Shown: positions 1 through 64,000, counted from the stretch's first letter. The stretch is DNA of 64,000 nucleotides from Candidatus Omnitrophota bacterium (GCA_043808095.1 JAZDFF010000024.1:7868-71867); one strand, 5' to 3'. Notes: generated from the letters alone by a model not told the origin. Program-made: numbers and translations.

Positions 1-155
1 ATGGCCTTTCCCGTGTCATTTAGAGTAAATATCTCTTCGTCCAAACCCGCAGCAGCAGAAGTTATTGGCACGATAATAAACTCTCCATGGATTTCTCGGG
101 CAACTACGTCTTGAGAGGGTGCATAAACAGAATCAAGATTAACTTTTAATTCCAT
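1..155 (-). CDS. PqqD-family protein (RiPP recognition element-like), partial; 3' end runs off window start
   Basis: Minus-strand ORF with ATG at 153-155, 8 nt downstream of AGGAGG (rev-comp of 164-169). Translation MELKVNLDSVYAPSQDVVAREIHGEFIIVPITSAAAGLDEEIFTLNDTGKA... matches the PqqD/RRE pattern (VxREIxGExIIVP ... LNxTG). Start overlaps the stop (139-141) of the upstream radical SAM gene, consistent with translational coupling. Confidence 0.7.
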   Translation of the reverse strand, partial: MELKVNLDSVYAPSQDVVAREIHGEFIIVPITSAAAGLDEEIFTLNDTGKA

Positions 156-1338
156 AACCATCACCTCCTGTAAAATTTTTTATCCTTTCCTTCCAATCCT
201 CTACTGTCCAAGCCATCTCTTTTTCTTTTAACAAACCCAGGTCCCTTGCTTGAGTATGAGCAAATTCACAGAGATATTCTACGGGCGTATCCAATTTACC
301 GTATTCCATCCAGGACTTGCCAGGACACTGTTCGCACAAACCCTTTAGAAAACAACGGGCACAACGGACAAGATACTCAGGATTGACAGCCTTTATTTCT
401 CTCACCCCAGGGAAGAAATTAGTTAAGGCATCTTTTAAAGATCCTTTCCTAAGATTATAAACCATATCAGGATGCCTGAGATAGATACAAGGCTGAAAGC
501 CTCCGTATGCATTAATGTAACCGCTCCTAATTCCTGAACCACAGGAAAAAAGCCTATCCCCCATAGGCCTAGTAAACCTAGAGCAGAAGATGCGCATTTC
601 ATCAATATACACTTTTCGTCTTCTGGTGAAAATCTTCAGCCCTTCCTTATGCGAAACCCTGAGTTTCTTTATTGCCTCATTCTTCTTTGTATCATCCTGC
701 CGACAGCGCAGGTTAAAAAACATGGAATACGACGGCGGCCCAGGCATCCAAGGGATAGTAGCTGCCCAGGCCTCAAATTCATCTATTTCATCTTTATTAC
801 TAGGCAAAACAGCGCCCTTGACAATAAAAGGAATCTTTTTCTCTAATAATAAATTTATACCACGCCAGGCAGCCTCAAATGAACCAGGTGTTCTGGTTAT
901 GGCTTCATATGAACTCTTCTTCATGCCATAGACCGAAACCTCCATCTTCCCCAAAGGAGGGATACAATAAAATAAATCTGCCAAATGCGGGGTAATCAAA
1001 GTAGCATTGGTAAAAATTGAAACTTTAAGCCCCTGTTTCCTGGCAAATATGTAGAGCTCCTCAAAATCCTCTCTTAAAAGCGGTTCTCCTCCGCTAAATC
1101 TGACTATAATACAGCCTAAGGAGGCTGCTTCCCTAAGGATGTCTTTTATCTCAACCTTAGAAAACTCTTTCTCCATTGCGCCTAGATCATCTTTTGGCAG
1201 ATTAATATAACAATGAATACAATTATTATTGCAACGTTCTGTAAGCTCGATATCCAGACTGCCTAAAAGCGGAAGCTTATCTTTCCATAAAGATACCTTA
1301 TCTATCCCTAATTCTTTAACGTAAGTCTTTCGTCCCAT
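139..1338 (-). CDS. radical SAM/SPASM-domain protein (putative peptide-modifying maturase)
   Basis: 399 aa. CNNNCIHC (Cx3Cx2C) radical SAM cluster near the N-terminus, with FSGGEPLL. C-terminal Cys-rich SPASM-like region (CGSG...CARCFLKGLCEQCPG). Confidence 0.85.
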   Translation of the reverse strand: MGRKTYVKELGIDKVSLWKDKLPLLGSLDIELTERCNNNCIHCYINLPKDDLGAMEKEFSKVEIKDILREAASLGCIIVRFSGGEPLLREDFEELYIFARKQGLKVSIFTNATLITPHLADLFYCIPPLGKMEVSVYGMKKSSYEAITRTPGSFEAAWRGINLLLEKKIPFIVKGAVLPSNKDEIDEFEAWAATIPWMPGPPSYSMFFNLRCRQDDTKKNEAIKKLRVSHKEGLKIFTRRRKVYIDEMRIFCSRFTRPMGDRLFSCGSGIRSGYINAYGGFQPCIYLRHPDMVYNLRKGSLKDALTNFFPGVREIKAVNPEYLVRCARCFLKGLCEQCPGKSWMEYGKLDTPVEYLCEFAHTQARDLGLLKEKEMAWTVEDWKERIKNFTGGDGYGIKS

Positions 1339-1523
1339 TATAGAAACTTCTATATCTCGTTTTAAAAAACAACAATACCATTATTATAGCCCTGGCAACT
1401 AATCATTATCATCTGTTTGTGTTAAACAAAAAGTATTCTGAACTGTTATATGAGCTTAGTCAGAAACCTAATTTTGTTTACGTTTACCCTAAGGGCTAAA
1501 AATTAAAGGTAACCAAATAATGG

Positions 1524-1721
1524 TTAAGAATCCGTAAGAGTATTGCATTTCTCGCACGACTCAATACCCAATATGCCCATACAGTCTCCTATTGAACCGG
1601 TCGCACTGATGGAAAGGGCTGCAGTTTGGTTATCACGTTTACATCTAGCAAGAATCGCCTCTGCGGGATTTCCTCTTACCAACACAATTAAGTGCGGCTT
1701 CTTCCATTTTTTCTTCTTCAT
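1524..1721 (-). CDS. small Cys-rich peptide, candidate precursor (substrate) peptide of the flanking radical SAM/PqqD/kinase genes
   Basis: 65-aa ORF co-oriented with both flanking radical SAM genes. A perfect AGGAGGTGATAGAGT-ATG Shine-Dalgarno (rev-comp of 1722-1736) precedes the ATG. Lys-rich N-terminus (MKKKKWKKPHLIVL), then a Cys-rich C-terminal third (ARCKRD...GDCMG...ESCEKCNTLTDS) ending in Ser. Confidence 0.45.
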   Translation of the reverse strand: MKKKKWKKPHLIVLVRGNPAEAILARCKRDNQTAALSISATGSIGDCMGILGIESCEKCNTLTDS

Positions 1722-1788
1722 ACTCTATCACCTCCTGTCATTAATTATCTCACCTTTTTCTATTTTCCTCAACTTCCTTTGGTCCCTT

Positions 1789-3744
1789 TCATAAACGCTT
1801 CAGTACGTCTACTACCCTGTCACTCTTGTTAAAATAAAGCCTATAACAAGGAGTCTCGCTAGACAGTCTATCTATAAGCGAAAGTGTCTTCTCCCACCAA
1901 TCAACGGTGGCAAATGGTTTTATCAGACAACTCAGTATCCTATTGGTTATTTCTTTTTTATTATCAATGGTTATTAGCCGATTTTCTTCTGACTTCTCCA
2001 AGAATAATATAGCCTTTAAAGGAGCGGAATTTCCTGAAACATCATGAACATCCCCATGGCTCCAGGTTCCATAAATTTTAAAACCGCGATGAAGTCTTCT
2101 TATAATCATACGCTCATCGCAAAGTATCTCGGCCTCGCCTTTAAGTATTGTGGCCATAGTAGATTTGCCTGCCTCAGAATGACCCACAAAAAGCAATCCC
2201 TTGCCATCAAGATTCACGCCACAGGAGTGAAGATAGCATCCCTGTCTATCAGCTAAAATTTGCGCCAAGAGTAACTGATCAGTAGGAAAAAGGGTAAGGG
2301 AATGCAGATTACCCTTCAAAAATGACTCATCTTTTTCATTGTATATCCTGGCCCTGGTGTAATCATGGTTAAATACAGCTACCTGATGAAAACCATTGTC
2401 TTTTGTAGCAGGAGAGATTCCCAGGTAGATCCAGGAGTCGTCTTTTTTATATATGGCCCAGGGTGGAGTGCGATAAACCTCCATACCTAAGTCCTGCCTG
2501 TTCAAATCAGGAAGACAAAAATGATGCTTTACGGTGATAACTTCCTCTCCCGAATCATCCACCGCAAAATTCCTAAATTTTTGATGAAAAGTAGTATCGG
2601 TTATGGGCAAATCGGATTCTAGTTGGATGGTAATATCGGCAATTCTAAAGTAACGTCGGTGGTCTTTCTTGTAGTTATCTTTGAACTTCTTATTCTCCTT
2701 TGCCACATCGCAGAGATATTCAACTTTGGCTGAGAATCTATGGTGCTCCAAATAGCCATACACCGGACACCATCTACAATCATTCCTTAGCTCGCAAGAA
2801 CCGCAATTTTCAAGATATACTTTTGTAACTTTATTTTTTTTTGCTAAAGAAGGAATAAACTCCTCCCAGCCTTCCTTAAAACTACCCTTTCTTAAGTCAT
2901 AACGAAAAGTAGAATCCTTAATAAAAGGACAGAAGCTCATCTGGCCATAAGGGTCTATATGAAAATCGCGTCTATTGGCTATGCAAGAGGCAAAGAAATA
3001 ATCATTTTTAGCCTGGCTATCGAAGTATTGTTCTGTCTTTTGCGCCACCCGATATTCATAAGACAAATCTGGGTTGTCAATCTCTATTACCTCTTCAGGA
3101 GTAAGCCTTTGTTGAATTATTTCGCTATTTATTTCCGGGACACCGCAAGACGAGAGATAGAACCAAGAAGCGCTAAACCTATAATCAGGGCTTAAGGACT
3201 TAGCTAAATCAATCATCCCCTGAAGTTGATGGTAATTATCCCTCATTGGGATAAGCTGGACAATAAAACCTACTCCTGCTTCCTTTAAATAATTCAGGCC
3301 CCGCATAGTTGCTTCGAACGAACCAGGGTTACGGGTGATATGGTCATGTACTCCAGGAATTGCGCCATAGAGAGCAACCATCTTAGACCCTTTTCTTTTC
3401 ATCAGCCGAGCGATTTCAGGAGTAATCAAAGTACCGTTGGTATTTATAGAATAGGAATTAAAATTACTGGTAAGATAATCAAAAATCGCGGGAAAATCTG
3501 GCCTTAGCATTGGTTCACCGCCAGACATAGACCATCGACGACAACCCATAATTTTGGCCTCATCCACTATTCCTTTTATCTCATCAAAGGACATCTCTTT
3601 TTTCTTTTCTTCAGAATCGGAAGGAATCCTTAACCAGCAGTGCCGACAATTATTGTTACAGCGATAGGTAAGGTCAACGCTTCCTTCAAGTGGAAGGCGT
3701 GGTAAGATATTCGTTTTCTTTATTTGAAGATAATCCTCGGCCAT
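1789..3744 (-). CDS. radical SAM/SPASM maturase fused to C-terminal HprK-like P-loop kinase domain
   Basis: 651 aa. N-terminal CNNNCRHC (Cx3Cx2C) plus MSGGEPML. SPASM-like CGSCELRNDCRWCPVYG. C-terminal region LHSCGVNLDGKGLLFVGHSEAGKSTMATIL matches the HPr kinase/phosphorylase Walker-A region ([24 protein letters not shown] pattern). Confidence 0.8.
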   Translation of the reverse strand: MAEDYLQIKKTNILPRLPLEGSVDLTYRCNNNCRHCWLRIPSDSEEKKKEMSFDEIKGIVDEAKIMGCRRWSMSGGEPMLRPDFPAIFDYLTSNFNSYSINTNGTLITPEIARLMKRKGSKMVALYGAIPGVHDHITRNPGSFEATMRGLNYLKEAGVGFIVQLIPMRDNYHQLQGMIDLAKSLSPDYRFSASWFYLSSCGVPEINSEIIQQRLTPEEVIEIDNPDLSYEYRVAQKTEQYFDSQAKNDYFFASCIANRRDFHIDPYGQMSFCPFIKDSTFRYDLRKGSFKEGWEEFIPSLAKKNKVTKVYLENCGSCELRNDCRWCPVYGYLEHHRFSAKVEYLCDVAKENKKFKDNYKKDHRRYFRIADITIQLESDLPITDTTFHQKFRNFAVDDSGEEVITVKHHFCLPDLNRQDLGMEVYRTPPWAIYKKDDSWIYLGISPATKDNGFHQVAVFNHDYTRARIYNEKDESFLKGNLHSLTLFPTDQLLLAQILADRQGCYLHSCGVNLDGKGLLFVGHSEAGKSTMATILKGEAEILCDERMIIRRLHRGFKIYGTWSHGDVHDVSGNSAPLKAILFLEKSEENRLITIDNKKEITNRILSCLIKPFATVDWWEKTLSLIDRLSSETPCYRLYFNKSDRVVDVLKRL

Positions 3745-3807
3745 TGATATTATTTATCTCTGGAACAACCTTGTAATTCCTAAAATTTGTGTTATTCTAA
3801 TACCAAA

Positions 3808-4917
3808 ATGCTGAATTTAACCAATTCTAAAGAATCAAACTTAATCTTTCTTCTTAGCCGTATAAATCTTAATCACGCTCAATTACAAGAAGCACAACTC
3901 CTTATTGATGCTAAATTTAACTGGAGAGAATTCTTCAAAAAAGCCTACCTCTTAGACATTTATCCTCTTTTATATTATAACCTCAAAAGCATATTTGATG
4001 CAAGTAAAACCTTCCCTGCAGAAATCTATTCACGTATTAAAGTCAGTTATCAATTCAATCTGGCAAATAATCTTAAACTCTGGACCGAGTTTTTACGTGT
4101 AAAGAACCAATTTAATAACATTGATATAAATCATATTCCTTTAAAAGGCATGATCTTTATCCATAGCCTCTATTCTAAATTTGGCTTAAGGTGCCTTAGT
4201 GATATTGATATACTCATAAAAGAAAATGACATATCTGCCTGTGAAAAGCAACTCATCAAGCTAGGGTATCAAAAAGAGAAATTTGTTTCCTTAGCTTACA
4301 GACAAAAATTCCATTGCCACTATTCTTTCTTTAATCCTGACAAAAAAATCATGCTTGAACTGCATTGGGCTTTTGCCCCACCCAGGCCTCGGGTAATTGA
4401 CTTAACCGAAGTCTGGCAAAGAACTAAAATCCAAGTATTCGATAATCAGCAGGTTCTGACTTTAAGTGCCGAGGATACTTTGCTTTCCTTATGCATAAAT
4501 CTTTGCTGCAATATCCCTAACTTACAATTTATTCCTTTTAAAAATTTAGTAGATATCAATGAGCTAATCTCGCAATACAAACAAAATCTAGACTTCAATT
4601 ACATCAAAGATAAACTAGTCCAATGGAAATTGAAAGGTGCTTTTTATTATCTTTATTTTCTCACCCGCTCTTACCTCGACACTCCCTGGCCAGAAGATTT
4701 TATCTCTCAGATTACTATACCGCCATTACAAAAAAGAGCCTTAAGCCTGTATCCTCTAACCCTGAAAAAGAGGTCTCAGCTCCAAGCGATAATTCTAATG
4801 TTCTTGATGCTAAGCAATTTACGCGATGTCTCAAAACTTATCTTAGCAATATCTTCTCAGACCCTCTCTATATTTATCCAAAATAAAAAACTATTTTCCT
4901 ACTATTTAAAAAGATAA
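3808..4917 (+). CDS. nucleotidyltransferase-fold protein (PF14907-like uncharacterised nucleotidyltransferase)
   Basis: GLRCLSDIDILIKEND fits the hG[GS]...DhDh nucleotidyltransferase motif. Overall N-terminal helical region resembles NTP_transf_5 proteins. Divergent from the radical SAM operon. Start is ambiguous (TTG at 3787 or ATG at 3808). Confidence 0.55.
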   Translation: MLNLTNSKESNLIFLLSRINLNHAQLQEAQLLIDAKFNWREFFKKAYLLDIYPLLYYNLKSIFDASKTFPAEIYSRIKVSYQFNLANNLKLWTEFLRVKNQFNNIDINHIPLKGMIFIHSLYSKFGLRCLSDIDILIKENDISACEKQLIKLGYQKEKFVSLAYRQKFHCHYSFFNPDKKIMLELHWAFAPPRPRVIDLTEVWQRTKIQVFDNQQVLTLSAEDTLLSLCINLCCNIPNLQFIPFKNLVDINELISQYKQNLDFNYIKDKLVQWKLKGAFYYLYFLTRSYLDTPWPEDFISQITIPPLQKRALSLYPLTLKKRSQLQAIILMFLMLSNLRDVSKLILAISSQTLSIFIQNKKLFSYYLKR

Positions 4918-5987
4918 TATGCATTATTAATCAATAATCCAAATGTCCTTAATAAAATCTTAAAATCTAAAGCCACCGATTGATTATTGATATAGTAAAG
5001 GTCGTATTCTAAATTTGCTAATATGGGCTGTTTAGTCTGCCCGCTTATCTGCCACAGGCCGGTTATACCGGGTTTAACCAGGAGTCTTTGTTTATGTACT
5101 TCGGCATAATTTTTGACAATAAAAGGCATCTCCGGCCGAGGCCCCACCAAAGACATATCTCCTTTTAAGACATTAAAAATCTGGGGTAATTCATCAAGGC
5201 CTGTCTTGCGTAAAAATCTGCCGGTTCTTGTAATTCTCGGGTCATCGTCTTTAGGCTTTGTCTCATAAATAGGCGAAGAGGCTTCCATAGTGCGGAATTT
5301 ATAGAGCGTAAACTCCCTACCATCTCTGCCTACCCTTTTCTGTCTAAATATAGACGAGCCAGGTGAATCCATCTTTATAAGAAGGATTAATAATAAAATT
5401 AAAGGAAGCATTAAAAATAAAATTAGCAACGAAATAACAATATCAGCGCTCCTCTTAAACAAGTTATATAATTTTATAGGAATTATTTCTGGTGCCTCAA
5501 TTGCACGGATTAAGTATCTTCGTATTATGAGAAACCAAGGCGCATAAAGCGAAAATAGTGAAATTAGATAATTATTAAAACGGCCTAAACCATCTTCTAA
5601 ATCGATAATCTTGCCATCATTTTCTATTCTTATCACTTTACCCAAAATATAATCTTTGGATTCTATGGGCGAATCTGTAGTTCTCCCAAGGTTGTTATCC
5701 CCTTTAGTAAACAATACAAATGATTCATTATGGTTTATTTTTTTAACTAAGCGATGAATTATCATTTTCTTATTACTAATATTCTGACAGGCAATAATAT
5801 CGCCGATTTTCGTATCTTTATAATCAATTGCCTTAATAATTACATATTCGCCATTTTTTATGGTCGGATGCATACTCCAACCTAAGGCTTTTAGCCTAAC
5901 ATTGACACCGCTCTTGAGTAAATCCGAAAATACTTCTCTAAAGATCTCTTCGCAATGCGCAGTATCTTTATCATCTATGACCAACAT
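4902..5987 (-). CDS. fusion: N-terminal S24/S26 (signal-peptidase/LexA-like) peptidase domain plus C-terminal bacterial sugar transferase (polyprenyl-phosphate glycosyl-1-phosphate transferase)
   Basis: N-terminus GWSMHPTIKNGEYVIIKA...KGDNNLGRTTDSPI resembles S26/S24 Ser-Lys peptidase boxes. A hydrophobic segment follows. C-terminus SPGSSIFRQKRVGRDGREFTLYKFRTM...DELPQIFNVLKGDMSLVGPRPE is the Bac_transf catalytic domain signature. Confidence 0.75.
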   Translation of the reverse strand: MLVIDDKDTAHCEEIFREVFSDLLKSGVNVRLKALGWSMHPTIKNGEYVIIKAIDYKDTKIGDIIACQNISNKKMIIHRLVKKINHNESFVLFTKGDNNLGRTTDSPIESKDYILGKVIRIENDGKIIDLEDGLGRFNNYLISLFSLYAPWFLIIRRYLIRAIEAPEIIPIKLYNLFKRSADIVISLLILFLMLPLILLLILLIKMDSPGSSIFRQKRVGRDGREFTLYKFRTMEASSPIYETKPKDDDPRITRTGRFLRKTGLDELPQIFNVLKGDMSLVGPRPEMPFIVKNYAEVHKQRLLVKPGITGLWQISGQTKQPILANLEYDLYYINNQSVALDFKILLRTFGLLINNAYYLFK

Positions 5988-6982
5988 ATAGGCCTCGTAT
6001 TATTATCTAAATTTTTGCTTAAATTCTTTAATTTTATCTTTATAGCCTTTCTTTTTTCTAAAGCTATTTTTAGATATCCGAAAATACGTGGAATTTTTAA
6101 AATAAGCCTTGGCCTAAATAATAAGATATAGCTCCAGAGCTTAAACTCGTAGAATAATACATTGCCTAAACAAGAGATAAAATCTTTTAGTGTATCATTT
6201 TTTATCATCGTTATATAACGGTTCTTTAAAAGATGAAACTGCAGGTCTTCTGATAGATGCGGGAAATAATATCTTCTAAGGCATTCGATATTGGGGGGCT
6301 CGGTTTTAGCTGTTGCTCCTCTTATGTGATAAGCGACAGCCTTCGGGTTATAAAATGCCTTAAAGCCGAAGCGATTTGCCCGCCAGTTAAGGTCTAGGTC
6401 TTCAAGAAACATCCCGTAGGCTGAATCAAAATATTCGCCATCAATTTTTAACATCTCAAGCATCTCTTTCTTATAAAGAGCTGCTACTGCCCCAACGCCA
6501 AAGACATATCCGGGTTCATTAAATTGGCCGTTATTAATCTCCCCAAAACCGCGTTCTTTTGCTGTTCTATCCCCAGAAAGAATCTGGCCGCAAGAATCAA
6601 TTGATTTTCCATCACGACTTAAAATTCTTCCTGTCGCCATTCCGATTTCACTATTTTTTTCAATTGTCTCTACTAATTCTTCTATGTAACATTTTTCTAA
6701 GACTGTGTCATTATTTAAAGACAGGATGTAATCACCATTTGCCTCTTTTATGCCCTGGTTCTGGGCAGAAGAAAATAACCTATTTTCATTATTAACAATC
6801 AATTTTACGAAAGGATAATCAGATTTTAAGATCTCAACGCTTCCATCGCTAGAAGAATTATCTATAACAATTATTTCAATATTTTTATAACTCTGCCTTG
6901 ATACTGAATCCAGGCAACGCCTCAAATATTCTTTTCTGTTAAAATTAACTATTATGACGGATACTGGCTTGTTCTGTTTCAT
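5975..6982 (-). CDS. family 2 glycosyltransferase
   Basis: N-terminal VSVIIVNFNRKEYLRRCLDSV and DNSSSDGS motifs are typical of GT2. Confidence 0.8.
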   Translation of the reverse strand: MKQNKPVSVIIVNFNRKEYLRRCLDSVSRQSYKNIEIIVIDNSSSDGSVEILKSDYPFVKLIVNNENRLFSSAQNQGIKEANGDYILSLNNDTVLEKCYIEELVETIEKNSEIGMATGRILSRDGKSIDSCGQILSGDRTAKERGFGEINNGQFNEPGYVFGVGAVAALYKKEMLEMLKIDGEYFDSAYGMFLEDLDLNWRANRFGFKAFYNPKAVAYHIRGATAKTEPPNIECLRRYYFPHLSEDLQFHLLKNRYITMIKNDTLKDFISCLGNVLFYEFKLWSYILLFRPRLILKIPRIFGYLKIALEKRKAIKIKLKNLSKNLDNNTRPICWS

Positions 6983-7009
6983 TTTGTTACCAACAAAGGA
7001 AACTGTTTG

Positions 7010-10000
7010 TTAAATAACCGAGTGCTCAATAATCTTATCATTATGCAAGATCAAACTTTCATACAATAGTTCCATCTGGGAGGATATTCCCTTGGAATCA
7101 TAAAATCTATCGATTACACCCCTGGCTTTTTCAGCTAAACCATTTTGGCTTAAACCGTTATTTAATATGCCTATGACCGTGTCGGAGAATTTTCCGGGCG
7201 TATCACCTATATAAACAGGATCTTCGGGCTCTATCTTTAAACCTTTGACTGACTGGCTGGTGGCAACTACGGGTATGCCCATAGCCAGGGCCTCTAAAAT
7301 CTTTACCTTAAGGCCCGCGCCTTTGCGTATGGGAGAAACTAATAATTTTGATCTTGCCAGGTAGGGTCTAACATCATCTACCTCGCCGACTATACGGATA
7401 TTCTTATCATCCTTTATTTTCTCTAAATCAATACTACCCATATTGGAGCCTATAATATGGAAATTTACCCCGGGCATTTTGCTTTTGATTAAGGGGAATA
7501 TTTTATCACAGAAATATAACAGCCCGTCGACATTGGGATAATGTAACATATGGCCTACGAACAAAATATCTATGCTTTTGTTAATATCTTTAGGCAACTG
7601 GTATGAGGCAAGATCAATGCCAATTGGGATGACAGAGATTTTGTCTGGAGACACTGCTCTTCTGGCGATTTTACGGTCCTCCTCTGTAAAGGTAACTATC
7701 TTATCGAAATAAAGATAAATCCGCTTCTGGAAAAGTACCCAATTCAACCAATCGAAAAACCGGAAAATCCTTCCGAAGGCAGGTTTTTCGTAAGAATTGC
7801 TCAGGGTATAAATACTCGTATCGTGTTCAACGAGAATTTTGGGGATATTTGGGATAAATTTTGCATAATAAGCCATGTTAGCGTATTCAATCTGGACTAA
7901 ATCTATACGATAGTCATTAAGGCAGCTCTTGATAAGGCCTGCCATCTCCTTTGCATAAAAGTATTTTATGAAGGCGGGAAGTGTCACCTTATTAAACACG
8001 CTATGCCAGGTGGGACGCCGTAAAACAGTGAAAACCTTTTTGCATAACTTGTTTAATTCTGGAATATGTCTTTCCTGATCCTGGTTTTCAATAAAGGAAA
8101 CTAAGATAATTTCATATTTATCCCTTAAACTCTTCAGTGAATTATACATCTTGATTTGGCCGCCGGACTTTAAGGGATAGGGTAAAAACGGAGTAATGAA
8201 CATGATTGTCGGTTTAGAAGATATATCTTGATTGTCATTATATTTAAAATCCTGATAAATTTCTTGAGAATTATGGAATATCTCTTTATCCGTCTTAAGA
8301 TAATAGCTCCTGTTATAGAATCTCCGGCTTAAGGCTTTCGTCAAACTACCCAAGGTCATGAAATAACCTCTTAACATAGCCTTTTTTTCGCTCTTAAGGC
8401 TAAAATATAACGGGAAGAGCAGGAAATGTTTTAAAACCAAATCTAAATCAGTAATATTTTTCCAGGTAAACAATAATTCATTTTTTACTTCGATAGAGCG
8501 GGAAAATGAACCAATGGTCCCATGCATTTTATGAAACATTAAGCTTTTTGGTTCATATATTACGCTAAAACCCATCTTTTGCGCTCTGTATGATATATCA
8601 ATATCCTCCCAGCTATAAGGCTCAAAGATATTATCAAAACCACCTAAGGCCAAAAATTCTTCTTTCAAAAAACAGGCTGCGCAACCCACGGCAAACATAG
8701 TTGACGAAGGGCTTTGGATATAAGGCGTAGCTGACACATCTTTTTCATTCCAAATATGGATATATCCATAATTAAAATCACCAAAAAAGTTGCCGTTGAT
8801 AAAGGTTTTTCTATCCCAGGCATAGAGTCTCGGACTAACAGCAAAAGTATTCTTATTTTTTAAATGGTTTATCAGATGTCCTAATGAATCTTCAGTAACA
8901 ATAATATCGTTATTTAATAAGATAATTATCTCGTTCTTTGCTTGGCCTATACCGATATTACAACTTTTGCCGAAACCCAGATTCTTCTCGTTAGAAATTA
9001 TCCTAACGCGAGGAAAATAAATCCTTAGATAGCTGGCTGTCTCGTCGCAACTGGCATCATCGACAACCAGGATCTCATTTCCAAAATCAGCCTTAAATTC
9101 CTTAGTTTTATATATTGACGACAGGCATTCCTTAAGATACTCCAGACCATTATAAGAAGGAATGACTACACTAATCTTTGATCCGGTTTCGGTTTTTCTT
9201 CCAGGTTTAGGAGGTATTTGCTTAATACTAAATAACTTCACCAATCTCCAAAGAATGCCTTCGGCAAGGAAAATTAACGCCAATAAAAAAGAAATAGGAT
9301 ATAGCAATAGAGCGAACAATAAACATACCGGCTGTGAAATATTTTTTACAGAATTATTCAAAAAGTTTCGAGTACTCAAAATCAAAGTCCATAATGGTCG
9401 CAGGACAAATCTAAATCCTTCTGAGGAATAAATGTCATTTAACTCTTTTAGTTTCTGGCTAAGAGTCTCCCGGGTTTCAATAAGCGCGGACCTTACGAGA
9501 TCTACTTCTTTTATCCTTTGTTCTAATTGAAATTTAGTTTGCAAAAGTACGGTCTTTAAAGAAACGAATTCTTTGTCTTTCTCAGAAATACTCTTTATGC
9601 ACTCTTTTATATTTTTTTCTTTAGCTAATATTTCCTTGATTAGAAAATTACTCTCAGAATTGTTAATCTTCTTTAATTCTAAGAAAATCTCATCTAAAAT
9701 ATTTTTTATATCTTCATTTTTATTATGTTTAACTAATTTAAAAATCACTTCGGGTAGAATCTGGAAAATTTTTCCGGTATGCTCTAGATGTTTACGACAG
9801 CTAAAATATCCCTTGCCAAAAAGGACTCCAGCTAAATTCTTAGGATAATGTTTGGCAACAAAAAACAATCTGTTGCGCTCTATGTAAAATTGAGAAAACT
9901 CATCACTTGCTGTTCCGTGAAAGGCATGATAAATCATACTTTCGGGTACGAATACGACCTTAAAACCTTCGTCTTTTATCCTTTTTGCCATATCCACGTC

Positions 10001-10567
10001 TTCAAAATAAATGTTAAAATCTTCATCTAAAAGACCTACCTTATCAAAAATCTCTCTGCGAAACATAACGGCTGCACCGCAAAGGCTGGACACCTCTTCT
10101 GGTTTATTATATCGACTGGCTTCTTCGCCGAATCCCCGCTCTGCCCAGTAAAAGTTCGGTAATTCAATATGTCCAGCATTCTGGATTCTGCCGTCCATAA
10201 GCAGAATTTTACTGCCAGCCATTGCGATTCTTTCATCCCTGAGCATCGCTTCCACCAAATTTATCAACCAATCTTTATCTGCCCTGGTGTCATTGTTTAT
10301 TAGAACAATAAAATCACCCTTTGCCTGCCTTATGGCCAAGTTATTAGCCTTACAGTAGTTATTAACATCATTCTGGAGTATTTTAACCTTAGGATAATTT
10401 TCTTTGACAAAACCTTGTGAACCATCCACAGAGCCGTTATCAACCATAATTATCTCTATCTTCGAATTTGGATAATTTAGTGCAAATAAAGAATCAAAAT
10501 AGTCTTTTAAGTGTTTCCTGCCGTTGTAATTCACGGTAATTACTGAAACAAAGGGATACTCTTTCAT
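7010..10567 (-). CDS. multidomain glycosyltransferase (GT2 - coiled coil - GT2 - GT4/group 1)
   Basis: 1185 aa. FVSVITVNYNGRKHL...DNGSVDGS (GT2). Central coiled-coil/TM region. ISVVIPSYNGLEYLKEC...VDDASCDET (second GT2). C-terminal EALAMGIPVVATS (group 1 GT). Confidence 0.8.
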   Translation of the reverse strand: MKEYPFVSVITVNYNGRKHLKDYFDSLFALNYPNSKIEIIMVDNGSVDGSQGFVKENYPKVKILQNDVNNYCKANNLAIRQAKGDFIVLINNDTRADKDWLINLVEAMLRDERIAMAGSKILLMDGRIQNAGHIELPNFYWAERGFGEEASRYNKPEEVSSLCGAAVMFRREIFDKVGLLDEDFNIYFEDVDMAKRIKDEGFKVVFVPESMIYHAFHGTASDEFSQFYIERNRLFFVAKHYPKNLAGVLFGKGYFSCRKHLEHTGKIFQILPEVIFKLVKHNKNEDIKNILDEIFLELKKINNSESNFLIKEILAKEKNIKECIKSISEKDKEFVSLKTVLLQTKFQLEQRIKEVDLVRSALIETRETLSQKLKELNDIYSSEGFRFVLRPLWTLILSTRNFLNNSVKNISQPVCLLFALLLYPISFLLALIFLAEGILWRLVKLFSIKQIPPKPGRKTETGSKISVVIPSYNGLEYLKECLSSIYKTKEFKADFGNEILVVDDASCDETASYLRIYFPRVRIISNEKNLGFGKSCNIGIGQAKNEIIILLNNDIIVTEDSLGHLINHLKNKNTFAVSPRLYAWDRKTFINGNFFGDFNYGYIHIWNEKDVSATPYIQSPSSTMFAVGCAACFLKEEFLALGGFDNIFEPYSWEDIDISYRAQKMGFSVIYEPKSLMFHKMHGTIGSFSRSIEVKNELLFTWKNITDLDLVLKHFLLFPLYFSLKSEKKAMLRGYFMTLGSLTKALSRRFYNRSYYLKTDKEIFHNSQEIYQDFKYNDNQDISSKPTIMFITPFLPYPLKSGGQIKMYNSLKSLRDKYEIILVSFIENQDQERHIPELNKLCKKVFTVLRRPTWHSVFNKVTLPAFIKYFYAKEMAGLIKSCLNDYRIDLVQIEYANMAYYAKFIPNIPKILVEHDTSIYTLSNSYEKPAFGRIFRFFDWLNWVLFQKRIYLYFDKIVTFTEEDRKIARRAVSPDKISVIPIGIDLASYQLPKDINKSIDILFVGHMLHYPNVDGLLYFCDKIFPLIKSKMPGVNFHIIGSNMGSIDLEKIKDDKNIRIVGEVDDVRPYLARSKLLVSPIRKGAGLKVKILEALAMGIPVVATSQSVKGLKIEPEDPVYIGDTPGKFSDTVIGILNNGLSQNGLAEKARGVIDRFYDSKGISSQMELLYESLILHNDKIIEHSVI

Positions 10568-10580
10568 AATAAATATCGGC

Positions 10581-11630
10581 TTAAATTAAATTTTGCTTCT
10601 CTATGAAATTGTAAAGGTATTCTGCTGCAATATTGTGTCCCGATAAATTGAAATGCCCGTAGGCAGGGAAATTTGTATCATTGTAAAGATGTTCTTTTGC
10701 CTCGATAACGTCGGCTAAATTACAAACGTTTTTTATCGCCAGGTCCTGATTTATAGTAAGGGCGTCTTTGCCCAAAATACCGCTTGAAATAAATTCGACT
10801 CTCTTTCTTTTCAAAAAATTGTAAATATGAGAGACATGGATCCTGTAATTATCATACCCTAACATGTAATAATACTTTTTAGGTACCTCTTCCATGGTAT
10901 TCGGCGGGTTCCACTTAACATATGTTACCTCTTCTAGGCCTGGATAAGGATAAATTAACTGTTCATGATAATACATTCCTAATATTTTTTTCTTAAAAGT
11001 TAGCCAGTACTTTCTTATTGATTTATTACTTGTTTGTTTATTTATTAATATATCAACACCTCTAAAAAAAGTATGAAAAAAATAAGATTTATTATATAGA
11101 TATTTTAGGGGCGTGATGTCCGACTTAATGTAATTGCAAATATGTGTATCATTTTCACAATATATAAGTATAACCATATCCGGATTGAATTTAATGACCT
11201 TTTCCTTAATGACCTCGAATTCCTGCGATGTATTGTATCCGGGTACTGAAAAGTTTATAACTTCAAATTTATTTGCTCGCCTTTCATTTAATAATCTTTC
11301 CAATATTTTAGGAAAGCTATTTTCACCACCCACCCCCCAGCCAAAAGACGTAGAATCACCCACCACGGCTATCCTGTAAGTCCCTAGTGGCTTATGAATT
11401 GGAAAATATCGGTCATTTAAGCCCTGGGAGTTAATCTTGGTCTTCAGAATAGGCGCGATATAACCCGGATAAAGCTCGTATACCACCCGATCATTCTTAG
11501 ATGGTCTATACCCTTGGCAATAAAGCCTTGGGTTTAGCCTTACAAATAACTCTCCCAATAGAGACAAGAATATTAATGCCGAGACTAAAATAAAAATTCT
11601 AAAAATCAATAAGGAACGCTGTTTCATCAT
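10581..11630 (-). CDS. SGNH/GDSL-family hydrolase, membrane-anchored
   Basis: N-terminal TM helix, then RIAVVGDSTSFGWGV (GDS(L) block I). Confidence 0.6.
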   Translation of the reverse strand: MMKQRSLLIFRIFILVSALIFLSLLGELFVRLNPRLYCQGYRPSKNDRVVYELYPGYIAPILKTKINSQGLNDRYFPIHKPLGTYRIAVVGDSTSFGWGVGGENSFPKILERLLNERRANKFEVINFSVPGYNTSQEFEVIKEKVIKFNPDMVILIYCENDTHICNYIKSDITPLKYLYNKSYFFHTFFRGVDILINKQTSNKSIRKYWLTFKKKILGMYYHEQLIYPYPGLEEVTYVKWNPPNTMEEVPKKYYYMLGYDNYRIHVSHIYNFLKRKRVEFISSGILGKDALTINQDLAIKNVCNLADVIEAKEHLYNDTNFPAYGHFNLSGHNIAAEYLYNFIEKQNLI

Positions 11631-11649
11631 TTAACCAAACTGTAAAAAA

Positions 11650-12630
11650 TCACCATTGCCCAGATGATGTCGTATTCAAATTCAGCACATCTTGGTCTTT
11701 AATATACCTGAAAATATTATTAGCGATTATTGAATAACCTTCTTTATTTGGATGCCAATTGTCACGCAAAAGATATTTCTTAATTGACTCCTGTTTGGTT
11801 ATCGCATTAAAAGTATCGTCATTTCGAATTAGGGGTATATTTTCTCTTGCAGCAAGCGAAATAAATTCATCGATAGAAATATAAGAATTGGAATTAATAT
11901 GATAAGTCATTAGCAAAACGCGGATGTTGCTTTTTTTTGATTCTTCGATTATATTCGAAATATCGTATCTCCACATTTTTACGAAAGAATCCTTATGAGT
12001 TATTGCAAAATCATAGATCCATTTTTGAGGTGGAAAACGAGAAAACTGGGGGAATCCTATAAAAGAATAACGATTGGCCAAGATATGCTTGGAATTTTCT
12101 TTAATAATAAATTTCAGATAAAGGAAGCGTAACATCTTAAAAGTCCTTGAGTTATTCAGCATGACTAATGATTTAATTTTCAGCGTATCGTTATCGGAAT
12201 TATTTAAAAATTTAACTACATTGCTTTCTCCTAATGACCATGCGTTATTTATCCCGGCCATCAAAATAATCAGCCCTGGTCTATACAATTTAATATAATG
12301 CTTAATCCTGTTTGAAATTTGAGAAGTATTTTGTCCGATATGGATAGGAATGATAACATTGATATCCGCATTATGATAATATTCTCTCAACTTACTTTCT
12401 AATTGCTTTGGATATGAATCCTCGAAATCAACCCATAAACCCGCGGTAGATGACTCGCCCAGACAGATAATATTTATTCCTGTATTGAATTTCCGGTCCT
12501 GGCCATCATAATAGAATTTCTTAAGATATAAATAACCTGTGATTCTTAATACTGCTTCGAAAACACAAATAGAAATAACAAAATAGAGAAAAGCCGTTTT
12601 CAGATTAGATAAAAATTTATTTTTTGACAT
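11650..12630 (-). CDS. SGNH-hydrolase-like protein, membrane-anchored
   Basis: N-terminal TM helix. IICLGESSTAGLW (GDS-like block). C-terminal DNWHPN (DxxH catalytic pair). Confidence 0.5.
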   Translation of the reverse strand: MSKNKFLSNLKTAFLYFVISICVFEAVLRITGYLYLKKFYYDGQDRKFNTGINIICLGESSTAGLWVDFEDSYPKQLESKLREYYHNADINVIIPIHIGQNTSQISNRIKHYIKLYRPGLIILMAGINNAWSLGESNVVKFLNNSDNDTLKIKSLVMLNNSRTFKMLRFLYLKFIIKENSKHILANRYSFIGFPQFSRFPPQKWIYDFAITHKDSFVKMWRYDISNIIEESKKSNIRVLLMTYHINSNSYISIDEFISLAARENIPLIRNDDTFNAITKQESIKKYLLRDNWHPNKEGYSIIANNIFRYIKDQDVLNLNTTSSGQW

Positions 12631-15600
12631 TTATAAAATTATTAACTGCCAATATATAATTTATTCTACTTTTTATTTCTTTGCCGATTACATTAAAATT
12701 AAGATTCTTCCTGACATCCTCTTGAGCAATTTTACCGACCTTTAGAGATAACTCTTTCTTTTCATAAACACATCTCATCAATTCTGCAGCATGTTGGATA
12801 TCCGGCTCTGCCCAAACCTTGCCTTTTCTGTACGGGCCGATGTCTCGATTTATATCGGTTAATCTATATTTTACAAGATAGCTATTAGAAACATTCATAA
12901 AATCGGTATTTCCGGAATAACCCGTGGCAATAACGGGTTTTCCTAAATACATTGCCTCAGCCATTGTTAGGCCAAACCCCTCCGAACGGTGCAAAGACAC
13001 ATAGGAATCGCACAAAGCCATAAGAGTGTTAATCTCTTCTTTAGTAAAATATCCTTCGATTATATTGATATTATGACCCCGCGAAACCTCGTTCATAACC
13101 TTCATTGCCGCGGGGTCAAAAGATTGATTGCAGCATTTGATAACTAATCTGACTTTTTCTAGCGGGGAAAAGGCCTCTTTAAAAGCCTTAATAACAGCAA
13201 GGGGGTTTTTGCGTTCAAAGTAGCTTAAGAAATCAAAGACAAATAGAAATATAAAATCATAATCGTTTAATCCAAAATACATCCTGTCTGCATCTTTAGC
13301 TTTATCAATCGACACAGAAATTGGCATCTTGATAACAGGAACTGGAGATTTTCTGGCAATAGCGGCAAGGCTGAAACTGCTGGGAGTCCAAATTTCATTA
13401 CAGTAGCTAAAACCTTCGAGCCATTCATCAGGAAAATCGGAAAGCTCCCAATTCCAGACTCCGATGTTATATTTATTCTCAAAATAACCCTTGCCTTTCT
13501 CCACATATAACCTTGAGAACATATCTGCGTTCACATGGATCAAATTTATATAATAGGGGTTGCTTGAAGAAAACCGGGAAAAAGAATGATCATTTTGCCG
13601 GGAATATGAATGATCAGGGATATTTAGTAAAGACACGCCGACACCTGCCTGTTCTAGGCATCTGATATTTGCCCTTGCACATTCGCCAACCCCGACTTCC
13701 GCAGTCAGATACCCCCAGATATTCACTCCTTTCGTGCTGCCTTCATCTTTAGCGTATACTGAATCTTTGGAATATAATTTAGAAAAGTTGAATACTTTTG
13801 ACCATAAACGCATCTCCATTGATTTTAGATTGCTTATCATCTTTAAGTTGTTGCGGAATAATATCTTCAAATATTTCTTAAAGAAGTTTCTGATTATATT
13901 TATAATTTTTATCCTGAGATTAACCGCCAGCACTAGCTTTCTCTCGGACTTATTAGCATAGATCTTGCTTAAAAATATGTCCTCGAGCATATATTCTTGC
14001 TTGGCGTTTAGAAAAAACCAATCTGAAAATGCCTTCCGGTGAAAATTAAATACATCAGGGTAAATGCGCTTCACATCCGGACGGCTATCATATATGCCTA
14101 ACATCAATCTTGTAATGCTGGGTTTTTTGGTATCAGCATCTTCATTTAGCCATTTCAAGAAACTATATCCTCTTGTTGTATCAAACGGATTACCAAATTT
14201 ACTCTTCAAAGCGCCGCCGGCCTCCCAATAAATTTTTCTCGCCGCATCCGGAATACTGATGCCATTGTCAAAAAACGTAAAGTGACAAGGCCAACTCCTG
14301 TTTTCCTCATACCCATGGCTCATAAGATGCTCTTTATACAGATCAAATATCGGGCTCATATGTTTTATATCTTTTAATAGGTATCTATCCTGGTGCTTGG
14401 AAATAGAGTTTATATTATCAAGCTGAACACCGCTAAAATGCAGGAAATTTACCGGTTTGTTATCGATCAAAAAGCGAGAACCTTCAATATAGACCTTTCG
14501 GTAATGAAAATTCCAATAGGCAATATTGTAACTATGGTCTCTTAATATAAAAACATCTTCAAAAAAACCGGGTATTAAATCAATCCATTTCTGGTCTACA
14601 AAAAGCCCTCTTTCAAGGTCAACTTTACAATAACGATTTAAACGTTCCTGCCACCATCTTAGTAACACCCCCGTAGAATTCTTATCGGATAAAGCGATAA
14701 AACCCAGATTATACACCCCGCTTCTTAAAATATCGCATTCATTTGGCTTGTGAGTATCTTTATAAGGCTGGGTTATATGGGGAATAAGGACTATGGAATA
14801 TTTATCTAAAAGACAGAAAAGTTCGTTAAGATTATTTGTTATTAAAATATCCGGGTCAAAGAATACGAGTTTTTTAAGGCCGTAATGCTCAAATAAAAAC
14901 TCCAAGAAAAATGGTTTTACCGCAGTATTTAGTTCCGTTAAGTTATATTGAAAACAGAATTTATCAAAATCCGGGATTTTATGCTTTATCTGGTCGACCT
15001 CGATTAAGGTAAAATTCTCTTTATTCGGGTCAAAATATCCGTCAATATAATCGGTTAATAAAACAAATACCCTGCCTTTGTTATATTTTAAGTAAGAGTC
15101 GGCTAATACGCGCGCATAGGCCAGGTAGTTTTTGGAAATTATTGTACAGATTCCAATTTGGCCGGTATCGACTCCAGGAGCCCCGACTTCCAGAGGAGGG
15201 CACGCATCTCTTGAAACTAAAAGTTCCGAGGATTTATTGCCCCTTGCTATCTGCTTAATTTCCCAGAGCATCGTCCAAAGCGGCTTCACCAAATACCTAA
15301 ACGCCGTAGAAGTATAGACATCATTCAATTCCTGCTCTCTTCTTTTTATCTGGTAACTTAAGCTATTTATATAAGTATCTTTTTCTTTAATGGCCTGACT
15401 AATATTATTTACCTCAAGGCCAAGAATATTTATGGACTGCTCTTTTTGTTGGAGTGCATTATCCAGTTTTGCTATCTGTAGATTAAGGTCTTTTAGGTTG
15501 GTCTCTTTTTCATTAATAAGTTCGCTCTTATTATTTAATTCTAAATTTACATTATTTAATTCTCGGGTAAGAACGCAGATTTCGTTATCTTTATCTTTTA

Positions 15601-17275
15601 TTATCTTATTTTTATTTTCGATGTCTGAATTTAGATTGTTGAGTTGTATATCTTTTTCTTGTAGTGTATACTCTTTCTTCTGTATCTCTAAATTCAGGTT
15701 TTTAGAATAATCGTCTTGTCTTTTAATGAAATCATCCAATTCTTTGAATCTAAGATTTAGGCTGTTTAAATACTCGTCTTTGTCCTTTAAAAGCTTTTCT
15801 CTTTTTTCAATCTCTGAGCCTAAGCTCTTAAGCTGGGAGTCTTTTCCCTGAATTAACCCGTCGCGAGTACCGATTTCTAAGACAAGGCTATTGGCGTATT
15901 TATCTTTATCCTGGATTAGTTGGTCTCTTCTATTAACTTCAAGACTCAGATCCTTAAGGTGCTGGTCTTTATTTTTTGCTTCCTCGTACTGCTTTTTGAC
16001 CTCTGCCTCTAGGCTAACCAGATAATCATCTTTCTTCTTTATGGCCTCGTCTCTTTTATGGATCTCAAGATCCAGGCTTCTAAGATTTTGGTCTTTGTTT
16101 TTTGCTTCCTCATGCTGCCTTTTAACCTCAGTCTCTAGGCTAACCAGATAATCGTCTTTATTCTGTATAGCCTCGTCTCTTTTATGGATCTCAAGATCCA
16201 GGCTGTTTGCATAATCTTCCTTTTCCTTTATGGCAAAGTCTCTTTTATTTATCTCTGAACTAAGAATGCCGATATATTTTTCTTTTTCCTGGATTAATCC
16301 CTGGTTTGACTGCAGTCCTTTTGAAAGATTTTCAATTTCTCCTAAAAGGATGCTTCTTTCATGATGAGAGGCCTTTTTCAACTCGTTGAATAATCCGGCT
16401 AAGGCCCTCTTTGTGACTCTGGTTTTATGATGTTTGATTAATTTTAGTACCAAATCAAGCAGTATTTGATAAAAATTAGTCTGAGATTTTAAATCCTTAT
16501 GAACTGTAAAATATCCTCTGCCTACCAGGGCGCTGCTTAATTTTTGCGGATAGTGTTTTGCAACTAAAATAAGCCTATTTCTCTCGGTATAAAATGCCGG
16601 TAAATCGCCCCGTGAAGTACCGTGATGTTTATGAAAAACAAGGCTCTTTGGCGCGTATAGTAACTGCCAGCCTTTTTTCTTTAATCTCATGGAGATATCT
16701 ACGTCCTCCAGGTACATATTGAAATCTTCATCAAAATAGTCAACGTCTTTTAATGCCTTTTTACGGTAAAGGACAGAGCAGCCGCATAGGCTAGAAGTTT
16801 TCTCTAATTTATCGAATTGGCCGTGATCTTTCTGGTTAGAACCTTTATCTTGCCAGTAGAAATTCCGCAATGCTATATGGCCAATACTCTCTATCCTGCC
16901 GTTAGTAAACAGGATTTTACTGCCAACCGCGGCAATGGACTTAGCAGTATTCATAACCTTCATTAACTCTATTAACCAATCTTTATCTATCTTGGTATCA
17001 TTATTAAGAACAGCGATAAATTGGCCTTTTGCCTTTCTTATGCCTAAGTTATTTGCGCGGCAATAGTTGTTAATATCATTTCGAAGAATCTTTACTTTAG
17101 GGTATTTCCCTCTAACAAATCTAAGTGAACCATCGGATGACCCGTTATCGACCATAATAATCTCTAATTTTGTCTTAGGATAATTAATCCGGTATAAAGA
17201 ATCAAAACAGTTCTTTAAATATCTTTTTCCGTTATAATTGATAACGACTACTGAGACTGAAGGATAACTCTTCAT
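12617..17275 (-). CDS. giant multidomain glycosyltransferase (GT2 - long coiled-coil repeat region - central domain of unknown function - GT4)
   Basis: 1552 aa. SVSVVVINYNGKRYL...DNGSSDGS (GT2). ~250-aa heptad/KD-rich repeats (SLDLEIHKRDEAI... x2 near-identical). C-terminal EGFGLTMAEAMYLGKPVIATGYSGNTDF (group 1 GT). Confidence 0.8.
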   Translation of the reverse strand: MKSYPSVSVVVINYNGKRYLKNCFDSLYRINYPKTKLEIIMVDNGSSDGSLRFVRGKYPKVKILRNDINNYCRANNLGIRKAKGQFIAVLNNDTKIDKDWLIELMKVMNTAKSIAAVGSKILFTNGRIESIGHIALRNFYWQDKGSNQKDHGQFDKLEKTSSLCGCSVLYRKKALKDVDYFDEDFNMYLEDVDISMRLKKKGWQLLYAPKSLVFHKHHGTSRGDLPAFYTERNRLILVAKHYPQKLSSALVGRGYFTVHKDLKSQTNFYQILLDLVLKLIKHHKTRVTKRALAGLFNELKKASHHERSILLGEIENLSKGLQSNQGLIQEKEKYIGILSSEINKRDFAIKEKEDYANSLDLEIHKRDEAIQNKDDYLVSLETEVKRQHEEAKNKDQNLRSLDLEIHKRDEAIKKKDDYLVSLEAEVKKQYEEAKNKDQHLKDLSLEVNRRDQLIQDKDKYANSLVLEIGTRDGLIQGKDSQLKSLGSEIEKREKLLKDKDEYLNSLNLRFKELDDFIKRQDDYSKNLNLEIQKKEYTLQEKDIQLNNLNSDIENKNKIIKDKDNEICVLTRELNNVNLELNNKSELINEKETNLKDLNLQIAKLDNALQQKEQSINILGLEVNNISQAIKEKDTYINSLSYQIKRREQELNDVYTSTAFRYLVKPLWTMLWEIKQIARGNKSSELLVSRDACPPLEVGAPGVDTGQIGICTIISKNYLAYARVLADSYLKYNKGRVFVLLTDYIDGYFDPNKENFTLIEVDQIKHKIPDFDKFCFQYNLTELNTAVKPFFLEFLFEHYGLKKLVFFDPDILITNNLNELFCLLDKYSIVLIPHITQPYKDTHKPNECDILRSGVYNLGFIALSDKNSTGVLLRWWQERLNRYCKVDLERGLFVDQKWIDLIPGFFEDVFILRDHSYNIAYWNFHYRKVYIEGSRFLIDNKPVNFLHFSGVQLDNINSISKHQDRYLLKDIKHMSPIFDLYKEHLMSHGYEENRSWPCHFTFFDNGISIPDAARKIYWEAGGALKSKFGNPFDTTRGYSFLKWLNEDADTKKPSITRLMLGIYDSRPDVKRIYPDVFNFHRKAFSDWFFLNAKQEYMLEDIFLSKIYANKSERKLVLAVNLRIKIINIIRNFFKKYLKILFRNNLKMISNLKSMEMRLWSKVFNFSKLYSKDSVYAKDEGSTKGVNIWGYLTAEVGVGECARANIRCLEQAGVGVSLLNIPDHSYSRQNDHSFSRFSSSNPYYINLIHVNADMFSRLYVEKGKGYFENKYNIGVWNWELSDFPDEWLEGFSYCNEIWTPSSFSLAAIARKSPVPVIKMPISVSIDKAKDADRMYFGLNDYDFIFLFVFDFLSYFERKNPLAVIKAFKEAFSPLEKVRLVIKCCNQSFDPAAMKVMNEVSRGHNINIIEGYFTKEEINTLMALCDSYVSLHRSEGFGLTMAEAMYLGKPVIATGYSGNTDFMNVSNSYLVKYRLTDINRDIGPYRKGKVWAEPDIQHAAELMRCVYEKKELSLKVGKIAQEDVRKNLNFNVIGKEIKSRINYILAVNNFINVKK
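15946..16204. repeat. two near-identical tandem ~126-bp repeats inside the giant glycosyltransferase gene, encoding a duplicated 42-aa coiled-coil unit
   Basis: Direct comparison of 15946-16077 with 16078-16204 gives roughly 90 percent identity (ggtctttattttttgcttcctcgtactgc... versus ggtctttgttttttgcttcctcatgctgc...). Both end in ctcgtctcttttatggatctcaagatccaggct. More diverged copies extend to ~15450. Confidence 0.8.
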
Positions 17276-18552
17276 GGTAAATTAATTCTCCAGCTATGTT
17301 CAAGATAAAGAATGCCGTGATCAGGTCTATCTGATATCACTTCAAAATTATAATAGCCGTTATGATAATCGTAAGCAAAGCGCTCGTCTTTCTGCCAGAT
17401 GGCAATGGATAATCTATATTTGCCCGGTAATAAATTTAGGCCTTTATATTCGATTGAAAATGATCCGTTACCAGGTTTTAACTTATCGATTTTTATGCCG
17501 TCAAACCTGGTATTTGGCCCATAACAGTATGTGCCGTCTTCTTTGAAGATGGCTACCCCGAAATGAGGGTCTTCTATTATTCTATGGGCGGTATATCTTA
17601 CTACTATCTTTGCCCTTTCGCCTGTCTTAAATATGTCCGTTTCTTCATTTCTTGTATTTAGTAATTTAACCTCCAAAATCTCGGCTTCTTTGGTTCCGAT
17701 TTTAGCCCCCCATCCTTCTTTAGGGGCTAAATTTGTTTTTTGTCCAAAATTGCTAACGACGACCGTATCAGCTGGTTTTCTCACCCGAGATTGAACAAAA
17801 ACCGGTTCTGTCTTCTTGCTCATCCGGTCCTGATAAAAACCAATAACTTCTTCTGGCAGACCTTCTTCTAAAACTCTCCCTTTTTCTAATAATACCACCT
17901 TATCGCATAATCTTTTAAGTAATTCTAGAGATTGGGAAACGAGTATCAAGGTCTTACCGGATTTTCTAAAATCGGTTAACCTCTCTAAGCATTTATTTTG
18001 AAATGAAAGGTCTCCTACGGTAAGCATCTCATCAATTAACAAAATATCAAAGTCGACATTAATAGCAATGGCAAAACCCAGGCGCATATACATTCCCGAA
18101 GAATAAGTCATAAGCGGCACATTGATAAAATCGCCTAATTCAGAAAATTCTACTATGTCTTTAAAACGCCTCTTTATCTCCCTCATCCTTAGCCCTAATA
18201 TTGAGCCATTAATATAAATATTTTCTTCTCCGGTTAATTCCGGATGAAAACCTGCCCCTAAACTCAATAAGGCAGAGACTTTGCCGTTAACAAAAATCCT
18301 GCCTTCGGTAGGGGTGGTTATCCCGGAAATTATGTTAAGAAGAGTGGTTTTCCCCGCGCCGTTACTGCCCATAATTCCTAAGGTCTCGCCTCTTTCTATG
18401 TCTAAACTTAAGTCTTTCAGGGCCCAGAATTCTTCAAAACTCTTAACCTTTAGAAACCTCGGCAATATATGCCTGACGATTGCCTCTTTCTCATGCAAAA
18501 TCACATATTTCTTGCCTATTCCAATAAACTTTACTGCAATCATTTTTACCAA
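17272..18552 (-). CDS. polysaccharide/O-antigen export ABC transporter ATP-binding protein (Wzt/TagH-like) with C-terminal extra domain
   Basis: Walker A GIMGSNGAGKTTLLN, signature YSSGMYMRLGFA, Walker B LLIDE. A ~170-aa C-terminal extension is typical of Wzt carbohydrate-binding domains. Confidence 0.85.
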   Translation of the reverse strand: MVKMIAVKFIGIGKKYVILHEKEAIVRHILPRFLKVKSFEEFWALKDLSLDIERGETLGIMGSNGAGKTTLLNIISGITTPTEGRIFVNGKVSALLSLGAGFHPELTGEENIYINGSILGLRMREIKRRFKDIVEFSELGDFINVPLMTYSSGMYMRLGFAIAINVDFDILLIDEMLTVGDLSFQNKCLERLTDFRKSGKTLILVSQSLELLKRLCDKVVLLEKGRVLEEGLPEEVIGFYQDRMSKKTEPVFVQSRVRKPADTVVVSNFGQKTNLAPKEGWGAKIGTKEAEILEVKLLNTRNEETDIFKTGERAKIVVRYTAHRIIEDPHFGVAIFKEDGTYCYGPNTRFDGIKIDKLKPGNGSFSIEYKGLNLLPGKYRLSIAIWQKDERFAYDYHNGYYNFEVISDRPDHGILYLEHSWRINLP

Positions 18553-18557
18553 CGCCT

Positions 18558-19382
18558 CTAGACTAGATCTGCAAATTCTGATTCATGTCTATTAAAAATC
18601 CAAAACCCTATAAAAAATACTGCCAAAGAGCTTACTGAGGACAAAACCGCCAAATTGAATAAGTTTAATGATCCGGGTAATGTATCTATGTAACCACCTA
18701 ATAAAACCGATCTATATAAAGTAATTATCTGGGTAAGCGGGTTTAGCATGTAAATATTGAAAAAATTGCGCGAAATGTTAAATACTAAATCCAGGGGATA
18801 AAATATAGGGGTTAGATAAAACCAAATCAGCAATAAAATCTCAACAATATATTTCACGTCACGAAACCTCACCTGCAGCCCGGAAAATATAAGGCATATT
18901 CCCGTAGTAAAAATTGTCTGTAGCAATAATACCAAAGGTAAAAGTATAACCAGATTACTTATTCTTACTCTAAAAAAAGCGAGCACCGGGAAGATTACGA
19001 TAAAAGTAATAACGAAATTAATGAAATTTGCCACGATGATTGAAATAGGAATTATCTCCCGTGGAAAATAAACCTTCTTTATAAGATTACTGTTCTCCTG
19101 TATGCTCAAGGTACATCCTGAAACAGATAGTTGAAAAAAATTCCAGGGAAAAACCGCGGTAGCTAAGAATACGAAAAACGGATAACCTTCAATTAAGGGA
19201 ATCTTAATAATAAGAGAAAAAACGATTTTAAAAACCAGGATTATGGCCAATGGCACAATCAGGGCCCAGAGAATTCCCAGGATAGGATGCTTATATCTAA
19301 ACTTTATCTCTTTATAAGCTAGCCTAAGAAGCAACTCATGATGCGCAAATATTTCCTTAATTTGTTTTAATATCTCTGGCAT
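18558..19382 (-). CDS. ABC-2 type transporter permease (Wzm-like)
   Basis: ~6 predicted TM helices, adjacent to and co-directional with the Wzt-like ATPase. Confidence 0.75.
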   Translation of the reverse strand: MPEILKQIKEIFAHHELLLRLAYKEIKFRYKHPILGILWALIVPLAIILVFKIVFSLIIKIPLIEGYPFFVFLATAVFPWNFFQLSVSGCTLSIQENSNLIKKVYFPREIIPISIIVANFINFVITFIVIFPVLAFFRVRISNLVILLPLVLLLQTIFTTGICLIFSGLQVRFRDVKYIVEILLLIWFYLTPIFYPLDLVFNISRNFFNIYMLNPLTQIITLYRSVLLGGYIDTLPGSLNLFNLAVLSSVSSLAVFFIGFWIFNRHESEFADLV

Positions 19383-20610
19383 ATCTTACTTCTTGAGTTA
19401 TAGCTACAATCAAACCAACCAGTATCCAAAATTGATACATTGGTTCAGTCCAATAGAATAGTTCGTAGGTAAACATATTTACGAGAATTCCTATTAAGGC
19501 CGCCATTGTTACCAACAAGAATTCTTTAAGAGAATCGTCTCTTATTAGGGGCATGGTTTTAAAAGCGCCTTTCAATAAAAAGAAGATAAATACTAAAAAT
19601 AACGAGAAACCCAATAGACCAGTTTCACCTAGAATCATTAAATACATATTATCGGGAATCTTAAATTCATAAGCTACACATTTTGAGACATGGTATTTAT
19701 CAAAAAGCGGGCGATAATTATTAAGCCCCACTCCAAAAAAAGGATGATCTTTAAACATTTTAAAAGTCGTAGAAAAACGCACGCCACGATAATGAAACCA
19801 ACCGACCAGACCTTGCCAGCCGAGCCGCTTAATCTGGGGATTTTGGATGGATGTTGAGGCAATCAAAAAAATAAGATAAACAATAATGACCGCAAAAATA
19901 AATTTTTTTACTAAACGACTTTTTTTAAGACATAGATATATAACTAAAGCTACGATTGCCGCGATAATACTACCCCGGGTTAAACTAAATAGAATTCCAA
20001 GAAAAATCAAAACCATTGAAATCGCGGCAAGAACCCGGCTGATTTTTGACTTATAGATCTTTATCAAATATAGGCTGAACGGAAGGCAACCAACAAGAAA
20101 TGAACCTAAAACAGCCGGATGTAATTTTGTAGACATTATTCTCGGCCAATGTATGTATTCAGAATAATATGGGTTATTAACCAAATATTCATAAATAAAG
20201 TTTCTATGAAAAACAAGCTCGCTTAGCCCTAATAATGCGATGATGCTGGCAAATAGACAGGTCATCCTGCTGATAGGAGCTCCGAATTCCGGGCGAAAAC
20301 CGCTTTTCAATAAAAAGTATAAAATAACAGATGGTATGACAAAATCTAAAAACCGTTTATATGCAACCCATTTATCGGCCTGGGCAAAAAAGACTGCCGG
20401 GATCATGCCAACTAAAAATAACCAGAACGGTAAATCATATTTATCAAGAATTAGCGCCTTTTTTGATTTATAGGATAGGATCGAAATTATGCACAATAAC
20501 CCAACAAAAATAAGAGTATAATCCTTGAATTTTCCTAAACTAGAAAGGGGAATGATAGCTATCCATCCTAAAAATACTATAAGGCCAAGAAGAACTAATT
20601 TTCTGAACAT
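19357..20610 (-). CDS. O-antigen ligase/polymerase-like polytopic membrane protein
   Basis: ~10-12 hydrophobic helices with a large loop, located in the glycan locus. Start likely at internal Met (MFRKLV...). Confidence 0.45.
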   Translation of the reverse strand: MFRKLVLLGLIVFLGWIAIIPLSSLGKFKDYTLIFVGLLCIISILSYKSKKALILDKYDLPFWLFLVGMIPAVFFAQADKWVAYKRFLDFVIPSVILYFLLKSGFRPEFGAPISRMTCLFASIIALLGLSELVFHRNFIYEYLVNNPYYSEYIHWPRIMSTKLHPAVLGSFLVGCLPFSLYLIKIYKSKISRVLAAISMVLIFLGILFSLTRGSIIAAIVALVIYLCLKKSRLVKKFIFAVIIVYLIFLIASTSIQNPQIKRLGWQGLVGWFHYRGVRFSTTFKMFKDHPFFGVGLNNYRPLFDKYHVSKCVAYEFKIPDNMYLMILGETGLLGFSLFLVFIFFLLKGAFKTMPLIRDDSLKEFLLVTMAALIGILVNMFTYELFYWTEPMYQFWILVGLIVAITQEVRYARDIKTN

Positions 20611-21896
20611 AATCTTCTTCCTATTTCCCTTCCATCTAAAATCGCATCCTCCATTGACATATATTGCCAACTTCCGTAGCGGCCGATAGAATAGATATTA
20701 TTTTTAGATAAAAATTCTAAGATAATTTTTCTGCTCTTTTGATACTCTTTATTATAAATTACATATCCGTACCTTATATCATTGGCATCTTTTGCAACTA
20801 CCTCGTCAGCACTGGATATAATCCCCGCCTTTTTTAAATCGCGCATTATCCGCGGATACATATTAGCCTTATTTAAAGGCCTATTTTTAGAATATGATAT
20901 TTCTATGTAAAGCGCGCTTTGACCAAGTGGCGCAGAGGTTTTAGAAAAACTGTTAAAAAAACCAATTCTAAAAAAGATGAATTTATCTTCAGGAAAATAA
21001 ATCCAATGCGTCCCGGAAAATAATTTTCTATTAATGCCGAGATTAAGATTATAAATAGAAGTATACTTTAACTTTCGCAATGCACCAGATACCGCATCAG
21101 GCAGTGGTTTAATCAACCTATATAATTCAGGAAGCGGTATTGAGGTTATTAATTTACCAAAATTGACCTTCTTGCCATCTCTAAATTGAATTTCTTTTTT
21201 AAGCAGGTCTATTTTTACAGCTTCGCTTTGAGTATGTAAATTCCTGACGCCTCCTGCCAATGCCCTTGTGACCTCATTTATCCCTCCGTTAATCGGATAT
21301 AAGAAATGATTGTTATAACCGATTAATATCTTCTTATCCGTCAGCGTCCCAACTAAGGCCTGGTCTAAAGTGGGCACGGGGATAAATTTATCTACCCATT
21401 CATGAGTTAAAAGGCGCGGATGTATCGTCCAGAATTTATGGTTATAGGGCAGCATAAAATGTTCAGTAATTCCGCGGCCAAAGGTCTTGAGCATCCAGGC
21501 ATAAAAATTTCCATTTTTTTTAGAAAAAGAGGGATCATATTTTGCCTCTAATAGGCCTAAGATACACTCCTTCTTAAGATTCGATGAAAGCTTATTAAGA
21601 TGTGCCTGAAAAGGAAAGAATATATATTCATTGTTAAAATATACGTATGAATTGCGGATGTGCTCTTTTAAGTTTCCTTTCATCAATTTAAAAAGCAAAT
21701 CAAAAGTGTGCCTATTTCTAAAGTGCAATAAATGTGCATCTAGATCAAAGGTAAATCCACCGATTGCCTTTGACCTGCACAAACCTCCCGGCTCGCTCTC
21801 TTTCTCAAAAATCTCATAATCTTTGTTTTTTAAATAGTAGGCCGCGCTTAATCCGGAAAGACCTGCTCCTAAAATGACGATTTTGTCGTTTCTCAT
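20595..21896 (-). CDS. FAD-dependent oxidoreductase, UDP-galactopyranose-mutase-like
   Basis: N-terminal KIVILGAGLSGLSAAYYL...EKESEPGG dinucleotide-binding motif. PYNHKFW resembles the Glf YTEKQWG motif. Confidence 0.55.
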   Translation of the reverse strand: MRNDKIVILGAGLSGLSAAYYLKNKDYEIFEKESEPGGLCRSKAIGGFTFDLDAHLLHFRNRHTFDLLFKLMKGNLKEHIRNSYVYFNNEYIFFPFQAHLNKLSSNLKKECILGLLEAKYDPSFSKKNGNFYAWMLKTFGRGITEHFMLPYNHKFWTIHPRLLTHEWVDKFIPVPTLDQALVGTLTDKKILIGYNNHFLYPINGGINEVTRALAGGVRNLHTQSEAVKIDLLKKEIQFRDGKKVNFGKLITSIPLPELYRLIKPLPDAVSGALRKLKYTSIYNLNLGINRKLFSGTHWIYFPEDKFIFFRIGFFNSFSKTSAPLGQSALYIEISYSKNRPLNKANMYPRIMRDLKKAGIISSADEVVAKDANDIRYGYVIYNKEYQKSRKIILEFLSKNNIYSIGRYGSWQYMSMEDAILDGREIGRRLCSEN

Positions 21897-21990
21897 TTAA
21901 TGAACGGATGCAAACTGATTTTAGCGGATGTAAACGGATTAAATTTTATCCGTGAAATCCGTAACTATTCGTTTGAATCCGTGATTAAAT
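21897..21990. promoter_or_regulatory. array of six ACGGAT/ATCCGT half-sites around a central palindrome AACGGATtaaattttATCCGT, upstream of the UGM-like gene
   Basis: Direct copies at 21904, 21924 (gcggat) and 21934. Inverted copies at 21948, 21957 and 21977. Spacings are multiples of ~10 bp. Confidence 0.55.
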
Positions 21991-22016
21991 ATCTTAAGTT
22001 TTTAACCTGAATAATT

Positions 22017-22997
22017 TTAATCTACCTTCACCCTGGATATTTTTATACCTGATAAGATACAAATAAAGGTTACTACGGATATAATAACAAACCCCGAAAT
22101 ATTCGAAACTCTCACAATTATTAAAGATGCGAGGCTAAAAAGTAGACCCAACAGATACATTATCAAAAGGGACTTCTTCTTGCTAAATCCCAAAGATATT
22201 AGCCTTAAGGCAAAATGGTCTTTACTCTTTTGTATCGGAGACTTTCTCTTTGATATTCTCATAAGCATGACAAAAATAAGGTCGTAAATTACAAGGCCTA
22301 AAACAAAAACGGGTGTAAAAATGGCCATCTTTCTTTCCATGGGCGCATAACTAATAGCAATGGCAATACTTGCCAAGAAAAATCCTAAAAATGTACTTCC
22401 GGAATTTCCTAAATAAATTTTTGCAGGAGGTAGGTTAAAAACTAAAAATCCAATGGAAGCTGCTGTGATATACAAAGACATCATGGCTATCTGGGGGTTA
22501 TTTAAAAAATGTGCCAACAAAAAGAAGGTTAGAGAACAAATTACCGCAAGCCCACCGCAAAGACCGTCCATAACATCCAAAAGATTGAAGGCGTTGGTAA
22601 TTGCCAATAACCAAACTAAAGTCAGGGCTATATTTAATGCATCATTGAGGAAAACTATCCTGATCCTGATACCGAAGCTGATAAGATAGAATCCGGCGAT
22701 GGCCTGAAAAAATAATTTTATCCAGGGTGATAAATCTTTGAGATCATCAACAAGGCCTAAAATAAAAATTATAAAAGAGCCAAACAAAATACTGAAAATA
22801 GCATTATCCAGGAATAACTCCGGCCTAGCACAAAGACCCACTACCGCTGAGAAAAGGATAGCCAGGCCGCCTAAAAAAGGCATACCTTGAGCCGTTACCA
22901 ATTTTGATTTTTTGGCTAAATTTTTAAATAAATTAGTAAAAACAAAACTGATTGCGAAAATCAGAATAAAAATATACAAATAATTCATTGACCTCAA
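22017..22997 (-). CDS. WecA/MraY-family polyprenyl-phosphate N-acetylhexosamine-1-phosphate transferase
   Basis: Polytopic membrane protein with NAFNLLDVMDGLCGG (NxxNxxDGxDGL motif of the MraY/WecA family). Confidence 0.8.
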   Translation of the reverse strand: MRSMNYLYIFILIFAISFVFTNLFKNLAKKSKLVTAQGMPFLGGLAILFSAVVGLCARPELFLDNAIFSILFGSFIIFILGLVDDLKDLSPWIKLFFQAIAGFYLISFGIRIRIVFLNDALNIALTLVWLLAITNAFNLLDVMDGLCGGLAVICSLTFFLLAHFLNNPQIAMMSLYITAASIGFLVFNLPPAKIYLGNSGSTFLGFFLASIAIAISYAPMERKMAIFTPVFVLGLVIYDLIFVMLMRISKRKSPIQKSKDHFALRLISLGFSKKKSLLIMYLLGLLFSLASLIIVRVSNISGFVIISVVTFICILSGIKISRVKVD

Positions 22998-24133
22998 CCT
23001 TTCATAAGACTTTCGTAAATACTATCTATTTGCTTAACCATGGTGTTGACTTCAAAAGTCTTATCCAGAGACCCTTGAGCAAATCTTCCCATTTCAAGAC
23101 ATAATGAGCGGTTGTTAGCAAGAAACGCGATTCTCTCGGCAAGTTGCTTGGGCTCTCGGCTTTTAACTAAAAAACCATTTTTTCTTTCCTGGATAATCTC
23201 TGAAATTCCTCCTACATCAGTAGCAACGACAGCCAGGCCTGCTGCCTGGGCCTCTAACAATGTTATAGGCAAACCCTCCCAATGAGAACTTAGCGCCACC
23301 ATATCTAAAATGGATAAAAGCTGCGGGATATCTCTCCTGAAACCGGCAAGAATAAATTTATCCGCCAGGCCAAAACGCCTTATCCTCTTGACGATCTTTG
23401 AGCGTAAGGCCCCATCACCAATCAATAAAAACTGGATATCTGGTATTTTCTTGGTTAATAAGGATGCTGCCCGGATAAAATCCTGATGCGCCTTTTGCGG
23501 CTTAAAACAGGCAATCATCCCGACGGTAAAGGCGTCTTCTTTAAGCCCCAGGCAGCGCCTACCATCTCTTTTATTCAGCTGAATATCATTAAATTGTCCA
23601 AAATCTATCCCGTAATAAACCAACTGGTATTGGCTTCTATAACCAATCTTGTTAGCCAGACCTTTTTCGATATCGGCTTTGCATACGGAAATCAGCCTGG
23701 TAGTCATGCCGGCGGATATCCTCTCAAGGATAATAAAGACACTCCTCGTAAATATATTCTGCCTATCATTGAAACTCCAGCCATGGATGGTATGGATTAT
23801 TACCGGCACATTTGCAAAATATGCTGCAAAGCGGCCAAGAATGCCTGCTTTTGAACTGTGGGTATGGACGATGTCAATTTTATTTCGTTTGATAAAAAGA
23901 TATAAATCAATCAAGGCCTTTAAATCAAAAAGGGGATTTATCTCTCTCTTTAAAGAAGGCAATATCTTTATATCTAAAGACGCTATCCTCCTTGCGGCAT
24001 CGGAAAGTAAACCGTCGGAACTAATCAAAAATACTTTATATCTGGCCCTGTCAAGATTATTTAAAATATCCAATGTGCTTTTTTGCGCGCCGCCTAATTC
24101 TAATTTTGTGATGATATGTAGGACTTTTTTCAT
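22994..24133 (-). CDS. family 4 (group 1) glycosyltransferase
   Basis: N-terminal LGGAQKSTLDIL and C-terminal EGLPITLLEAQAAGLAVVATDVGG motifs. Confidence 0.8.
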   Translation of the reverse strand: MKKVLHIITKLELGGAQKSTLDILNNLDRARYKVFLISSDGLLSDAARRIASLDIKILPSLKREINPLFDLKALIDLYLFIKRNKIDIVHTHSSKAGILGRFAAYFANVPVIIHTIHGWSFNDRQNIFTRSVFIILERISAGMTTRLISVCKADIEKGLANKIGYRSQYQLVYYGIDFGQFNDIQLNKRDGRRCLGLKEDAFTVGMIACFKPQKAHQDFIRAASLLTKKIPDIQFLLIGDGALRSKIVKRIRRFGLADKFILAGFRRDIPQLLSILDMVALSSHWEGLPITLLEAQAAGLAVVATDVGGISEIIQERKNGFLVKSREPKQLAERIAFLANNRSLCLEMGRFAQGSLDKTFEVNTMVKQIDSIYESLMKG

Positions 24134-24234
24134 GTAAAAATTATTGATTGCAGTGATTTTGTAAAGAAGATTTCAGTGATTAATACTTCAATCACCGGAA
24201 TCTATTTTATAATCACAGTAATCATCTTCATTTT

Positions 24235-25026
24235 TTAGTCCAGAATATTAGATAAATCAAAGGTCATGCCGTCACTGGCAGAAATTACCTCAATGCCTAA
24301 TTCTTTAGTTAATTGTTTGGCAATCTCGTATGGTTTGGCTACTAACATAGTCATGCCAAAATGGGTCAAGATAGCCACTTTCGGCCTTATCTCTTTAATA
24401 ATAATTTTTGCATCTTCTAAACTCAAATGCTGAACTTCAGGGCGAGGATTCAGAAAGACAGTGTTGATGATAATAAGCGGGGCCTGGTAGAAGTCACTCA
24501 TACCTTTAAAATAACTGGTATCGGCAATCAGGGAAAATGTAATGTTGCCGGCATTAAATTTCAAACCGTAAGTCTCAACCGGATGTATGGAAGAAATCGT
24601 ATCAAAACTAATTTCGTCGATATGGTATGTTTTATTTTTCTTTAATATTTCAATATGCTCAGGGAAACCCTGTACATGTTCTAAGATTATCGATTGTGTA
24701 CCTAAGGCATCTTGTGGGCAAAAAACCATCCCCCTTTTCTTAAAACCGCCTTCTGTCATTGCCTCAATCATTACGTTGATATCGTTGGCATGGTCAAGAT
24801 GCCTGTGGGTCAGGATTATTGCGTCTAATTTGGTGGGATCTAATCGTGGTCGACTTGAATTTACTTTCACTAAACTTCCTGGACCAGGATCAATGAGTAT
24901 GTTTTTGCCGGCTAAATTAAGCCACATGCCGCCTGAGGCGCGAAGCTGGCGAATCATGACAAAACGGGCTCCGGCAGTGCCTAAAAATTTTATCCAGCAG
25001 TGGTTCTCTTTATTGGATACAGCCAT
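24235..25026 (-). CDS. MBL-fold metallo-hydrolase
   Basis: ILTHRHLDHAND (HxHxDH zinc-binding motif). Confidence 0.75.
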   Translation of the reverse strand: MAVSNKENHCWIKFLGTAGARFVMIRQLRASGGMWLNLAGKNILIDPGPGSLVKVNSSRPRLDPTKLDAIILTHRHLDHANDINVMIEAMTEGGFKKRGMVFCPQDALGTQSIILEHVQGFPEHIEILKKNKTYHIDEISFDTISSIHPVETYGLKFNAGNITFSLIADTSYFKGMSDFYQAPLIIINTVFLNPRPEVQHLSLEDAKIIIKEIRPKVAILTHFGMTMLVAKPYEIAKQLTKELGIEVISASDGMTFDLSNILD

Positions 25027-25068
25027 TTAAATAAACACATAATTTACGAACACGACAGTGTGAGTAAA

Positions 25069-25566
25069 TTATAACTGTGAATTTAACCAAATTTTCCTAA
25101 GTTCTTCGGTTATCTCCTCGGCCTCTTGAGTTGATAATTCAATTTTATTCTCAGAAAACTGAGTACCAGGCCTAGTTATTTTCTCCTTGCCAAAAACGAA
25201 TTCTTTGACGCTTAACAACCTTGCGCCAAAAGAACGCACATAGAAACAAATTTCCTTATCGTTAGTAACTACAACTATCTTTTTAGGCTCTTTGGCCTTT
25301 TCAACCGCTCTTTTAATCCAAGCGTCAGCAGATTCATCTCTAGTAAAGATTATAGTTACAGCACAATTTTTCGTGGGATAATCGAAGCCATTTGATGCGC
25401 CATCAAACACAATAGTAATAGCATTTCTCTCGCTCCCTTGAGGGCGTTTATCCCGGATAAAATGAATGAGTTTTTCCCGTGAGTCTTTTAATTTTTTTCC
25501 TGTTAAGGAAGGCGTCTGTTTTATCAGGTTATAGCCGTCTAGAATGTAGTGTAATGACATATACAA
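25069..25566 (-). CDS. NYN-domain / YacP-like protein
   Basis: YILDGYNLI N-terminal motif, TIVFDG and VVVTND blocks typical of YacP-like NYN nuclease-fold proteins. Confidence 0.55.
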   Translation of the reverse strand: MYMSLHYILDGYNLIKQTPSLTGKKLKDSREKLIHFIRDKRPQGSERNAITIVFDGASNGFDYPTKNCAVTIIFTRDESADAWIKRAVEKAKEPKKIVVVTNDKEICFYVRSFGARLLSVKEFVFGKEKITRPGTQFSENKIELSTQEAEEITEELRKIWLNSQL

Positions 25567-26476
25567 CTCCGCCGAATATCCCCACGATTATGGTCAAAGC
25601 AAAAATGATTAAAGACAGGGACAACGCTGCCTCGTGGGCCACGCCGAATCTTCCGAAATAAAAAACCGAACTACTGTCTCTTAAACCAAGCCCTCCGATA
25701 GAAATAGGCAAGGTAGATATGGCGCCAATTACGGGGATAAGGAGAAAGAAATAGATTAATTCTAAATCAATATGTAAAGACCGGGCAAACAAATAAAAAA
25801 CAATTATATTCCCGCCCTGTATAAGAAAAGAGATTAATAAATTCTTTATTAAAACTGCCTGTTTCGCGCGAAGGCTTATGATAGCAGATTGAAATCTATG
25901 GATTCTTTCACTAAATGCTTTTAGATGAACAAAGGAAAACAAAAACAAAATTCTTTTAAATAACCTTCGGCTAAATACGAGTGTGAAGATTGCTAAAAAT
26001 AAAAGAAAAAGAATAACCACGCTTAAAATTACCGTTTCATCATTTATAAACCTGTAACCTACTAATAGCGAGAAAATGGCAATCGACATCAGCGCAATGA
26101 AGCCGCTTAACCTATCCAAAAATACAGTTGCCACTATTGAACTTCCTTGTCTGGTATGGGCAAAAAGATCCATGGTTCGAAATACATCTCCGCCAATAGT
26201 GCTGGGTAAAAAGGTATTAAAAAATAAGCCTCCGCAATATGCCGTAATAACACGGCTGATCGGGGGCTTAAGATTAAACGCCCTGATTAGCATCTGCCAG
26301 CGGTAAACACCAAGAACATACAAAGACAAAAATAGCAAGTTTGCCCATATAAAAAGTTTTAAATCAAGCCCGCGAATAATCTTTAACATTAAAGGCAACT
26401 CGATCCTTCTAAGCAAAAAGAGGATTATACTTGCGCTTATAACAATTCTGAGTAAAATTCCGAATATCTTTTTCAT
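25529..26476 (-). CDS. flippase-like / LPG-synthase-TM-family integral membrane protein
   Basis: ~8 TM helices, Arg-rich cytoplasmic loops. Architecture resembles UPF0104/lysylphosphatidylglycerol-synthase TM-region proteins often found in glycan loci. Confidence 0.5.
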   Translation of the reverse strand: MKKIFGILLRIVISASIILFLLRRIELPLMLKIIRGLDLKLFIWANLLFLSLYVLGVYRWQMLIRAFNLKPPISRVITAYCGGLFFNTFLPSTIGGDVFRTMDLFAHTRQGSSIVATVFLDRLSGFIALMSIAIFSLLVGYRFINDETVILSVVILFLLFLAIFTLVFSRRLFKRILFLFSFVHLKAFSERIHRFQSAIISLRAKQAVLIKNLLISFLIQGGNIIVFYLFARSLHIDLELIYFFLLIPVIGAISTLPISIGGLGLRDSSSVFYFGRFGVAHEAALSLSLIIFALTIIVGIFGGVVYVITLHSRRL

Positions 26477-26479
26477 ATT

Positions 26480-26765
26480 TTGGATGGAGCCCCACGGCTT
26501 TACCCGCTTCGACTCGCGTCGAGCGAGGCGAGCAGCCGTGGTACCTGAAAAACCCGCCTACGCTTCGCTTCGGCGAAGTCCGCTCGCCTCGCGGCGAAGC
26601 CGCGGGCCTTCAACACGTAATGGCGACATCTCGCCGTAGCGCACCTCTCTGCATTTCCGCCATAATACGTGGCGAGATCTCGCCATTCGCGAAGGCGGAT
26701 GGCGGACATCCCCAGGTTCACACCTGGGGTTTTCCCGCCAAAGGCGAGGCTCGCCAAAGGCGGCT
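26480..26765. repeat. GC-rich (about 65 percent GC versus <40 percent background) palindrome-rich intergenic element
   Basis: Contains perfect palindromes ggcgagatctcgcc and ctcgccaaaggcgag (x2), and cgcttcggcgaagtccgctcgcctcgcggcgaagc. Shares ctcgccaaaggcgag with the element at 45200-45480. An 85-aa Ala/Arg-rich ORF (26500-26757) lies wholly inside it and is probably spurious. Confidence 0.6.
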
Positions 26766-27696
26766 ACGCGAAGGCGGATAAAAATGCCTCTGCACTATAT
26801 GCGGCTTGGGCACCGTCAGAACAGGCAGTAACTACCTGACGAAGCTGCTTTGCGCAACAGTCACCTGCGGCAAATATGCCCGTAACAGAAGTCTCCATGC
26901 GTTCGTCGATAATGATATGACCCTGATCATCTAATTTGAGGATTCCATTTAAAAACTCAGTCTGAGGTTGTAGGCCGACAAAGATAAATACGCCGTCACA
27001 CTCTAATAAATCCGTCTTTTCTCGATTCACGTCCTTTAACTTTACCGCCTCAACCCTATCTTTGCCGACAATCTCGATTGCCACGGCATTCAGAATAAAT
27101 TCTATCTTTTGGGTTTTGGCCATCTCTTCTTCGAGTATCTTAGTCGCACGCAGTTTGTCCCGGCGGTGAATCAGGTAGACCTTTTTAGCGAATTTCGCTA
27201 AAAAAATAGCTTCTACTGCGGCGGTATTGCCTCCCCCAATAACAGCTACCGTCTTATCCTTAAATAAAGGGCCGTCGCAGGTCGCGCAATAAGAGACGCC
27301 TCTTCCTGTGAACCTATCTTCTTGAGGGATGCCCAGCTTTTTATAATGCGCCCCGGTTGCAACAATGACGGACCTGGCTTGATATTTATCTGCCTGGCCG
27401 TGGATAGTCTTAATTGATGCGCCGGATTTCTCTTTTAAATCAATATCGATTTTACCTGCCTCGTCAAACACAAACTTCGCGCCGAAATCTTCGGCCTGTT
27501 TATGCATTTGCCTTACTAGCTCATTGCTTGAGATCCCCCCGGGAAATCCGGGGAAATTTTCTATTGTATGGGTCAGCATCAGTTGGCCGCCGACAGCAGT
27601 TTTTTCTATAACCAGGGTAGCCAGCCGCGATCTACCGGCATAAATTGCCGCAGTCAAGCCCGCAGGCCCTGCTCCGATAATTACGACATCATACAT
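26764..27696 (-). CDS. trxB: thioredoxin-disulfide reductase
   Basis: MYDVVIIGAGPAGLTAAIYA FAD-binding motif, redox-active CATC, and a second GGGNTA NADPH-binding motif. Confidence 0.9.
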   Translation of the reverse strand: MYDVVIIGAGPAGLTAAIYAGRSRLATLVIEKTAVGGQLMLTHTIENFPGFPGGISSNELVRQMHKQAEDFGAKFVFDEAGKIDIDLKEKSGASIKTIHGQADKYQARSVIVATGAHYKKLGIPQEDRFTGRGVSYCATCDGPLFKDKTVAVIGGGNTAAVEAIFLAKFAKKVYLIHRRDKLRATKILEEEMAKTQKIEFILNAVAIEIVGKDRVEAVKLKDVNREKTDLLECDGVFIFVGLQPQTEFLNGILKLDDQGHIIIDERMETSVTGIFAAGDCCAKQLRQVVTACSDGAQAAYSAEAFLSAFA

Positions 27697-28544
27697 TTTT
27701 CGAATTGCTCCTTTGCCCTAAAGGAACTGCGCACTAATGGACCGCTAGTTACTGATTTAAAACCCAAAGAAATTGCAACTTTTTGATAGAGGCGGAATTC
27801 CCCGGGAAGAATAAATCTTTCTACTTTTAAATGCCGCGGAGACGGCGAAAGGTATTGTCCGAGACTCAGGATGTCGCATCCGCTTTCTCTTAAATCCTTC
27901 ATTGCCGCAACTACCTCATCTTCGGCCTCGCCCAGACCCAACATAAGACCGGATTTTGTAAAGACTGATTTATCGGCTTTTTTAATCATATCAAGCAAAT
28001 TCAGAGACCTCTTATAATCCGACTTTTTATCTTTGACTTTTCTATATAACCTGGGCACGGTATCAATGTTATGCCCGATTACCTCAGGATGCGCTTCAAT
28101 TATTTTTTCAAGCGGCTTGGACTCGCCACTAAAATCTGGAATAAGCACCTCGATTTTTGCCGAAGGATTAAGTTTTCGCACGCTCTTTATAACCTGAGAA
28201 AATTGCCCGGCGCCTCCGTCAAAAATATCGTCGCGCGTCACCGAAGTTATCACCACGTATTTTAAACCGAGTAATAAAGAAACCGCGCCAATCCTAAGAG
28301 GCTCTTCCCTGTCGGGGATGAGCGGTCTTTTGTTAAGGATGGCGCAAAACCGGCAATTTCTGGTGCAGGCCTTGCCTAAAATCAAAAAGGTGAGGGTATT
28401 TTGGGAAAGACATTTTCCGGAATTAGGGCAATGGGCACTGTTGCAGACGGTCTCAATCTTAAAACTTTTGAGGATATTTAAATAATAAGATAGTGTTTCT
28501 TTTTCGGGCAAGTCCTGTCTGAACCATTGGGGGAGATGATTCAT
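27681..28544 (-). CDS. lipA: lipoyl synthase
   Basis: N-terminal Cys cluster (CNSAHCPNSGKC) plus radical SAM CTRNCRFC. Typical LipA length (287 aa). Confidence 0.9.
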   Translation of the reverse strand: MNHLPQWFRQDLPEKETLSYYLNILKSFKIETVCNSAHCPNSGKCLSQNTLTFLILGKACTRNCRFCAILNKRPLIPDREEPLRIGAVSLLLGLKYVVITSVTRDDIFDGGAGQFSQVIKSVRKLNPSAKIEVLIPDFSGESKPLEKIIEAHPEVIGHNIDTVPRLYRKVKDKKSDYKRSLNLLDMIKKADKSVFTKSGLMLGLGEAEDEVVAAMKDLRESGCDILSLGQYLSPSPRHLKVERFILPGEFRLYQKVAISLGFKSVTSGPLVRSSFRAKEQFEKCMMS

Positions 28545-28742
28545 TTATTTTGAACTAGCTTTAAACCTCTTTATGGAGCGGTCGTAGGTTTTTTCTATTT
28601 CCGGGCTAAAAAAGCAAGCAGGAAGTTCTTTATTTTTCCTCGGATAAGCAATACATTCGCAGCATATCCCTTTTCGCGAACAAGACGAATAAGTACAATT
28701 GCAGCGTTCTAAATTGGCTTTGAGATTCAGGCATTCCTTCAT
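28545..28742 (-). CDS. small Cys-rich protein (8 Cys in 65 aa), function unknown
   Basis: [30 protein letters not shown]. Its stop codon abuts the lipA start codon (TAA-ATG). No recognisable SD, so coding status is uncertain. Confidence 0.35.
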
Positions 28743-28754
28743 CTGTTAAAAATT

Positions 28755-28845
28755 ATTTATCGGATCATACGGATTATTACGGATAAAAACGGATAATTTT
28801 ATCCGCGACATCCGTGCTTTTCATCTGTTTGCATCCGTGAATAAA
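28755..28845. promoter_or_regulatory. array of seven ACGGAT/ATCCG half-sites around a central palindrome AACGGATaattttATCCGC, upstream of the Cys-rich ORF / lipA
   Basis: Direct copies at 28759, 28768, 28778 and 28788 (9-10-10 bp spacing). Inverted copies at 28800, 28809 and 28832. Same architecture as 21897-21990. Confidence 0.55.
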
Positions 28846-28848
28846 AAA

Positions 28849-29208
28849 TCAATTTAACTTTTCTATAATACGGTTATTCTTACCCACGTAAACTTTTTTT
28901 AAGACCACTTTCTTTGCCTTGGCTTCTTCGACCATGGCATAGGCCAGAATTATTATCTCATCTCCGACAGAACCAGTATGCGCTAACGGGCCGTTTAGAC
29001 ATACCACGCCCGAATGTTTTTTACCGGCGATTGCATAAGTCTCATGTCTTGAGCCGTTCTTTAAATTCAAGACCTCGACTTTCTCACCCGGCAAGATATC
29101 TACTGCTTTAAGCAGAACTTCATCGATAGTAATACTGCCCTCATAATGAAGCTCAGCCTGCGTAACATGTGCCCTGTGAATCTTCGATTTACAGATAATC
29201 CTATACAT
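28849..29208 (-). CDS. panD: aspartate 1-decarboxylase
   Basis: KSKIHRAHVTQAELHYEGSITID, NGSRHETYAIAG and NGPLAHTGSVGDEIII align with PanD (self-processing G-S of the pyruvoyl site present). Confidence 0.9.
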   Translation of the reverse strand: MYRIICKSKIHRAHVTQAELHYEGSITIDEVLLKAVDILPGEKVEVLNLKNGSRHETYAIAGKKHSGVVCLNGPLAHTGSVGDEIIILAYAMVEEAKAKKVVLKKVYVGKNNRIIEKLN

Positions 29209-29218
29209 TTTCCCTCTT

Positions 29219-30271
29219 TTATTTACCCTCCATTAAACGATAGGTTTGCCTGGCTATCATCAACTCTTCATTAGTCGGTATTACCAAAATCTTGGCTTTT
29301 TTTACCAAGGAGCTTAATCCCTGGATAGCCATCTTCCTTATCTCGGGCTGGTTCTCTCCGATACCCGCAGTAAATATGACGGCATCAAGACCGCCCATAG
29401 CCAGAATATAAGCACCGATATACTTTTTCAGCCGGTAGACAAAAATATCTAAGGCAAGCTTCGCCCGCTTATTGGACTTTATCTTTCCCATAATATCCCT
29501 TAGATCATTGCTTATCCCGGAAATCCCTTTAAGCCCGCTTTCCTTATTTAAAATTTCCTCAATGCGTGAAACCGAAATATTCTCCTTACGCATTAAAAAT
29601 GTAATAACCGCCGGGTCAATATCGCCCGAACGAGTCCCCATGACCAAGCCTTCTAAGGGGGTAAAACCCATACTCGTATCTATGGCATGGCCGAATTTCG
29701 TGGCGGTAATGCTGCAACCATTGCCTAAATGACAGGTAATCAGGCGTAATTTATGAAGCGGTTTACTGAGGCGTTTAGCTGCCTCGTGGGCTACATATTC
29801 ATGGCTCGTGCCGTGAAAACCGTATTTTCGGATAGCATATTTTCGGTAATATCTATAAGGAATGGCGTAGATAAATGCCTCCTCTGGCAAAGTCTGATAA
29901 AAGGCAGTGTCAAAAACTGCTATCTGCGGAATACCCGGTAATAATTTCATGCAGGTCCTGATGCCGATTATATTTGCAGGATTATGCAAAGGCGCTAATT
30001 TTGAACATTCTTCTATTTTTCTAATAACATAGTCGTTGATGCGCGTAGGTTTTTCAAATTCCTGGCCTCCGTGGACAACGCGATGACCAACAGCATCAAT
30101 ACGTTTTATCTGGCCAAGGATTATCTCTAATCCCATATGATGATTAATAATCTTTGAGCCTCTCTCGCCAATCTTCTCGATTAGGCCACTGGATACCAAG
30201 ATGCCCTGCGGCATTTTAAAAAGTTTATATTTTATGGAGGAACTTCCGCAATTAATAACCAGTATTCTCAT
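29219..30271 (-). CDS. ackA: acetate/propionate-family kinase (short form)
   Basis: MRILVINCGSSSIKYKLF, HLGNGCSITA, IDTSMGFTPLEGLVMGTRSGDIDP and PTNEELMIARQT match acetate kinase motifs. At 350 aa it is shorter than canonical (~400 aa). Confidence 0.75.
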   Translation of the reverse strand: MRILVINCGSSSIKYKLFKMPQGILVSSGLIEKIGERGSKIINHHMGLEIILGQIKRIDAVGHRVVHGGQEFEKPTRINDYVIRKIEECSKLAPLHNPANIIGIRTCMKLLPGIPQIAVFDTAFYQTLPEEAFIYAIPYRYYRKYAIRKYGFHGTSHEYVAHEAAKRLSKPLHKLRLITCHLGNGCSITATKFGHAIDTSMGFTPLEGLVMGTRSGDIDPAVITFLMRKENISVSRIEEILNKESGLKGISGISNDLRDIMGKIKSNKRAKLALDIFVYRLKKYIGAYILAMGGLDAVIFTAGIGENQPEIRKMAIQGLSSLVKKAKILVIPTNEELMIARQTYRLMEGK

Positions 30272-31218
30272 AGTCTATCTTGAGCTTTGGCTGAACGGAT
30301 AGCTGTTACCGCAACGCAATCAATTATATCATCTACATCGCATCCGCGGGAAAGGTCGCTACAGGGCTTAATCAGTCCCATTAAAAGCGGGCCAATAGCC
30401 CTGGCCTTGGCAAGCCTTTGGACTATTTTATAGGAGATATTTCCTGCCTCTAAATTCGGAAAGATTAAAATATTAGCTCTACCTCCTAGAACATCGCTAG
30501 CGCCCTTTATCTTGGCTACCTCAGGTACTATTGCCGCGTCAACTTGTAATTCTCCGTCAATGAGTAAATCCGGCCTGGATTTCTTGGCAATTTCTGTTGC
30601 CTCTTTGACCTTTTCAACTAAACGGCCGCTGGCTGAGCCTTTGGTGGAATAACTGAGCATCGCTACCTTTGGGACAATACCTAAAACCGCCTGGGCTAAT
30701 TCTGCGGAAGATATTGCAATGTTAGCTAAATTCTCAGGCGAAGGCTCAGGCACAATCCCGCAATCAGCAAAAATAAATACCCCATTTTCTCCATAACCAC
30801 AATCTGGAATCATCATAATAAACGAACTTGATGCAGTTATAAAACGTTCATCCACACCGATACAATAAATGGCTGCCCTGGCAACATCAGGCGTAGTGTG
30901 GCTGGCACCAGCCACAAGACCATCAGCCAAGCCTTGACGCACTAACATAGCACCGTAATAAAGCGGTTTTCTTATTATTTCTTTCGCCTCCTCCTGAGAA
31001 ATACCTTTATGTTTACGCAATTCATAAAAAATTGAACTGAAATCATCTAATTTTCCGGGTTCGATATCTTTAGTCCCCAATAATACTGCCTTGGCAATAC
31101 GATTTTTGTTAATAAACTTTGCTGCCTCAATAATGCGCGGCTCATCTGACTCCGGCAAGACAATGGTCTTATTCAACCTGCGTGCTTGTTCCCGAATCTT
31201 TTTTATAATTTTTATCAA
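30268..31218 (-). CDS. pta: phosphate acetyl/butyryl-transferase (PTA_PTB family, catalytic domain only)
   Basis: PTA_PTB family blocks (AGASHTTPDV...; IDGELQVDAAIVPEVA...; DVLGGRANILIFPNLEAGNISYK). Start overlaps the ack stop by 4 bp. Confidence 0.8.
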   Translation of the reverse strand: MIKIIKKIREQARRLNKTIVLPESDEPRIIEAAKFINKNRIAKAVLLGTKDIEPGKLDDFSSIFYELRKHKGISQEEAKEIIRKPLYYGAMLVRQGLADGLVAGASHTTPDVARAAIYCIGVDERFITASSSFIMMIPDCGYGENGVFIFADCGIVPEPSPENLANIAISSAELAQAVLGIVPKVAMLSYSTKGSASGRLVEKVKEATEIAKKSRPDLLIDGELQVDAAIVPEVAKIKGASDVLGGRANILIFPNLEAGNISYKIVQRLAKARAIGPLLMGLIKPCSDLSRGCDVDDIIDCVAVTAIRSAKAQDRL

Positions 31219-31219
31219 G

Positions 31220-32317
31220 CTATATCCTCTGGTAAATTTTATCTATATCCACATATTCTTTGACCATCTTGATTACCATATCAATTTTCTCTTTATCCTG
31301 AGGTCTGATTTTGACGGTTAAATCATGAATCTGGCTTGCGACGGTATAGGTATCTTTCTTGGCAAGAAGCATGGGAATCCCGGATTCTCTTACCAAGTCC
31401 ATAATCGGTTCGTGAGGAATTATTCCGCCGGATATAACGATACCGGCGATCCTCCTTGAACCGGCCTTCTTCATTAAGTGCAGACTCAAGACTGTAAGAA
31501 TTATATCGCCACGGTCTCCGGGGGTAATAATCAAAGAATTATCCTGGATATAATTAATGGCATTATGAGGCTCCATTGCCCCTACCAAAATACGCTCTGC
31601 CCGATTATTTACGGCGCCTTTGCCGGTTAATAATTCATAATCGGTTTCATCCAATATCTGTTCAATACTGGGGCAGGAAAGCATGGGATTGTAAGGCATT
31701 ACTCCCAAAACTTCAATCCCTTTTCTCTTGAGGCCGGCTCTTACGAGTTTATCTATCTTTTTAAATTTATTCGGTAAGACCTTATTGATAATAACACCGG
31801 CCAACTCTACCCCTTCTTTATCGAATAGCGATTTATTTAAAACTATCTCATCAATAGGCCTACCAATTCCTCCGGAAGAAATAAGCACGACCTTTGAACC
31901 CAGTAATTTCGCCACGCTAGCATTAGAATGATCAAACACAGAACCCACGCCGGCGTGTCCCGTGCCTTCGATAATAACGATTTCATTTCCTTTGGCGACG
32001 TGGTTAAAGGAAGTCTGGATCTGTTCAGTCAAAGCCGCTTTGTTGGGCTCATTTATATACCTTTCCGTAAATCCTTTCTCAACGGCAATAGGGCTCATGT
32101 CTTTTATGCCGCATTTTATCCCGCAGACTTCCAATGTCTTCTCGACCAAAACCGAATCCTCATCTACTTTAAGCCCCTCCTCTTCCAGATATCTCTGGCC
32201 GATTGGCTTAATAAAACCGACATTCTTGAATTTATTCATCAGATTAAAGATAAGGCCCAGGGCGACTGTGGTTTTTCCGTCGTTTTGTTTGGTGGCCGCG
32301 ATAAATATTTTTTTCAT
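31220..32317 (-). CDS. DRTGG/AAA-like protein resembling the N-terminal regulatory domain of long phosphotransacetylases (stand-alone)
   Basis: N-terminal MKKIFIAATKQNDGKTTVALGL (BioD/CobQ-like P-loop, as in the Pta N-terminus). Lies 1 bp upstream of the catalytic pta-like gene. Confidence 0.55.
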   Translation of the reverse strand: MKKIFIAATKQNDGKTTVALGLIFNLMNKFKNVGFIKPIGQRYLEEEGLKVDEDSVLVEKTLEVCGIKCGIKDMSPIAVEKGFTERYINEPNKAALTEQIQTSFNHVAKGNEIVIIEGTGHAGVGSVFDHSNASVAKLLGSKVVLISSGGIGRPIDEIVLNKSLFDKEGVELAGVIINKVLPNKFKKIDKLVRAGLKRKGIEVLGVMPYNPMLSCPSIEQILDETDYELLTGKGAVNNRAERILVGAMEPHNAINYIQDNSLIITPGDRGDIILTVLSLHLMKKAGSRRIAGIVISGGIIPHEPIMDLVRESGIPMLLAKKDTYTVASQIHDLTVKIRPQDKEKIDMVIKMVKEYVDIDKIYQRI

Positions 32318-32342
32318 TTTTTCTGTTGAAATATAACTACCT

Positions 32343-32390
32343 AAGATTACGGTGATTTTGTAAAACTGATTACGGTGATTAAAGCACTAA
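32343..32390. promoter_or_regulatory. GTGATT-N17-GTGATT element (ttacggtgattttgtaaaactgattacggtgattaa) upstream of the DRTGG/pta/ack operon
   Basis: Nearly the same element (cagtgattttgtaaagaagatttcagtgattaat, same 23-bp phasing, plus two inverted AATCAC copies) at 24151-24216 upstream of the GT4 gene. A single ttacggtgattttt at 52170-52183 lies upstream of the 4-TM protein gene. Confidence 0.5.
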
Positions 32391-32427
32391 TCTCCGGAAT
32401 CTCTTCAATAATCGCTGGAATCATCAT

Positions 32428-32751
32428 TTATAAAATAAGCTCTTTAATCTTTGCCTCTAACTGAGATTTATTGACAGCCCCTACTACCTGCTCCTCAATC
32501 TTACCTTGTTTAAAAAAAAGAATTGTAGGAACAGACATAATCGTATATTTGGAAGCGATATTGCTATCTTGACCCACATCTAACTCTCCAATCTTAATTT
32601 TACCGTGATATTCTCTGGCAAGCTCTTCTATGATTGGCGAGAGTTTCTGGCAAGGCCCGCACCAGGTAGCCCAAAAATCTACCAGTACGGGGAGCTTGGA
32701 CTCTATTACTTCCTTCTGGAAATTTTTCTCGGATAGATGGATTAAGGACAT
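32428..32751 (-). CDS. trxA: thioredoxin
   Basis: WATWCGPC active site. ORF track starts 11 codons earlier; the MSLIHLSEKNFQ start gives the canonical ~107-aa thioredoxin. Confidence 0.85.
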   Translation of the reverse strand: MSLIHLSEKNFQKEVIESKLPVLVDFWATWCGPCQKLSPIIEELAREYHGKIKIGELDVGQDSNIASKYTIMSVPTILFFKQGKIEEQVVGAVNKSQLEAKIKELIL

Positions 32752-32882
32752 TTCTATAGAATACAAAAACGGCTTTATAGACAAAAAGCCTATTAGGTTT
32801 GCTATTTTTAAAAAAGCATAACTTATTATAGCACAGATTCTTAACTTGGCAATTATTAGTTTAAACGAGAATTTTTCTTGGC

Positions 32883-33848
32883 CTAAACTGCCTCTATGGT
32901 TGAAGGAGGTTTGGCGGTAATATTGTAGGTAACACTTACAACGCCTGGCACTTCTTTAGTGATCCTTTCCGCCAATTTATCCAATGTTTCAAAGGGAAGC
33001 CTGGTAGGCCGGCCTTGGCGCGCATCAAGACTATCCCAGCACCTGATTTCAAACTGAAAACCAAAATCTCTTTTTCCATCACGGATGCCGGTGGCTTTAT
33101 CGTTATGCAAGATAGCCATGTATTGGAACGCGGGCACCTTCGCCAATATCTCTTCTACAATGGCAGTCGCCTGTCTAACCAATTTTATTTTCTCGGGGGT
33201 AGCCTCTCCGATTACCCTGGCTGATAAAGCCGGACCCGGAAACGGCATGCGATTATATGTTGACTCAGGCAATCCTAAAACCTCGGCTACTTTTCTTACG
33301 CCGTCTTTACGCAGTTCTACTAAAGGCTCGATAATCTTATAGCCAAATGCCTCCTCTGGGTCAATGCCTAATTGCGCAAAGACATTGTGTTGTCTTTTTA
33401 TCCCGGCAACCGTCTCATCCACGTCGGTAAGAATCGTCCCCTGCAAAAGGTACTTTGCGCCACTATCTTTAACGAGTTTGCCGAAAACGTCTTTATAAAA
33501 AGTCTGGGTGATCGCCTCTCTTTTTTCCTCAGGGTCAGTTATACCGCTAAGAGCCTTAAAGAACTTTTCCTGGGCATCGATTATTTCTACAACCACCCCT
33601 AAACTTTTAAATAATGAAACTATTTTTTGCGGCTCATCCTGGCGCATCAGGCCGTTGTCGATAAAATAGGTCTTAAGCCTTTCACCCAGCGCCTTATGGC
33701 CCAGCATCGTAACTGCCGAAGAATCCACTCCTCCGGATAAGGCATTAATGGCCAAGCCCTTGCCTACTTGCGAGGATATGTCTTTTGCTTTTTCTTCGAT
33801 AAATTTCTTTGGATCTAAATCCTTTAATGTAATTTCTTTGACCTGCAT
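32883..33848 (-). CDS. guaA: GMP synthase (glutamine-hydrolysing) subunit B / ATP-pyrophosphatase domain protein
   Basis: PP-loop SGGVDSS near the N-terminus plus a C-terminal dimerisation domain. 321 aa with no glutamine-amidotransferase domain, i.e. the split (subunit B) form. Confidence 0.8.
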   Translation of the reverse strand: MQVKEITLKDLDPKKFIEEKAKDISSQVGKGLAINALSGGVDSSAVTMLGHKALGERLKTYFIDNGLMRQDEPQKIVSLFKSLGVVVEIIDAQEKFFKALSGITDPEEKREAITQTFYKDVFGKLVKDSGAKYLLQGTILTDVDETVAGIKRQHNVFAQLGIDPEEAFGYKIIEPLVELRKDGVRKVAEVLGLPESTYNRMPFPGPALSARVIGEATPEKIKLVRQATAIVEEILAKVPAFQYMAILHNDKATGIRDGKRDFGFQFEIRCWDSLDARQGRPTRLPFETLDKLAERITKEVPGVVSVTYNITAKPPSTIEAV

Positions 33849-34045
33849 GTGTGCCTCCTTTTTATTGTTCTGTGAGCCAACTGAACATTAAATCCTAAAC
33901 ACTAAATCCGAAATCCTAAATAAATCCCTTACTGCTGTCAGGCAGGCAAAATTCAAATGCCAAAAATAACTTACAATTTCTTCGTTTTAGATTTTGAATT
34001 TATAAAATTGTTTAGAGTTTAAGGTTTCGAGTTTAGGATTTAAAT
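33849..34045. promoter_or_regulatory. ~190-bp imperfect long palindrome with AAATCCTAAA-type repeats between GMP synthase B and the cyclophilin gene
   Basis: taaatcctaaacactaaatccgaaatcctaaat (33888-33920) is mirrored by tttagagtttaaggtttcgagtttaggattta (34012-34045). Confidence 0.4.
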
Positions 34046-34600
34046 TCATCTCTTTAGGTATGCCCTGGTGATCTTCTGCGTCGAAAGGGGTTTATCATTT
34101 GCGTCGGCGATGGTACCTTCGATCTTTTTGACCACATCATAACCGGCAATAACCTCTGCGAAAATTGTATGCTTCATATTAAGCCACGGCGTGGGTACGC
34201 TAGTAATAAAAAACTGGCTGCCGTTGGTATTTGGCCCGGCATTGGCCATGGCCACGAGGCCCTGGCGGTCAAATTTTACGTCTTGGCTTACTTCATCTAG
34301 AAAGGCACTACCCCAGATTGATTCACCGCCCATACCCGTACCCGTAGGGTCTCCGCTCTGAATCATGAAACCCTCAATTACCCGGTGAAAGATTATCCCG
34401 TTATAGTACCCCTTTTTAACTAATTCTAGAAAATTCTCGCAGGCCTTGGGCGCGACCTCCGGCATTAATTTTATCTCGATATTACCCTGGTTTGTTTCTA
34501 AGACTACGATTTTATCTTCCATAGCATAACCTCTTAAGTTAAAATTAGTTAAAAATAGTAGCAGAAACCCGAATACAAAAATCTTACTTATGGCCTTCAT
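34046..34600 (-). CDS. cyclophilin-type peptidyl-prolyl cis-trans isomerase, secreted
   Basis: FHRVIEGFMIQSGDP...GGESIWG cyclophilin signature. N-terminal signal peptide. Confidence 0.9.
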   Translation of the reverse strand: MKAISKIFVFGFLLLFLTNFNLRGYAMEDKIVVLETNQGNIEIKLMPEVAPKACENFLELVKKGYYNGIIFHRVIEGFMIQSGDPTGTGMGGESIWGSAFLDEVSQDVKFDRQGLVAMANAGPNTNGSQFFITSVPTPWLNMKHTIFAEVIAGYDVVKKIEGTIADANDKPLSTQKITRAYLKR

Positions 34601-34617
34601 ATTTTTCTCCTGATTTT

Positions 34618-36018
34618 TTAGCGTTTTGATTTTTTTGCCGGCGTTTTAGGTGCTGGCTTAGGTAGGTGTCTTATAAACTCTAATGACTTTTGTAATTCCT
34701 CTTCAGGCAAATGATATTCAATAAGCCCTCCGCTAAGAAACTTCTCGTATCCGGTTAAATCCATCAGGCCGTGGCCGCTATAGTTAAATAGAATCACTTT
34801 TTTCTTGGCTTCTTTTTTGGCCTTAAGCGCCTCCTCGATTACGCAGGCAATAGCGTGGCTGGTCTCGGGTGCGCAAATCGCTCCTTCTGTCCTTGACCAA
34901 AGCAGGGCTGCCTCGTAGCATTTTATCTGGTCATAGGCGCGCGGCGATGCTAAACCTTCAACAATAACCTTACTCACCAATGGCGCCATGCCGTGATAAC
35001 GCAGGCCTCCTGCGTGAATTGGCGCAGGGATAAATTTATGGCCTAAGGTAAACATGGCTAATAACGGGGTCATGCCTGCCGTATCCCCAAAATCATAAGC
35101 AAACGGGCCGCGGGTCATCGTAGGGCATGCCGTAGGCTCAACCGGATAAATCTCTATTTTTGCGCCGTGAATCTTATCATAGACAAAGGGAAAAGATAGT
35201 CCCGCAAAATTGCTCCCTCCTCCGGCACAGGCAATCACAATATCCGGTTTTTTTTCGCCGGCCAATTTCAATTGTTTTTTCGCCTCTAAGCCGATAATCG
35301 TCTGGTGCAACAGGACATGATTTAAGACGCTGCCCAGGGAATAACGGGTTTTTCCGCTACTGTCGGAAACTGCCTGCTCAATTGCTTCGCTTATGGCAAT
35401 ACCAAGGCTACCTGGCGTATCCGGCATCACTTTTAAAATCTCTCTTCCTGCGTTCGTCTCATTACTGGGACTGGCTACGCAGTTGGCGCCCCAAACCTGC
35501 ATCATAATCTTTCTAAGCGGCTTTTGGTCAAAACTGATTCTTACCATAAAGACCTTGCACTCAAGGCCGATTAGGTTGCAGGCAAAGGCCAAAGCGCATC
35601 CCCATTGACCGGCGCCGGTCTCGGTAGTCAATTTCTTTATCCCGAACTTTTTATTATACCAGGCCTGAGGCACGGCAGTATTAGGTTTATGACTTCCCGG
35701 AGGGCTCATGCTTTCATCCTTATAATAAATTCTTGCCGGTGTCTTTAAATATTCCTCAAGATAAACTGCCCGGCGTAAAGGTGACGGCCTCCAGCGATAG
35801 AGGATCTCGATAATTTCCCGGGGGATATCAATCCAGCGTTTTGAGCTGACCTCCTGCTCAATCAGGTTCATAGGAAATACCTTGGCCAGTACCTTCGGGT
35901 CAACGGGATTACCGTCCGGTCCGATAGGCGGATGAACGCCTCCGGGCAGATCCGCTGCCAGGTTATACCATTTCCTGGGAATATCTTTTTCGCCTAAAAG
36001 AATCTTTTTTTCGACCAT
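34618..36018 (-). CDS. TrpB-like PLP-dependent enzyme (TrpB2 family)
   Basis: SHKPNTAV (PLP-lysine motif, compare GSHKxN in TrpB). The MVEKKILLGEKDIPRKWYNLAADLP start matches TrpB2 N-termini. The ORF-track N-terminal extension (to 36129) runs through a GC-rich repeat element and is probably not coding. Confidence 0.8.
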   Translation of the reverse strand: MVEKKILLGEKDIPRKWYNLAADLPGGVHPPIGPDGNPVDPKVLAKVFPMNLIEQEVSSKRWIDIPREIIEILYRWRPSPLRRAVYLEEYLKTPARIYYKDESMSPPGSHKPNTAVPQAWYNKKFGIKKLTTETGAGQWGCALAFACNLIGLECKVFMVRISFDQKPLRKIMMQVWGANCVASPSNETNAGREILKVMPDTPGSLGIAISEAIEQAVSDSSGKTRYSLGSVLNHVLLHQTIIGLEAKKQLKLAGEKKPDIVIACAGGGSNFAGLSFPFVYDKIHGAKIEIYPVEPTACPTMTRGPFAYDFGDTAGMTPLLAMFTLGHKFIPAPIHAGGLRYHGMAPLVSKVIVEGLASPRAYDQIKCYEAALLWSRTEGAICAPETSHAIACVIEEALKAKKEAKKKVILFNYSGHGLMDLTGYEKFLSGGLIEYHLPEEELQKSLEFIRHLPKPAPKTPAKKSKR

Positions 36019-36260
36019 ATACGCTCCTTTTAATGACCCCTGCCGTTTTGCTTCGCTTTTGCTCAGCAAAACGAAGCAGCAGGGAGAATTAATCCCGAAG
36101 CTTAATCCTAAAGGATAGACCTTACCCATTCATATTAGGGAAGGGTCTAAGCGAGGGATCTGTAATAATCTATCCTGTCTGTAATGTATCGATTGAAAAA
36201 TAGAAATAAGGCCAGGAGTAAGAATTATGATAAATAACCTAGCCTTATTTCTCTAACCGG

Positions 36261-37592
36261 TTAGCCGCGTCTGAATATCTTCACAATCGCATATTTTACC
36301 AGAAGAATCACTCCTAAAGCAAGGAGAAACCAAAATCCTACTACGATTAATGCCGGTATGGCCTTAATCAGACTAGCGACAAATTTTACCGCGTTAATCT
36401 TGGCGGTAATTAAGCTTTCACGAATGGATTGTCCGCTCTCCTGTAGAACCTTGGCAGAGACCCTGGGCTCATGGAAATTAAGGGTAATCGTGGTAAAGGA
36501 AACAGCATTATTCAGGGCTTCGATCTTGTTCTTTAAATTCTCAATACGTTGTCGAACCGGGGTCAGTTCTGATTCCAGGCGCATTGCCTCGGAGATAGTC
36601 ACCTGCCTTCTCTGCAGCGCCTCCAACATCTTGTTATAGACAATCATGGCTGTATCTAACTGGCTCTTGAGATGGCCATATTCCTGGCTGACATCCTGGC
36701 TGTTACTATTGATATTCTCAATCTTTCCCAGGGTAGACAACCTATCTAAGGCAGTCAGGAATTTGTCCTTGGGGATGCGCATGGTGATGGAGCCGGCCTC
36801 TCTTCCCTCGGCATCTTTATAGAAATTAGAGGAAGATAAATATCCGCCTAATTCCTGGCAAAGACTGGAGGCCTTTTTATACGCCTCTTTTCCGTCTTCT
36901 ACCTCAAGCATCACATTGGCAGTGCGGATAATCATCTCGCCTTGGCCTGTAGCAGGTAGAACCGGCTGAATCACAATTACTGAACCTCCCGTAGGAGGCG
37001 GTTCGATCTCTCCATTGTATTCTGCCCCTGATCTAACTGCTGAATCCGGCGCTGATTTTGCTATCTTTCGATACGGCTCGCCTTTCTGGCTGAAGATTTC
37101 AGTTATTTTGAGGCCTTCTTTTTCTTCGTTATATCGCGTGTTGTCAATATCACCATAATGATCTTTCCCGGTATATCCTCTTGTTGATGCAAGCTTAGAG
37201 CCGCCTAATCCGGAAATATCATCGCCTGTACCGCTCAATCTACCCTGTACAGCACGACGGACATAGGTCTGTGTAAATAAAAATGCGATAATTAAAATCC
37301 CGGCTAACACCCCTGACGGGATTAAAACGGCTAAAGTCTTCTTTTTCATTTTAACCTCACTCCTCTCGAGTTCCCCTAACACAATCTTATTCCTTACGCT
37401 GTTGTCAAAGTCAGGACCAAGAGTAGGAGCCTGCCATGCCTTAAGTTTCTGGGTGAGCGCCTTTAACTTGAGCAATTCTTCACTGCAAAGCGGACAGTCT
37501 TTAAGGTGATTTTCTATTTCAAGCCTGCGCTTATCCGAAACCTGATTATCAAGGTAACTGCTCAGGTCTTTTTGGACATGGTTTATATTCAT
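36261..37592 (-). CDS. anti-sigma factor (zf-HC2 N-terminal domain, TM helix, C-terminal DUF4349-like domain)
   Basis: N-terminal HLKDCPLCSEE (HxxxCxxC zinc-finger anti-sigma motif). Internal TM segment, coiled-coil, C-terminal TM. Immediately downstream of an ECF sigma gene. Confidence 0.65.
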   Translation of the reverse strand: MNINHVQKDLSSYLDNQVSDKRRLEIENHLKDCPLCSEELLKLKALTQKLKAWQAPTLGPDFDNSVRNKIVLGELERSEVKMKKKTLAVLIPSGVLAGILIIAFLFTQTYVRRAVQGRLSGTGDDISGLGGSKLASTRGYTGKDHYGDIDNTRYNEEKEGLKITEIFSQKGEPYRKIAKSAPDSAVRSGAEYNGEIEPPPTGGSVIVIQPVLPATGQGEMIIRTANVMLEVEDGKEAYKKASSLCQELGGYLSSSNFYKDAEGREAGSITMRIPKDKFLTALDRLSTLGKIENINSNSQDVSQEYGHLKSQLDTAMIVYNKMLEALQRRQVTISEAMRLESELTPVRQRIENLKNKIEALNNAVSFTTITLNFHEPRVSAKVLQESGQSIRESLITAKINAVKFVASLIKAIPALIVVGFWFLLALGVILLVKYAIVKIFRRG

Positions 37593-37593
37593 T

Positions 37594-38196
37594 TTAAGTG
37601 CTCCTGGCTTCCTCCAAATAAGGAGAAAGCTTAACTTTTAGGTTCATCCTGGCCCTGTGAATTAAGGTCTTGACTGTGCCCAGGGATTTTTTTAAAATTT
37701 TGGCTATCTCCTGATAGTCTAAATTTTGATACTCCCTTAAAATCAAGGCTTCTTTCTGGAGAAAAGGAAGGCCTTGGATACTCTCTTTAACTAATTTTGA
37801 AAGCTCATTATCTGAAACTGCTTCTTGCACAGATGGGTCGGAACTGGCAAACTCGACTAATTCGTTACTTTCATCGTCTCTTCTTGGCCAAATACAAAAG
37901 CGCTTTTTGCTGCGCAGATTACTGATGCAGAGGTTGTGAGCGATGCTGAATATCCAGGTAGAGAATTTACCAGAAGGCCGATAGTCCTCCTTGTGCTGAT
38001 GCAGCCTTAAAAATACCTCCTGGGTAATATCCTGGGCTTCGCTAGCGTCCTGAATCAGACGACATGAGAATTGATAAATCGGATTTTTGTACCGCCTTAA
38101 GATCTCGTCCATCGCGGATACTTCCCCTTTTTGGTAATTCAGCATTAACTGCTCATCAGCCAAATCATGCATTTTTATATCCTTCCCTCTCTCCAC
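37594..38196 (-). CDS. RNA polymerase sigma-70 factor, ECF subfamily
   Basis: Region 2 (ILRRYKNPIYQFSCRLI...DITQEVFLRL) and region 4 (QEIAKILKKSLGTVKTLIHRAR) hallmarks. Confidence 0.85.
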   Translation of the reverse strand: MERGKDIKMHDLADEQLMLNYQKGEVSAMDEILRRYKNPIYQFSCRLIQDASEAQDITQEVFLRLHQHKEDYRPSGKFSTWIFSIAHNLCISNLRSKKRFCIWPRRDDESNELVEFASSDPSVQEAVSDNELSKLVKESIQGLPFLQKEALILREYQNLDYQEIAKILKKSLGTVKTLIHRARMNLKVKLSPYLEEARST

Positions 38197-38264
38197 TATA
38201 TTAAACGCGGGAAACAGGAAAAAGTTTCAAATATTTTTGTACTTAAGCCGTATCTCTGTATTAT

Positions 38265-38933
38265 CTAAAATTTACAGGTCTTCTCGATTAGGCCGGTAAT
38301 CTCTTCTAGATTATCAACAATCATATCTGCCCTTTTTAGATATTCCTTAGGCAGACTCGTGGTAAGGGCAATACAAAACATCCCCGCCCTTTTAACCGAC
38401 TCAATACCTAAAGGCGCATTCTCAACTGCTACGGCTTCTTTGGACTCAAGGCCTAAGAGTTTTAAGGCTAAAAGATAAGGCTCAGGATGGGGCTTACCTC
38501 TCTTTACCATATCGCCGCTGACAATCTGATCAAAGAGCTTTCGGATATTCGGCGTAAGGATATGGTTTACTTCCCGCCTTGGGGTTCCCGTTACCAGGCC
38601 CAGGAGGTAACCTTTATTTTTAAGGCACGCCAAAAACTCTCTGGCCCCGGGAAAGATAAACTGCTTGAAATATTTACGGAATATTGATTTGCGGGCAAGA
38701 AAAATCCTGTGAAACACTTTTTTGGTGGGTTTAGTTTTACAGCGGCTTAAAAAATCCTTCAGGCTATGCTCCCAAAGCTCACCTTCTCTTTGATAGATCT
38801 CAAAACAGCTTGCCCTGACGCCGTATGGCCTTAAGGCCTCGTACCAGGAGATAAAATGATACGGCATAGAATCAACAACCACGCCGTCCATATCAAAGAG
38901 GATCGCCTTGGGTCTATTTTTTAGACTTCTCAT
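38265..38933 (-). CDS. HAD-IA family hydrolase (beta-phosphoglucomutase-like)
   Basis: AILFDMDGVVVDS motif I. Adjacent to 4-alpha-glucanotransferase. Confidence 0.8.
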   Translation of the reverse strand: MRSLKNRPKAILFDMDGVVVDSMPYHFISWYEALRPYGVRASCFEIYQREGELWEHSLKDFLSRCKTKPTKKVFHRIFLARKSIFRKYFKQFIFPGAREFLACLKNKGYLLGLVTGTPRREVNHILTPNIRKLFDQIVSGDMVKRGKPHPEPYLLALKLLGLESKEAVAVENAPLGIESVKRAGMFCIALTTSLPKEYLKRADMIVDNLEEITGLIEKTCKF

Positions 38934-40791
38934 TAATATCTAATCTTGCCGTTAGTGCGATTATCTCTCTTATCCTGGGTGTCAGCTCATGCCTTGATAA
39001 ATCATCAAGGCTAATCGGCATAAGTAAAGACCAATTCTTATCGCTCACTGTTGCCGGGGTATTTATTCTAAAATTGTAAGGATCGCCTTTCAAGACGTCG
39101 GTTAAATAAAGCCAGTCTATTATAAGCTGGACAGAAAATATTGAACGGGACAAAAGGCAAAATTTTAAGATTGCCTCCACAATCTGCGAGTCGCATTTCT
39201 CACACATCGGGCCTTTAAACCTTAAATGCCGCCAGAGCTTCTCCTTTTCTTTATAAGAATTCTCGTATAGTTCGATAAAATCTTTTAATTCTTCTCTTTT
39301 TTTGCCTAAAATACTAACCACGAGGTCAACCGAATCAATGCTGCCTTTCCAGCGCAACCTCCCGTGGCGCGACATTGAAGAATCGAATAATCTCTCTTTG
39401 ACCTGATTATAGTCAATGCTCCGATCATTGCATTTTCTGATAAATAAACCTTCATCAACCGTACCGGCCTCATTTTCCCACCAGGCAGCGGCATTGGTAG
39501 TATCGTGGGTAGAAAGCATTGCTACCGAAAGAAATCTGAATTCCTCGGGGTTTAGAAAGTCGTGCCTGTTCGACCAGTCTTTAGTCCAGCGCTGGACGTC
39601 ATTTCCCGGGATACCGAATTCCGCTAAGGCCTTAGGGCAAGAAGCAGGAATTATCCCCAGGTCCTCAGCGCAAACAAGCATGTCCGTATTGTTGACAATA
39701 ATGGATAATAATTTTCTGCCATGAGCCTCCCATAAATTTTCGTCTTTCGGGTCAAAGAAACCATTCAGGCCCCGATTTTCCTGCGGCTCATCATAAGGGA
39801 TACTCCAGATACGGAACAATCCTACCACATGATCAATCCTTAAGATATCGTAAAAATTCTGGGCGTATTTTAGTTTCTCTTTCAGATATTGGTAATCATC
39901 GGTTTCGATACCATCCCAATTATATGTAGGCATGCCCCAGCGCTGGCCCTTGGCACAATACATATCAGGCGGCGCCCCCGAGGCATACTCCAGCTTAAAA
40001 TATTCGGGATGCACCCAGACATCAGAACTGTCCCGGGAAACCAATATAGGTAAATCGCCTTTTAATAAAACTCCCCTTTTATTGGCGTATCCTCTCACCT
40101 CTTTAAACTGCTCATAAAGCTGCCACTGCAGCCAGGCATGAAATCCAATCTCTTTTTCATATTTCTTAGCAATATCTTTTAAGGCCGGTTCGTCTCGATG
40201 CCTGTAATCTTCCTGCCATTCATACCAGGGGAGGCCTTCATGGCCGTCTCTAAGTATCTTAAAAAGCACAAAATCATCCAACCAATAGGCATTCTCTTGT
40301 CTGTATTTCTTAAATTCTTTTGATTTTGAATTTCTCTCTGAAAGATAAATCTCCCAGAGCACTTTTAACTTCTCTTGTTTTATGCGGTAATCTACGTAGG
40401 TTTTCCCCGAGAGGGTAAATGTGTTTTTAAGTTTTTCAACCTCTGCCTGGATATTTTTTTTCTTTGAAGAGGCTAAATCCGATAAAGACAAATACATCGG
40501 CTCAAGGGCAAAAGAACTCAGGGCATCATAAGGGCAAAATAGCGGCCCTACCTCGTTCATCGGAAGGAGCTGTATGATGGTATTTCCCGTCTGGCTTGCC
40601 CAGTCGACGAGGAGTTTTAGATCCCCAAAATCACCTATCCCTACGCTGTTTTCGGAGTAAATAGAAAAAAGAGGCGCAAGTATCCCTGCCCTCTTATTTG
40701 TCCCAATCTTCCGCCATCTATCTTTTGAAATACTATTAAGCAGTGGAACCCTCCTTGTTTCTAACAATATCCCGCGCCATACCGTTTCCAA
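38914..40791 (-). CDS. malQ: 4-alpha-glucanotransferase (amylomaltase, GH77)
   Basis: GILAPLFSIYSENSVGIGDFGDL N-terminal block. YDILRIDHVVGLFRIW catalytic block. Confidence 0.85.
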   Translation of the reverse strand: METVWRGILLETRRVPLLNSISKDRWRKIGTNKRAGILAPLFSIYSENSVGIGDFGDLKLLVDWASQTGNTIIQLLPMNEVGPLFCPYDALSSFALEPMYLSLSDLASSKKKNIQAEVEKLKNTFTLSGKTYVDYRIKQEKLKVLWEIYLSERNSKSKEFKKYRQENAYWLDDFVLFKILRDGHEGLPWYEWQEDYRHRDEPALKDIAKKYEKEIGFHAWLQWQLYEQFKEVRGYANKRGVLLKGDLPILVSRDSSDVWVHPEYFKLEYASGAPPDMYCAKGQRWGMPTYNWDGIETDDYQYLKEKLKYAQNFYDILRIDHVVGLFRIWSIPYDEPQENRGLNGFFDPKDENLWEAHGRKLLSIIVNNTDMLVCAEDLGIIPASCPKALAEFGIPGNDVQRWTKDWSNRHDFLNPEEFRFLSVAMLSTHDTTNAAAWWENEAGTVDEGLFIRKCNDRSIDYNQVKERLFDSSMSRHGRLRWKGSIDSVDLVVSILGKKREELKDFIELYENSYKEKEKLWRHLRFKGPMCEKCDSQIVEAILKFCLLSRSIFSVQLIIDWLYLTDVLKGDPYNFRINTPATVSDKNWSLLMPISLDDLSRHELTPRIREIIALTARLDINEKSKK

Positions 40792-40831
40792 TTCCAGGTT
40801 CCCTCCCGAGGAAATTTGACGAGGGATTAAA

Positions 40832-41326
40832 TTATCGGTAATTTATGAAATTAAGCGGTAAAGGAAAATCGATATTTCTTAAATGGTTAATTACCGCCTG
40901 GAGCTCATCTTTTTTGGGCGAAAACACCCTTACCTTATCCCCCTCAATCTGGGTCTGGGCTTTCAACTTTAAATCCTTAATAATCCTGGTTAAATCTTTG
41001 GCCTTTTCCTTGGGTATGCCCATTGAGATCTCGGCAATCTGCCGTAGCGTCCCCTCGAAGGCCTTTTGCGGCTCTTTAAAGGTAAGTGACTTAACCGATA
41101 CGCCCCTTTTGATTAAGCGCTGTGCCAGGATGTCTCTTAAGGCGCGCAATTTAAAATCATCATCACCTACCAAAGTAATATTCTTCTCTTCGCGGCTAAA
41201 ATCAATTGAAGATTTGCTATCCTTAAAATCATAGCGCTGGGATAATTCCTTCTTGGCCTGGTTTACGGCATTGTCCACTTCCTGAAGACTTACCTCAGAA
41301 ACAATATCAAAGGAAAAATTCGGCAT
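40832..41326 (-). CDS. yajQ: YajQ-family (UPF0234) nucleotide-binding protein
   Basis: MPNFSFDIVSEVSLQEVDNAVNQAKKELSQRYDFK is the canonical YajQ N-terminus. 164 aa. Confidence 0.85.
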   Translation of the reverse strand: MPNFSFDIVSEVSLQEVDNAVNQAKKELSQRYDFKDSKSSIDFSREEKNITLVGDDDFKLRALRDILAQRLIKRGVSVKSLTFKEPQKAFEGTLRQIAEISMGIPKEKAKDLTRIIKDLKLKAQTQIEGDKVRVFSPKKDELQAVINHLRNIDFPLPLNFINYR

Positions 41327-41336
41327 CTATTAAGTC

Positions 41337-42098
41337 CTAAAATCTTAAGGTTGCCCTGGCAAAAGGCCCGGTGAGCCTTGCCTTTAAAAAATCCGGGCTG
41401 CTTTCTATCTTTACATCAATAATCCGATACCCTGCTGCGACGCTGAAATTTTTAAAAAGGATAATCTTCGCTCCGGCCTCGGCATCAAAAAAATATCCCA
41501 GATTACCTGCGCCGATTCCGGAAATCTCGGCAAACAAATTCAGTTTTTTCATGGGGTTGATGTCTAAGACCGCACCTATAGTAGGCAGGCCGCCTAAAAC
41601 CTGCTCTGATTCGCTGATAGAAAGGACCGGCGCCTTAAGTGAAATATCCGCTAACAGGCCTTTTGCCTCTACTAAAAGGCCTAATCTTATTTTATCATCG
41701 GCCATATTCATAAATTTCCATATCCAGCCGAGCCTTAAATATTGTAAATCAAAATCTGAATCTACGCGCGTGCCCAGGGTATAACTCTGTCCGGCAAATT
41801 GAATCGTAGTCTCGATATCTTTATGGCCGCTATATGCCACCTGGGTATAGGCAAGCCTTATCTGGCTGTTTTTGGTGGTATTCCAGATGACCCTTGCCTC
41901 GGGAAAATCCTCATCAGCAACTCCCAGGTCGGATTTAAAATCAAAATCCGAGCCTATTTCGGACTTAACCACCTTGGCCTTGGCATTGAGGTCAGTTACC
42001 CAATAACGTCCTTCAAACTCCAACTTTGTATCTTCGGCAAAACATAAACCCACAGCCATTACTACGATACCAAAGCTCAGCAAAATTTTTCTGCTCAC
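41337..42098 (-). CDS. putative outer-membrane beta-barrel protein
   Basis: Signal peptide (MSRKILLSFGIVVMAVGLCFA), alternating hydrophobic beta-strand pattern, C-terminal ...ATLRF (terminal Phe). Confidence 0.45.
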   Translation of the reverse strand: MSRKILLSFGIVVMAVGLCFAEDTKLEFEGRYWVTDLNAKAKVVKSEIGSDFDFKSDLGVADEDFPEARVIWNTTKNSQIRLAYTQVAYSGHKDIETTIQFAGQSYTLGTRVDSDFDLQYLRLGWIWKFMNMADDKIRLGLLVEAKGLLADISLKAPVLSISESEQVLGGLPTIGAVLDINPMKKLNLFAEISGIGAGNLGYFFDAEAGAKIILFKNFSVAAGYRIIDVKIESSPDFLKARLTGPFARATLRF

Positions 42099-42181
42099 TT
42101 TGCCCCTCCTTTCTGGAATTTATAAATAACAATAATAAAGACCATTATAGCAATAATGCCGCTATCTTCAAGTAATTAACC

Positions 42182-43252
42182 TCAAACCTCGACTAATTCA
42201 TATTCGAGATTCCCCAGTCCTAAATTCTCGGCATATTCAAGTTGTATAAACCCGTTTCTTTCAGGATGGGCCTCTTTAAATATGTCTTTTCCCGCTTTCT
42301 TATTAACCAAATCCCTGCTCGCTTTATCAATGCTTACAGGATCACCTGAGGCAAAAATACCTACATCGTCTACAATGCGCGGGTCATCCTTGGCCAGACA
42401 ATCGCATTCCTTGGTAATCTTTATGGCAAAATTAATGAAAGCAGATTGAGCCTTTTTATCTTTTAATACTGCATAAGCGTATTCGACCATCTTCTGCTGC
42501 ATATTGCTCCCTCCCGCCTCCCAGTTAACATCAATGGCGCTCTGAGGGCAGACTGCAATACAGGTTGCGCAGCCGATACATTTTGCGGGGTCAATATAGG
42601 CCAGATTATCTTTCATAAAGATAGCCCCTGCAGGACAGGCCTTAATGCATTCACCGCAGCCAATACATTTTTTTACGTAAACAAGCGGTGAGATACCTGA
42701 GTGCTGCTTGAGTTTTCCTTCCCGGCTGGCACAGCCCATGCCGATATTCTTTAAGGCCCCGCCGAATCCGGTCATAATGTGGCCTTTAAAATGAGCAATG
42801 CCTACGAGCACCTCTGCTTCTTTGAAAAGCCTGGCGACCTTTGCTGTCTTTATAAACCTCTGGTTGATGATTTTCCCAGCGACATTTTCTTTTTTGGTAT
42901 CATCGGGGATAATGACATTCGCCCCACAGATTTTCTTGGTAAACCCATGCAAAAAGGCAAGCTTCAGATGGTCAGAGGAATTTGTGCGTTTGCCGCGATA
43001 AAGGGTATTAGTATCAGCTAAAAAACACCTGGCCTTTCTTTTTATAACTTCATCGACAACCACGTGCGCATAAAAAGGCTTTACATAGCCGGTATTCTCT
43101 TCTTCTCCAAAGTGGATCTTTATGGCAACCTCTTGGCCTTTTCCAATAAAATCCAAGAGCCGGCTCCTTGAAAGAAGCAGTTTTAATTTTTCCTGGATAG
43201 TTTGGGGGCTATCCGAATTACGGACGCCGACAAAATATACCTTACTTTTCAT
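42182..43252 (-). CDS. DUF362-domain protein with two 4Fe-4S ferredoxin motifs
   Basis: MKSKVYFVGVRNSD DUF362-type N-terminus. CIGCGECIKACPAGAI and CIGCATCIAVCPQSAI. Confidence 0.7.
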   Translation of the reverse strand: MKSKVYFVGVRNSDSPQTIQEKLKLLLSRSRLLDFIGKGQEVAIKIHFGEEENTGYVKPFYAHVVVDEVIKRKARCFLADTNTLYRGKRTNSSDHLKLAFLHGFTKKICGANVIIPDDTKKENVAGKIINQRFIKTAKVARLFKEAEVLVGIAHFKGHIMTGFGGALKNIGMGCASREGKLKQHSGISPLVYVKKCIGCGECIKACPAGAIFMKDNLAYIDPAKCIGCATCIAVCPQSAIDVNWEAGGSNMQQKMVEYAYAVLKDKKAQSAFINFAIKITKECDCLAKDDPRIVDDVGIFASGDPVSIDKASRDLVNKKAGKDIFKEAHPERNGFIQLEYAENLGLGNLEYELVEV

Positions 43253-43772
43253 CTGGAAGTATTGCTGTAGAAAGCACCAGCCCAAAGATACCGCTAATCA
43301 CATTTGTGAAAACATCCCTTATATCGCCAACGCGATAAGGCAGGAAATACTGAAAACCTTCATCCGAGACACTAATCAGGACAATAAACAATAGCGCCAT
43401 GAAGAAATTAAGGAACTTGAATCTTTTTCCTTTAGCAACCAGGTCTCTCATCGCCAAATATCCCAGGAAACCATAGGTAAGGACATGGCTTCTTTCAGAA
43501 AAATACGGCTGCCAGGTGCTAAACAGATATGCCAGGCCAAATATGGATAATATCAAACCGGCCCTCAATAGGCCCAATCGTCTTTTAAGGGCAAATATCA
43601 GGGCAGATATTGCCAATAGAACAAAGCACAATTTCACAGAGCCTGTCATAAAGAAATCGCCGAGTTTATCAAACAGCCAATTTCTCAGCTGCTGCATAAA
43701 AGAAGCAGAGATAACAATAAAGATCCCCCACCCTATAGTTCCTTTAGACAATCTCATTTTTCTTTTTGGCAT
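43242..43772 (-). CDS. VanZ-family membrane protein
   Basis: DEGFQYFLPYRVGDIRDVFTNVISG matches the VanZ-like conserved block. 4 TM helices. Confidence 0.6.
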   Translation of the reverse strand: MPKRKMRLSKGTIGWGIFIVISASFMQQLRNWLFDKLGDFFMTGSVKLCFVLLAISALIFALKRRLGLLRAGLILSIFGLAYLFSTWQPYFSERSHVLTYGFLGYLAMRDLVAKGKRFKFLNFFMALLFIVLISVSDEGFQYFLPYRVGDIRDVFTNVISGIFGLVLSTAILPDEK

Positions 43773-43873
43773 CCGTAATTCTATTCAAAAGGGGTAAATC
43801 GGCGGGACAGTGCGTTTCAGGCGATTATCTTGTTTTGAACCTGCGAATGGATATTTAATCTACAAATTGAAAA

Positions 43874-45190
43874 TTACTGCCTAAATTGGCCCGGGCCTCT
43901 TAACCATCTATTTACGGCAGCAATCGCCCGGCCTATTTTTTCCGGGATAATTATGGCGCCTTTTGCCTTTACATGTTCTCCGGTAATTTTCTCTACGTAT
44001 AGGCTGACCGAGCGGACATTATTATCTTCATTAAGTTCTTTGACGATATTCTTTCCATCCACGCGGGCTTCAATTATATGTTCTCCGGCGGCTAATGCCG
44101 GAATCATAACCTCTAATTTAACCTCCTGACCCGGGTCAAGAATGGGTAATATCTTAATATAAAAGGGCTTTTGGTCTTTTAAGCCGATAGCGCAGAGAAC
44201 GTTATTGAGCGTATCTTTTCCGGAATTTTTTACAAGGACCTCGGCCTTTACGGACTGGCCTTCTAAAGTGATTTCTTTATCTAAAACGAAACTCGTCACT
44301 GCCACATCCTTGACACCTGTGCCATATGCACCCGGCTTTACCGTAATCCAAATGGAGGCACTGTTATTTGCCCTTTTTCTTTCCGGAATGATGCCCTTAC
44401 TGTTTACCACAAACTCAACCTTACGCCCGCCGCCCGCGGAAAAGGCATAATAAAGACTGGTTTCCTTATTTCCATATGCCGGCAAATTCTCAAGTGGCTG
44501 GTTTGCTACAAGCTTGCCATCGGCATACATATCTAAATCTGCCCCCCATATTTCAAGGTCAGAGTTATTATTAACTGTCACCAGGAAATTTACGCTAATT
44601 CCGGCAGGAGGCTCAAGCGTACTGACGCCTATCTTCTTATCCAATGCCAGGTCAATGCGTTTGCCTTTTCCGGCAAAGAATATCCCGGGCGTCAGATCGC
44701 CTTCGACCCTAAATTGTTTTGCTGATAAGTTATTGCCTTTATCTGTCTCGCTGACCCGGCCTCCCGGGTCAACGGTTACGCCAAGTTCATAGTGCGCCGG
44801 ATAAACTCCTTTATAATTCAAAACAAAATCCCTGGTTTTTCCTGCCTCGACCCTTCCTAATACTTTTTTGCCTTTTAGATAGCCGTGAAAACGATCTTTC
44901 TCAAAAACATTCAAATTCCTAATCTCATATTTAACTTTCACATTCCTGGCATCTACCCTATTTAGATTTCCAATAATAATTTTAATCTTTCTATTTTCAT
45001 TAATGTATAACGGACTGTCCAGATTAACTATTCCAGAGACGATTAAATCCGGGCAAGATTCTCCTTCCTGTTGGGCGAGAACTAAAAATTTTGTACTGTT
45101 AAGAAAGAAAATAAAAAAGGACGTCAAAGAAAAAATGAATAAAACCCTGTACATTTTTCTTTTAACGCCCATGGAAGAAATATTATACAA
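43874..45190 (-). CDS. secreted CARDB-repeat protein (paralog of the C-terminal part of the 1190-aa protein at 53920-57492)
   Basis: Signal peptide. Blocks ending in E.D.GNN / ELNEDNN typical of CARDB domains. GVYPAHYELGVTVDPGGRVSETDKGNN parallels GVYPADYKLTVLVDPQGAIAETDEYNN. C-termini ...RWLRGPGQFRQ and ...SWLRGLGKPK are similar. Confidence 0.6.
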   Translation of the reverse strand: MYNISSMGVKRKMYRVLFIFSLTSFFIFFLNSTKFLVLAQQEGESCPDLIVSGIVNLDSPLYINENRKIKIIIGNLNRVDARNVKVKYEIRNLNVFEKDRFHGYLKGKKVLGRVEAGKTRDFVLNYKGVYPAHYELGVTVDPGGRVSETDKGNNLSAKQFRVEGDLTPGIFFAGKGKRIDLALDKKIGVSTLEPPAGISVNFLVTVNNNSDLEIWGADLDMYADGKLVANQPLENLPAYGNKETSLYYAFSAGGGRKVEFVVNSKGIIPERKRANNSASIWITVKPGAYGTGVKDVAVTSFVLDKEITLEGQSVKAEVLVKNSGKDTLNNVLCAIGLKDQKPFYIKILPILDPGQEVKLEVMIPALAAGEHIIEARVDGKNIVKELNEDNNVRSVSLYVEKITGEHVKAKGAIIIPEKIGRAIAAVNRWLRGPGQFRQ

Positions 45191-45199
45191 TGCCTTTAA

Positions 45200-45480
45200 A
45201 TTTTAGGCAAGGATAATCATGCCCTTGGCTAACTAAGATTCGGCATTCCGACTCCCCTTTAGGGGATAGTCCTTTGAAACCTTGACGAAGCAGGACTTCC
45301 TTAGGCCTATCCCCCGACTCTGCTCGCGATGATTCGGGAGGGATGGTAAGCCCTTCGACGCGCTCGCCAAAGGCGAGCTTGCTCAGGGCAAATGGTGAGC
45401 AAAGTCGAACCAAAGCACAGCCGAATCAAAACAGGCGGAAATCTGGCGAGGGATTAAAATAAGCGGATCTGCGCTTATTT
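45200..45480. repeat. GC-rich hairpin-rich intergenic element (same family as 26480-26765)
   Basis: ggggatag...ctatcccc stem, ctcgccaaaggcgag palindrome, cctgagc...gtcgaa block, terminal aagcggatctgcgctt hairpin. The 76-aa ORF 45183-45413 inside it is probably spurious. Confidence 0.55.
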
Positions 45481-45702
45481 GTCTATCCCATTGCTCCTTA
45501 AACAATCTAAATATATTGCCCGATTAACCTCAAGCATACTGGACACATTGGTTTTAATCCCCGAAGATACCTGCTTTGCTTTTTCAGCGCACATCTTTCG
45601 GATTCTTGCGGGCCTGATAAAGACCCAATAGAAGGCGAATATTAAAAACAAAATAACTACCCACATTGCCACTATTAAAAACCATTTCTGCAGTCTGTTC
45701 AT
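45475..45702 (-). CDS. small single-TM hypothetical protein
   Basis: 75-aa ORF with one hydrophobic helix. No homology recognised. Confidence 0.3.
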   Translation of the reverse strand: MNRLQKWFLIVAMWVVILFLIFAFYWVFIRPARIRKMCAEKAKQVSSGIKTNVSSMLEVNRAIYLDCLRSNGIDK

Positions 45703-45777
45703 TGTATCTTTCCTCCGATGAAAAAAAGTGTCCGGGTGATTGAGTGTTTTAGATTAAAAAATAAATCTTAGGAATAA

Positions 45778-46155
45778 TCAACCGAGAATCTTTTTTATTT
45801 TCTCTAAAATATCTTCAAAACTGCAGGGTTTCATTATATAATCACTGACTCCGAGCTCAGAGATCCTCTTTTCGATGCCCTGCGGCAATAACTCCTTACC
45901 TGTAATAAAAATAATCGGGATGTCGGCTAGTGACCTGTCTTTTTTTAAAGCGGCAACCAGGGTATAACTATCCATATCCGGCATCACAATATCCAGTAAC
46001 ATCAAATCCGGTTTATCGGACTGAGCCAGCCGGAGTACTTCTTTTGCGCTTGTGACTGCAAGGACAGAATAATTATTTTGTTTTAATCTTTTTTCTAAAA
46101 TACCCAGCGCTTCTTTGTTATCGTCCGCAATCAGAATCTTCTGCATAATAATCAC
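45778..46155 (-). CDS. single-domain response regulator (CheY-like receiver)
   Basis: KILIADDNKEA...LLDIVMPDMDS...FITGK receiver motifs. Confidence 0.8.
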   Translation of the reverse strand: MIIMQKILIADDNKEALGILEKRLKQNNYSVLAVTSAKEVLRLAQSDKPDLMLLDIVMPDMDSYTLVAALKKDRSLADIPIIFITGKELLPQGIEKRISELGVSDYIMKPCSFEDILEKIKKILG

Positions 46156-46256
46156 GCTCCTTTAATGAACAGACAATTTATGCCTGCCTCACCGGCAGGC
46201 GGGGATTTCACAGATAAATTCACTTTTGGTAATCCATGCCCCCAGAAATTGCAATT

Positions 46257-47165
46257 TTAAGAATTTTTCTCTTCCGAGAGCGATTTAGCCGTAATCATCT
46301 CCAAGGCCAGGAGATATTTTTCGCTTGTCTTACGCACTATATCTTCGGGTAATTCCGGGGCCGGGGGAGTCTTATTCCAGTCTAACGTCTCCAAATAATC
46401 CCGCACAAATTGCTTATCAAAACTCGGTTGCGGCCCACCCGCCCTGTATTCATCCTTCGGCCAAAAACGCGACGAGTCGGGCGTAAGCACCTCATCGATA
46501 AGAATAATCTCGCCGTCATAGATACCGAATTCAAATTTTGTGTCGGCAATGATTACGCCTTTAGTGTCGGCATGCCGGCTTGCCTTTTTATACAAGGCGA
46601 TACTTGCCTCTTTTAGTTTTTCTGTGACGCCTATTCCCAAATCTTTTTCGATAAACGCCTGCGTTACATTGATATCATGACCTGTCTCTTCTTTGGTTGC
46701 GGGGGTAAATATCGGCTGCGGTAACTTATCTGACTCGCAAAGACTTCCTGGCAACTTAATTCCGCATATAGATTGACTCTGTTGATATTCTTTCCAGCCT
46801 GAACCTGAAAGATATCCCCGCACGACGCACTCTACGGGTATAGGCTTGGCTTTCTTTACTAACATCGAGCGGCCTCTTAAAACATCTTTATACTTCTTTA
46901 ATCCCGGCGGAAAATCTTCGATCTTTGAGGAAATAAAATGGTTAGGGATAATGTCCTTGGTAAACTCAAACCAAAACAGGGAAAGCTGGGTTAAGACCTC
47001 TCCTTTATGCGGAATACAGGTGGGCAGTACGACGTCGAAACAGGATATCCTGTCCGTAGAAATAATCAGAAGTTTATCCTTTAGATCGTAGACATCCCGG
47101 ACCTTGCCTCTTTTGAAAAAATCGACATCCGTAAATCGGGTTATGCGTAACGGTTCGCCAACCAT
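46257..47165 (-). CDS. purC: phosphoribosylaminoimidazole-succinocarboxamide synthase
   Basis: GKVRDVYDL...[20 protein letters not shown] synthetase blocks. 302 aa (long form). Confidence 0.9.
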
Positions 47166-47232
47166 CTTAAACTCCTTTTCTCCCTCGCTAAAAGGGTATC
47201 AATCTCATACAATAAGTACGTGTCCCCGGAAT

Positions 47233-47748
47233 TTATCCAATCAGCACCAGGCCGAAATAATTCGCCTTGCATCTTATTGAATCCAGGGTATCGATTTTGA
47301 AACCGTTGTTGCGTACGGTTTTAAAAACATCTATTCCGCAGGCCTCCATAGAAGGCCTGGCATTTTCCCGATGCCGGCACTCGCCTTTTAAGTTACATTC
47401 CCGGCAAAATCTGCAAGGGCCTGCGCCCATACCCAGGGCTTTATAATATCCGGAAAAGAACGCCTCTTTTTCTATCTTCAGGACGATCTTTGAGATATCT
47501 ATTCTCGAGCCGCTCTGGCAATGGATGATGATTGCCTTCCTGAAAGAATCAAGTATCTTTTGCGTCTCGCTAGGCCCAGGCGAATATGGCGGGCAGGTAA
47601 AACACTCGCCAAATCCCGAGCAGCCAAATTGGCATTTGTATCTTACCCAGGAGGCGGTCTTCACGGTTTTGACCTCAATGACCTTACTGTCTTTTGCGCC
47701 TAACTCTACGGCCCTGTCTTTTAATTGCTCGATAGTCTTTCTGTACAT
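47233..47748 (-). CDS. DUF2284-domain metal-binding protein
   Basis: CQFGCSGFGECFTCPPYSPG and a second CRFCRECNLKGEC Cys cluster are characteristic of DUF2284. Confidence 0.65.
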   Translation of the reverse strand: MYRKTIEQLKDRAVELGAKDSKVIEVKTVKTASWVRYKCQFGCSGFGECFTCPPYSPGPSETQKILDSFRKAIIIHCQSGSRIDISKIVLKIEKEAFFSGYYKALGMGAGPCRFCRECNLKGECRHRENARPSMEACGIDVFKTVRNNGFKIDTLDSIRCKANYFGLVLIG

Positions 47749-47834
47749 AATTTTAAACCAGTGGCCAAGCTTGTCCTGAGCATAGTCGAAGGGTGGTCGA
47801 CTGTTTGAGTGAAAAAGTATGTGTCCCCGGAATT

Positions 47835-48680
47835 CTAACGCAGAGAAAAAGCTATCTCTACGGCAGATTCAATCTTAAAAGGGATAAAGATATCCGTATC
47901 AGGAATCTTCAGGTGGCCGGAGAGCTGAAATTTCAGGGGATTCCGTTTGATAATTTCGTTGCGTATCAATCTACTCCAGATATTTCCTATCCGGATTGAA
48001 TCTTTTATCTGGTTTGATTGCGAGCCCCCGAATAAAGTCCGGGTAAGTTTACTTCTGGCGATATCCTTACCTTCCAGGGTATATATGCGGATTACGCCGT
48101 CTTCAAGGACCAGGTCAATACTCAAGGGATTAGTTATACCCAGGATAAATTCAATAGATGAGTTCCCCAAAATGGTGGAATCAAGTTTTGAGGAAAAAGC
48201 AACATAAAGAGGCCGGACTATAATTTCTTTCAGGGCCTTAAGATGCAGCACCGCGACATTGCTTTCAATTGGGATATGCAGGCCTAACTTTTTATAAGTA
48301 AAACCGGTGCGCATGAATACGGTTATGCTTTTATTGTTTAATACCGCCAAACCGAGATGAATGGATACCGGGGCTTCTAACTCCTGCTTAGATGTTACGC
48401 TCTTGGCTTTCCAGTCTAAAGTGTCTTGCGTCAAAATAACTCCGTTTTCATTCTGAATCTCCAGGTATATCTTCTCCAAATCAAGCGAGCTTTCCGTGGG
48501 GTTCTGGATGACTATTTTTCCCGAGACGATAATTTTGTTATTTTTCAGAGAGGGCTCAAGGTGAGCAATAATCTGAGGTATTTTAAAACTATTTTTACCG
48601 ACAACTAATTTCACAAGCGAAGCGCAGCCGCAGATAATAAACGCGGCCAAAATTACCGAGAAAATGGAGCCCACCCGAGC
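47835..48680 (-). CDS. hypothetical secreted/lipoprotein-like protein
   Basis: Signal-peptide-like ...SIFSVILAAFIICGCAS. No homology recognised. The ORF-track N-terminal 45 aa (to 48809) are Arg/Ala-rich and fall in a GC-rich repeat element; the real start is probably GTG near 48675. Confidence 0.4.
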   Translation of the reverse strand, partial: ARVGSIFSVILAAFIICGCASLVKLVVGKNSFKIPQIIAHLEPSLKNNKIIVSGKIVIQNPTESSLDLEKIYLEIQNENGVILTQDTLDWKAKSVTSKQELEAPVSIHLGLAVLNNKSITVFMRTGFTYKKLGLHIPIESNVAVLHLKALKEIIVRPLYVAFSSKLDSTILGNSSIEFILGITNPLSIDLVLEDGVIRIYTLEGKDIARSKLTRTLFGGSQSNQIKDSIRIGNIWSRLIRNEIIKRNPLKFQLSGHLKIPDTDIFIPFKIESAVEIAFSLR

Positions 48681-48835
48681 TAAAGCCCGGGGTTCCAAAG
48701 GCGGAATACTCAAGCGGCCACATCTTATCCGCGCCCTAGCCCCCGCAGGGGGCATGGGCGCGGTTTTCAGGCCGCGGAGTACAAAAATTATTTTCTTCTT
48801 AAATTTCATGGAATACCCCGGGCAGCTGGTCTAAC

Positions 48836-49240
48836 TTATAATTCAAAATCAAGAAGTTTTGCCATAAGCACGGTTTCAAGATAATCAAGATCTAGAGGCT
48901 TGATGATATAATCATACGCCCCCAGCTCAAGGCACTTATTTCCTGTCTTCTCCTCTTTTACCGCGGTAATCATCACAATACCGACTTCCTTGTCAATCTC
49001 TCTTATCCTTTTTAATGCCTCTATCCCGCCCATCCCCGGCATCCGGATATCTAAAAGCACTATATGCGGCCGTTCTTCTTTTACTTTTATTAAAGCCTGC
49101 TCGCCGCTTTGAACACTGGATGCCTCATAGCCTTTCTTAGCTAAAAACTTTTCTAACATATCACATATCGGCTTCTCGTCATCTACTATCAGGATCTTTT
49201 TCATCATACTCCCCGCTTTATACAACAGGCAATTTGACAA
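48836..49240 (-). CDS. single-domain response regulator (CheY-like receiver)
   Basis: KKILIVDDEKPI...LLDIRMPGMGG...ITAV receiver motifs. Likely start is MMKKI (49207) with GGGGAG SD. Confidence 0.8.
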   Translation of the reverse strand: MSNCLLYKAGSMMKKILIVDDEKPICDMLEKFLAKKGYEASSVQSGEQALIKVKEERPHIVLLDIRMPGMGGIEALKRIREIDKEVGIVMITAVKEEKTGNKCLELGAYDYIIKPLDLDYLETVLMAKLLDFEL

Positions 49241-50453
49241 TAAAAGTAGAACCCTTGCCTAATTTACTCTTTACCTCAATAGCCCCTCTGCATTTCTCGA
49301 TTATTCCGTAACAGACAAAAAGACCCAATCCCGTGCCTCTTTCCTTGGTAGTAAAGAACGGTTCAAATACTCTCATCAAAGCCTCTTCATCCATCCCTTC
49401 TCCCGTATCCTTAATTTCTATAACCACTATTTTTTCTTGGGGTTTAAATTTATCCGTCCTTCTTCTTCCGTAATCAGTTATTATTTCGCTGTAGGTTCTT
49501 ACGGTGAGGATCCCTCCGTTTTTCATTGCCTGAACCGCATTTAACATTATATTCAAGAATACTTCCTGGAGCTGATTCTCATATGCTAAGGGCTTAGGTA
49601 GATTAGCGTCCAATTCTTTTTTTATCTTTATCTTATCTAGTTTTGCCTGAAATGTCAGAAGAGAGATAGATTTCTCGATATCTTGATTTACATCTGTAGG
49701 CCTGTACTCGACTTCTTTCTGCCGGGAAAATTCTAAAAGGCTTCCGGTGATTTCTTTAATCCTGTTTGCCTGCTCTAATATTATTTTTGAAGCTTCTTTC
49801 GCCTCTTTATCATTGTTGTCTTGTAACATCCGGGCCTCGCCCGAGATGACAGATAAAGGATTATTTATATCATGGGCCACGCCCGCCGCTAAAACCCCGA
49901 CCGAAGCCATTTTGGCTGACTGGATTAATTGCTGCTGGGTCTGTTTGAGCTTTTCATAGGCATTTTTTAATTCTTCCTCGGACTTCTTGCGTTCGGTAAT
50001 ATCACGCATCACTCCCTGTATCGCAACAATCTCGCCCTCTTCCATTATAGGCTGGGCGTTGACTTCAATTAACACAAGCCGGCCGCGGTTGTCTATCTGA
50101 TTTATCTCAAATGGCTTAACTGCCTCGCCTTGAAGAATCATGTTTATCACTTCCAAGGCCTTCGGCACTTCGTTTAGGGGTGTGGTTTTCTTAAGATGCT
50201 TGCCGATAAGTTCTTCGGCTTTATAGCCATAAAGTTTCTCAACCCCCGGACTCACATACTCAATAACACCCAGGGGAGAAAGCTGAAAAATCACATCATT
50301 GATATTCTCTAATATCATCTTCGATTTCTTCTGCCAGACCAATAATGAATCTTGGGCCCACTTGTGCTGTGCCTCTAATTTTTCAAGCTCCTTAATCCGT
50401 TTCTTTAAAGAATCAATTTGCTCTCTTGAATTTTTGCCTGAGTCTTTATCCAT
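49218..50453 (-). CDS. PAS-domain sensor histidine kinase
   Basis: PAS-like region. H-box AHDINNPLSVISGEARML. ATPase G-box GTGLGLFVCYGIIE. Confidence 0.8.
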   Translation of the reverse strand: MDKDSGKNSREQIDSLKKRIKELEKLEAQHKWAQDSLLVWQKKSKMILENINDVIFQLSPLGVIEYVSPGVEKLYGYKAEELIGKHLKKTTPLNEVPKALEVINMILQGEAVKPFEINQIDNRGRLVLIEVNAQPIMEEGEIVAIQGVMRDITERKKSEEELKNAYEKLKQTQQQLIQSAKMASVGVLAAGVAHDINNPLSVISGEARMLQDNNDKEAKEASKIILEQANRIKEITGSLLEFSRQKEVEYRPTDVNQDIEKSISLLTFQAKLDKIKIKKELDANLPKPLAYENQLQEVFLNIMLNAVQAMKNGGILTVRTYSEIITDYGRRRTDKFKPQEKIVVIEIKDTGEGMDEEALMRVFEPFFTTKERGTGLGLFVCYGIIEKCRGAIEVKSKLGKGSTFIVKLPVV

Positions 50454-50518
50454 AGTTTTATCTTTCTGAAAAATCAGCGGCCGAGCTTGCCCTGAGCGAC
50501 TTGTGGTGAGTCCCTCGA

Positions 50519-51610
50519 CTACGCTCGGGATAAACGCAGTCGAACTAAGTCGAAGGGTGAAAAAGTGCGTGCACCCGCAGCTAAATACTCTTGTGTATAC
50601 TTTATGATATTATTCATCATCGCCACCGTCTCAACCGGATATCTTCCCACGGCTGATTCTGCCGAAAGCATGACGAAGTCGGTGCCGTCTATGATGGCAT
50701 TGGCAACGTCGCTCACCTCTGCGCGCGTAGGTCGGAAGTTTTCAGTCATACTTTCAAGCATTTGAGTGGCGGTTATAACAAACTTTCCCTGGCGGTTACA
50801 CTTTTTGATTATCATCTTCTGGATGACGGGAATTTCATAGATAGGAAGCGACACCCCCATATCTCCGCGCGCAATCATAATGCCGCTTGAGGCATCAATT
50901 ATCTCATCAATATTCTTTATGCCTTCTTTGTTTTCTATCTTAGAAATAACCTGGCACGCCGAACCTCTTTTAAGCAGCCTCCTTACCTCAAGGATATCCT
51001 GCTTTGTACGCACAAACGACTGGGCGATATATTCGACGCCGTGCTTTTGGCAGAAGAGTATGTCCTGTTTGTCCTTTGCGCTTATGCCTTTAAACTCAAG
51101 CCTTGCCCCGGGAATATTGATGCCCTTGTGTGGCTTTAGGACGCCTTCGATTATGACCCTGGTCTTCAGGCCATTCTTAACATAACCTTCCACTTCCAGG
51201 CAGATGTTGCCGTCATCAATAAATATCTGCCGGCCCTTTTTTATATCGCTTAAAGAGCCCTGATAATCAAATGGGATTATTGAATTGGCGCCTTTTATAC
51301 CCTCCTGGGTAAGCAAGATTATCTGGTGCTTTTTTAGCGTAAGCGGGACGCCCCCTGCAAGATCCCCCACCCTGATACGATGTCCTTCTAAATCTCCGAG
51401 TATCTTTATGCGCCTTCTGTATTTTGCATTTAATCTGCGGATTAGGTTTATCCTTAGAAGCCGTTCCTGCGGCTTCCCGTGGGAAAAATTAAGGCGCGCA
51501 ACATCCATACCGGCAAGCATCATCTTTCTGAGCACTGTCTCGCTCGATGAGGCCGGACCCAAAGTACAGATTATTTTAGTCTTTACCATAGAGCTATTGA
51601 AAAATGACAA
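50519..51610 (-). CDS. pyk: pyruvate kinase (barrel domain; C-terminal allosteric domain apparently absent)
   Basis: [14 protein letters not shown]...[11 protein letters not shown]-terminal PK signature. 363 aa. The last ~20 codons lie inside a GC-rich repeat element (50455-50585). Confidence 0.75.
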
Positions 51611-51748
51611 CCGATTTGTAAAACAGTGACCTAGTGAAAAAGTGCGTGTCTCGGGAAGTTAGATATCAGATACTAGATGCCGGATACCAGATAACAAGAT
51701 ACTAACTTTTAAGACAAGCGGCGATACAAAAAAACAAGCCCGTCCCCA

Positions 51749-52114
51749 CTATGCCGCATAAATCAACGCTACACCCAACACCAAAACCAGAAGCCCCATG
51801 CAACGCAGGACCAAATCCGACTGCTTCTCGTACCAGGAAATTATCTTTTTTACCTTCTCTATTCCCAGGACAAGGAGTAAGGCCCCTTTTATCAGGGCCC
51901 AGATTCCCAGAATAACCACCACCACCGGCAGTCTGCATTTAGGGGCGGCAGCCAAGAGAGCTATACCTATAATAAAGCTCAAAACCCCGCCTATTTTTAA
52001 ATTCTTAGCTCGGCTCCAGAAGCCAATCATTCCCCTGATAAACTTGGGGCGAATACTAATCATCAACCCCATCACTGCCATATAAAACGCCACCAACCAG
52101 ACTAAAACCTGCAT
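51749..52114 (-). CDS. small 4-TM membrane protein, function unknown
   Basis: Strong AGGAGGAG SD. Four hydrophobic helices. The overlapping 78-aa ORF (51702-51938) in a Gly-rich frame is probably spurious. Confidence 0.4.
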   Translation of the reverse strand: MQVLVWLVAFYMAVMGLMISIRPKFIRGMIGFWSRAKNLKIGGVLSFIIGIALLAAAPKCRLPVVVVILGIWALIKGALLLVLGIEKVKKIISWYEKQSDLVLRCMGLLVLVLGVALIYAA

Positions 52115-52261
52115 CGCTCCTCCTTTCTAAAATGTTCAGCCCTTCATTAAATTCATTCAGGGCTGTTGATTACGGTGATTTTTAATAAGATTACAGAAAT
52201 TAGTCCCTAGAAATATTAAGCATCCTCTCTATTTATGGCCTAAATAACAAAAATAGAGATA

Positions 52262-53554
52262 TCAATTTTGATTGAACTTTTTATTTATGAGTTCAAATAA
52301 TCTATCCTTTACTGCTTTAAATGCCTGCGGCATCGGGGAGGCCGCGGGAAAACCCTGATAGAATACCCTTTTTTCCGCATCTGCAATTTTTACGGATATC
52401 TTATGCAGGTAATATCTCTGACTTTCTCCTGCCCCGCCATAGGTAGTCTCTAATTCCATAAACCCCGCCTGGTTTATTAAACCGATTAAATCGCTGACTT
52501 CGTCTGCTGAAAGGGTCGTTTTTATGGTCCTTAAGTCTTCTCTGTCCCAACAAGGGGCCTGTCTCATCCATTGTTTACACTTGCCGTCTTTGTCTTCAAA
52601 ATAGGTGTAGGATAATTGTGCCTGATTTATTTCGATGTCTTTATAAATAAGTTCCGAAGAAAAGTAATAGCTGACAGAAAATTGCTCGGCTGACTTTTCC
52701 TGCATGGCTTTTAAATGACCGGATATCCGGGTCTCTGCGCTGGGAAGCGCATTTAAGTCTTCTACTATCAGCCGAATATCCGCAGGCAATTTCATCCCCA
52801 GGAGCTTAAAGGGAAAACACATCTCCACAAAATCGCCTCCAAAGGCGATATAGGCGGGTTTATCATAACTTGCCCGATTTCCGCCGGCTAACTCCTCATA
52901 CTCGCAATTAAAGGTGGTGCCGTAATCTGCCTCCTGCTCATTATAGCTTTTTATCTTCTCAATCTGATACCAGGCAGCGGGTCTAATCTCTTCTATAGGA
53001 GCGCCTTCTTTCTTAACAAATCCTTCGGGCAGGTATATGCGCCAGTCCCAGCCGGGATATACGTCCTTTATGTGTCTTCTGGCCCCGGTTGCGCTACTGC
53101 CGTCGGCATCCAGATATAGGTATCCGATATGACCGGTGGTCTGTTTCTTGTCAAAACGTTCCTTAACGCCGGGTTTAATTTCCAGCAGAAGAAAAAGATT
53201 CTGGACATCGTAAGCCAGGCGCACTGATTTTATCCGCCTGGTATCTTCAAACATAGGCATGTTATATATATTTGACCACTCGAGATTCTCTAAAGGACTA
53301 ATCCCGGCTGCCTGCCAATCAGCGATATCGCCATCAATAATGATAGCACCCGATGCTAGGTCTTTGATATCTTTATAGACAACCTCATCCATAACCTTGG
53401 CCGCTGAGGTTCTTGACTCTTCTTTGACAGGTTGATAACTTCCTCTTTTGACAGGCTGATAACCTCGTCTTGGAAATAACCAGATAGACAATACCCCTGC
53501 CAAAATAATAATGCTGATTAAGAATATCTTCGTCTTTTTCATAAAAATCCTCAC
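52262..53554 (-). CDS. hypothetical secreted protein
   Basis: N-terminal signal/TM (IFLISIIILAGVLSIWLF). No homology recognised. Confidence 0.4.
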   Translation of the reverse strand: MRIFMKKTKIFLISIIILAGVLSIWLFPRRGYQPVKRGSYQPVKEESRTSAAKVMDEVVYKDIKDLASGAIIIDGDIADWQAAGISPLENLEWSNIYNMPMFEDTRRIKSVRLAYDVQNLFLLLEIKPGVKERFDKKQTTGHIGYLYLDADGSSATGARRHIKDVYPGWDWRIYLPEGFVKKEGAPIEEIRPAAWYQIEKIKSYNEQEADYGTTFNCEYEELAGGNRASYDKPAYIAFGGDFVEMCFPFKLLGMKLPADIRLIVEDLNALPSAETRISGHLKAMQEKSAEQFSVSYYFSSELIYKDIEINQAQLSYTYFEDKDGKCKQWMRQAPCWDREDLRTIKTTLSADEVSDLIGLINQAGFMELETTYGGAGESQRYYLHKISVKIADAEKRVFYQGFPAASPMPQAFKAVKDRLFELINKKFNQN

Positions 53555-53612
53555 TGTTTAGAAGGCCTTATTGCCTGGGCTTTCCCAACCCCCGCAGCCA
53601 CCTGTCTATCAG

Positions 53613-53922
53613 GGCAATTCCGGGGACACGTACCTTTTTCAATTCCGTGCAATTCCGGGGACACGTACCTTTTTAAACTCTCTTCCTTCCTCAAAATAAT
53701 GAACCTGGCGATATTTCGAGCGAATGGAGATTTTAGCCAAGGAAGCTTGAGCATTTTCGGGAATCCAAACGCGGAAGCATTTGGATGGCGAGGATGTTTG
53801 AGCTCGTCCTGGGGCGGAAGCCCCGACGAGCGAGTTCCGCAGCCACCGAAAATGCGAAAGACCCTTGGCGTGCCCCAAAGGGGCAAAATCGACCCTGAGC
53901 GAGAAAGTCGCCAGGTTCATTA
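53613..53922. repeat. GC-rich intergenic element with two tandem copies of the conserved 24-nt motif (minus orientation) and 17-bp terminal inverted repeats
   Basis: caattccggggacacgtaccttttt at 53615-53640 and 53650-53677. aataatgaacctggcga (53696-53712) is the exact reverse complement of tcgccaggttcattatt (53908-53924). Flanked by an imperfect ~38-bp direct repeat (53571-53612 versus 53925-53962). Confidence 0.6.
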
Positions 53923-56900
53923 TTTAGGCTTTCCCAACCCCCTCAACCAACTGTCTATTGCCCCCTGGATCTGACCTATTTTTTCAAAAATTGCACCAGT
54001 AACTTTTTGTTTTGCCTCTTGTTCTAACTTTTCTTTCGTTAACTTCTCCACGTGCAAAGAGGCAGTCATCACATTATTGGTTTCGTTAGTCTCTTTAATG
54101 ATGTCTTTGCCGTCTACCCTGGCCTCTATGGTATGATCACCGGCGATTAATGCCGGTAATGTCGCGGATATCTTGATTTCCTGGCCCGGGTCTAATATCG
54201 GCACTACCTTAACATAGACAGGTTTTGTACCACTGGGGCCAATAGTACACAAAACCCCACGCAATATATCCTGGCCGATATTCTTGACTGAAGCCTGGGC
54301 AGTAACCGGCTCTCCCTGCAGGCAGGAGGTCTTGCTCAAAGAGAAATTCGTCACCGCCACATCCTTGTAGCCTGTGCCGAGAATACCAGGCTTGACCTTT
54401 ATTTTGACTGTAGCCGCATTATTATTTTCATCTTTCTCAGGAATGGCTTTTTTGGCATCCACCATAAACTTAACAGTACAGTCGCCGCTTTTTGAAAATG
54501 TATGTCTGAAGGTAACGGTCCTTTCGCTGTTCGCGTAAAAATCGCCCAAGGCCTGGCCGGCTTCAAGCTCATCGTCAATAAGCATATCCAGGTCCGCGCC
54601 CCAGACGGTAATGCCGCAATTATTGTGCACCGTAACTTCAAAGGTCACCGGTAAATCCGTAGTCGGCTCTTTGTTACTTACTTTAATATCCTTGTCAATC
54701 GACAGGTCCGCGTCTTTGCCGCTAAAATATATCTGGGAGGTAACTTCTCCGGACACATTGAAATATTTCTCTAACTTATTATTATATTCGTCGGTCTCGG
54801 CAATCGCGCCTTGAGGATCAACCAAGACCGTCAGTTTATAATCGGCAGGATATACCCCTTTATAATCCACAATAATGGAAGCTCCGCCTTCCTGTCCGAC
54901 CGAAGGAATTACCTTTGCGCCTTTTCGATAACCGTGGCCGGCCGTGACGTCATTTAAAGCCAGGTTCCAGAACTCATATTCCACCCTGACATTTTTGGCC
55001 TCCACCAGATTAGGATTGCCGATGACAATAGTAATGGCACGGGTTTCACCCACCTCCAAAGGACGGTCTAAATTTACCACGTCAGCCACAATTAAATCTG
55101 ACGCCTCGGCGCGGATATTGCGCGGCGGCTCATAGGCATGGTAAGTGCCGAAATGAAAATCCTTGGTGTTATTTTTCTCATCCGTTTCCGGGATTTTGTT
55201 GTCTTTGTCCACGATTAGTTGCATTTTACAGTTATTGCATAGCTCTTTATCCAATTTAACTACTTTAAGTTCATGCGAGCGGATATCCCCCAAATTTTTG
55301 GAGTAACCCGCAACCGGCTTTTCCGTATACGAATGATATTCAAGCGCATCCAGATTCAACTGCTTTGCGGTTTGGCTGCCCCGGTTGTAAACCTTTGCCG
55401 TGATATTCGGGCCCACTCCCCCATAGGAGGCAGCATCCAGTACCACATCTATTCCCTGCACACCCGGCATCAGCGTGCCGACGGAAATTGACTTTTCGGC
55501 AGTTACTAATTCCTGACCGCCTGCCTCCAGCACCACCTTAAAGGTGTGGGTGCCGCCGCGCACAGTCCAGAGGATAGGTTCGCTACTACCTAAACCCACG
55601 CCCTGGTTTTCTCCAGGCGCCACACTAAGCCTGACAGTCTTAATCAGCTCCCCGTCCACAAAAATCTTGGCAATAGCATCTTCCTTTGCGCCTTTATTGG
55701 TGACGCTAAAATAAAATTTCAGCTGCTCGCCGATTTTTGGCGAATCGCTGCTAAGCATCAGGCTATAAACAGGTATCTCCCAGGCATAATCCGGCAGTAA
55801 CACCTCTGCCCGGGCTTCTGCATGGTTATTCTTCTCATTAAAATCGCTTTTGCCCCTCAGGCCCCTTTCCACCTCGCACCTTAAGACGTAACTTCCTTTG
55901 TCCTGGGGCGTCCATTTAAAGGTCAGATTGGCCTCCTCGTTGGGTTTTAAATAGTGATTCAAACCCAGTCTCTGCTCGCTCACCTTTGCATTATTTACGA
56001 GGAGTTCAGCCACCGGATTCAAATCTTCGCTGTAGCCGATATTTTTGATGCGCACGCTGATGGTTACGGCCTTGCCCGCATAAATGCGCTGTGGCAAATC
56101 GTTAAATGCCACGGTTAGATCCGGGGCAATATTCAGGTTAATCGCCTCGCTGTATTTTTCATCATTATCGTAATTCCATTCATAGCTGCGTTTGTCCTCA
56201 TTGACCCTGACCAGAAACCTGTTACTGGTAAAGGGAAGTTTTGCCTTAACTTCAATCCTATGCGTTGCCCCGGCAGAAAGAGCCGGTAATTCCAGATTTT
56301 CTCCTACGGGCCGAAACGCGTTATTGTCTGAGACTGCTCCGATCTTAATGGAGGTCGGGCTGCTGGTAAGACCGCTGTCATTTTTGATTTGCGCGCTGAC
56401 TGTCACTTCGTCTCCAATACGCAAATCTTCGGCCTTCTTGTTAAGAGGCAGGGTTACTTCCACGGAACTTACTACCAGGTCCGGCCATTTCGGCACTTGG
56501 GGGTCAGGTATCATCTCTACCCGCGCTAATACCCCGGAACAAAAAGCCCGGTTAATCTTTACCTGCTGCAGGGTAATGGGTAATAATTTATGCAGGATCA
56601 CCCCAACCCAGTTTCTCTTTTCTTTGATTCTATCCCGATATTGAGCAACCTCAATGTTATCCCGAAGTAGCTCAAAAGTGCCTACCATATACCATCTTTC
56701 CTTGAGTTTCTTGTCCATCTTGGCCTTAAACTCCCGGACTATCTCTTCGTCGCTTTTCTGGTCCTTATACTCATTGACCAGGCTGGTAAGCTTAGGCATC
56801 ATCTCATCGTAAGATTTTATTTTCTCCTTAAGGAATTTCTTGAGGCCTGCAACTTGCTCCGGCGTAATCTTCATTTCAAACTCTTTCTTGGCCTCCTCTA

Positions 56901-57492
56901 AGACACCCAGGGGGGTATTACCAAAATTATCCTTAAAATACGTCCGCTCGGTATCATAATGTTGCTGGGTTCCCATACCCGTAACACCGTCTTTGATCGT
57001 ATCACTGATTTCCATAAAGGTGTTGTACATCTCAATAAGATTGGCTATCTCACCTATAAGCGGAATTACCTCTCCTGCGACCTGACCGACAGCCCGGCCG
57101 GTTGCCTTAAGAGACTTGCCTACTACATCAGCTATACTATTGCCGACTTCCTGGGCGGTATTAGATGCGCCGAACCCATACTCCATGGCTATGTCAGAGG
57201 CCTGCTGGAATCTTTTCAACATTACATCCACGGCCTCATCAAAGCTCGGAAATGCAGACCAGTAGGATGAAGATGCCTCATTTAATCTGGACATATCTAT
57301 GAATGCCTTTTGCAGTTTTTGCAAATACAATTTATCCATCTCAGAAACCTGCGCGGCCAAATATTCGTTTGCCTGCGCCCTTACTTTAGCCGGGGCGCTA
57401 TCCCACCATTCAGCCCTGGCAATTTCGGGCCTTAAGATAAAAAATGCCGTCATAACGACTGCCAGGCATAAGACGAATTTCTGCTTAACCAT
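53920..57492 (-). CDS. large secreted multi-CARDB-domain protein (surface/adhesin-like)
   Basis: Signal peptide MVKQKFVLCLAVVMTAFFILRPEIARA. N-terminal helical region followed by at least 6 Ig-like repeats ending in ...E.NNH/..ETNNV (CARDB-type E.NE.NN blocks). Confidence 0.6.
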   Translation of the reverse strand: MVKQKFVLCLAVVMTAFFILRPEIARAEWWDSAPAKVRAQANEYLAAQVSEMDKLYLQKLQKAFIDMSRLNEASSSYWSAFPSFDEAVDVMLKRFQQASDIAMEYGFGASNTAQEVGNSIADVVGKSLKATGRAVGQVAGEVIPLIGEIANLIEMYNTFMEISDTIKDGVTGMGTQQHYDTERTYFKDNFGNTPLGVLEEAKKEFEMKITPEQVAGLKKFLKEKIKSYDEMMPKLTSLVNEYKDQKSDEEIVREFKAKMDKKLKERWYMVGTFELLRDNIEVAQYRDRIKEKRNWVGVILHKLLPITLQQVKINRAFCSGVLARVEMIPDPQVPKWPDLVVSSVEVTLPLNKKAEDLRIGDEVTVSAQIKNDSGLTSSPTSIKIGAVSDNNAFRPVGENLELPALSAGATHRIEVKAKLPFTSNRFLVRVNEDKRSYEWNYDNDEKYSEAINLNIAPDLTVAFNDLPQRIYAGKAVTISVRIKNIGYSEDLNPVAELLVNNAKVSEQRLGLNHYLKPNEEANLTFKWTPQDKGSYVLRCEVERGLRGKSDFNEKNNHAEARAEVLLPDYAWEIPVYSLMLSSDSPKIGEQLKFYFSVTNKGAKEDAIAKIFVDGELIKTVRLSVAPGENQGVGLGSSEPILWTVRGGTHTFKVVLEAGGQELVTAEKSISVGTLMPGVQGIDVVLDAASYGGVGPNITAKVYNRGSQTAKQLNLDALEYHSYTEKPVAGYSKNLGDIRSHELKVVKLDKELCNNCKMQLIVDKDNKIPETDEKNNTKDFHFGTYHAYEPPRNIRAEASDLIVADVVNLDRPLEVGETRAITIVIGNPNLVEAKNVRVEYEFWNLALNDVTAGHGYRKGAKVIPSVGQEGGASIIVDYKGVYPADYKLTVLVDPQGAIAETDEYNNKLEKYFNVSGEVTSQIYFSGKDADLSIDKDIKVSNKEPTTDLPVTFEVTVHNNCGITVWGADLDMLIDDELEAGQALGDFYANSERTVTFRHTFSKSGDCTVKFMVDAKKAIPEKDENNNAATVKIKVKPGILGTGYKDVAVTNFSLSKTSCLQGEPVTAQASVKNIGQDILRGVLCTIGPSGTKPVYVKVVPILDPGQEIKISATLPALIAGDHTIEARVDGKDIIKETNETNNVMTASLHVEKLTKEKLEQEAKQKVTGAIFEKIGQIQGAIDSWLRGLGKPK

Positions 57493-57650
57493 TTTTCCCC
57501 CTTTAATGAGCAGACAACTTACGCAGTGAAAGTGCGACGCCCTACTTCTGCTTTAGCTTCGGAGAATATCCACCGAAGTCTAAACGAAGGTGGACCTTGG
57601 CGAAGGAGAACGTAAGTCGTCGCTCCGACGATACGTCGGAGCGTCTGCGA

Positions 57651-57728
57651 ATTAATCCTCCGAAGCTCTACCATCTACCACCTGGGTAAAGAGCGTAGGA
57701 GGATAAAAAACCGTCCCCATTATTTCCG
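57651..57728. repeat. 78-bp direct repeat, copy 1 (second copy at 58381-58458)
   Basis: gaatt[a/g]atcctccgaagctctaccatctaccacctgggtaaagagcgtaggaggataaaaaaccgtccccattatttc is identical except 1 nt at the two sites, flanking gene 57720-58313. Confidence 0.85.
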
Positions 57729-58313
57729 CATCATCCCCCTACCGCCCATGCCCTTCATACCTTCCGTATCCTTCATCATCTTATTCATTTCTCTTCGCTG
57801 ATTCTGCATTTTCTTTTCCATATCTTTCCTTGCCTTCTCTGTCTTGGCCTGCACTTCTTCTTGCTTCTGCCGAAGCTGTTTCTTCGCCTGGTCCATTTCT
57901 GACTTTCTCTGCCTTACTGCCTCACGGACCTTCGCGGCCAAATCTTTACCCTTCAGGCCTTGAGCCTTTGCCCCAAGCGCAGCCTGAGAAACAACATTAC
58001 CAGCCTGCTTTGGCATTTCTCCGTTCTTAACCAGCTCATTCATGGAATTAGCAGCATTCTGTAAATCCGCTCCCTTAACGCCTTTTCCCGAAAGATCAAA
58101 GATAAACTTCTTTACTTCATCCTTAGTGGCTCCCCCGCCTAACATCTCCTTTACCGGCTTTTCCACTAAATCCAGATCCTGAGAAGATACTCCTTTTTTT
58201 TGAAGTTCTGTTTTCATTTGCGTAAAGGCGACATTAACATCTTCGGCATGAACAAAACCGGCAAAAAAACTAAAACAAGCCGCTAAAACCAACGCCCTCA
58301 ACAATATCCTCAT
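57720..58313 (-). CDS. secreted Lys/Gln-rich hypothetical protein
   Basis: Signal peptide MRILLRALVLAACFSFFAGFVHA, then a low-complexity K/Q/M-rich C-terminus. The ORF-track N-terminal extension (to 58406, ...INSPCCFVLL...) is translation of a repeat element also found at 36030-36100. Confidence 0.4.
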   Translation of the reverse strand: MRILLRALVLAACFSFFAGFVHAEDVNVAFTQMKTELQKKGVSSQDLDLVEKPVKEMLGGGATKDEVKKFIFDLSGKGVKGADLQNAANSMNELVKNGEMPKQAGNVVSQAALGAKAQGLKGKDLAAKVREAVRQRKSEMDQAKKQLRQKQEEVQAKTEKARKDMEKKMQNQRREMNKMMKDTEGMKGMGGRGMMRK

Positions 58314-58380
58314 ATTCTCCTCCTCAATGACCCCTGCCGTTTTGCTTCGCTTTTGCTTGAGCAAAACGAAGCAGCAGGGG

Positions 58381-58458
58381 GAATTGATCCTCCGAAGCTC
58401 TACCATCTACCACCTGGGTAAAGAGCGTAGGAGGATAAAAAACCGTCCCCATTATTTC
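58381..58458. repeat. 78-bp direct repeat, copy 2
   Basis: See copy 1. Immediately preceded by the shared element atgacccctgccgttttgcttcgcttttgcttgagcaaaacgaagcagcaggggg (also at 36030-36085). Confidence 0.85.
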
Positions 58459-58503
58459 ATTTGTTTTACAACCTTTTAAACTGCAAATTGCTGAGTAAAG
58501 CGC

Positions 58504-59004
58504 CTATGGATTTGTGTTTCGCCGTCGGAAAACTGGCTTCTTACTTTTACCAGACCTTCGGTTTCCGCCGCCCAGCTGTTTATAAAAATGGCGTCCTTGG
58601 GCAAAATCTCCTTCTCTGGGCCTATTATCGTATTTTCCTTTAAACGAGCCACCTTCATTGCGCTTTGAGAAACACTCTCTGCAATATACCGGACGGTCTG
58701 CGCTGGGCTTGAAAGGGACTTCGCATTCTTTCTTACAGTCTGCGCAAATCGCTTGGGTAAAGTTTCTTTCTCTGTAACTATTGTCTTGTCTTCCTTTGCC
58801 ATGACGGTAAGAGCGGTCGAAGGGTCGTGAAGGTTTTGAGAAATGCTTCTTCTCAAAAGGCCTTTCTGAAGACTGACTGACTAAGGTATCTATTTTTCCC
58901 TCCAAAGAAACCAACTGCTGTTGCATTGCATTAATTAGAGCTACTACATCCGGCTCAACTTGTGGTGGAACCGAAGGACTATCGTGTTTAAAATGTTTTT
59001 TCAT
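58504..59004 (-). CDS. hypothetical basic protein with CxxC-x17-CxxC zinc-ribbon motif
   Basis: CADCKKECEVPFKPSADRPVYCRECF. Highly basic, low-complexity C-terminus. Confidence 0.4.
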   Translation of the reverse strand: MKKHFKHDSPSVPPQVEPDVVALINAMQQQLVSLEGKIDTLVSQSSERPFEKKHFSKPSRPFDRSYRHGKGRQDNSYRERNFTQAICADCKKECEVPFKPSADRPVYCRECFSKRNEGGSFKGKYDNRPREGDFAQGRHFYKQLGGGNRRSGKSKKPVFRRRNTNP

Positions 59005-59224
59005 ATTGCTCCTTTTTAACCATTCTACCTCAAACAAAAAATAAAATCAAACCAACAAAAAAATATTATGTTGGAAAAACTGGCGTCAGAACTCGGGCCA
59101 TATTTACCTCAATCTTTTAATTAATTTTAGGCAGTTCTGAAATGAGATTTTCTTTTATCTTTTAACTTGCCTCTTCTTATTCTTTATAGTTTTGTTATCT
59201 AATCTATTGATTTTAGATATAAAT

Positions 59225-59668
59225 CTACTTCAACACCTCCAAAATATCATTCTCATCGGCTATTTGTAATCCCTTAATAATCTTATTCTGCCACTTTTTT
59301 AAAGGAACTGAATTGAAAACCTTCTTTATAATGCCTGTTTCGCCCTTATCAATCAGTGACTTTAATATTTCAATGGCAATATTTCTATCCTTAACCGCTT
59401 TATATTCTTTTTGCCTACGCTGAAAGATAATTAACTTATGTAAAGCGAAGTTAGCCGGATGAGGTAAAGTTACATAAAAATCTTCTACTTTTACCTTGAT
59501 AGTGTTTACAGACAGAAAACTCAAAAATCTCAGAGCAACTGCATTCATTCCTAATTTTGGCAAAGGGACAGGTTTATCTGTTCCCTTTCCTTTCTCCGGT
59601 ACTAAGAATTCAAGTAATAAATCCGGATGATCTAATTTAATATATCCCTTGTTTAAAGATTTAGGTTA
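59225..59668 (-). pseudogene. C-terminal fragment of a nucleotidyltransferase-fold (GSU2403-like) protein; no ATG start, begins right after an in-frame stop
   Basis: Open frame PKSLNKGYIKLDHPDLLLEFLVPEKGKGTDKPVPLPKLGMNAVALRFLSFLS...LPHPANFALHKLIIFQRR... resembles the C-terminal half of GSU2403-type nucleotidyltransferases. Only a TTG start is available. An HNH endonuclease gene occupies the position where the N-terminal half would be. Confidence 0.4.
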
Positions 59669-59706
59669 CGGATCTACAAAAAATGAAATTTAGCCGAGAA
59701 AAATAT

Positions 59707-60375
59707 TTAATACTGATCGTGTTTTTCTAAGTTACATCTTTCGCAAGATGTAATCAGATTGGATTCATTGTTATCTCCACCTTTGTCTAACGGTAGAATA
59801 TGGTCTATATGTAATTTTGCACCATCTTTTGGTGTTCTGCCACAATATTGACAAGTAAAAGCATCTCTTTGAAAAATATGGAATCTATTCACACTTTGTG
59901 ATGGTCTGGATGAAATCCTAAGAGAATATAGCAATGATTTTATTTTAGATAATTTTTTAATTAAATTTTTCCGTAATGCTATTCTTTCCTTTAAATCTTT
60001 CGGTACTTTCTTTCCATAATATTTAGTTTTTACCTTATTCCCTTCTCTGTAAGCGAGATAATAATAAAGCTTGCCTTTGATATCCTTCAATTGAAATGTT
60101 CCTTTAGGAGAAGCATTAATTGCCCTCTTTATATCTTTATAGTAATTAAGATAATAATTTCTCCATACTAAAAAAGACCTCTCCCAATTTTCAATAGCAT
60201 TCTTCTTAGCCATAATCTTACTATTGCTTTCCCATTTATCTGTTTTGTAATAACAGAAGACACAAATACCATTTGTTAAAAGGCAATCATTACTGAGATG
60301 TTCAAAACATTTTTTGCAGTATCCCATTATACTCCTGTATATTTTTATTATAACATAAAATAAATTAATTATCAA
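59707..60375 (-). mobile_element. HNH endonuclease gene with N-terminal Cys-rich zinc finger, in a very AT-rich islet
   Basis: C-terminal CQYCGRTPKDGAKLHIDHILPLDKGGDNNESNLITSCERCN is a canonical HNH motif. N-terminal CKKCFEH...CVFC. Region 59040-60480 is markedly more AT-rich than its surroundings. Confidence 0.7.
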
Positions 60376-60507
60376 ACAAATTTATATTTGTTGGTTAACA
60401 TATATCTACATTGGGCAAAATTCCCCGATTGGCGTTTAAATTTTATCCCTATTCTACGGTGTTTTTCGAATATCAGTCAGTTCTGACACGAGATTGTGTC
60501 CAGCGTC

Positions 60508-60924
60508 CTAATCGCCTATTATCTTGATTAAAACGCGCTTTTTACGCCGGCCGTCAAATTCTCCATAAAATATCTGTTCCCAGGGGCCGAAATCAAGCCT
60601 GCCGTTGGTAATTGCCACTACGGCCTCTCTACCCATTATTGTCCTTTTTAGATGGGCATCTGCGTTATCTTCTCCGCTAAGGTTGTGCCGGTATTTATCC
60701 TTGCCATACGGCGCAAACTCCTCCAGCCATGCGCTGAAATCATGATGCAGCCCCGGCTCATCATCGTTGATAAAAACCGAGCTGGTTATATGCATGGCAT
60801 TAACCAGACAAAACCCCTCCTTAACTGCGCTTTTCTTAACCGCCTCCTCTACCTGCGGGGTTATATTTATAAACTCCTGCCTGTTTTTTGTATTAAACCA
60901 TAAATATTGCGTGCAGGATTTCAT
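60508..60924 (-). CDS. yjbQ: YjbQ-family (UPF0047) secondary thiamine-phosphate synthase-like protein
   Basis: [25 protein letters not shown]...[38 protein letters not shown] matches YjbQ/UPF0047. 138 aa. Confidence 0.85.
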
Positions 60925-60975
60925 TTCTCCGACATCCCGATCACCCCGGGCAAAAAGTGTTTGTCCCCGGAAGTT

Positions 60976-61632
60976 TTATAACCAGCCTTTGTCCTGCCAG
61001 TACTTGTACTCTTCTTTCCAATCCTCTTTTCTTAATTGCATTATTCTCTTAAAATGCTCTTTGCCGGCCTCGATGATTTTCATCTGATCAACAAATACAT
61101 TTTTATCCTTTATATCCCGGAGGATTTTTTTACCTAACTGATAAGCCTCCTCTGCCTTTTCCTTTATGGCATACGCAGAAGACGATACGCCTCCCGAATA
61201 CTGCGCACCGCAGGTATGAGCGTAATATTTTATATAATCCAGCACATCTTTATCCTGCCCGCTTCCCGAGGAGACAACGCCGGCAATGTATTTACCGAGG
61301 AGCCGTTTACAGTGGATAAAATGCGCCGAGCGGTCAAAGAGGGCCTTCATCGAGGCCGTAACCTGGTTTATATAATTAGGCGAGGCCAGGATTATTCCGT
61401 CAGCCTCAAGCATCTTTTCAAGAATTATTGAAATACCGTCTTTTAGCGAACAATTAAGAATCTTTTTATGGCAGGCCTCGCAATGCTGACAAAAATTTAT
61501 ATGATACTCTAATAAATGAATGACCTCGCATTTAGCGCCCTCATCAGAAAAGGCCTGCAAGACCTCCCCTGCCAGAAGAAAGGTCTGGCTTTTTTCTTTA
61601 TGGGGGCTGGAAGAGATAACCAAAATTTTCAT
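60976..61632 (-). CDS. flavodoxin-like NAD(P)H-dependent FMN reductase / iron-sulfur flavoprotein family
   Basis: MKILVISSSPHKEKSQT...IILASPNY flavodoxin-like fold motifs. Cys cluster CQHCEACHKK as in Isf-type proteins. Confidence 0.65.
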   Translation of the reverse strand: MKILVISSSPHKEKSQTFLLAGEVLQAFSDEGAKCEVIHLLEYHINFCQHCEACHKKILNCSLKDGISIILEKMLEADGIILASPNYINQVTASMKALFDRSAHFIHCKRLLGKYIAGVVSSGSGQDKDVLDYIKYYAHTCGAQYSGGVSSSAYAIKEKAEEAYQLGKKILRDIKDKNVFVDQMKIIEAGKEHFKRIMQLRKEDWKEEYKYWQDKGWL

Positions 61633-61771
61633 TTTAAAAAAGTGCGTGTCCCCGGAAATTTTACTGATTTATTCTGTATCTTTTTTAATATCAGTCAGTT
61701 ATCAAGTTCTGACACGGATTTTTCGGTTTTTTTTGACACGGTTTTTTCCCTATTTTTTCTCTGAAATAAAT

Positions 61772-62056
61772 TTATGCTAAAGAAGCTCGATGGGACAAGA
61801 TGTTCGCCCAGGTAAGCATAGATTCAGCCCAATCTGCGTCCATACGGACATCATGGGAGAGGCGCTTGAAGTCATTCTTGAACCATTCATAGGTGGGTGA
61901 AAAACGGAGCGATTTCGGGGCGGATTCCAAGGCCTTTAGATATTCTTGGGTCTGGGCCAAGAACTGTTCAACTCGCTCCTTGCGGCCTTCCATGGCCCAA
62001 GTGCACAGACGACCCAAGTTTACGGCGATATTCAAAGTTAATTCCTTAGCTGTCAT
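61772..62056 (-). CDS. hypothetical small protein
   Basis: 94-aa ORF. No homology recognised. Bounded on both sides by GC-rich repeat elements. Confidence 0.3.
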   Translation of the reverse strand: MTAKELTLNIAVNLGRLCTWAMEGRKERVEQFLAQTQEYLKALESAPKSLRFSPTYEWFKNDFKRLSHDVRMDADWAESMLTWANILSHRASLA

Positions 62057-62358
62057 AATCTACTCCAGTAATTAGAACTTCCGGATCTTTTTGGCACGGA
62101 TGATTAATAACATTTTTACAATATTATAGCATGGAATACCCCACAGGCAAGCCCATGTTACCTAAATTTACCCTCCTTCGCTGAAGAACTTTCGTCTTCA
62201 GCTTCGGCGGGTTATCCCCCTATTTCATATACGACTTGCCCTTTAGTGACATCCTCCGAAGCCCCGACGTATCTTCGGGGCGAAGGGGGATAAAATTAAA
62301 AATGTAGCCTAAATTATCTGTAAAAAGTGCGTGTCCCCGGAAATTTATTAAGATTCGT

Positions 62359-63453
62359 TTATTGCTTGCAGGTTTTGCCAACCAGATCTAAATAATCGTC
62401 TATGCGAATAGCTCCTTGGGGTATTTTGCAATCTGGATTAGTGTTCCCACCTCCGCCGATAGCCCAGGTATCTTCACAGAATTTACCTAAATCCTTCCCA
62501 TCAAAGGATTCTTTCCGAATGGCATATACTTCTCCGCCAGATTCACCAATGAGAAATTGATTGTTGTAAACAAATAAACCCTCATGGCGGCCAAAATCTC
62601 TATATCTTTTCATCACATCATAAATTATTGAGACCCTGTCATCGGGTTTAATTTCTTCAGAGCGTATATAATGATCGTATATTTGATTTTCCCGTTTCTG
62701 CTTTAGGGGCAGCTCGGTCAAGACTTTTTCCCTCTCATTAAAGTAGAGATTTTTCATATAATCCCATAAGCCATAAGCATAAAGTTTAACCCCTTTTCTA
62801 AAAATATATACCTTTAATTCATTGCCACTTAATTTAACATCATAGGATTCGTTATCTGCGCCTAAAAAGGAAATCCCTGATAACATGCTATTGCGGTCTC
62901 GTTGAGACCCTGAAACGGTACTTGTTATTTTTTTTATCTCGACTTTATTTTTTGTCTTCTCATCGACAATGGTTTTAATTTTCCCTTCACTGATATCCAT
63001 TAGATCTATCTCTTTGACAGAAAAAATATAGTAATATCCCTCTTGTGTAAAACTGATTGGTAACTTTTCGATGTTACCATCCTTTGTTATCACATATTCA
63101 TCTGTAACATGTTCTGGCATATAAGTCCCTTGGGGATGACGCATAAGAAATCTATCATTATAATAAAAGAGGTGATAGAATCCTGTGCTACTTATTCTAC
63201 AACCACTGCAATTCCAATCTTCGCATTTGCAATTTAAATAATCGGTAAATATCTTTAGTTTTTCCTTGAATTTTAAATATTTAGGAACTGATTCTTCTCC
63301 TGTTTCCCATTGCGGTCTTGGGGCATTCCTGTTGCACTCTTTTAATATGTCATCCGTAACATCGGCAAAGGATAAATTTAACCATAGAAATGAGGCAGAT
63401 ATTATTAAATAGCATATCCGCCTGTTATGTTTAATGCTCTTTATAAACTTCAT
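62359..63453 (-). CDS. hypothetical secreted Cys-containing protein
   Basis: Likely start MKFIKSIKHNRRICYLIISASFLWLNLSFA (signal peptide). No homology recognised. Confidence 0.4.
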   Translation of the reverse strand: MKFIKSIKHNRRICYLIISASFLWLNLSFADVTDDILKECNRNAPRPQWETGEESVPKYLKFKEKLKIFTDYLNCKCEDWNCSGCRISSTGFYHLFYYNDRFLMRHPQGTYMPEHVTDEYVITKDGNIEKLPISFTQEGYYYIFSVKEIDLMDISEGKIKTIVDEKTKNKVEIKKITSTVSGSQRDRNSMLSGISFLGADNESYDVKLSGNELKVYIFRKGVKLYAYGLWDYMKNLYFNEREKVLTELPLKQKRENQIYDHYIRSEEIKPDDRVSIIYDVMKRYRDFGRHEGLFVYNNQFLIGESGGEVYAIRKESFDGKDLGKFCEDTWAIGGGGNTNPDCKIPQGAIRIDDYLDLVGKTCKQ

Positions 63454-63634
63454 GTATCCTTTTGGGGATAATAGCTCCTTACCTTTCACGCTACACTTCC
63501 CGTCGCTCATTTCACTTTTCTCCTTTTTTACTTTTAAAGTATGGCAAAAAGTATGATGTTAGAATTCGGGACTTCGCGGGACTCCCTTCGGTCGCGAGTG
63601 ATCTAGAGAAAAAGTGCGTGTCCCCGGAATTAAA

Positions 63635-63991
63635 TTATTGCCTCGCTTTTAAAGCATTAATAAGGTTATATATAAAGTCTATAGCGACAATTAAGACAGG
63701 TATACTCCAGATCGCCTGTATGATAAGACGATTCTTAAGTATTAACTCGGCCGAATCAGGATTTCTAAAAATTACGCGACCAACAGTATTGAACATTAAT
63801 GCATTTATACCAGGAACCGAATAGAGAAGCGCAATAAGTAAAAAAGTATAAATAAATTTAGTTTTCGGATTAATATCCTCAGGCACAAATCTAAGGCCCC
63901 TGGTACCAAAAGATAAATCTGAACCAAAAGAAAATAAAGAAAAATTATAATTTTCAATAGCAAAAAATACACCTAAACCTATTAGAGCCAA
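63635..63991 (-). CDS. hypothetical membrane protein (may extend beyond window end)
   Basis: Three hydrophobic helices. ORF start sits within 10 nt of the window edge. Confidence 0.3.
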   Translation of the reverse strand: MALIGLGVFFAIENYNFSLFSFGSDLSFGTRGLRFVPEDINPKTKFIYTFLLIALLYSVPGINALMFNTVGRVIFRNPDSAELILKNRLIIQAIWSIPVLIVAIDFIYNLINALKARQ

Positions 63992-64000
63992 AAGTGTCTT

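Follow-up and report, generated by a model that had tools for sequence, protein, structure and literature searches.

A composite non-coding insert carrying a structured element and REP-like repeats parts two genes in Candidatus Omnitrophota that are adjacent in relatives

This work addresses an unusual gene junction in a Candidatus Omnitrophota bacterium: how did the 3′ end of a large surface-protein gene come to stand twice, with ~317 bp of non-coding DNA parting that gene from a neighbor to which it is adjacent in relatives? The junction lies within a stretch of 64,000 nucleotides (referred to here as the window; positions are counted from its first letter). On the minus strand, a CARDB-domain gene of 1190 aa (53920 to 57492; defined by ORF and translation; Pfam CARDB, E = 6e-56) is followed by a gene of 426 aa (52262 to 53542). 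The product of the latter matches NCBI protein V1674_04160 (Candidatus Omnitrophota MAG) at 100% identity; it contains no Pfam domain, and its N terminus looks by eye like a signal peptide. Exact-protein look-ups of the window genes returned no record. The DNA between the two genes contains one copy of a structured element (here called OSE), two REP-like repeats, and a spacer; the displaced end of the CARDB gene persists there as a relic.

Read in the direction of the genes, the junction begins with the working copy of the duplicated gene end (...IDSWLRGLGKP; minus strand, 53927 to 53958), which is contiguous with the body of the CARDB gene and prolongs the upstream homology to its orthologue at one syntenic locus (L035). 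The last two codons of the gene and its stop (CCT AAA TAA) run into OSE (53694 to 53925, shown on the minus strand, on which it is co-directional with its neighbors), and the stop codon at 53920 to 53922 is overlapped by the right arm of an inverted repeat, as the first-pass annotation had described. A spacer of no assigned strand (tttttaaactctcttccttcctca; 53670 to 53693) lies between OSE and REP-like unit 2 (plus strand, 53644 to 53678; core at 53651 to 53669, then a T-run). On the minus strand, the OSE-proximal part of this spacer (TTGAGGAAG) resembles the flank of another OSE copy, L113 (TTGAGAAAG), and the tblastx match between L113 and the window extends ~30 nt beyond OSE. REP-like unit 1 (plus strand, 53609 to 53643; core at 53616 to 53634, then a T-run) abuts the relic, which occupies 53569 to 53612 on the minus strand, with its stop at 53569 to 53571.

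Every feature listed in the first-pass annotation was confirmed, at levels that far exceed what chance would give. The relic, noted there as a copy of the gene end with three mismatches, is well supported. Its core (53578 to 53609) matches the working end (53927 to 53958; direct repeat D2) at 29 of 32 nt, and the two copies translate as ...ALIDRWLRGLGKPRQ-stop and ...AIDSWLRGLGKPK-stop, respectively. The duplication is imperfect and comprises 32 to 35 nt of the last codons of the CARDB gene, or 42 nt if read through the stop; the longest exact stretch common to both copies is 16 nt. Local alignment of the relic to the working end gave a score of 27, which was reached by none of 1,000 dinucleotide shuffles of the downstream 517 nt (9.5 ± 1.3; maximum, 16). 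The C-terminal tail is a family feature, since a 438-aa CARDB paralogue in the window ends ...NRWLRGPGQFRQ-stop. When the relic was aligned to both ends at the DNA level, a comparison proposed in the first-pass annotation, it scored 27 against the end of the 1190-aa gene versus 9 against that of the paralogue; the relic is thus a recent copy of the gene's own end and not of a paralogue's. A DGR, with the relic as template repeat and the gene end as variable repeat, was rejected: the differences between the two copies (from relic to gene, one each of G>T, C>T, and C>A) are not confined to template adenines, and none of the ORFs scanned from 40.8 to 64 kb has an RT domain.

Comparison with homologous loci, likewise proposed at the outset, identified empty sites in two syntenic loci of relatives (L035 and L036). 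Each has a single CARDB gene at this position (1193 and 1184 aa, respectively, both orthologues of the 1190-aa gene), directly followed by a homologue of the 426-aa gene; 14 nt separate the CARDB stop from the next gene's ATG in L035, and the corresponding gap in L036 is at most ~25 nt. This comparison shows that in the ancestor a CARDB surface-protein gene was followed by the 426-aa gene within 14 to ~25 nt and that the ~317 bp of non-coding DNA were gained in the lineage of the window. It also identifies the relic as the original 3′ end of the CARDB gene, now displaced, because the CARDB stop of the relatives sits where the relic sits in the window. The relic stop, 26 nt upstream of the ATG of the 426-aa gene, is in the ancestral position, and the relic keeps both the ancestral distance to the next gene and the ancestral ...Q-stop ending (...RQ in the relic, ...Q in L035, and ...RQ in the 438-aa paralogue, compared with ...K in the working copy). 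Of the two copies, the upstream one serves as the gene end, with final codons and a stop derived from the insert. The initial proposal of an insertion with a long duplication is therefore borne out by the empty sites, the duplication being an imperfect one of the gene end.

OSE is bounded by a perfect 18-nt inverted repeat (53694 to 53711 and 53908 to 53925), within which lies the 17-bp repeat that had originally been recognized around GC-rich hairpins. Folding energies of the enclosed 232 nt are −121.6 kcal/mol for the plus strand (z = −10.2) and −114.9 kcal/mol for the minus strand (z = −9.6); 0 of 200 shuffles folded as well. The predicted architecture consists of a closing helix, a long irregular stem, a junction, and three peripheral hairpins. 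Six more copies were recovered (L108 to L113), each in a different gene context. The seven DNA copies are ~190 to 235 nt long and 77 to 93% identical, they share nothing else by tblastx at E < 1e-5, and all seven have the conserved ends AATGAAYCTGNCG...CGCCAGRTTCATT; the family-conserved span in the window is 53697 to 53922. Peripheral hairpins have been replaced wholesale while the core has kept the identity given above. Across 66 pairs, 96.9% of cells are paired, and 18 pairs have changed on both sides, compared to 6.7 ± 1.9 in shuffles (0 of 500 reach 18) and 0 to 2 in slid controls. At the level of aligned sequence, these counts show the predicted base pairing to be maintained by compensatory substitutions.

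Homologues of OSE were gathered through pseudo-ORF searches (P0004 to P0008, 25 representative clusters, and P0035 to P0038), and all three cluster members with a named organism come from Candidatus Omnitrophota MAGs. Because homologous pseudo-ORFs read the conserved DNA in all three frames (e.g., P0009, P0011, and P0012), OSE is non-coding; the L108 and L111 copies have a 1-nt indel near the start. Protein-coding ORFs across OSE (91, 93, and 111 aa) were accordingly rejected, their homologues being frameshifted relative to each other. The Rfam 15 covariance models gave no match at gathering score in the whole window, none at E ≤ 10 in 53400 to 54100, and none at E ≤ 1 on OSE in L108 to L112. 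An identity as 6S RNA was rejected on the basis of these negative results and because a true 6S RNA (64.9 bits) is present in L108 apart from OSE. A blastn search of OSE against plasmids and phages returned no match; in viral contigs, two conserved OSE patterns gave 0 matches and the terminal 17-mer gave 2 chance matches with no extended similarity. There is one copy in the 64-kb window, in which no second copy was found, and one per locus, with protein clusters of 1 to 4 contigs; an nhmmer scan of 780 kb for OSE copies found no others. A general literature search on Omnitrophota non-coding RNA or repeats yielded nothing relevant. Judged from these comparisons, OSE represents what appears to be a previously undescribed, phylum-wide family of base-pair-conserved structured elements, and the terminal-inverted-repeat element of the first-pass annotation is a member of this Omnitrophota family and not an orphan insertion.

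Two groups of known elements invite comparison with OSE. Like 6S RNA, raiA-type RNAs, and other bacterial non-coding RNAs of rod or multi-stem shape, it is ~200 nt long with paired 5′ and 3′ ends, has helices supported by covariation, occurs apparently once per locus, and is conserved within a phylum; unlike them, it has no Rfam match and no large central bubble, and it abuts or overlaps the stops of protein genes. With the Correia elements of Neisseria (CREE), ERIC/IRU, and RUP/BOX, which are palindromic intergenic elements that are transcribed, OSE shares a length of 190 to 235 nt, terminal inverted repeats, placement in or beside transcription units at gene ends, locations that differ between genomes, and a transcript that would fold into a long RNA hairpin, and the ends of the window copy can supply a stop codon and −10-like hexamers, as the ends of those elements can; OSE departs from them in lacking a TA or other target duplication and evidence of high copy number, in its phylum-wide conservation, compensatory changes, invariant internal loops, and replaceable peripheral hairpins, and in its strictly fixed orientation, whereas CREE and ERIC occur in both orientations (PMC2649163, PMC2229807, PMC3184786, PMC10969869).

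The second component of the insert is a repeat that is found throughout the window. Two exact 19-mers (AATTCCGGGGACACGTACC) begin at 53616 and 53651 on the plus strand and form the cores of 35-nt tandem units that are identical at 31 of 35 positions. Their start-to-start distance is 35 nt rather than the 34 bp originally given; the opposite orientation ascribed to this pair stands, as five further copies and a sixth, degenerate one are all on the minus strand. These 8 copies compare with 0.00 expected from shuffles. All are intergenic, and 5 of the 6 minus-strand copies begin 0 to 15 nt past a stop codon: one overlaps the stop of a DUF2284 gene, 50 nt before purC (47215 to 47233), and others begin 1 nt past the stop of ORF 47835-48809 (47816 to 47834), 2 nt past the stop of an FMN-reductase gene (the degenerate copy, AACTTCCGGGGACAAACAC; 60956 to 60974), 15 nt past the stop of ORF 62359-63510 (62326 to 62344, after which GC-rich hairpins follow), and 4 nt past the stop of ORF 63635-63991 (63613 to 63631). 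The remaining copy (61641 to 61659) precedes the FMN-reductase ATG by 8 nt.

Searches for the motif (AWTTCCGGGGACACRYACY) returned 81 copies in 71 metagenome loci, which were fetched by the motif alone. RayT homologues are present in 7 of these 71 loci (L052, L058, L049, L066, L047, L041, and L080); in L052, ORF 658-1212 matches PF01797 Y1_Tnp at E = 2.5e-14. In five loci, a copy of the motif precedes rayT in the same orientation; in L052, L058, and L049, an inverted copy follows the gene. Hairpin-forming inverted doublets have loops of 6 to 16 nt in L034, L069, L093, and L101 and spacers of ~50 nt in L047 and L084; the window copies are singlets or one tandem pair. On inspection of the consensus, a single unit lacks both a self-complementary stem and a GTAG/CGTC tag; its only palindromes are 4 nt long (AATT, CCGG, ACGT, and GTAC). 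No RayT gene was found within the window. Some copies in high-GC contigs lie inside RHS/YD-repeat ORFs, and MenD-like ORFs also contain the motif. Matches in viral contigs were single chance matches, and a literature search with the motif sequence retrieved unrelated primers only. Interpretation of the motif as a phage-type promoter (SP6/K11-like) or as a sigma-54, ECF, sigma-32, or TAnnnT −10 site was rejected, because it occurs in both orientations between co-directional genes (L037) and because a separate sigma-70-like promoter sits between the motif and rayT.

The 19-nt motif is best described as a REP-like repeat associated with RayT/Y1 transposase genes. In common with REP/REPIN sequences and their RAYT (REP-associated tyrosine transposase, Y1 HUH) genes (PMC3116915, PMC3337134, PMC3733652), the motif, at 19 to 24 nt, is short, extragenic, present in many copies (8 in 64 kb) that often stand right after stops, arranged as singlets, tandem clusters, and hairpin-forming inverted doublets, and found flanking a Y1_Tnp gene in inverted orientation (L052, L058, and L049). 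It differs from REPs in that a single unit is not an obvious palindrome and has no evident GTAG/CGTC tag, in that the same core occurs across contigs of 38 to 67% GC, and in that it is also located inside RHS/YD-repeat and MenD-like ORFs, with no RayT in the window. No other OSE locus has the motif and no motif locus has OSE; the two are independent of each other.

Taking these components together, we consider it on balance probable that a composite insert of OSE and REPs split the CARDB/426-aa gene pair and that OSE acts as a co-transcribed rod at the 3′ end of the gene in front. OSE is co-directional with the neighboring genes in all 6 informative loci, in genomes that have an extreme gene strand bias. 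In the window, L108, and L111, the stop codon of the upstream gene falls within the first bases of OSE; past the closing stem comes a T-rich tract; in L109, a tRNA ends 7 nt upstream of OSE; and in L112, a 10/12 promoter-like site is located upstream. OSE would be transcribed together with the preceding gene (in the window, on the minus strand), and its transcript would fold into a rod of approximately −115 to −120 kcal/mol. Such a rod could serve as a 3′-end barrier or as a processing site for a double-strand RNase, and the formerly coupled gene pair would therefore be uncoupled; by analogy, this behavior would resemble that of REP, ERIC, and Correia elements. The REPs may be RAYT-mobilized selfish repeats that settled beside OSE, and the duplication may have arisen in the insertion or recombination event itself, keeping the conserved WLRGxG tail of the protein intact. 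As for the function of OSE, our best guess would be a co-transcribed RNA rod that marks or insulates the 3′ end of the gene.

Certain features run counter to this reading. While gene context favors the minus strand, the loop motifs seem to favor the plus strand: hairpin 1, read on that strand, has a GNRA loop in 6 of 7 copies (GGAA, GAAA, or GAGA), among them an independent GAGA loop on the replaced hairpin 1 stem of L111; hairpin 2 has GGAA in 3 copies; and an invariant tandem G·A internal loop exists on the plus strand only. OSE might then be a free-standing plus-strand small-RNA gene, convergent with the CARDB gene with a 6-nt overlap at its stop and expressed from AT-rich DNA immediately past the second REP copy, where a 9/12 promoter-like site (TTTAAA-17-AATAAT) lies at 53672 to 53700. 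The slightly better plus-strand fold given above (alifold, −72.2 versus −67.1) agrees with this possibility, which we nonetheless regard as distinctly unlikely, as the RNA would run antisense to the local genes, and head-on to them, in all 6 informative loci, conservation within the family does not extend to the AATAAT −10 hexamer, no REP stands upstream at other OSE loci, L112 has a better promoter-like site on the opposite strand, and no consistent T-tract follows the plus-strand stem. Somewhat less doubtful, if still unlikely, is a mobile element acting at the DNA level (MITE-like or a palindrome transposed as single-stranded DNA), in which the need for a DNA hairpin or cruciform keeps the pairing and the duplication is an unusually long target-site duplication. 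Terminal inverted repeats, seven copies in different gene contexts, and an orthologous site that lacks OSE in two relatives are all in keeping with mobility. The pairing is almost purely Watson-Crick (one G·U among 86 pairs in the window copy), with G·U and A·C cells about equally common on either strand, which would also fit a DNA-level constraint; loops of the GCGAAAGC and GCGGAAGC types are very stable also as DNA, and a fixed orientation could reflect replication direction, as in HUH elements. On the other hand, inspection of the printed flanks of L108 to L113 revealed no target-site duplication, leaving 6 of 7 copies without one (HUH/RAYT transposition makes no target duplication), and the 32- to 42-nt duplication in the window brackets OSE plus the REPs, not OSE alone. 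This absence of flanking duplications at other copies also counts against our own reading. Moreover, one copy per locus and clusters of 1 to 4 contigs give no sign of high copy number, no transposase was found nearby among the ORFs scanned, and wholesale replacement of hairpins around a 77 to 93% identical core is more like an RNA gene diverging between species. We would entertain, as a tentative possibility only, a broader view of OSE as a new, Omnitrophota-specific class of structured non-coding RNA or structured mobile element, found roughly once per genome and combining a conserved core and invariant internal loops with peripheral hairpins that can be exchanged, moving between gene 3′ ends and having a cellular role (e.g., as an RNase processing or insulator module or a protein-binding RNA).

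The remaining alternatives concern the duplication rather than OSE. The first-pass annotation had also suggested a recombination scar, whereby the second of two tandem CARDB genes lost its body and only its last 14 codons were left. CARDB paralogues with the same C-terminal tail do occur in the window, and a deletion junction could lie where REP unit 1 meets the relic. Four observations nevertheless make this origin improbable: in each of the two relatives, one CARDB gene directly precedes the 426-aa homologue; nothing resembling a CARDB gene or its upstream region is present between the repeats; OSE and REPs account for the DNA in between; and the relic matches its own gene's end at 91% and the paralogue's end weakly. 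Phages and islands such as e14 and phage 21 in icd integrate into the 3′ end of a gene and bring a replacement end. The junction in the window is similar in its working replaced end, foreign DNA, and displaced, slightly divergent original end, and the imperfect direct repeats could accordingly be the attL and attR cores of an integrative element that has since been mostly deleted. We judge this very improbable: in contrast to those systems, the insert is 317 bp, all of it assigned to OSE, spacer, and REPs; a Pfam scan of ORFs from 40.8 to 64 kb found no integrase or recombinase; and no other OSE copy has such repeats. Finally, the idea that the relic is a chance match, or the arrangement an artefact of joining contigs, both raised at the outset, is scarcely credible. 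Although the window is from a metagenome-assembled genome, the shuffles described above speak against chance, the 16-nt exact stretch is too short to mis-join contigs, the relic sits exactly at the true gene end of the relatives, and OSE and the REPs were each found independently in other data sets.

In all, what appeared as an odd junction is a dated evolutionary event with an empty-site control, in which a coupled pair containing a surface-protein gene was split by non-coding DNA while the conserved tail of the protein was preserved. REPs are normally lineage-specific; a putative REP/RAYT system with a repeat that hardly changes among contigs ranging from 38 to 67% GC is unusual in this respect. 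Omnitrophota are a phylum known almost only from metagenomes, and OSE, as a covariation-supported family of ~200 nt with no Rfam counterpart and known to date from this phylum only, is a candidate for a new class of RNA or for a novel type of structured mobile element.

The stop codon of the 1190-aa CARDB gene (53920-57492, − strand) is overlapped by the right arm of a perfect 18-nt inverted repeat (53694-53711 and 53908-53925), which closes a GC-rich, 232-nt structured element, OSE, lying between this gene and the 426-aa gene (52262-53542, − strand). Folding energies for the 232 nt are −121.6 kcal/mol (z = −10.2) for the + strand and −114.9 kcal/mol (z = −9.6) for the − strand. The segments 53578-53609 and 53927-53958 form a direct repeat of 32 nt (29/32 identical) that encodes ...ALIDRWLRGLGKPRQ-stop and ...AIDSWLRGLGKPK-stop, one copy belonging to a relic of the gene's 3' end (53569-53612); both the inverted repeat and this relic bear out the first-pass annotation. 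In all, ~317 bp of new DNA (53610-53926) is flanked on both sides by a 32-35-nt duplication, which reaches 42 nt if the alignment is continued past the stop, allowing a gap of 3 nt. The working CARDB end now reads ...KPK-stop, its final codons (CCT AAA TAA TGA) coming from the insert. The relic is 91% identical to this working end and weakly similar to the 3' end of the 438-aa CARDB paralogue, with which an alignment had been suggested; the duplication is therefore derived from the 1190-aa gene itself and is recent relative to the divergence of this lineage from L035 and L036.

L035 and L036 are relatives' contigs that supply the related loci for which the first-pass annotation had called. The product of the 426-aa gene matches NCBI protein V1674_04160, of a Candidatus Omnitrophota MAG, at 100% identity. 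Among 5.8 billion proteins, its only other homologues are P0002 (62% identity) and P0003 (59%), and the contigs of both are syntenic with the window. In L035 and L036, the CARDB gene (1193 and 1184 aa) is followed directly by the 426-aa homologue: the former ends in ...QGAIDGWLRGGRSPSQ-stop, 14 nt from the next ATG, and the latter in ...FNRWLRGWGKSKE-stop, with the signal-peptide codons of the following gene starting within ~25 nt. At the corresponding position of the window stands the relic, its stop 26 nt from the ATG of the 426-aa gene with a GTGAGGA ribosome-binding site between, and its ending is of the ancestral type (...Q-stop as in L035, ...RQ-stop as in the 438-aa paralogue). On these two grounds, the relic is the original 3' end of the CARDB gene, now displaced, and the junction is a composite insertion with empty-site controls whose insert donated the present stop codon. 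Separately, CARDB proteins of this group share a C-terminal tail, x-I-x-x-W-L-R-G-x-G-x-x-x-(Q)-stop (window 43874-43924 and 53920-53960; L035 4250-4302; L036 5510-5562), which may be a sorting or anchoring signal, and the 5' end of the 426-aa gene carries a 24-nt tandem duplication (53423-53470; 21/24) that yields a repeated (G/S)YQPVK(R/E) peptide.

OSE matched no Rfam family at any threshold, occurs just once in the window, and had no match in plasmid, phage, and viral collections. Since gene callers often call spurious ORFs on such elements, relatives were sought by protein search with the ORFs that OSE itself contains: that on the − strand retrieved P0004-P0008 (58-79% identity), and that on the + strand retrieved 25 clusters from a 50%-identity library as well as P0035-P0038. 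The fetched contigs (L108-L113) yielded six further DNA copies, mutually 77-93% identical across all copies, with common ends (AATGAAYCTGNCG...CGCCAGRTTCATT) and a core that hardly varies. Between them, the pseudo-proteins translate one conserved DNA stretch in each of its three frames, so OSE is noncoding. Locus-to-locus comparison found no matches beyond the element, which lies between a rarA-like and a DUF5981 gene in L108, 7 nt after a tRNA end in L109, between two uncharacterized ORFs in L110, upstream of ribF in L111, next to mreBCD in L112, and after a gene with a membrane-protein-like product (by eye) in L113. Each locus holds a single copy, with none elsewhere in the 780 kb searched; the protein clusters span 1-4 contigs each, and the three organism-named members all come from Candidatus Omnitrophota MAGs. 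In three otherwise unrelated loci, a second conserved structured piece with a closing stem (GGGTGAC...GGCAGGACCC) directly follows OSE (L111 556-725, between OSE and ribF; L112 4082-4153; L113 ~250-330, reverse strand); its L111 and L112 copies had no Rfam match at E ≤ 1.

The structure of OSE is under selection. Across the alignment of seven sequences, the 66 pairs keep their pairing in 96.9% of cells, and 18 pairs have changed on both sides, against 6.7±1.9 in column shuffles (0/500 reach 18) and 0-2 with slid partners. The long central helix and internal loops are invariant; the peripheral hairpins are replaced in L111 and lost in L109, L110, L112, and L113. A 6S RNA identity was considered and rejected, as L108 carries a genuine 6S RNA elsewhere on the contig (1409-1570; Rfam 64.9 bits), upstream of the rarA-like gene.

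The window is part of a cellular genome (~37-40% GC) of ordinary bacterial gene content, with 65 of its 66 large ORFs on the − strand. A low-GC patch (59200-60400; 0.30) holds an HNH endonuclease ORF (59707-60375) and a truncated NTP_transf_8 ORF (59225-59563), of which L036 has a full-length syntenic homologue. Another structured element may occupy 26477-26763, a 287-nt intergenic stretch of 60-67% GC with nested inverted repeats and repeated GCGAAGGCGGAT, folding at about −55 to −61 kcal/mol per 120 nt and lacking an Rfam match.

Adjoining OSE are two exact AATTCCGGGGACACGTACC copies within 35-nt tandem units; as had been noticed earlier, they lie on the + strand, opposite to the window's six other copies. 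Shuffles expect no copies at all. Scanning a genome collection turned up a single occurrence of the motif, a hairpin doublet with a 22-bp stem in another Omnitrophota MAG; a metagenome scan found 81 copies on 71 contigs (38-67% GC), some single, some in inverted doublets, and some in tandem arrays with stutters. Copies on low-GC contigs are intergenic and in either orientation. An ORF in L052 starting MARMGRIVAPLMPHHVVQRGN... has the motif and inverted copies of it on its flanks and matches Pfam Y1_Tnp (E = 2.5e-14); six further loci selected by the motif hold homologues of this ORF. Five loci carry the motif upstream of such a Y1_Tnp/RayT gene, and three carry an inverted copy downstream. No RayT gene was found in the window. 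The motif belongs with the REP-like repeats linked to RayT transposases, its placement upstream of the gene with an inverted copy downstream being what defines REP/REPIN-RAYT systems (PMC3116915, PMC3337134). Unlike typical REPs (PMC3733652), the single unit is no palindrome and lacks a GTAG or CGTC tag. The motif is absent from the other OSE loci and OSE from the motif loci, so the two components are independent.

Several further observations concern this repeat. The same 14-19-nt core is almost unchanged in L037-L107 from 38% to 67% GC, flanked by a T-run in low-GC and AATTCC in high-GC contigs. In L034 (1142-1197), a hairpin with a 22-bp stem, made up of the motif and its inverted copy, sits within an apparently continuous 598-aa ORF (MenD-like by eye) and may be an in-frame intragenic insertion. 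In five high-GC contigs (L057, L092, L095, L102, and L107), copies lie inside or between RHS/YD-repeat-like segments (by eye), some in frame and some interrupting it; in low-GC L052, the RayT gene adjoins an RHS/Hint-like ORF. Start codons fall 7-9 nt past the core at the listed rayT ORF (L052 ~1212-1237) and at the window's FMN-reductase gene (61632-61659), where there is no room for a ribosome-binding site and the transcript may thus be leaderless. GC-rich hairpins, one with a GAAA loop, lie at ~62170-62300 (− strand), just downstream of the copy at 62326-62344 and ~110 nt upstream of a 94-aa ORF (61772-62056); they had no Rfam match.

In the window's − strand sense, OSE is codirectional with neighboring genes at 6/6 informative loci, and this fixed orientation is not purely an ascertainment effect, as L113 was found via an opposite-strand ORF. 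The upstream stop codon falls within the first bases of OSE (TAATGA) in the window, L108, and L111; in the gene sense, the closing stem gives way to a T-rich tract; and L112, without an upstream codirectional gene, has a 10/12 promoter-like site just upstream. These features, with the adjacent L109 tRNA, argue for a gene-sense transcript, and we favor cotranscription of OSE with the upstream gene. A small RNA from the + strand, for which GNRA tetraloops in hairpin 1 (6/7 copies, one of them with an independent GAGA where the stem has been replaced) and an invariant tandem G·A loop speak, is unlikely against that uniform orientation. G·U cells are roughly as common as A·C cells (1 G·U in 86 pairs of the window copy), a balance that would also fit constraint at the DNA level; a MITE-like DNA element is accordingly conceivable, if doubtful, given that no other OSE copy has a flanking duplication.

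HUH transposition makes no target duplication, and the one seen here could come from insertion at a staggered break or from illegitimate recombination, aided by homology, with a donor allele in which OSE was already present. About 10 nt of flank past the stem, common to the window and L113 copies, hints that more than the stem-bounded unit moved. Of the two readings offered at first pass, insertion bracketed by a gene-end duplication stands with the empty sites; a scar from deletion of a tandem gene is improbable, considering the single CARDB gene before the 426-aa homologue in both relatives and the weak likeness of the relic to the paralogue. That the insert is a decayed integrative element is more improbable still, no integrase having appeared in the nearby ORFs scanned, which also showed no RT. 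The relic is almost certainly no chance match or assembly artifact: under the proposed shuffling test, its alignment scored 27, versus 9.5±1.3 (maximum, 16) in 1,000 dinucleotide shuffles.

On the CARDB transcript, OSE would fold into a highly stable rod between two genes that were once coupled and might serve as a 3' barrier or processing site, as REP, ERIC, and Correia elements do (PMC2649163, PMC2229807, PMC3184786); the REPs would be selfish passengers mobilized by RAYT. Taken by itself, the junction amounts to ordinary decay and repair of a genome, yet it exposes an undescribed, covariation-supported family of structured elements in Omnitrophota, together with a REP/RAYT system whose repeat is conserved unusually widely.
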